Origin: Eledone cirrhosa
Lineage: Eukaryota
Direction: 5' to 3'
Length of the DNA: 64,000 nucleotides
Assembly (NCBI GenBank): GCA_964016885.1
Contig: CAXHJY010000277.1
Location: forward strand, 1-64,000
Positions 1 to 64,000 of this stretch are shown in pieces. The notes beneath the pieces were generated by a model that was not told the origin of the DNA, made no database searches, and saw only the letters and a program-made list of their open reading frames with translations. The position numbers and the translations under genes are program-made. Positions within the stretch are counted from its first letter, which is position 1, and each line of letters begins with the position of its first letter.

Positions 1-55
1 GGACCGGGTGATGCCATTATGTGCTTGAGCAAGACACTTTATTTCACGTTGCTCC
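1..55 (+). mobile_element. SINE fragment (segment after the tRNA-derived head), truncated by window edge
   Basis: GTGCTTGAGCAAGACACTTTATTTCACGTTGCTCC matches the body of the SINE heads at 23128-23248(-) and 31668-31773(+). Confidence 0.55.
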
Positions 56-135
56 TTCTACCTGGAGTTGTGACCGCTAGACAGTACTAGCAACTGGAAA
101 GACTGACGAAAACATTGTTCCCTCGGTCCGATTAG
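55..135 (+). repeat. Dispersed monomer related to the 31.9-33.6 kb satellite
   Basis: GGAGTTGTGAC...GACAGTA...GCAACTGGAAAGACTGACGAAAACATTGTTCCCTCGGTCC aligns by eye to the satellite unit GGAGTTGTGACTGACAGATAGTATCAACAATGGAAAGACC.ATGGAAACATTG. Confidence 0.6.
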
Positions 136-179
136 ACGAAAGTCGATGGATGCTTCTTTATGTATATATATAAGCATAT

Positions 180-373
180 ATATATTATATGTATATTATA
201 TATAATATATACATATATATAGGCATTTATATTATATATACAAATATAGAATATATATATATATATAAATTATATATATTATTAAATATATATAGTATAC
301 ATATATATAGGCATTTATATTATATATACAAATATAGAATATATATATATATATAAATTATATATATTATTAA

Positions 374-408
<35 letters not shown>

Positions 409-700
409 AATATAGAATATATTATATATATAAATTATATATATTACTATATATATATATACACATATATATAGGCATTATATTATATATACAAATATAG
501 AATATATATATATATAAATTATATATATTACTATATATATATATACACATATATATAGGCATTTATATTATATATACAAATATAGAATATATATATATAT
601 AAATTATATATATTACTATATATATATACTACACATATATATAGGCATTATATTATATATACAAATATAGAATATATATATATATATAAATTATATATAT

Positions 701-738
<38 letters not shown>
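180..738. repeat. TA-rich minisatellite (~85-90 bp unit, about 6 copies) merging into (TA)n
   Basis: Recurrent AGGCATTTATATTATATATACAAATATAGAAT block. Confidence 0.85.
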
Positions 739-741
<3 letters not shown>

Positions 742-1050
742 CAAAGATTAATATGGTTCGCTGATTACTCAATGAATACAATTTTACAATAGATTAAAAG
801 CACTCAACAGTGAAGTTTTCCTGGAGTTTTTAATATTATTCAAAATATTAAAAACTGAAGCATATTAACATAATCAAAATATATTCTTTATTATATATAT
901 TTCAAAGGTACTGTGTTGTATATATCAAATCATATATTTTATCTGATGAAGATGTACTGAAAAAACAACACAGTTCCTTTGAAATATATATAATAAAATA
1001 TATATTTTGATTATGAGAATATCCTTCATTTGTTAATATTTTGAATAATA
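739..1050 (+). mobile_element. Family B hammerhead-bearing fold-back element (PLE/retrozyme-like)
   Basis: Antisense arm 739-918 followed by a sense copy carrying the HHR; flanked by (TA)n on both sides. Confidence 0.7.
935..1000 (+). ncRNA. Type I hammerhead ribozyme motif (family B)
   Basis: TATTTTAT-CTGATGA-[stem II ACTG/CAGT]-GAAA-TATATA-TA-ATAAAATA; stem II imperfect. Confidence 0.7.
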
Positions 1051-1312
1051 TATATATATAATATATATATATATAAATATATATATATATAATATATATA
1101 TATATAATATATATATATATAATATATTATATATATATATAATATATTATATATATATATAATATATATAATATATATATACATATATATATATATATAA
1201 TATATATATATAATATATATATATATAATATATATATATAATATATATAATATATATATAATATATATATAATAATATATATATATATATATATATAATA
1301 TATAATATATAT

Positions 1313-1359
<47 letters not shown>

Positions 1360-1443
1360 TATATATATATAATATATATATATATAATATATAATATATA
1401 TATATAATATATATATATATATATAAACATATATATATAGTAA

Positions 1444-1495
<52 letters not shown>

Positions 1496-1567
1496 ATATA
1501 TATACATATATATATAGTAATATATATATATATATATATAATATATATACATATATATATATTATAC

Positions 1568-1638
<71 letters not shown>

Positions 1639-1708
1639 GTAATATATATATATATATATAATATATATACATATATATATATACATATATATACATATAT
1701 ATATATAC

Positions 1709-1739
<31 letters not shown>

Positions 1740-1924
1740 CATATATATATATACATATATATATATACATATATATATATACATATATATATATATACAT
1801 ATATATATATACATATATATATATACATATATATATATACATATATATATATACATATATATATATACATATATATATATACATATATATATATACATAT
1901 ATATATATATTACTATATATATAT
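1051..1924. repeat. (TA)n / (TATATAC)n microsatellite
   Basis: Direct inspection. Confidence 0.95.
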
Positions 1925-2280
1925 ACCACTACCACCACCATCACCATCACCTCTACCATGACCACCACCTTCACCACCATTCACGATCACCACCACGACC
2001 ACCACCACCACTACCACCACCACCACTATTACCACTATCACCACTACCACCACCACCACCACCACTACCACCACCACCACACTACCATCACCTTCACCAC
2101 CACCACCACCATCACCACTACCATCACCACCTCCACCATCATCATGACCGTCACCACCACCACCACATCCACCACTACCACCACCACTACTACCACCACC
2201 ATCACCACTACCATCACTAACACCACTACCACTATCAGCACTACCATCACCACCATGACCGTCACCACCACTACCACCGC
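1925..2280. repeat. (CAC/TAC/CAT)n trinucleotide repeat
   Basis: Direct inspection. Confidence 0.95.
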
Positions 2281-2302
2281 AAACAAACATACATATAATA
2301 TA

Positions 2303-2346
<44 letters not shown>

Positions 2347-2727
2347 TTAAATATGTGTGTGATAGAAGAAAAGAAATGAAAAAGACGGTTAAAAAGAATA
2401 ACAATAACAACAACAACAACAACAATAACAACAAGAAAAAGAAGGAAGAAACTAGAGGTAAAATAAATTCGTTAAAATGTCAAGATCAATATGATGAGGT
2501 CAGATGACATCACATCAAATGGTGATAACTGTTCAATACATATTTTTATTTCAATTGCGAAGAATGATCAAATATTCTTTATGAAGATTCTTATGGTTTT
2601 GTTTCAATTTTATTTTTGTTCTTTTCGTTGTGTTGTTGTTGTTGTTGTTGTCTTTGTTACTGTTGTCTTGTGTTGTTGTTGTTTTGTTGTGGTTTATATT
2701 GAAAAAAAAAAAAATACATATATATTA

Positions 2728-2765
<38 letters not shown>

Positions 2766-2893
2766 TATCTTTTGTATTATGTATTATAATATATATATAT
2801 ATGTATTATAATATATATATATATATGTATTATAATATATATATATATATATATATGCATGTGTGCGTGTTATCTTTTGTATTATGTATTATA

Positions 2894-2952
<59 letters not shown>

Positions 2953-3166
2953 TATATATACACACACACACACATATACATATATATGTGTGTGTGTGTG
3001 TATATATTTATATATATATAAATATCGACATATTTATATATATATATATATAAATAAATATATATTTATATATATATTATATATAAATATATATAAATAT
3101 GTATATATATATAAATATATATAAATATATATATATATAAATATATATAAATATATATAAATATAC

Positions 3167-3204
<38 letters not shown>

Positions 3205-3323
3205 AATATCTATATATTTATTATATATATATAAATATATATATATTTATATATAAATATATATATATTTATATATTATATTATATAAATATATATATAT
3301 TTATATATAAATATATATATATT

Positions 3324-3364
<41 letters not shown>

Positions 3365-3369
<5 letters not shown>

Positions 3370-3549
3370 GATGAGATTCTACAGGACTAGAACTGTTTCA
3401 TTCATTAGAAATCATCAGATTCCTGATGATTTCTAATGAATGAAACAGTTCTAGTCCTGTAGAATCTCATCTATATTAAAACTGTTATACTCTGCTATGT
3501 ATTGAGTACCTTACTTACTGTGGTTACCTCCGATTCAACCCGGAATAAC
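3365..3549 (+). mobile_element. Family E hammerhead fold-back element
   Basis: Perfect inverted arms 3365-3418 / 3423-3476 plus tail ending CCCGGAATAAC, in (TA)n. Confidence 0.8.
3417..3467 (+). ncRNA. Type I hammerhead ribozyme motif (family E)
   Basis: AGATTC-CTGATGA-T-TTC-TAAT-GAA-T-GAAA-CAG-TTCTAGTC-CTG-TA-GAATCT; predicted cleavage after GUA at 3461. Confidence 0.88.
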
Positions 3550-3565
3550 GTATATATATATTTAT

Positions 3566-3654
<89 letters not shown>

Positions 3655-3688
3655 TTATATATATAAATATCTATATATTTATATATAT

Positions 3689-3772
<84 letters not shown>

Positions 3773-3980
3773 ATATATATAAATATATACATATTTATAT
3801 ATATTATATATATATATATATATAAATATATACATATTTATATATATTATATATATATAAATATATACATATTTATATATATTATATATATATAAATATA
3901 TACATATTTATATATATTATATATATATATATAAATATATACATATTTATATATATTATATACAAATATATATTATATAT

Positions 3981-4041
<61 letters not shown>

Positions 4042-4364
4042 TTTATAATATATAATATAAAAGATAACATATATTCATGTTAGGTGCTGAGTAAATAGAT
4101 TTTCCGCAACCTCCATTCACTGTTCTTAAGTTTATTTTCTGAAGAATTCTTACTTACGCCATCTTAACTCTCTCACTTTGTATATATATCCATACATATA
4201 TATGTATATATATAAATGTGTATATAAGTATTTGTGTGTGTATATATATACACAAATATATATACACACAAATATATATATGTATATATATATATGTGTA
4301 TATAAGTATTTGTGTGTATATATATACACAAATATATATACACACAAATATATATATATATTTT

Positions 4365-4395
<31 letters not shown>

Positions 4396-5150
4396 GAAAG
4401 TTGTAGTCTATGAAAAGTACCAACTGACGCCATGTTAACTATCACTTTGTTTATATGTCTGTGTGTGTATATGTGTGTATATGTATATATATTTGTATAT
4501 GTGTGTAAAAGGAAAATTATTTTACGTCTTTCAGATAATTGTTCTGCATCCCCCTTGCATTGAACCACAAAGTTACTAAGACAAAACCTATATATTTGCT
4601 AGCATAGGTATGCATCTGTATATATATATATGTTGGTAGATATACTAATTCTTTATAATTAACTCCAAATTATTTTGTTGAGCAAACATTTGCCAAAACT
4701 GCCACTATAGTTCTTAGTAATAGTTCGGCTACTGTCTTCTTAACAACCCACTCCTCACTGATTAACCTCGATGTCACGTGATTGATTCTTTTGAATTTGC
4801 CACCGACCAAGTAGGCAGTGATTGTTTCAATGTCTTGGAATTTAGTCCCTCGCTTGCTTTTTTCTATCCACTGAATTATTTTTGCATAAGTTCCCTGTGT
4901 CCACGCATCGCCTGGGAAATTAGCTAAGAATTGACTTCCTGATGATGAAAGGCATTCTCCATGTGTTCCATTCGGAAACCATGTTTATTCCCTTTCAGAA
5001 ACTAATTAGTTGGAGTGAAATTTTAGTAAGTAAGTTAATTATATATATATATATATTGTATTTACATTCCTATGGAATGTATGAATGTGTGTGTGTAAAA
5101 GACATAACAAAAACAACAAAACAAACGACACACGACTTGGAAGAAATATA

Positions 5151-5272
5151 TTAACTTTGTCTTTCATCCTTGCAGAGTCGATAAAATAAAGTAGCAGTAA
5201 TACACTGTGGTCGATTTAATCGACTTTCCCCTTTCGCCCAAAAATTACTGACCTTGTGCCTATATAAGAAAC
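5151..5272 (+). mobile_element. tRNA-derived SINE, 5' truncated, older subfamily
   Basis: TTTCATCCTT..GTCGATAAAATAAAGTA.CAGT core plus GGTCGATTTAATCGAC block and CCTTGTGCC end. Confidence 0.8.
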
Positions 5273-5274
5273 CA

Positions 5275-5466
5275 CGGTGGATTGGCAGTATCAGTAGAGG
5301 GTCGGACGCCGTGCTTTGACGCATAGAGTTACGTCTCTTTATGATCTGAGTTCAAATCCTGCCGAGGTTAACTTTACCTTTCATCCTTACGGGGTCGATA
5401 AAATAAAGTACCAGTAATGTACTGGGGTATTTGCTGGCCGTGTGCCAAATGTAGAAACAATTATTA
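5275..5466 (+). mobile_element. tRNA-derived SINE, full length (main family of this window)
   Basis: A-box-like TGGCAGTATCAGT, B box GAGTTCAAATCC, core CCTTTCATCCTTACGGGGTCGATAAAATAAAGTACCAG, (ATT)n tail. Confidence 0.9.
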
Positions 5467-5476
5467 TTATTATTAC

Positions 5477-5663
5477 TGGATTGGCAGTATCGGTAGAGCG
5501 TCGGACGCCATGCTTTGACGCATAGAGTTTCGGCCCTTGCCATTCTGAGTTCAAATCCCGCCGAGGTTAACTTTGCTTTCATCCTTACGGGGTCGATAAA
5601 ATAAAGTACCAGTAATGCACTGGGGTATTTGCTGGCCGTCTGCCAAATGTAGAAGCAATTATT
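5477..5663 (+). mobile_element. tRNA-derived SINE, full length
   Basis: Same as previous; inserted head-to-tail after the ATT tail. Confidence 0.9.
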
Positions 5664-5809
5664 ACTATAGAGTCTGGTAGAGGCAAAAGCAACTCATTAA
5701 ATGGGATCAGAACAAACAAACAATTGGAACCGGTTTACCAAACATTGTTTTGATCTATCACACACTTGGCTGACATTTCTGACAATTATCAAAGAGCAGA
5801 CGACGGTGA

Positions 5810-6805
5810 CGTGGAGGTGGTGGTGGTGGTGGTAGTGGTAGTTGTGGTGGTGGTGGTGGTGGTGATGGTGATGGTGGTAGTGGTGGTGGTAGTGGTGATG
5901 GTGGTGGTAGTGGTGATGGTGGTGATGGTAGTGGTGATGGTGGTAGTGGTGATGGTGGTAGTGGTTATGGTGGTGATGGTGGTAGTGGTGGAGGTGGTGG
6001 TGGTGGTGGTGGTAGTGGTGGTGGTGGTGGTGATGGTGGTGGTGGTAATGGTGGTGGTAGTGGTGATGGTAGTGGTAATGGTGGTGGTGATTGTGGTAGT
6101 GGTGATTGTGGTAGTGGTGATTGTGGTAGTGGAGGTGGTGATGGCAGTGGTGGTAGTGGTGATGGTAGTAGTGATGGTGGTGGTGGTAGTGGTGATGGTA
6201 GTGGTGATGGTAGTGGTGATGGTGGTGGTGGTAGTGGTGATGGTGGTAGTGGTTATGGTGGTGATGGTGGTAATGGTGATGGTGGTGGTGATGGTGGTAG
6301 TGGTGATTGTGGTAGTGGTGGTGGTGATAGTGGTGATGGTGGTGGTAGTGGTAGTGAAAGTAGTGGTGGTGATTGTGGTAGTGGTGGTAGTGGTGGTGGT
6401 GGTAGTGGTGGTAGTGGTGATGGTGGTGATGGTGGTAGTGGTGATGGTGATAGTGCTGATGGTGGTAGTGGTGATGGTGGTAGTGGTGATGGTGGTAGTG
6501 GTGGTTGTGGTAGTGGTGGTGGTGGTGGTAGTGGTGGTAGTGGTGATTGTGGTAGTGGTGTTGTTGGTAGTGGTGATGGTGATAGTGGTGGTGTTGGTAG
6601 CGGTGATGGTGATAGTGGTGGTGTTGGTAGTGGTGATGGTAGTGGTGGTGACGCTCATGCTGATGGTGGTGGTGAGGTGGTGGTAGTGATGATAGTGGTG
6701 ATGGTGGTGGTGGTGGTGGTAGTCGTCTTCGAGGTGGAGGGTTCGTGGTGGTGATGGTGGGAGGGGGCGAGTGGTCGTGGTGGAGGTGATGATGATAGTA
6801 GTAGT
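5810..6805. repeat. (GTG/GTA/ATG)n trinucleotide repeat
   Basis: Direct inspection. Confidence 0.95.
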
Positions 6806-6852
6806 ATTTGATTAAGTCCTCAAAAGCGCAAACGGTTAAACTGTTTATATAT

Positions 6853-6901
<49 letters not shown>

Positions 6902-7250
6902 TATGTCTCTCATTCACCTCCCACCACTCATTTCCCCCTCCCACTCACACTTCTTTCTCTTCACACCTGGCCTCCTCTTCTCCCACTCTCCTCTTCCACC
7001 CCTTCACCTCCACCCAACCTCTCACTACAACCCACACACTCTACCTTAGACGGCAGGTCATCTTTAATTCAATTAGCTTAATTTAAACAATCGGTCTCAC
7101 CGCCTGTCTTCCTTCATTACCTTGTACCATGAAAAACAAAGTACCACCATCCAGGCCCCACACCACAGCGCCACCACACACCACCTCTTCTCTACACCCG
7201 CTTGTCCACCCCGTTAACTTGTGGTCATTTATATATATATATATATTATA

Positions 7251-7284
<34 letters not shown>

Positions 7285-7315
7285 GTATAGTATATATATA
7301 TGTATATATATATAT

Positions 7316-7367
<52 letters not shown>

Positions 7368-7539
7368 ACATATATATATATTTATATATATATTTATATA
7401 TATATTTATATATATATATATATTTATATATATTTATATATATAATATACATATATATATAAATATATATATATATTTATATATATATATACATATATAT
7501 ATAAATATATATATATATTTATATATATATATACATATA

Positions 7540-7579
<40 letters not shown>

Positions 7580-7747
7580 TATATATATATTTATATATAT
7601 ATATACATATATATTTATATATATATTTATATATATATATATTTATATATATATATACATATATATTTATATATATATTTATATATATATATATATATAT
7701 ACATATATATATTTATATATTATATATATATATATATATTTCTCTCT

Positions 7748-7796
<49 letters not shown>

Positions 7797-7873
7797 GAAA
7801 AATTTGAACAGGTACAGAACAGAGAGGCAGTATATAATATATAAGATCAAAAGATGGTTAAATGAGTTCCATG

Positions 7874-7944
7874 TATTTTATTATGCGCATTTCAAAAACA
7901 AATATCATCATGAGATGACATTTGCGTTTTCGTCAGATAAAATA
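7874..7944 (-). ncRNA. Type I hammerhead ribozyme motif (family H)
   Basis: Minus strand: TATTTTAT-CTGACGA-[AAAC GCAAATGTCATC TCAT GATGATATTTGT TTTT]-GAAA-TGCGCA-TA-ATAAAATA; palindromic stem III ATGCGCAT. Confidence 0.85.
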
Positions 7945-8157
7945 GGGAGACATGATATGAAGGTTAAAAACACTTGTGGATAGTGCAGTTTTAAATCAAC
8001 ATATGATACTGCCAATGAACTCATAATCCTCTGTTTACTGATATATATATATTTCGATGATAGCTATTGAATGGCTATGACCTCACCAGGCAGTTAGTCA
8101 GTTCTTATATATGCCAGCTCGGTGTTTTTGGTATTGATGGTTTCAGGAGAGAGAGAT

Positions 8158-8191
<34 letters not shown>

Positions 8192-8227
8192 GTTGAAACA
8201 CAAAAGACAAAAACAATAACGAACAGT

Positions 8228-8370
8228 CAGGACCCCGACAGCTGAGCTCCGGCCGTTTCGAAAGCTAAATCCACCTCTACCACCTCTACTATTACCCACT
8301 CTACTACCCTAAGTATCGAGTACTCTGGTGCGTTATGGTCCATCTGGTTCCTTACAACATTTTCTTTGTT
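8228..8370. mobile_element. Family A element, divergent variant
   Basis: GACCCCGACAGCTGAGCTC..CCGTTTCG arm plus CTATTACCCACTCTACTACCCTAAGTAT..GGTTCCTTAC tail. Confidence 0.7.
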
Positions 8371-8430
8371 ATATATATATAAATATATATATATATATAA
8401 ATATATATATATTTATATATATATATATAT

Positions 8431-8548
8431 AAACCAGTAGAGCAAATATTTATTAGAAGAATAGATTAAAGTTTAAGTAAATAGTCGCTGCTTTCACACT
8501 TTATGGGATTTTCTGAAGATCCTTTGCTTAACTTTAATCTGTTCTTAT
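8431..8548. mobile_element. Family D fold-back element, decayed
   Basis: AGATTAAAGTTTAAG...TTCTGAA arm with inverted TTTGCTTAACTTTAATCTG. Confidence 0.6.
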
Positions 8549-8549
8549 A

Positions 8550-8583
<34 letters not shown>

Positions 8584-8585
<2 letters not shown>

Positions 8586-8786
8586 ACGAAGGAGTTGTGG
8601 TAAGGAACCAGATGGACCATAACGCACCAGAGTACTCAATACTTAGTGTAGTAGAGTGGGTAATAGGAAAATGTATGACCCCGACGGCAGAGCAAAGCCG
8701 TTTCGACGGCTAATTCTGGACTAAATTTAGTCCAGAAATACCCGTCGAAACGGCTTGAGCTCTGCCGTCGGGGTCATACATTTTCA
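8584..8786 (-). mobile_element. Family A fold-back element
   Basis: Long arm 8584-8724, turn GGACTAAATTTAGTCC, short arm to 8786; (TA)n flanks. Confidence 0.85.
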
Positions 8787-8858
8787 TATATATATATATA
8801 TAGTGTATATATATATATATATATAGTTTATATATATATATATGTGAATATGTGTCTT

Positions 8859-9189
8859 TAGAGAGAGAGAGAGAGAGTGCATGAAAGACAAAGAGAGAGC
8901 GAGAAGAGGGAGAGATAAGAAGAGGGAGAGATAAAAAAAGGGAGGGGGAAGAGAGAGAGGGAGGAAAGAGGCCAGAGAGAGAGAGGGGGGAATGAGGTCA
9001 GAGAGAGAGAGAGAAGGGAGAGAGAAGGGAGAGAGGCAAGAGAGAGGTCAGAGAGAGAGAGGCGGGAGAGAGGTCAGAGAGAGGAGAAGGAGAGAGGTCA
9101 GAGAGAGAGAGTAGGGGAGAGAGAGAGTAGGGGAGGGAGGGAGAGAGGTCAGAGAGAGAGAGAGAGGGGGGAGGGGAGGGGGGGAGAGA
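8859..9189. repeat. GA-rich purine tract
   Basis: Direct inspection. Confidence 0.9.
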
Positions 9190-9520
9190 TCGTCGGGTAT
9201 CGTAGAGACGGGAGTTACCAAGAATGTTGTACAATGTCGATACACAAAGCCGAAGTACCGGATATACATTGACAGGGATATCACTTCGGGGTACACCGTA
9301 AAGTTACACCTACATCTTAATTTAGTAGATAGAGCTCAGCGGTTCTTTATCTCTCTGTGTGTGTGGTGCCTGTATGTGTATATATATTTATATATTTATT
9401 TATTTATATATATATAGATATTTATTTATATATGTATATATGTATGTATATATGGGCTTGAATACAAACACACACGCACATATATGCTTGTATATAAACA
9501 CACACACACACATAACATAT

Positions 9521-9657
9521 ATAGCGAGGGTAAAGTGGTAAGGAACCAGGTGGACCATAACGCACCAAAGTACTCAATACTTAGGGTAGTAGAGTGGGTA
9601 ATAGGAGTAAGTAAGACCCCGACGGCTGAGCTCAAGCCGTTTCGACGGCTAATTCTG
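9521..9657 (-). mobile_element. Family A element, single arm
   Basis: GTGGTAAGGAACCAG.TGGACCATAACGCACC...GACCCCGACGGCTGAGCTCAAGCCGTTTCGACGGCTAATTCTG. Confidence 0.85.
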
Positions 9658-9764
9658 TACATATATATATACTTCATACAGCTTGCACTATGGGACATGC
9701 CCTTCATTAGCTGTTGACTGGAGATCTCAACGATTTGGGGTATGTATATATATATGTATATATA

Positions 9765-9968
9765 TAGGAACGTGTAAGACCCCGACGGCTGAGCTCAAGC
9801 CGTTTCGACGGCTAATTCTGGACTAAAAATTAGTCCAGAATTAGCCGTCGAAATGGCTTGAGCTCAGCCGTCGGGGTCTTACTCGTTCCTATTACCCACT
9901 CTACTACCCTAAGTATTGAGTACTTAGGTGCGTTATGGTCCACCTGGTTCCTTACCACATTTCCTTCG

Positions 9969-9971
<3 letters not shown>
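9765..9971 (+). mobile_element. Family A fold-back element
   Basis: Short arm, turn GGACTAAAAATTAGTCC, long arm; (TA)n flanks. Confidence 0.85.
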
Positions 9972-10007
<36 letters not shown>

Positions 10008-10210
10008 TATGTACACGTACATACATATATGTATACAGACGTACAGTAGTATGTATATATATATACATACATGCACACATATATATATGTACGTATGGAT
10101 TCACCGAACATTTATTATAATGCTCGGTGTGTTTGTAAACAAACGTCCCGTATTAAGCCGTACAGTGTCCAGCAACCATCGTTGCTCGTTTGTTCAACAC
10201 TGACAAAGGA

Positions 10211-10253
10211 ACACTGTACTAGTTTCAAGCTTATTAGCTATCGTCAGCAACGT
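10211..10253 (-). ncRNA. Minimal type I hammerhead ribozyme motif (family F)
   Basis: Minus strand: ACGTTG-CTGACGA-T-AGCT-AATA-AGCT-T-GAAA-CTAG-TA-CAGTGT. Confidence 0.85.
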
Positions 10254-10372
10254 ATAGCTTCCTGCCAGATCGTTGAACGTATATACTTACCTTATGCATA
10301 TTAACGGCTGAGTAGCCCAATTTGCATATCGAGTGGGTTAATCGGCCGGGTGCACCGAAAACGATAAACGGA

Positions 10373-10556
10373 AATAATTGTTTCTACTTTTGGCGCAAGG
10401 CCAGCAATTATCCCAGTATATTACTGGTACTTTATTTTATCGACCCCGTAAGGATGAAAGGCAAAGTTAACCTCGGCGGGATTTGAACTCAGATCGTAAA
10501 GGGACGTAACTATGCTGGAAAGCATGTCCGACATTCTACCGATACTGCCAACTCAC
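10373..10556 (-). mobile_element. tRNA-derived SINE inserted in family F element
   Basis: Reverse complement of 5275-5466 type. Confidence 0.9.
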
Positions 10557-10945
10557 AATGAAACGAAATTTCATTTCCCACTCTTAGTATGGCTGTTACT
10601 TAAATATAAGTATGTACACGTACATACATATATGTATACAGACGTACAGTAGTATGTATATATATATATACATACATGCACACATATATATATGTACGTA
10701 TGGATTCACCGAACATTTATGTGAATCCATACGTACATATATATATATATATATGCATGTATGTATATATATATATATATACATAATACTGTATGTCTGT
10801 ATACATATAATATATAATATATATATATATATTTATATATAATATATATATATATTTATATATAATATATATATATATTTATATATTGGAATGTCTTTGA
10901 AACTTCATGGATATTTACGGAATTACAAATATGTAAATATGTATG

Positions 10946-10999
<54 letters not shown>

Positions 11000-11203
11000 C
11001 ACACACACACATATATATATCATTTCGCTTACAGCACCACCACCACTATCACCACTTCCCCCACTACAGCCACCACCACCACTATCCCTAACACCACCAC
11101 CACCACCACCACCACCGCTATCACATGACACGTGTTTCATAGGATCATTCCTTACAGTAACAGGTGTTGTATCCGGGGCTGCTCGACGTAAAAGACCCCA
11201 CAG

Positions 11204-12075
11204 GGGTGGTGGTGGTGGTAGTGGTGGTGGTGGTGGTAGTGGTGGTGGTGGTGATGGTGTGGTGGTGGTAGTGGTTGAGGTGGTGGTAGTGGTGGTGGTG
11301 GTGGTAGTGGTGGTGATGATTGTGTGGTGGTAGTAGTGGTAGTGGTGGTGGTAGTGGTGGTGAGGATGGTGGTGATGATGGTGTGGTGGTGATGGTGGTT
11401 GAGCTGGTGGTAGAGGATGGTGTTGTGGTGGTAGTTGTGGTGGTGAGCATGGTGGTGATGATGGGGTGGTGGTAGTAGTGGTTGAGGTGATGGTAGTGGT
11501 GGTGGTGAGGATGGTGGTGATGATTGTGTGGTGGTAGTAGTGGTTGAGGTGGTGGTAGTGGTGGTGTTGTGGTGGTGGTGGTGTTGTGGTGGTGGTGGTA
11601 GTGGTGGTGGTGATGATGGTGTGGTTGAGGTGGTGGTAGAGGTGGTGTTGTGGTGGTGGTAGTGGTTGAGGTGGTGGTAGTGGTGGTGGTGGTGAGGATG
11701 GTGTTGATGATGGTGGTGAGGATGGTGGTGCGGATGGTGGTGTGGTTGAGGTGGTGGTAGAGGTGGTGGTGTGGTGGTGGTAGTGGTAGAGGTGGTAATG
11801 GTGTGTGGTGGTGGTAGTGGTTGAGGTAGTGGTTGTAGTGGTGGTGTGTGGTGGTGGTAGTAGTTATAGTGGTGGTGAGGATGATGGTGATGACGGTGTG
11901 GTGGTGTGAGGTGGTGGTTCAGGTAGTGGTAGTGGGGATGACAGTGATGGTGGTGATGGTGATGGTGGATAGTGGTAAATGTTGTGGTGATGTGGATGAT
12001 GATGGTGGTGGTGGATGATGATGGTAAAGATGGTGGTGATAGTGGAAGTAGTGGTGGTGGTGGTGGTGGTGGTTC
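11204..12075. repeat. (GGT)n-type repeat
   Basis: Direct inspection. Confidence 0.95.
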
Positions 12076-12400
12076 TGGTCACGATGATATTGGCGGGGGT
12101 AGTGATAGTGGCCATAATGTGTGAGGGGGTGGGGGTATGCTTGTGGTGATAGTGGTGGCAGTGTTGGTGGAGGGGACAGGTCACTACCCGTCCGCCCCTG
12201 CCCACAAACTAGGCAACCCTCCAGTTCCCAGCCAAAGCCGCTCCCTGCGGGTCTTCAGCCCAGCTGACACGGTCGGAAGTTCCACCTGTTTTACTATGTT
12301 GACGCGTCATGACAGCGCATGCGCTGCTTCCAGTCCACTGCCCCCTATCTGAGATTGCTAAACTCATTTGGACATACACACTTATATACATATATATATA

Positions 12401-12687
12401 TAGGAACGAGTAGGACCCCAACGGCTGAGCTCAAGCCGTTTCGACGGCTAATTCTGTCCAGAATTAGCCGTCGAAACGGCTTGAGCTCAGCCGTCGGGGT
12501 CCTACTCGTTCCTATTACCCACTCTACTACCCTAAGTATTGAGTACTTTGGTGCGTTATAGTCCACCTGGTTCCTTACCACATTTCCTAACGGCTTGAGC
12601 TCGTTCCTATTACCCACTCTACTACCTTAAGTATTGAGTACTTTGGTGCGTTATGGTCCACCTAGTTCCTTACCACATTTCCTTCGT

Positions 12688-12689
<2 letters not shown>
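12401..12689 (+). mobile_element. Family A fold-back element with duplicated tail
   Basis: Arms 12401-12456 / 12457-12589; second, internally deleted tail 12590-12689. Confidence 0.85.
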
Positions 12690-12747
<58 letters not shown>

Positions 12748-12753
<6 letters not shown>

Positions 12754-12808
12754 TAACAGATTAAAGTTTAAACAAAGAATCGCTGCTGTCACCCTTAACG
12801 GGTTCTTC
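12748..12808 (-). mobile_element. Family D element fragment (3' part of HHR plus tail)
   Basis: ATAACAGATTAAAGTTTAAACAAAGAATCGCTGCTGTCACCCTTAACGGG. Confidence 0.7.
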
Positions 12809-12821
12809 GTAATGTCCATTA

Positions 12822-12859
12822 CGAGCTGAGGATCCGCTAAGGTGAAACAATTGTTCTCG
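12822..12859 (+). ncRNA. Minimal type I hammerhead ribozyme motif (family G)
   Basis: CGAG-CTGAGGA-T-CC-GCTAA-GG-T-GAAA-CAATTG-TT-CTCG; palindromic stem III ACAATTGT. Confidence 0.8.
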
Positions 12860-12954
12860 GTATGGTGAACTAACTGTTGTCTAACCACTTCTACCTAACT
12901 CGTCCCATGGACTGAGTGCTCTACCACTACGTATATTACCTTCCAGTGTTCTAC

Positions 12955-13014
<60 letters not shown>

Positions 13015-13100
13015 GTAGGTCCCAGGTTGAGTCGGGGATAACCACAGTAAGTAAGGTACTCAATACATGGCAGAGTAAAATTTTTATTTTATAGAATAAG

Positions 13101-13147
13101 CTTCTACAGGACTAGTACTGTTTCATTCAGATGAAATCTTCAGGAAG
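13101..13147 (-). ncRNA. Type I hammerhead ribozyme motif (family E)
   Basis: Minus strand: CTTC-CTGAAGA-T-TTC-ATCT-GAA-T-GAAA-CAG-TACTAGTC-CTG-TA-GAAG. Confidence 0.85.
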
Positions 13148-13172
13148 ATTTCATCTGAATGAAACAGTACTA

Positions 13173-13219
13173 CTTCCTGAAGATTTCATCTGAATGAAAC
13201 AGTACTAGTCCTGTAGAAG
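13173..13219 (+). ncRNA. Type I hammerhead ribozyme motif (family E)
   Basis: CTTC-CTGAAGA-T-TTC-ATCT-GAA-T-GAAA-CAG-TACTAGTC-CTG-TA-GAAG. Confidence 0.85.
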
Positions 13220-13267
13220 CTCCTTCTATAAAATAAAAAAAAAATAAAAAAAATAAAAAAAAATAAA

Positions 13268-13308
<41 letters not shown>

Positions 13309-13419
13309 TAACATACATATATATATACATACATATATACATACCCACATATTTATACATTCACATACATACATACATATATATATACATGCATTCATAT
13401 ACATATAAATATATATATG

Positions 13420-13570
13420 ACCAAAGATTAGTATGGTTCGTTGATTACTCAATGAATACAATTTTACAATTGATTAGATGAGGACGTACTGAAAAAACAT
13501 CAAATATATATAATAAAGTATATATTTTGATTATGAGATATTTTGCATTTGTTAATATTTTGAATAATAT
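13420..13570. mobile_element. Family B element, internally deleted
   Basis: Matches 739-791 and 943-1050 with decayed core. Confidence 0.65.
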
Positions 13571-13637
13571 ATATATATATATATATATAATGAAATGACA
13601 GGAGGCTGGATTTGTGTAAATCCTTGAAAGGTTTATT

Positions 13638-13695
13638 ATACTATGATCATTTCAATGACCGGGTTCCGTATGAATCCGGTGATATTATCAGGTAT
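13638..13695 (-). ncRNA. Hammerhead motif with G8->A core change (probably inactive), separate lineage
   Basis: Minus strand: ATAC-CTGATAA-T-[AT.ACCGG..CCGGT.AT]-T-GAAA-TGATCA-TA-GTAT; palindromic ATGATCAT. Confidence 0.65.
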
Positions 13696-14030
13696 TCGAA
13701 ATATAATACGTGAATGTAATAGGGAAAATCCATGGGGCTGAAAATCGAGACCCGAGGGCGACCGCTATTCTGTTCCTTTAACCTCAGCCGGTCGCCCTGG
13801 AGTGACGTGGCTAAATTTTATAGTATGCTACTACCGGTCAGATAAACGAAAACAGAAAGGGATGGGAGCATAAGTTAACGTCGATCTCATGACACAAGGT
13901 AAAAGAAAGAAAGACAGGAAGGAGAGAGAAGAAGGGGAGAAGAGAAGGAAGGGAAGAGAGAAGTAGAAAAGTAAGGGTTGACCATACGGAATAGACCAGC
14001 TCTATACAGTGGTGAACCTCAAACCTGAAA

Positions 14031-14056
<26 letters not shown>

Positions 14057-14062
<6 letters not shown>

Positions 14063-14392
14063 ATATTAAATAAATGGAAACTATATTTATAAAACCATAT
14101 TTATTTTATTATATATATTTCAAGGGTACCAACACAACATTGGTACGCTTTCATCAGATAAAATACAAAGTTTGTTTTATAAATAGGGACGTACCCATGA
14201 GAATATATACTCTTGAAATATGTACCCTTGAAAAATATATAATAAAATAAATATGGTTTTATGAATATAAATATAATTTCCATTTATTTAATATCATTGA
14301 ATATTTAATCCAGTTAAATGTTGAGTGCTCTAAATCAGTTATAAACATTTATATTTGTCGGACTTCCAACAAATTAAATAGCCCTTATACTT
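14057..14392. mobile_element. Family B fold-back element
   Basis: Inverted arms 14057-14128 / 14222-14299 and tail with GTTGAGTGCT. Confidence 0.8.
14102..14165 (-). ncRNA. Type I hammerhead ribozyme motif (family B)
   Basis: Minus strand: TATTTTAT-CTGATGA-AAG-C-GTACCAA-TGTTGTG-TTGGTAC-C-CTT-GAAA-TATATA-TA-ATAAAATA. Confidence 0.88.
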
Positions 14393-14704
14393 ATATATAT
14401 TTATATGTATATATACATACATATTCACACAAATATATACAAATGCATATGTACGTATACATATATATGTATATTTATATATATATAAATTTAATTATAT
14501 ATAAATATATATATAGGCACACGCATACACACACATACACACATATATATATATATACACACACACATATATACATATATGTGTGTGTGTATATGTGTGT
14601 AATACGTAAGATTACCGCTGCACCTGCTTGCAACGTGCAATGCAGTTAGTGCACTGAGAGGTCATCATCAAAGCTAGCTGTTTATATAGGTTTGTATATA
14701 CAGA

Positions 14705-15675
<971 letters not shown>

Positions 15676-15812
15676 TACGAGTGAGAGATGTCAGTTTATT
15701 TGTACTCCAATCACCCCCTTAAATATTCTCTGACTGCATTTCAATGTACCTCCCGCCCTTACATATTTATATACAAGAAATATGCCTTATATAATTTGGT
15801 GATCTAATTTGT

Positions 15813-15859
<47 letters not shown>

Positions 15860-15905
15860 TGTATATGTGGTTTTATGGGTGTATATGTATACATAAATAT
15901 ATACG

Positions 15906-15939
<34 letters not shown>

Positions 15940-15999
15940 CATATAAATATAAATATATATAAGTATATATATGCATATATCTACATTTATATTTGTGCA

Positions 16000-16057
<58 letters not shown>

Positions 16058-16369
16058 CAGATATATATATATATTCATGCATATATAAATATATAAATTT
16101 ATACATATATCTATATCTATATACACACACACATATATATATATATATTCATGTATATGTAAATATATAAATTTATACATATATATATATATATATACAC
16201 ACACTGAGGAAGGTGTATGTGTGCGCCTGTGTATGTATATATATATGTGTGTGTGGTGTGTGGTGTATGTGTGTCTATATACATATAAGTGTATATGTGT
16301 GTCTATATATACGTAAAAGTGTATGTGTGTGTCTATATATACATAAAAGTGTATGTGTGTGTATATATG

Positions 16370-16404
<35 letters not shown>

Positions 16405-16774
16405 ATATATACATGTATATATACATGTAAGTGTGCGTGTGTATATATCTACATACATATAAGTGTATATGTATGTGTGTTGTCTGATGTCAAACGTTTT
16501 TTTTCTTATTAAATAGCTTCAAAATAATATTTAACTATAATATAATCTTCCCCGGGGGTAAATATTATTTAGTGGAGGAAAAAAAGAATGAATTGAAAAA
16601 AAGTGATTTATACTCAAATTTCTATTTCTTGATAAAATCTTGTACATGTGGGAGCAAATGAAATAAACCTTGTTATTTCATTGGATACCACCTGGTACGA
16701 CATTGGAGAACAGCCTTAGGACGCCTTCTGCATAACGAACATATAGTTAAGTTAATATAGACGCACACACACAC

Positions 16775-16827
<53 letters not shown>

Positions 16828-16891
16828 AATCGTGTGTATGTGTATATTTATATGTATGCATACAAACATCCCTCTTTATCTAACTGTCTCT

Positions 16892-16950
<59 letters not shown>

Positions 16951-17133
16951 CGTGTGTACACACACACACACTTGCAGTGGCATTCTCTATATAAAGGGCT
17001 GAATGAGTTGATGTGCATAACTCATCGAAAGTTAATTGCCTGTATATGTCATTGTTGTAACTATATATATATATATATATACACCCACACACACATACAT
17101 ATATATACACACACACGCATATATATATATATA

Positions 17134-17275
17134 TAACAAAGGAAGTGTGGTAAGGAACCAGATGGACCATAACGCACCAGAGTACTCAACACTTCGAGTA
17201 GTAGCTGAGGTTGTTTCGACAGCTAGATTTGTTCGGGTCTATCAGTCGAAACGGCCGGGGTCCTGACCTTTTCCC

Positions 17276-17277
<2 letters not shown>
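17134..17277. mobile_element. Family A element, variant arm
   Basis: Family A tail followed by GTTTCGAC...GTCGAAACGGCCGGGGTC variant hairpin. Confidence 0.65.
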
Positions 17278-17311
<34 letters not shown>

Positions 17312-17404
17312 AGAGAGAGAGAGAGAATTAATATATAAGGGAACAAAGAAACATTGTTGCATCGTATACATATTTAATTACATATTACACATGTTTCACT
17401 GTTG

Positions 17405-17444
<40 letters not shown>

Positions 17445-17446
<2 letters not shown>

Positions 17447-18007
17447 AACGGAAAATATGAAAGGAAATTTCATTTCCCACTCTTAGTACGGCTGTTACTT
17501 AAATATAAGTATGTATACGTACATACATATATGTATACAGACGTAAAGTAGTATGTATATATATATATATATATATATACATACTACTGTACGTCTGTAT
17601 ACATATATGTATGTACGTGTACATACTTATATTTAAGTAACAGCCGTACTAAGAGTGGGAAATGAAATTTCATTTCATTTTTTCCGTCTATCGTTTTCGG
17701 TGCACCAGGCCGATTAACCCACTCGATATGAAAATTAGGCTGCTCAGCCGTTAATATGCATAAGGAAAGTATATACTTTCGGACGTTCAATCATCTGGCA
17801 GGAAGCTATACGTTGCTGACGATAGCTAATAAGCTTGAAACTAGTACAGCGTGCCTTTGTCAGTGTTGAACAAACGAGCAACGGTGGTTGCTAGACACTA
17901 CGGCTTAATACGGGATGTTTGTTTACAAACACACCGAGCATTATAATAAATGTTCGGTGAATCCATAAGTACATGTATGTGTATATATATATACATACTA
18001 TTGCACG

Positions 18008-18015
<8 letters not shown>
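17445..18015 (+). mobile_element. Family F retrozyme-like element (inverted arm plus 414-nt terminally redundant unit)
   Basis: 17445-17555 inverted relative to 17582-17687; 17582-17601 recurs at 17996-18015; HHR inside. Confidence 0.8.
17810..17852 (+). ncRNA. Minimal type I hammerhead ribozyme motif (family F)
   Basis: ACGTTG-CTGACGA-T-AGCT-AATA-AGCT-T-GAAA-CTAG-TA-CAGCGT; palindromic ACTAGT; predicted cleavage after 17846. Confidence 0.88.
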
Positions 18016-18054
<39 letters not shown>

Positions 18055-18111
18055 GTGAGGGTTTTTTAACAAAATAATTAAAAAATCGGAGGTGTCCTAC
18101 ACGAGTGAAAG

Positions 18112-18354
18112 TATAAAGAAAAAGACATGAAATCGAAAATGCAACTGGAGTCTTATTTTTTTTTTAAATATATATATTTATTTGGTTCCTTTTCAAAAGG
18201 TGAGTCGAGATGGAGGGTCTGTGGTTTTTCTCAAAGAAAAACCACAGACCCTCCATCTCAACTCACCTTTTGAAAAGGAACCAAATAAATATATATATTT
18301 AAAAAAAAAATAAGACTCCAATAGCATTTTCAATTTCATCTCTTTTTCTTTATA
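18112..18354. repeat. Near-perfect inverted repeat, ~120-bp arms, 3-nt loop
   Basis: ...GTGGTTTTTCT-CAA-AGAAAAACCAC... centre at 18232-18234. Confidence 0.9.
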
Positions 18355-18356
18355 TA

Positions 18357-18401
<45 letters not shown>

Positions 18402-18440
18402 ATATATATATATATATATGATGACCTCAACTTGATTTCA

Positions 18441-18628
18441 AATAATTGTTTCTACTTTTGGCACAAGACCAGCAATTACCCAGTGCATTACTGGTACTTT
18501 ATTTTATCGACCCCGTCAGGATGAAAGGCAAAGTTAACCTCGGCGGGATTTTAACTCAGATCATAAAGGGAGGTAACTCTATGCTTCAAAGCATGGCGTC
18601 CGACCCTCTACCGATACTGCCAATCCAC
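18441..18628 (-). mobile_element. tRNA-derived SINE
   Basis: Reverse complement of main SINE. Confidence 0.9.
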
Positions 18629-18664
18629 AATGCTATCGCTTGATAGTTAAGAAGATGTCACCTA

Positions 18665-18961
18665 TCAAGCGATGCCTGTGTTTGAAGCTTTTTGTAAGTG
18701 AGGAAAGGCTTTGCATGGGGCCAACCCCACTCTCTGAACATCGAATACATTTACCCCAAAAGAAGAACTGGTCTCTACATCATTGGATACAAACGAAGTC
18801 GCAGGTTTTACATCAGAGTGACCTTCTCCTTGAGGGATGTCTTAATGAAGACTAGGAGTCTCCCGCTCCACAAAAATAAACATCTTTATTGGATGGCCGT
18901 AGACTCTCCTGAGTTCCTCCGCCCTTGAACGGCTTTTGTGTTTCATCCCGCAGGTTGTCGA
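18665..18961 (-). mobile_element. Diverged partial copy of the RTE-5'UTR-like element
   Basis: ATGCCTGTG..GAAGCTTTT, CCCACTCTCT, AAAAGAAGAAC, ACATCATTGGATAC blocks shared with 47590-48199. Confidence 0.65.
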
Positions 18962-19284
18962 AAAGGCAAAGTTAACCTCATCGGGATTTTGAACTCAGAA
19001 CGTAAAGGGCCGTGTCTCTATGCTGCAAAACATGGTGTCCGACTCTCTACCGATACTGCCCGGTTTCTAATTTAGGCATAAGGCCAGCAATTTGAAAGGG
19101 AGGAGGAAATTCTATTAAATCGACCACAGTTCGTTACTGGTACTTTATTTGAACGACCCCGTAAGGATGAAAGGCAAAGCTAACCCTGGCGGGATTTTGA
19201 ACATCAGAACGTAAAGGGCTGTATCTCTATGCCGCAAAGCCTGTTGTCCGATGCTCTACTAATTCTACTGCCAATCCACCGCCC
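18962..19284 (-). mobile_element. Two adjacent SINE copies (partial plus older full length)
   Basis: SINE head 18962-19040, then 19043-19284. Confidence 0.85.
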
Positions 19285-19476
19285 TTTATACGCAGTCAGT
19301 TTCCTCTATCTACTAAACTAAGACCTGCCAAATGTAATGTCATCACACTAGCTACAGAGGTAGGAGTAATAGCTTAAAGGTGAGAGGGTTGGGTGTAGGA
19401 ATATGTGGAACTACTTTCTAGTCCTTTTCCCTGTGGATATCGGCGGAATAATTGAAGAGATATAGTAGTTTAAGTA

Positions 19477-19664
19477 GTGGATTGGCAGTATCGGTAGAGG
19501 GTCGGACGCCATGCTTTGACGCATAGAGTTACGGCCCTTGCCATTCTGAGTTCAAATCCCACCGAGGTTACCTTTCCCTTTCCTCCTTACAGGGTCGATA
19601 AAATAAAGTACCAGTAATGCACTGGGTATTTGCTGGCCTTGTGCCAAAACTAGAAACAATTATT
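19477..19664 (+). mobile_element. tRNA-derived SINE
   Basis: Full head, core and tail. Confidence 0.9.
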
Positions 19665-19787
19665 AAACATACACACGGCGTTTCACCGTCAGCTATATCA
19701 CTACGCATCACCAGCTTACCGTCACACACATGCGAATATACATATAGAGACTGGCGTACACATACATACAACTATACACACACATAT

Positions 19788-19836
<49 letters not shown>

Positions 19837-19837
<1 letters not shown>

Positions 19838-20216
19838 GAGGGTAATCCCAAAAGTAAGGTTTCCAAAGCGATGGGGACGCAGAGAAACTGTTCGTACGGC
19901 TGTTGGCAACACTACTGTGGTTGGTGCTTCCTTCACTCCCAAACAAGCATGCGCGCGCTTCATTGGGATACTCAATCTTGGCTTGGCAGCCGTTGAGAAT
20001 GGAGCTCCTGTTGAACGCGAATTTCGCGCAGTTATTATATAGAGGGCAATTCCAAAATTGAGGTCTCCTTCCGAGGATAACATGCGTAAAGATCGGCGTA
20101 TCACTCTGGATGCTCTCTGCATTTTGGTTCCTGAGGTTTCCCGAAGCACCATCCACAGGATTTTAACGGAAAAGTTGCAATATCGGAAGGAGTCCTTACT
20201 TTCGGGATTGTCTTCG
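19837..20216 (+). mobile_element. Internally deleted Tc1/mariner transposon (MITE-like)
   Basis: TIRs CGAGGGTAATCCCAAAAGTAAGG / CCTTACTTTCGGGATTGTCTTCG with TA flanks; remnant peptides REFRAVI and EDNMRKDRRITLDALCILVPEVSRSTIHRILTEKLQYRK typical of the mariner HTH region. Confidence 0.88.
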
Positions 20217-20837
20217 TATATATATATATATATATAAAACGGAAGATGTCTGTCTGTGTGTGTGTATGATTTTTATGCATTTCCACATTTCTCTATCGAT
20301 TTTGATGATTTCTTTTCCAATGTGCTCCAAGTTTACCAAGGATGGTCACCGTATAATAAACTTTGCCAAATATGTCCTGCTTCTATGAAAAAAAATCGAT
20401 AAAACTAAATGCATGCTGTAACCCTCTCTCTTACACGCTTATTCACTCTCACTACTACCCTCAAAAATCTATGAAACTACATACATGTTGCAACTCTCTC
20501 TCTATATATATATATCACACACATATACATAAACATCTAAAGAGAGAAAGGGAGATGTAGAGAGAGAGAGAGAGAGAGTGAGATATGTCGTTATACAAAG
20601 AGAGGTACAAGATAATCAGATAGAGAGAGAGAGTGGCGACGAACGCTGGTTCACACACACACATATATATATATAAAGACAGAGAGAGAGAGAGATCTAC
20701 GCGTTCTTTATTGTTCTCCATTCTGTAGAGGAAGCGAGAGAGAGGGTATGAGGAAGAGAGAGAGAGGTGGTATGAGTGGGAGAGAGAGAGAGAAAGAGGG
20801 TATGAGAAAAAAGGGAGAAGGGTTGAGAAAGAAAGAA

Positions 20838-20888
20838 AGTTTAAGCAAAGAATCGCTGCTCTCAACATTAACGGGATCTTCTGAAACT
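20838..20888 (-). ncRNA. Decayed hammerhead motif (family D, CAGAAGA core)
   Basis: Minus strand: AGTTT-CAGAAGA-TCCCGTTAATGTT-GAGA-GCAG..TTGC-TT-AAACT. Confidence 0.55.
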
Positions 20889-21223
20889 AAAAAATTTAAT
20901 CTGTGAACGCAGAATTAAATATTTCGAGAAACGTTGCAACCGAAGGAAAACAGGAAGACGATATTTTGGTTCGTGAAGACGTTCCCTGGCAATGGACGGA
21001 AAAAAGCGAGGATAATACGTCGTTATGTGGACCGAGAAGAACAATTTCATGCAAAGACAAGACCAAGTTTATGGTGTAAATGGAGTCGTTAGACTAATAT
21101 TCTATTTAAAATAACCGAATGATTTCCAGCCCCGGAGTTTAAGAATGATAAAATTGTAAACGAATATAAATAAACGAATATAAATAAAATAAAATTGTAA
21201 ACGAAAATGACAGAGTTTATTAA

Positions 21224-21335
21224 AATAGTTGTTTCTACATTTGCCACAATGTCAGCAATTATCCAGTACATTACTGGTACTTTATTCTATCGACCCCGTA
21301 AGGATGAAAGGCAAAGTTAACCTCGACGGGATTTT
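21224..21335 (-). mobile_element. SINE fragment
   Basis: Core and tail of main SINE. Confidence 0.85.
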
Positions 21336-21885
21336 AACCTTGCCTTAAAATAGTAAAAGTAAATAGTGACGATTTAGGCCAGTACATACGTATGCGCCGA
21401 CGGACATACACATACATACGCACACACAAACACACACGCGCGCGCGCGTATGTATAAACCTTATGCATTTCTACAGTATTTTCACCAAACTTAAAACATA
21501 GGTTACTTATGTACTCAGGGTGGTCATGGCCACTTTCATTTTTCCAGATATTGATTATAGGGCCTCACGGCAGATAACCCCCTTTAACCATTTCCTTGGA
21601 GTCGACTGAAGCACTGCAGTGCAATGCAACAAAACGTCATAACTTCTGGAGTTAGCAACCGATTTTCACAAAACTTGACACATGGGCTACGTTTGTTCTA
21701 CAGATGAATGTGAACTGTCAGAATTGGCACATATTGAGTAGGGGACTTCTGGGGGCAGGAACCCCCTTTTGGAAAAAGCCGATGATTTTGTAAAAGTATA
21801 GTTTTCGAAGCAGCACTGAAGTATTGACATGAATGGTATACATAACTGCTGTTTAATACTCGAGCAACGCCGGGTACCTCTGCTA

Positions 21886-21944
<59 letters not shown>

Positions 21945-22322
21945 AACACACACATATATAAACATACACACACAAACACACATTACACAAATATACACAC
22001 ACATGTACACAAATAAATGCACACACACCTACACATTTACACACACACGTACGCATTTACACATACACACACACACGTACACAAATAAACACACCTACAT
22101 GTGTGTGTGTGTGTACGTGTGGATATAAGCATCCATACATACATATACGCACACATATGAATATGCATACACACATATATAGACGTTCACACAAATGTAT
22201 ATATATATATATATGTGTGTGAGTGTGTATGTCTGTGTTTACATATACACACACACAAAAATGAGCGAAATCCACCTACACACACATACATAAATATATA
22301 ACATCAATTCCACGCACACAAT

Positions 22323-22356
<34 letters not shown>

Positions 22357-22359
<3 letters not shown>

Positions 22360-22530
22360 CGTACAGTAGTATGTGTATATATGCATACATGCACACATGT
22401 TTACAAAACAAACCGAGCATTATAATAAATGTTCGGTAAACCCATACGTACATATATATGAGTGTGCATGTATGTATGCATATACATACTACTGTACGTC
22501 TGTATACATATACGTATGTACGTATACATA
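22357..22530. mobile_element. Family F fragment with fold-back
   Basis: AGACGTACAGTAGTATG arm, ACCGAGCATTATAATAAATGTTCGGT block, inverted TACTACTGTACGTCTG. Confidence 0.65.
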
Positions 22531-22663
22531 GTTATATTTATATATATATACACACACGCACATAAACAATACACACACACATTTTATACCACTCTCAAGT
22601 ATGAAACTAAAAACCATATCATTTGTACTGCTTCTGTTTTTTTTGTTCTCTGTTCATTTATTC

Positions 22664-22707
<44 letters not shown>

Positions 22708-22753
22708 ATATATATATGTATATATATACTGTATATATATATATATATATATA

Positions 22754-22859
<106 letters not shown>

Positions 22860-22938
22860 TGTGTATATGCACATATTGTAAGTACACCGAATTTATTAAA
22901 ATTTATTTTAAAACTTTTTCTCTATTTGCTAGACCTTG

Positions 22939-22988
<50 letters not shown>

Positions 22989-23127
22989 CATATATCTATA
23001 TATATATCATCATTTCATTTTACGTCCGCTTTTTCCCTGCTTGCAAGGGTGGGACAGGAACTGATTCTAGCTCTAATTTTACAGCTGGATGCCCTTCCTA
23101 ACACCAACCTCATTTACAGCTGATTAA

Positions 23128-23245
23128 ACTGGAGCAATGTGGAATAAAGTGTCTTGCTTAAGGAAACAACACATCACCCGGTATGAGGATTGAACTCACA
23201 ACCTTTCAATTGCAAGGCCAATGCTCTCAACCACTAAGCCATGTG

Positions 23246-23248
<3 letters not shown>
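23128..23248 (-). mobile_element. Second tRNA-derived SINE family, head region
   Basis: Minus strand AGGCACATGGCTTAGTGGTTGAGAGC (A box) ... GAGTTCAATCC (B box) ... AGCAAGACACTTTATTCCAC. Confidence 0.8.
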
Positions 23249-23325
<77 letters not shown>

Positions 23326-23561
23326 TACAGACAAAAGAATGAGGGAAATCCACCTACACATATATATATAAATGACATCAATTTCACGCAATCCACACAC
23401 AATCCACGCACACACAATCCACACACACACACACACACACAATCCACACACAATCCACACACACAATACACATGCATTCATTGCATAGGAAGCAGCAGCT
23501 GTCTTGGACATAATTGCAAGCAAATGCAATGCAAGAGAGACCTACTGGGCTTTTCCTGCTC

Positions 23562-23590
23562 TGACGTCACTGCTGCTAGAGGTGACGTCA
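23562..23590. promoter_or_regulatory. Two perfect CRE palindromes (TGACGTCA) 21 bp apart
   Basis: TGACGTCA at 23562-23569 and 23583-23590; function unproven. Confidence 0.3.
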
Positions 23591-23699
23591 CAGCTCAACA
23601 GAAATAGCCGTTGTGAGGTTTTATTTAGCCAACGGTCAAGCGTGGGTAGCAAGTCTTGAAGTGGCCTGAGGTGATTTCTCTCTCTTACTGTTATTGATA

Positions 23700-64000: not shown

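Follow-up and report, generated by a model that had tools for sequence, protein, structure and literature searches.

A dispersed 422-nt hammerhead repeat of Eledone cirrhosa with paired Penelope-type ends and a possible circular RNA template

The insertion at 9970-10809 of the window, that is, of the whole 64,000-nt stretch of Eledone cirrhosa DNA analyzed here, is an aged, damaged copy of an abundant and still young 422-nt repeat that carries a predicted self-cutting motif. We call it copy 1. The explanation that we consider best, and to which we give fair credence, is that this non-coding hammerhead repeat was inserted in trans by the enzyme of a Penelope-like element (PLE), and that its greater-than-unit length came from more than one turn around a unit-length RNA circle. 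A Penelope-type mechanism with two start sites, acting on a template of repeated units, is highly probable from our analysis. Fixed paired ends, an inverted arm and a (TA)n target are hallmarks of PLEs, found here in a non-coding unit of the retrozyme type; the family is a retrozyme-type, non-autonomous PLE dependant and belongs to a class that is already known.

Anatomy of copy 1

The recurrence of 10003-10115 at 10606-10720, on which the first-pass annotation had built its account, is real: 9998-10115 aligns with 10601-10720 at 97.5% identity over 120 nt (E = 1e-53), the only differences being a single mismatch and a TA insertion of 2 nt. The two segments are spaced 603 nt from start to start. 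A SINE does interrupt copy 1, although measured against the SINE-free copy at 17552-18054 its length is 181 nt and not the 184 bp first given; the periodicity likewise stands, but with a value of 422 nt (603 minus 181) in place of about 419 nt. The youngest units in the genome are exactly 422 nt long, the same as the period of copy 1. Throughout, the unit is numbered u1 to u422, with u1 as the base just 3' of the predicted hammerhead cut.

Along the window, copy 1 opens with a (TA)n run at the 3' end of its direct arm (9970-10002), which is likely the target site and is common to a different repeat family just to the left. On the minus strand there follow the terminal copy of the repeated segment, u102-u214 (10003-10115), where the 3' end of the arm at 9998-10003 corresponds to the u219 start site of the family; u1-u101 (10116-10216), immediately 3' of the predicted cleavage site; a minimal type I hammerhead (10211-10253), with its core at 10247-10217 and the predicted cut between 10217 and 10216; u265-u385 (10254-10374), containing the u275 start site of the upstream unit; a 181-bp tRNA-type SINE with A- and B-box-like motifs (10375-10555), inserted at u264; u215-u264 (10556-10605), joined seamlessly at u214/u215, as in tandem arrays; and the second copy of u102-u214 (10606-10720), with the 5' end of the direct arm at u102. 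In the sense of the element, the direct arm runs from u102 through the SINE at u264 and the hammerhead to the u219 end in (TA)n.

The earlier claim of one hammerhead-like motif per unit was borne out by a pattern match, which placed the motif of copy 1 at 10247-10217 on the minus strand. An inverted arm is also present, u113-u191 on the plus strand (10721-10809); described at first as following the direct arm, it in fact lies 5' of it in the element sense, head-to-head. It begins at 10721 (u113), stops short of both u219 and u275, matches to about 10809 (u191) and then fades into TA repeats, within which it has likely been eroded.

Copy 2 (17444-18054) has the anatomy of copy 1 without the SINE, with its hammerhead core at 17816-17846, a minus-strand arm (17444-17603) that ends at u275 and a plus-strand arm (17552-18054) that ends near u219. 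Because copy 2 is free of the SINE, that of copy 1 is likely a later insertion. A short two-armed piece of the family at 22333-22540, comprising u76-u219 and a short inverted arm, is without a hammerhead.

Compared with the youngest unit, copy 1 has changes at 13 of 420 positions, among them u4 in helix I. Having one hammerhead, it cannot release a monomer, and its single motif together with the helix I change suggests that it is likely inert. Taken alone, copy 1 is an ordinary member of its family; since it crosses the cut site only once, a circular and a tandem RNA are indistinguishable from this copy.

Other repeats in the window

The (TA)n run of copy 1 is shared with a second short family at 9517-9976, which likewise has a head-to-head layout with fixed ends. 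Further pieces of that family lie at 8579-8779, 12400-12694, 28260-28679, 42671-43119, 57536-57744, 60361-60561 and 61341-61507; it also adjoins a sister family of the 422-nt repeat at locus L214, and the hammerhead pattern gave no match in it. A second family with minimal hammerheads occurs at 3418-3423, 13143-13177, 28827-29025, 36479 and 60065, often as opposite-strand pairs. With 93-95% identity to repeats in L209, L213 and L217, which are loci from the GIY-YIG search described below, its members are likely pLTR fragments of an autonomous PLE family. In addition, about 20 pieces of the same tRNA-type SINE are scattered across the window, for instance at 5282-5663, 18440-19664, 33570-33994, 46897-47080 and 61666-62970.

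The family across the genome

A 276-nt query yielded at least 1331 candidate family matches in the 3.0-Gb genome. This query spanned the cut site; a second, unbiased sample was drawn with u21-u110 only. With the query itself left out, the cut site is crossed by 25 of 29 unbiased arms; the other 4 stop at u10-u19. Inserts range from less than one to about nine units, those of 2-9 units being common, and tandem arrays of 18 to more than 24 units are also present. The crossing of the cut and the multi-unit inserts uphold the earlier proposal that reverse transcription went past one unit on an RNA of repeated units; as for the form of that RNA, the youngest inserts favor a circle over a tandem transcript.

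The 3' ends of 100 arms at 68 loci fall at u275 (n = 51), at u219 (n = 39) or elsewhere (n = 10), and the 5' ends are scattered over the unit. The 90 arms with ends at these fixed sites, which lie 219 and 275 nt beyond the cut, mostly terminate in (TA)n, and TATA occurs within the next 10 nt in 79 of them, which marks an AT-rich or microsatellite target. Any target-site duplications, which in animal non-LTR retrozymes exceed 4 bp when they occur, would be masked by the (TA)n in which the inserts end. RAD-seq reads, whose depth is dominated by restriction sites and the sister family, were kept out of the end counts. The first-pass annotation had asked whether genomic copies are circularly permuted; the 3' ends do cluster at two fixed positions, yet a circle is compatible with this, since the Penelope reverse transcriptase (RT) begins synthesis inside its template (PMC11167929).

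A 5'-truncated, head-to-head partner arm is found at 32 of the 68 loci. Both ends are canonical in 24 pairs, of which 23 have one arm at each site (u219 and u275), and in the other 8 pairs one end or both are non-canonical. A further 11 of 11 pairs obey the same rule, bringing the total to 34 of 35 against an expected fraction of 0.49 (P = 6e-10). The arms of a pair also share their haplotype: the u47 marker is concordant in 20 of 23 pairs, and shared derived alleles number 45/364 within loci versus 271/10707 between loci. Arms are not nested in 7 of the 32 pairs. Raw DNA reads from two other runs contain both head-to-tail and opposite-strand joints (1156 and 903 reads at the main joint), so the arrangement is not an assembly artifact. 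The layout of copy 1 is the normal anatomy of the family and not a local duplication.

Satellite-length arrays of the unit are located at L096-L097 (G000:C11, 3.29-3.30 Mb), L103-L109 (C28, 110 Mb), L112-L113 (C28, 45 Mb), L148, L151 and L172-L173. The C11 array, of about 30 units, still has its canonical end at u219 and a partner arm at u273, and these ends suggest that satellites are seeded by single insertions. The sister family at L214:6576-8001 has a unit of about 510 nt, 77-82% identical, with the same hammerhead build and an inverted arm plus tandem; it may outnumber the 422-nt family, as its letters dominate the RAD reads. Sequencing runs labeled with other organisms hold 0.2-0.3 of the sampled words of the unit, a hint of possible relatives in other species.

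Hammerhead motif and predicted RNA fold

Every tandem unit of the family contains a type I hammerhead, as judged from core conservation and from the presence of helices I and II in the predicted circular fold. Each of the 14 invariant core positions is retained in at least 96% of about 305 unit rows. Searches at Rfam gathering thresholds returned no match anywhere in the window, the hammerhead scoring below them, and the call consequently rests on the pattern match and core conservation. By eye, the motif looks minimal. It has a U.U at the base of helix II, a pair also reported for an axolotl retrozyme (PMC7229834), and its helix III is the palindromic ACUAGU. A palindromic helix III build is said to require a second hammerhead (PMC4209133), and the ACUAGU build is predicted to need a dimer. 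In copy 1, a C>T change at u4 weakens helix I, with a predicted duplex of -0.4 versus -5.2 kcal/mol.

At 422 nt and a GC content of 0.38, the unit falls within the retrozyme range of about 150-450 nt and GC below 50%. Folded as a predicted circle, the youngest unit reaches -141.7 kcal/mol with 70% of its bases paired (z = -8.8 versus 40 shuffles); u1-25 pairs with u351-391, and a hairpin lies between the two start sites. In a four-sequence alignment that includes the sister family, two-sided changes are seen at 8 of 130 predicted pairs, one of which belongs to helix I, and the L214 sister family, about 78% identical, retains the predicted fold. Coming from four sequences and two lineages, these pair changes across the fold lend it modest support. 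When 56-nt hammerhead segments were folded in isolation by minimum free energy, no signal emerged (z between about 0 and -0.6; the third segment missed the hammerhead).

Penelope-type mobilization and the search for a helper

The 422-nt repeat was likely mobilized in trans by the enzyme of a PLE, a helper that our analysis infers. A purified Penelope-like protein in vitro is described as using two adjacent internal starts and as cutting and extending both strands at AT-rich targets (PMC11167929), and inverted 5' copies, a one-end tail and a (TA)n bias are on record for PLEs (PMC8557442, PMC3846280). Furthermore, a 2026 preprint makes the case that animal retrozymes derive from PLEs as non-autonomous elements (bioRxiv 10.64898/2026.07.22.740005). 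The family matches this profile in that its tail is at one end only, with PLE-type fixed 3' ends at two adjacent internal sites.

Neither the unit nor its mapped arms contain an open reading frame for an RT or GIY-YIG domain. The genome holds 10,596 GIY-YIG candidates. Among 46 loci sampled from them, none was a helper with ends homologous to those of the family; these loci showed only nested family copies and TA-run matches. Seven long frames at GIY-YIG loci were scanned: six match RT, and four of those six also match GIY-YIG. Long open frames with RT matches are found at L204:4309-7122, L205:1988-4519 and L206:1775-5062 (938, 844 and 1096 aa, respectively), and these represent candidate active PLEs.

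The inverted arm is best read as the product of a second priming event and not of circling. Two other origins were considered and rejected. Fold-back or self-priming is not a general source of inverted arms: it is excluded for the 7 pairs whose arms are not nested, and the arms of L144 are not mirror copies. L1-type twin priming with collision was rejected because 5' ends are not located at the start site of the partner arm.

A circular or a tandem template

If the template was a circle, every unit of an insert should be a copy of one sequence, whereas a tandem transcript would transmit unit-to-unit differences. Typing covered 22 young loci (45.5 kb), with target-junction columns and segments more than 3% diverged excluded; the loci were chosen by their likeness to subfamily-marker queries, so only changes outside the queries were counted. 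Of these inserts, 17 are uniform and 5 have partly shared variants. None of the 12 youngest has any, and singletons of one arm are not repeated in the other. At L230, two private changes occur in all units of both arms, and at L227 one private change occurs in all four segments. An exact genome scan for one of the L230 changes returned 17 matches: 8 lie within L230, and the L230 haplotype was found at none of the 9 located elsewhere. Four unlinked inserts contribute 15 units, 9 of which are letter-identical, TA runs included. As judged from these variants, the youngest inserts probably derive from one repeatedly copied unit, a circle in the form of a covalent or nicked monomer, and not from an uncleaved tandem transcript.

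Less probable, though it carries real weight, is that the template was a linear read-through of a tandem locus, uncleaved or partly cleaved, primed at u219 and u275 in the same Penelope-type manner. Arrays of 18 to more than 24 units exist that could be transcribed in this way, and inserts with mixed units are known (L110, L144, L146, L169, L111 and L153; among the young ones, L110, L144, L146, L149 and L169). At L144 and L111, the mixed variants are common to both arms, as a heterogeneous linear template predicts. There is also a mild surplus of 5' ends just beyond the cut, with 13 at u2-u20 against 5.4 expected (P = 0.004; 0.08 when corrected for 21 bins), a count reached after 4 of 17 ends initially placed at u1-20 were re-called as crossing the site; this excess fits cleaved or linear 5' ends, but it equally fits a stall in the terminal helix. 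On the other hand, a linear template requires a large number of distinct donor arrays, each homogeneous and fixed for private changes of its own, and donor searches found no such array for L230 or L144. The arrays sampled are old and heterogeneous, and with an average of 26 singletons per 4 units, their sequences indicate that they cannot be the donors of the young inserts. The one-arm singletons of the youngest inserts also speak against such a template. A homogeneous donor array could nevertheless be missing from the assembly, since contig C991 starts within a young arm.

At L169:3234-5488, one unit among units of ancestral type has the u377 change that is fixed in four other inserts; this unit is a possible donor, but it carries a change that those four lack. 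Two further comparisons did not discriminate: the ratio of partly shared to singleton variants, 0.10 in dispersed arms versus 0.15 in arrays, is not clearly lower in the former and failed to separate them, and the strand bias of singletons (15 G>T versus 9 C>A) was too weak to use.

Against a circle, published work shows that the PLE RT in vitro worked mostly on unprocessed RNA and did not depend on hammerhead cleavage (PMC11167929), that minimal hammerheads are weak cleavers (PMC4209133), and that 8 of 9 Xenopus dimers were without cleavage (bioRxiv 10.64898/2026.07.22.740005). Both main templates, the circle and the linear tandem, may operate.

It is improbable that multimers arose without a circle, by an RT that jumped end to end between separately cleaved linear monomers. 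Such jumping would account for the crossing of the cut site, for the stops near u1-u20 and for mixed units, including the single variant unit in L169; however, random jumps should mix haplotypes, yet 17 of the 22 young inserts are uniform, and the one mixed unit of L110 switches haplotype mid-unit and not at the cut. As for the 113-nt repeat being a target-site duplication, a local DNA duplication (the outcome that the first-pass annotation had set against its own reading) or an assembly artifact, the richness of the repeated segment in TA runs and the DNA-level expansion of long arrays, with their many partly shared variants, speak for it, but unlinked loci whose flanks differ contain the same unit and joint, and both joint types appear in the raw reads, which refutes it for the family and makes it most improbable.

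Proposed mechanism

In the circular-template reading, loci with at least two units would be transcribed, and paired minimal hammerheads would excise a monomer, which would be closed by a host ligase or held shut by its own 25-bp terminal helix. A GIY-YIG/RT protein would then cut both strands of a (TA)n run, the target seen in the inserts. Both DNA ends would prime cDNA inside one template, at u219 and u275, the observed paired ends, which flank the predicted hairpin. Each cDNA would continue through the hammerhead joint, which the arms do cross, for a variable number of laps around the putative circle, and the two cDNAs would be joined in the head-to-head arrangement observed. Copy 1 would be a 1.3-lap product that acquired its SINE later.

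Significance

Hammerhead circles have been hypothesized as RT templates since 2014 (PMC4209133, PMC7229834), and the origin of tandem and inverted PLE insertions has been described as still to be explained (PMC8557442). The one-sided tail itself is already known. In the main texts of the open-access papers searched, we found neither paired ends of the 219/275 type nor private variants present in all units for a retrozyme. The paired start sites, the one-haplotype arms and the insertion-private changes fixed in all units look like new genomic evidence on mechanism.

More tentatively, and with somewhat less than even confidence, the inserts may be a recent record of rolling-circle target-primed reverse transcription in an animal germline, in which a Penelope dimer working on a single 422-nt, ribozyme-made RNA circle used both cut DNA ends as primers, at two sites to either side of one hairpin, and ran up to nine laps, laid down as two head-to-head arms with changes unique to that RNA fixed in every unit. 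If true, this rolling-circle reading would explain the tandem and inverted structure of PLEs together with their one-sided tail, and would show how new satellites are seeded. The family links a unit of the retrozyme type with the chemistry of two start sites that has been measured for a PLE in vitro. In its near-identical young inserts, private variants distinguish a circular from a linear template, which makes a published idea testable, and the family supplies a short, defined RNA for assays.

Comparison with known systems

Animal non-LTR retrozymes, as described (PMC7229834; bioRxiv 10.64898/2026.07.22.740005), resemble the 422-nt family in having a non-coding tandem unit of a few hundred nt with one type I hammerhead per unit, a GC content below 50%, a highly self-paired predicted circle, a range from monomers to long arrays, and co-occurrence with PLEs. 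In contrast to those accounts, the ribozyme of the 422-nt family is of a minimal, dimer-type build, its circular RNA and cleavage are predictions here, and its dispersed copies show fixed paired RT starts and head-to-head arms.

Similarly, the family shares with EN+ PLEs, as reported for Poseidon of Anolis (PMC11167929), Adineta Penelope (PMC3846280) and Naiad/Chlamys (PMC8557442), partial tandems, 5' truncation, an inverted 5' copy, a tail at one end, two adjacent internal RT starts, AT-rich or (TA)n targets and a minimal hammerhead. It differs from them in being without an open reading frame, in a tail of 56 nt and not the 30-40 nt given for those elements, and in that a homologous autonomous partner is absent from the 46 loci examined. 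Its arms, often multi-unit and not nested, speak against the self-priming reading of inverted arms given in PMC3846280. Finally, the non-autonomous Chlamys elements, such as MRC1 (PMC8557442), are likewise non-coding PLE dependants with multicopy head-to-tail insertions; by the same account they differ in being algal, mostly without hammerheads, and similar at their 3' ends to known helpers.

What the first reader, a model, noticed from the sequence alone, without database searches (positions are those of the whole stretch)
17445..18015. Family F copy 2 independently confirms a 414-nt period with a different permutation
Seen: opposite orientation to copy 1. TACTACTGTACGTCTGTATA (17582) recurs as TACTATTGCACGTCTGTATA (17996), the intact HHR is at 17810-17852, and an inverted arm lies at 17445-17555. 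Start and end points differ from copy 1, and a third fragment is at 22357-22530. The unit itself contains TA/CA microsatellite-like segments at the junctions.
Basis: partly seen in the sequence, partly recalled or inferred. Interest (0 to 1): 0.7.

Follow-up and report, generated by a model that had tools for sequence, protein, structure and literature searches.

The report
Two-armed hammerhead repeat with Penelope ends
A non-coding repeat of about 420-440 bases with a predicted self-cutting RNA motif is scattered through this animal genome, often as mirror-image copies whose two outer ends fall at two fixed sites, which likely records a Penelope-type jumping-gene enzyme copying one RNA, probably a circle, from both sides of a DNA break.

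Summary
The coordinates are right and the repeat is real; the reading needs correcting. Copy 2 is one insertion of an abundant non-coding family (1,416 first-look candidates) with a type I hammerhead. 414 nt is this copy's period only: 19 other measurements give 422-444, and copy 1 is another subfamily (about 422 net of a 178-nt insert). The 'permutations' are not random. 3' ends cluster at two sites 56 nt apart that run into (TA)n; 5' ends scatter. In two-armed insertions one arm ends at each site: 33 of 35 here, 26 of 26 typed in a young 466-nt sister family. That is the Penelope inverted/tail footprint, shared by a young 713-aa Penelope-type element of this genome. Arms of up to 11 turns share insertion-private variants, and template-level changes are skewed A>G (12 vs 2 T>C). 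Both point to an RNA template with a monomer-to-multimer step, probably a circle; some insertions show mixed units. No RNA data; partner not identified. Verdict: a new non-LTR retrozyme (non-autonomous Penelope-type) family that makes a proposed but unshown copying step testable. The scan noted this architecture before on other DNA of this genome.

The parts
17407..17443 (.). Left (TA)n target tract
17444..17567 (-). Inverted arm; its 3' end at 17444 is end site 2 (unit position 110)
17568..18015 (+). Forward arm: one full unit (17582-17995, subfamily A with the 8-nt insert) plus about 20 nt of a second turn; ends short of the usual site 1
17628..17635 (+). End site 1 (unit position about 54), TA-like, just after a hairpin; read through in this arm
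17685..17691 (+). End site 2 (unit position 110), TA-like, just after a hairpin; read through in this arm
17809..17853 (+). Type I hammerhead motif: helix I 7 bp, helix II 4 bp, helix III 2 bp with palindromic loop; predicted cut after 17846
18012..18048 (.). Right (TA)n target tract
9998..10810 (-). Copy 1 (subfamily B): main arm ends at site 1 (9998), interrupted by a 178-nt repeat at 10379-10556; short inverted arm from about 10721
22357..22540 (+). Third copy: two short arms, no hammerhead; the forward arm ends near site 1

Best explanation
This is one insertion of a non-coding, hammerhead-bearing retroelement that a Penelope-type RT/endonuclease likely copies into (TA)n tracts from both sides of a DNA break, starting each arm at one of two fixed sites on what is probably one circular RNA. 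Shown: tandem units, two fixed 3' ends running into (TA)n, scattered 5' ends, head-to-head arms with one end of each type, and haplotypes shared by both arms. Inferred: tandem copies are transcribed; paired hammerheads cut out monomers; a host ligase closes them; a dimeric Penelope protein cuts TA-rich DNA and primes from both ends with 3-6 nt of TA microhomology; each RT runs round the RNA for a fraction of a turn up to 11 or more turns; the two cDNAs are joined at their truncated ends. Some insertions likely used multimeric or mixed templates, and some later grew into satellite arrays.
For: Ends: 141 of 198 chain ends at two sites, 114 of those 141 followed by a TA run; 122 of 155 non-read-through anchors by a second method; 28 contigs of another run leave the unit at 17691 into (AT)n (may be the same sample). 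One end of each type: 33 of 35 and 26 of 26 typed of 28 in the sister family, p about 4e-8 and 3e-8. A 713-aa RT/GIY-YIG-type element with many open ORFs has the same target, two end sites 88 nt apart, and one of each in 4 of 4 two-armed copies. One template per insertion: 36 of 39 insertions with two or more typed units are single-subfamily though A:B is 65:71; 16 of 17 units identical in one young insertion; 9 private variants fixed across all covering turns in 7 insertions, 6 of the 9 in both arms. RNA step: template-level A>G 12 vs T>C 2, p 0.006, control C>T 9 vs G>A 10. No pile-up of 5' ends at the cut site: 4 of 122 vs 3.1 expected; sister 1 of 53 vs 1.3. 21 of 97 dispersed insertions hold two consecutive intact cores.
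Against: Mixed units: 3 of 39 insertions join both subfamilies; common transitions are discordant in 39 of 348 same-arm comparisons against a 4% background; 10 private variants recur in only some turns of 8 young insertions, with period 3 in two and in register across arms in one. A pure monomer circle does not give that. All three window copies have one atypically short end, a form not seen at the other anchors. No pLTR homology to any of three Penelope-type families examined. The hammerhead is not the minimum-energy fold of its 71 nt (z 0.58), covariation is weak (63 of 500 shuffles), and Rfam gave no hit at gathering score. The raw A>G excess came with a T>G excess, and distinct site-alleles show no skew (61 vs 53). 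In the unbiased subset 3 of 42 starts lie at the cut site vs 1.05 expected (p 0.09).
Confidence: 0.6

Rival explanations
1. Same Penelope-driven, two-ended insertion, but the template is always an uncut linear multimer transcribed from tandem loci; no circle is needed, and units are homogenised later at the DNA level.
For: In vitro, unprocessed RNA is the main substrate of a lizard Penelope and the hammerhead is dispensable (PMC11167929). Unit-level variants recur with period 3 or in register across arms; 3 of 39 insertions mix subfamilies; long arrays exist.
Against: Private variants fixed over up to 18 units and both arms of very young insertions need a monomer-to-multimer step. Neighbours in the long arrays differ by 6.2-7.0%, turns within insertions by 4.0%, and all 120 typed array units are subfamily B while 65 of 136 dispersed units are A, so those arrays are not the direct source (dispersed copies were picked by likeness, which lowers their divergence).
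Confidence: 0.25
2. The unit is the solo pLTR of an autonomous Penelope family not yet found, and the copies are its 5'-truncated insertions.
For: Retrozyme units match pLTRs in Xenopus (10.64898/2026.07.22.740005). Only three of the genome's Penelope-type families were compared. One locus has the unit 8 nt upstream of a truncated Penelope ORF (L145).
Against: In 120 loci the sequence upstream of a full unit is another unit, an inverted arm or host DNA, and I saw no shared ORF there. L144 is two separate insertions, and L145 can be a nested insertion in a TA tract.
Confidence: 0.1
3. One reading: a viroid-like circle of fixed 414 nt is integrated at random permutations.
For: More than one turn per copy; branched circular fold; copies differ in start and end.
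Against: Two fixed 3' ends and the one-of-each rule; period 414-444; copies 1 and 2 are different subfamilies.
Confidence: 0.03
4. A DNA-level satellite, MITE or low-complexity artefact with no RNA step.
For: Palindromic copies resemble terminal inverted repeats; TA/CA tracts lie in the unit; long arrays evolve by local duplication.
Against: The two ends are unequal by rule, arm lengths vary freely, 5' junctions scatter, there is a strand-specific A>G skew, and the core is intact in 122 of 146 dispersed units.
Confidence: 0.02

Closest known systems
Metazoan non-LTR retrozymes (Cervera and de la Pena 2020, PMC7229834; Li, Clavereau and Pollet 2026, 10.64898/2026.07.22.740005)
   Same: Non-coding tandem unit within the 150-450 bp range, type I hammerhead, low GC, no LTR; proposed mobilisation by Penelope-like elements through circular RNA.
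   Different: Expression and circles not tested here. The inverted two-armed form with fixed ends is not described in the parts read ('inverted' has 0 hits in PMC7229834). No pLTR homology found.
Penelope-like element insertions (Craig et al. 2021, PMC8557442; Frangieh et al. 2024, PMC11167929)
   Same: 5' truncation, partial tandems, inverted 5'-truncated copy, a tail often at one end only, microsatellite bias, two adjacent RT start sites, both DNA strands cut and extended, dimer predicted.
   Different: No ORF; tail 56-59 nt rather than 30-40; both start sites share TA microhomology with the target, whereas the lizard element starts at a non-homologous site; arms can be many turns long.
Non-autonomous Chlamys elements such as MRC1 (PMC8557442, passage)
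   Same: Non-coding, Penelope-mobilised, multicopy head-to-tail insertions.
   Different: Those resemble their autonomous partner at the 3' end; no such resemblance was found here.
Canonical metazoan type I hammerheads (Cervera and de la Pena 2014, PMC4209133)
   Same: Helix I about 6 bp, helix II 4 bp, helix III 1-2 bp with a small palindromic loop, expected to act as dimers.
   Different: A U.U opposition flanks helix II where G10.1-C11.1 is typical; activity untested.

Membership tests
Non-LTR retrozyme | Tandem units of 150-450 bp | tested here: met
   414-444, about 420 in arrays; the sister family is 466-476, slightly above
Non-LTR retrozyme | Type I hammerhead in consecutive units | tested here: met
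   Core intact in 122 of 146 dispersed and 74 of 115 array units; two consecutive intact cores in 21 of 97 insertions. Copy 2 itself has one. No Rfam gathering hit.
Non-LTR retrozyme | No coding capacity, no LTR/PBS/PPT | tested here: met
   No ORF of 120 aa or more over copy 2; no terminal direct repeats beyond the tandem turn. PBS and PPT were not searched separately.
Non-LTR retrozyme | Self-cleavage | not testable with these tools
   Motif and fold only
Non-LTR retrozyme | Expressed as linear and circular RNA | not testable with these tools
   No RNA holder listed; only indirect genomic signs
Non-autonomous Penelope-like element | 5' truncation with partial tandems and an inverted 5' copy | tested here: met
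   51 of 97 dispersed insertions have both strands; starts scattered
Non-autonomous Penelope-like element | Two 3' ends (tail), often at one end only | tested here: met
   33 of 35; 26 of 26 typed
Non-autonomous Penelope-like element | AT-rich or microsatellite target | tested here: met
   114 of 141 ends followed by a TA run
Non-autonomous Penelope-like element | Sequence kinship with the pLTR or 3' end of an autonomous partner | tested here: inconclusive
   None with three families; other families not examined. Co-occurrence and shared footprint only.
Autonomous Penelope-like element | RT + GIY-YIG ORF | tested here: not met
   No ORF in the unit or in the multi-turn arms
Viroid-like replicon integrated at random | Random permutation of one fixed-length circle | tested here: not met
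   Fixed ends, variable period

The most novel reading that the evidence does not exclude
Both arms are written from a single circular, host-edited RNA by the two halves of a Penelope dimer, one half starting at each of two sites 56-59 nt apart and each rolling round the circle. The one-of-each end rule and the shared private haplotypes would then be a genomic record of rolling-circle target-primed reverse transcription, and would explain Penelope's inverted copies and one-sided tail in one step.
Probability: 0.4. Interest if true: 0.72.

Novelty: new member of a known kind. Interest (0 to 1): 0.45.

Why it matters
Two steps are proposed in the papers read but not shown there: that animal retrozyme circles are the templates of a Penelope RT (PMC7229834, Discussion), and how Penelope's tandem/inverted copies and one-sided tail arise (PMC8557442 calls these features undefined). 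This family and its very young sister give exact start sites, a strict pairing rule and template haplotypes, and the genome holds an intact candidate enzyme, so both steps can be tested in vitro. The window's own copy is an older, eroded example and adds little by itself.

Tried and rejected
Rfam at gathering score: no hit in the window. Local fold of the hammerhead: not favoured over shuffles. Sequencing runs: no RNA holder listed; small-share runs were laid but show only DNA-type contigs. Two own-genome DNA searches returned nothing, not even the query's own place, so they carry no information. Motif-based end typing gave 35 of 44, but the site-1 motif also matches a near-palindrome inside the unit and makes false calls; I rely on alignment typing. 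Partner search: the 713-aa family and two older families show no pLTR homology; the 713-aa ORF has no Pfam or PDB sequence hit, so its Penelope label rests on Atlas and homologue domain lists and on recalled motifs. The idea that unit and ORF form chimeras (2 of 19 non-seed loci) shrank on inspection: L144 is two insertions and L145 is undecidable. Raw A>G counts are confounded by shared ancestry; the sister-family spectrum is unrooted and was not used. A cut-site pile-up was tested twice and is not significant. Paper search was badly framed (general cephalopod papers) and says nothing. Recurrent single-unit variants at sister positions 316 and 364 were carried by my queries and were disregarded across insertions.

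Full report
Numbering: unit position u1 is window 17582 and u414 is 17995. The genome is 3.0 Gb in 1,796 contigs and the window is the whole first 64 kb of contig C304. My impression that the host is an octopus-like animal comes from recalled repeat types, not from a call.

OBSERVATION. Copy 2 reads: (TA)n, an inverted arm of 124 nt (17444-17567), a forward arm with one unit plus about 20 nt, (TA)n. The non-repetitive core finds 1,416 first-look candidates, and all 40 scored match at 95-100%, so low complexity is not the cause.

PERIOD. Among the first 30 loci and the window, 19 spacings other than this copy and copy 1 run from 422 to 444, median 430; arrays run near 420. Copy 1 spans 603 nt, of which 178 are an inserted repeat and 3 a duplication, leaving about 422. 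An 8-nt indel with linked changes splits the family into A (65 typed dispersed units) and B (71); copy 2 is A and copy 1 is B. So copy 2 does not confirm a 414-nt circle.

HAMMERHEAD. The motif folds as type I with helix I of 7 bp, helix II of 4 bp and helix III of 2 bp closed by a palindromic loop; the cut is predicted after 17846. PMC4209133 (passages) describes this shape as the usual metazoan form that works as a dimer. The core is intact in 122 of 146 dispersed and 74 of 115 array units. One helix I pair is U.G here and G.U in the sister family, but covariation is weak (63 of 500 shuffles), the local fold is not favoured and Rfam has no hit at gathering score. Activity is inferred.

ENDS. 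I pooled 120 loci from four searches (each returns only the best matches) into 109 sites, 97 of them dispersed. Of 198 chain ends, 76 fall at u44-59 and 65 at u96-118; 59 and 55 of these run into a TA repeat. The other 57 include breaks in TA tracts, palindromic self-matches and rearrangements. An anchor method gives 66 and 56 of 155 non-read-through anchors out of 320. Both sites end in TA-like letters just after a hairpin. 5' starts scatter: 4 of 122 lie at u262-270 against 3.1 expected, 3 of 42 against 1.05 in the subset whose query did not demand the hammerhead (p 0.09), and 1 of 53 against 1.3 in the sister family (array loci and L064 left out). Of 97 dispersed insertions, 46 show one strand only, 16 both strands with an atypical end, and 35 two typical ends; 33 of the 35 have one end of each type. 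The window's three copies each have one short atypical end; copy 2's left end is site 2, so the rule predicts site 1 on the right, where the arm stops about 34 nt early in TA-rich sequence.

SISTER FAMILY. A 79% match in one locus led to a very young family with a 466-476-nt unit, 82% identical over 364 nt. In 53 insertions or pieces, 28 are two-armed; 26 could be typed and all 26 have one end at position about 57 and one at about 116. One insertion has 11 plus 6 full units, 16 of 17 identical. Leaving out four older arrays, 9 variants seen in at most two insertions are fixed in all covering turns of 7 insertions, 6 of them across both arms; 10 others recur in only some turns of 8 insertions; 108 are singletons.

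TEMPLATE. For one template per insertion: 36 of 39 insertions with two or more typed units are single-subfamily, and 33 of 34 opposite-arm pairs agree. At transversion and indel sites discordance is 10 of 148 within an arm and 12 of 184 between arms, against 38% for random pairs (pairs are not independent). A new variant fixed over many turns of a young insertion needs a monomer-to-multimer step, which rolling round a circle gives directly (inference). Against a pure monomer circle: three insertions mix subfamilies, transitions are discordant in 11-12% of comparisons against a 4% background, and partial recurrences show period 3 (L224, C2a) or register across arms (L238). Multimeric circles, uncut transcripts, template switches or later duplication could each give that. 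Variants shared by all covering segments of an insertion are skewed A>G 12 to T>C 2 on the hammerhead strand (p 0.006; C>T 9, G>A 10), as A-to-I editing of an RNA template would give; unit-level variants show a weaker skew (82 to 57) and distinct alleles none. The circular fold is branched, z -6.0 and -9.9 against 40 shuffles, partly owing to simple repeats.

PARTNER. A flanking ORF led to a young family with many open 713-aa frames. It has no Pfam or PDB hit, but Atlas neighbours at 0.96-0.99 carry HTH_animal, RVT_1 and GIY-YIG and many of its homologues carry HTH_animal; with recalled motifs I read it as Penelope-type. It targets (TA)n, ends 130 or 42 nt before its ATG, and has one end of each type in 4 of 4 two-armed copies among 10 stretches. 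Its copies are about 97-98% alike, close to this family's age. Its pLTR shows no homology to the unit, nor do those of two older families. It is a candidate by footprint and age only.

KNOWN SYSTEMS. PMC7229834 (abstract, passages, Discussion) defines non-LTR retrozymes, shows their circles, and proposes that an RT makes tandem cDNA from them, with Penelope elements as candidates. The 2026 preprint (parts 1-3 of 5) links them to pLTRs in vertebrates and says the mechanism is open. PMC8557442 (passages) gives the Penelope footprint: partial tandems, an inverted truncated copy, a tail often at one end only, microsatellite bias, and non-autonomous multicopy forms. PMC11167929 (parts 1-2 of 4) shows two internal RT start sites, cutting and extension of both strands, a predicted dimer, and a hammerhead that is dispensable in vitro. 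PMC5680766 was seen as passages. It works like a non-autonomous Penelope element and meets every retrozyme feature testable here. Searches listed no paper on this family or on the one-of-each rule in a retrozyme; the library lacks most subscription papers, and I read no supplements (the model figure of PMC7229834 and the end maps of PMC11167929 may bear on this).

EARLIER NOTES. I had reached this reading. That call showed eight notes on other pieces of this genome with a like picture (units of 310, 422 and 467 nt); a sequence look-up found nothing.

VERDICT. Observation confirmed, interpretation partly supported. A new member of a known kind, interest 0.45: ordinary as a class, useful because its ends and haplotypes make the circle-and-dimer model directly testable.

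Noticed in passing
G000:C257:10151-18494 (L201, L202); C2:171563701-171569556 (L214); C27 (L249, L211); C11 (L203): Sister family with a 466-476-nt unit, 82% identical over 364 nt, very young (99-100%), with two-armed insertions of up to 11+6 full turns and ends at positions 57 and 116.
   Followed up: yes
L122-L151 (e.g. L133:1447-3585): Young Penelope-type family with many open 713-aa ORFs, period about 3,240 nt, (TA)n target, two end sites, and a hammerhead-like motif with A at core position 4 (read by eye). An older family (L153, L157, L160) has C there and a 3' end that shares 7 letters with end site 2.
   Followed up: partly
G000:C4:351.91-351.94 Mb; C28:109.96-110.01 Mb; C28:36.05 Mb; C1:300.72-300.74 Mb: Long satellite-like arrays of subfamily B units, neighbours 6-7% apart; the arrays' ends were not fetched.
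   Followed up: partly
window 3396-3445, 13121-13199, 36461-36479, 60043-60065: Another hammerhead-like family, twice on both strands close together (regex hits).
   Followed up: no
window 103-141, 943-962, 7890-7936, 12826-12847, 14118-14157, 27571-27599, 29183-29223, 46723-46746, 47160-47487: Further hammerhead-like motifs of several types; the one at 46723 resembles the motif downstream of the Penelope-type ORFs in L164-L175.
   Followed up: no
window 18112-18354: Near-perfect palindrome (120-nt arms, 96%, 3-nt spacer) ending in a TA tract on the right, directly right of copy 2; possibly the tail ends of another two-armed element.
   Followed up: no
window 10379-10556 and 19 further matches listed in the window: 178-nt SINE-like repeat that interrupts copy 1; the label SINE is my recall.
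   Followed up: partly
window 17996-18015, 10784-10810, 22357-22371: All three window copies have one arm ending within about 27 nt of the unit start, unlike the other anchors examined; erosion by TA slippage is my guess, a third start site is not excluded.
   Followed up: partly
L064:69-1397: Eight tandem partial units (from position 281) upstream of a full unit: a local sub-repeat without the hammerhead.
   Followed up: no
window 31911-33581: Tandem arrays of 124-nt and 93-nt units.
   Followed up: no
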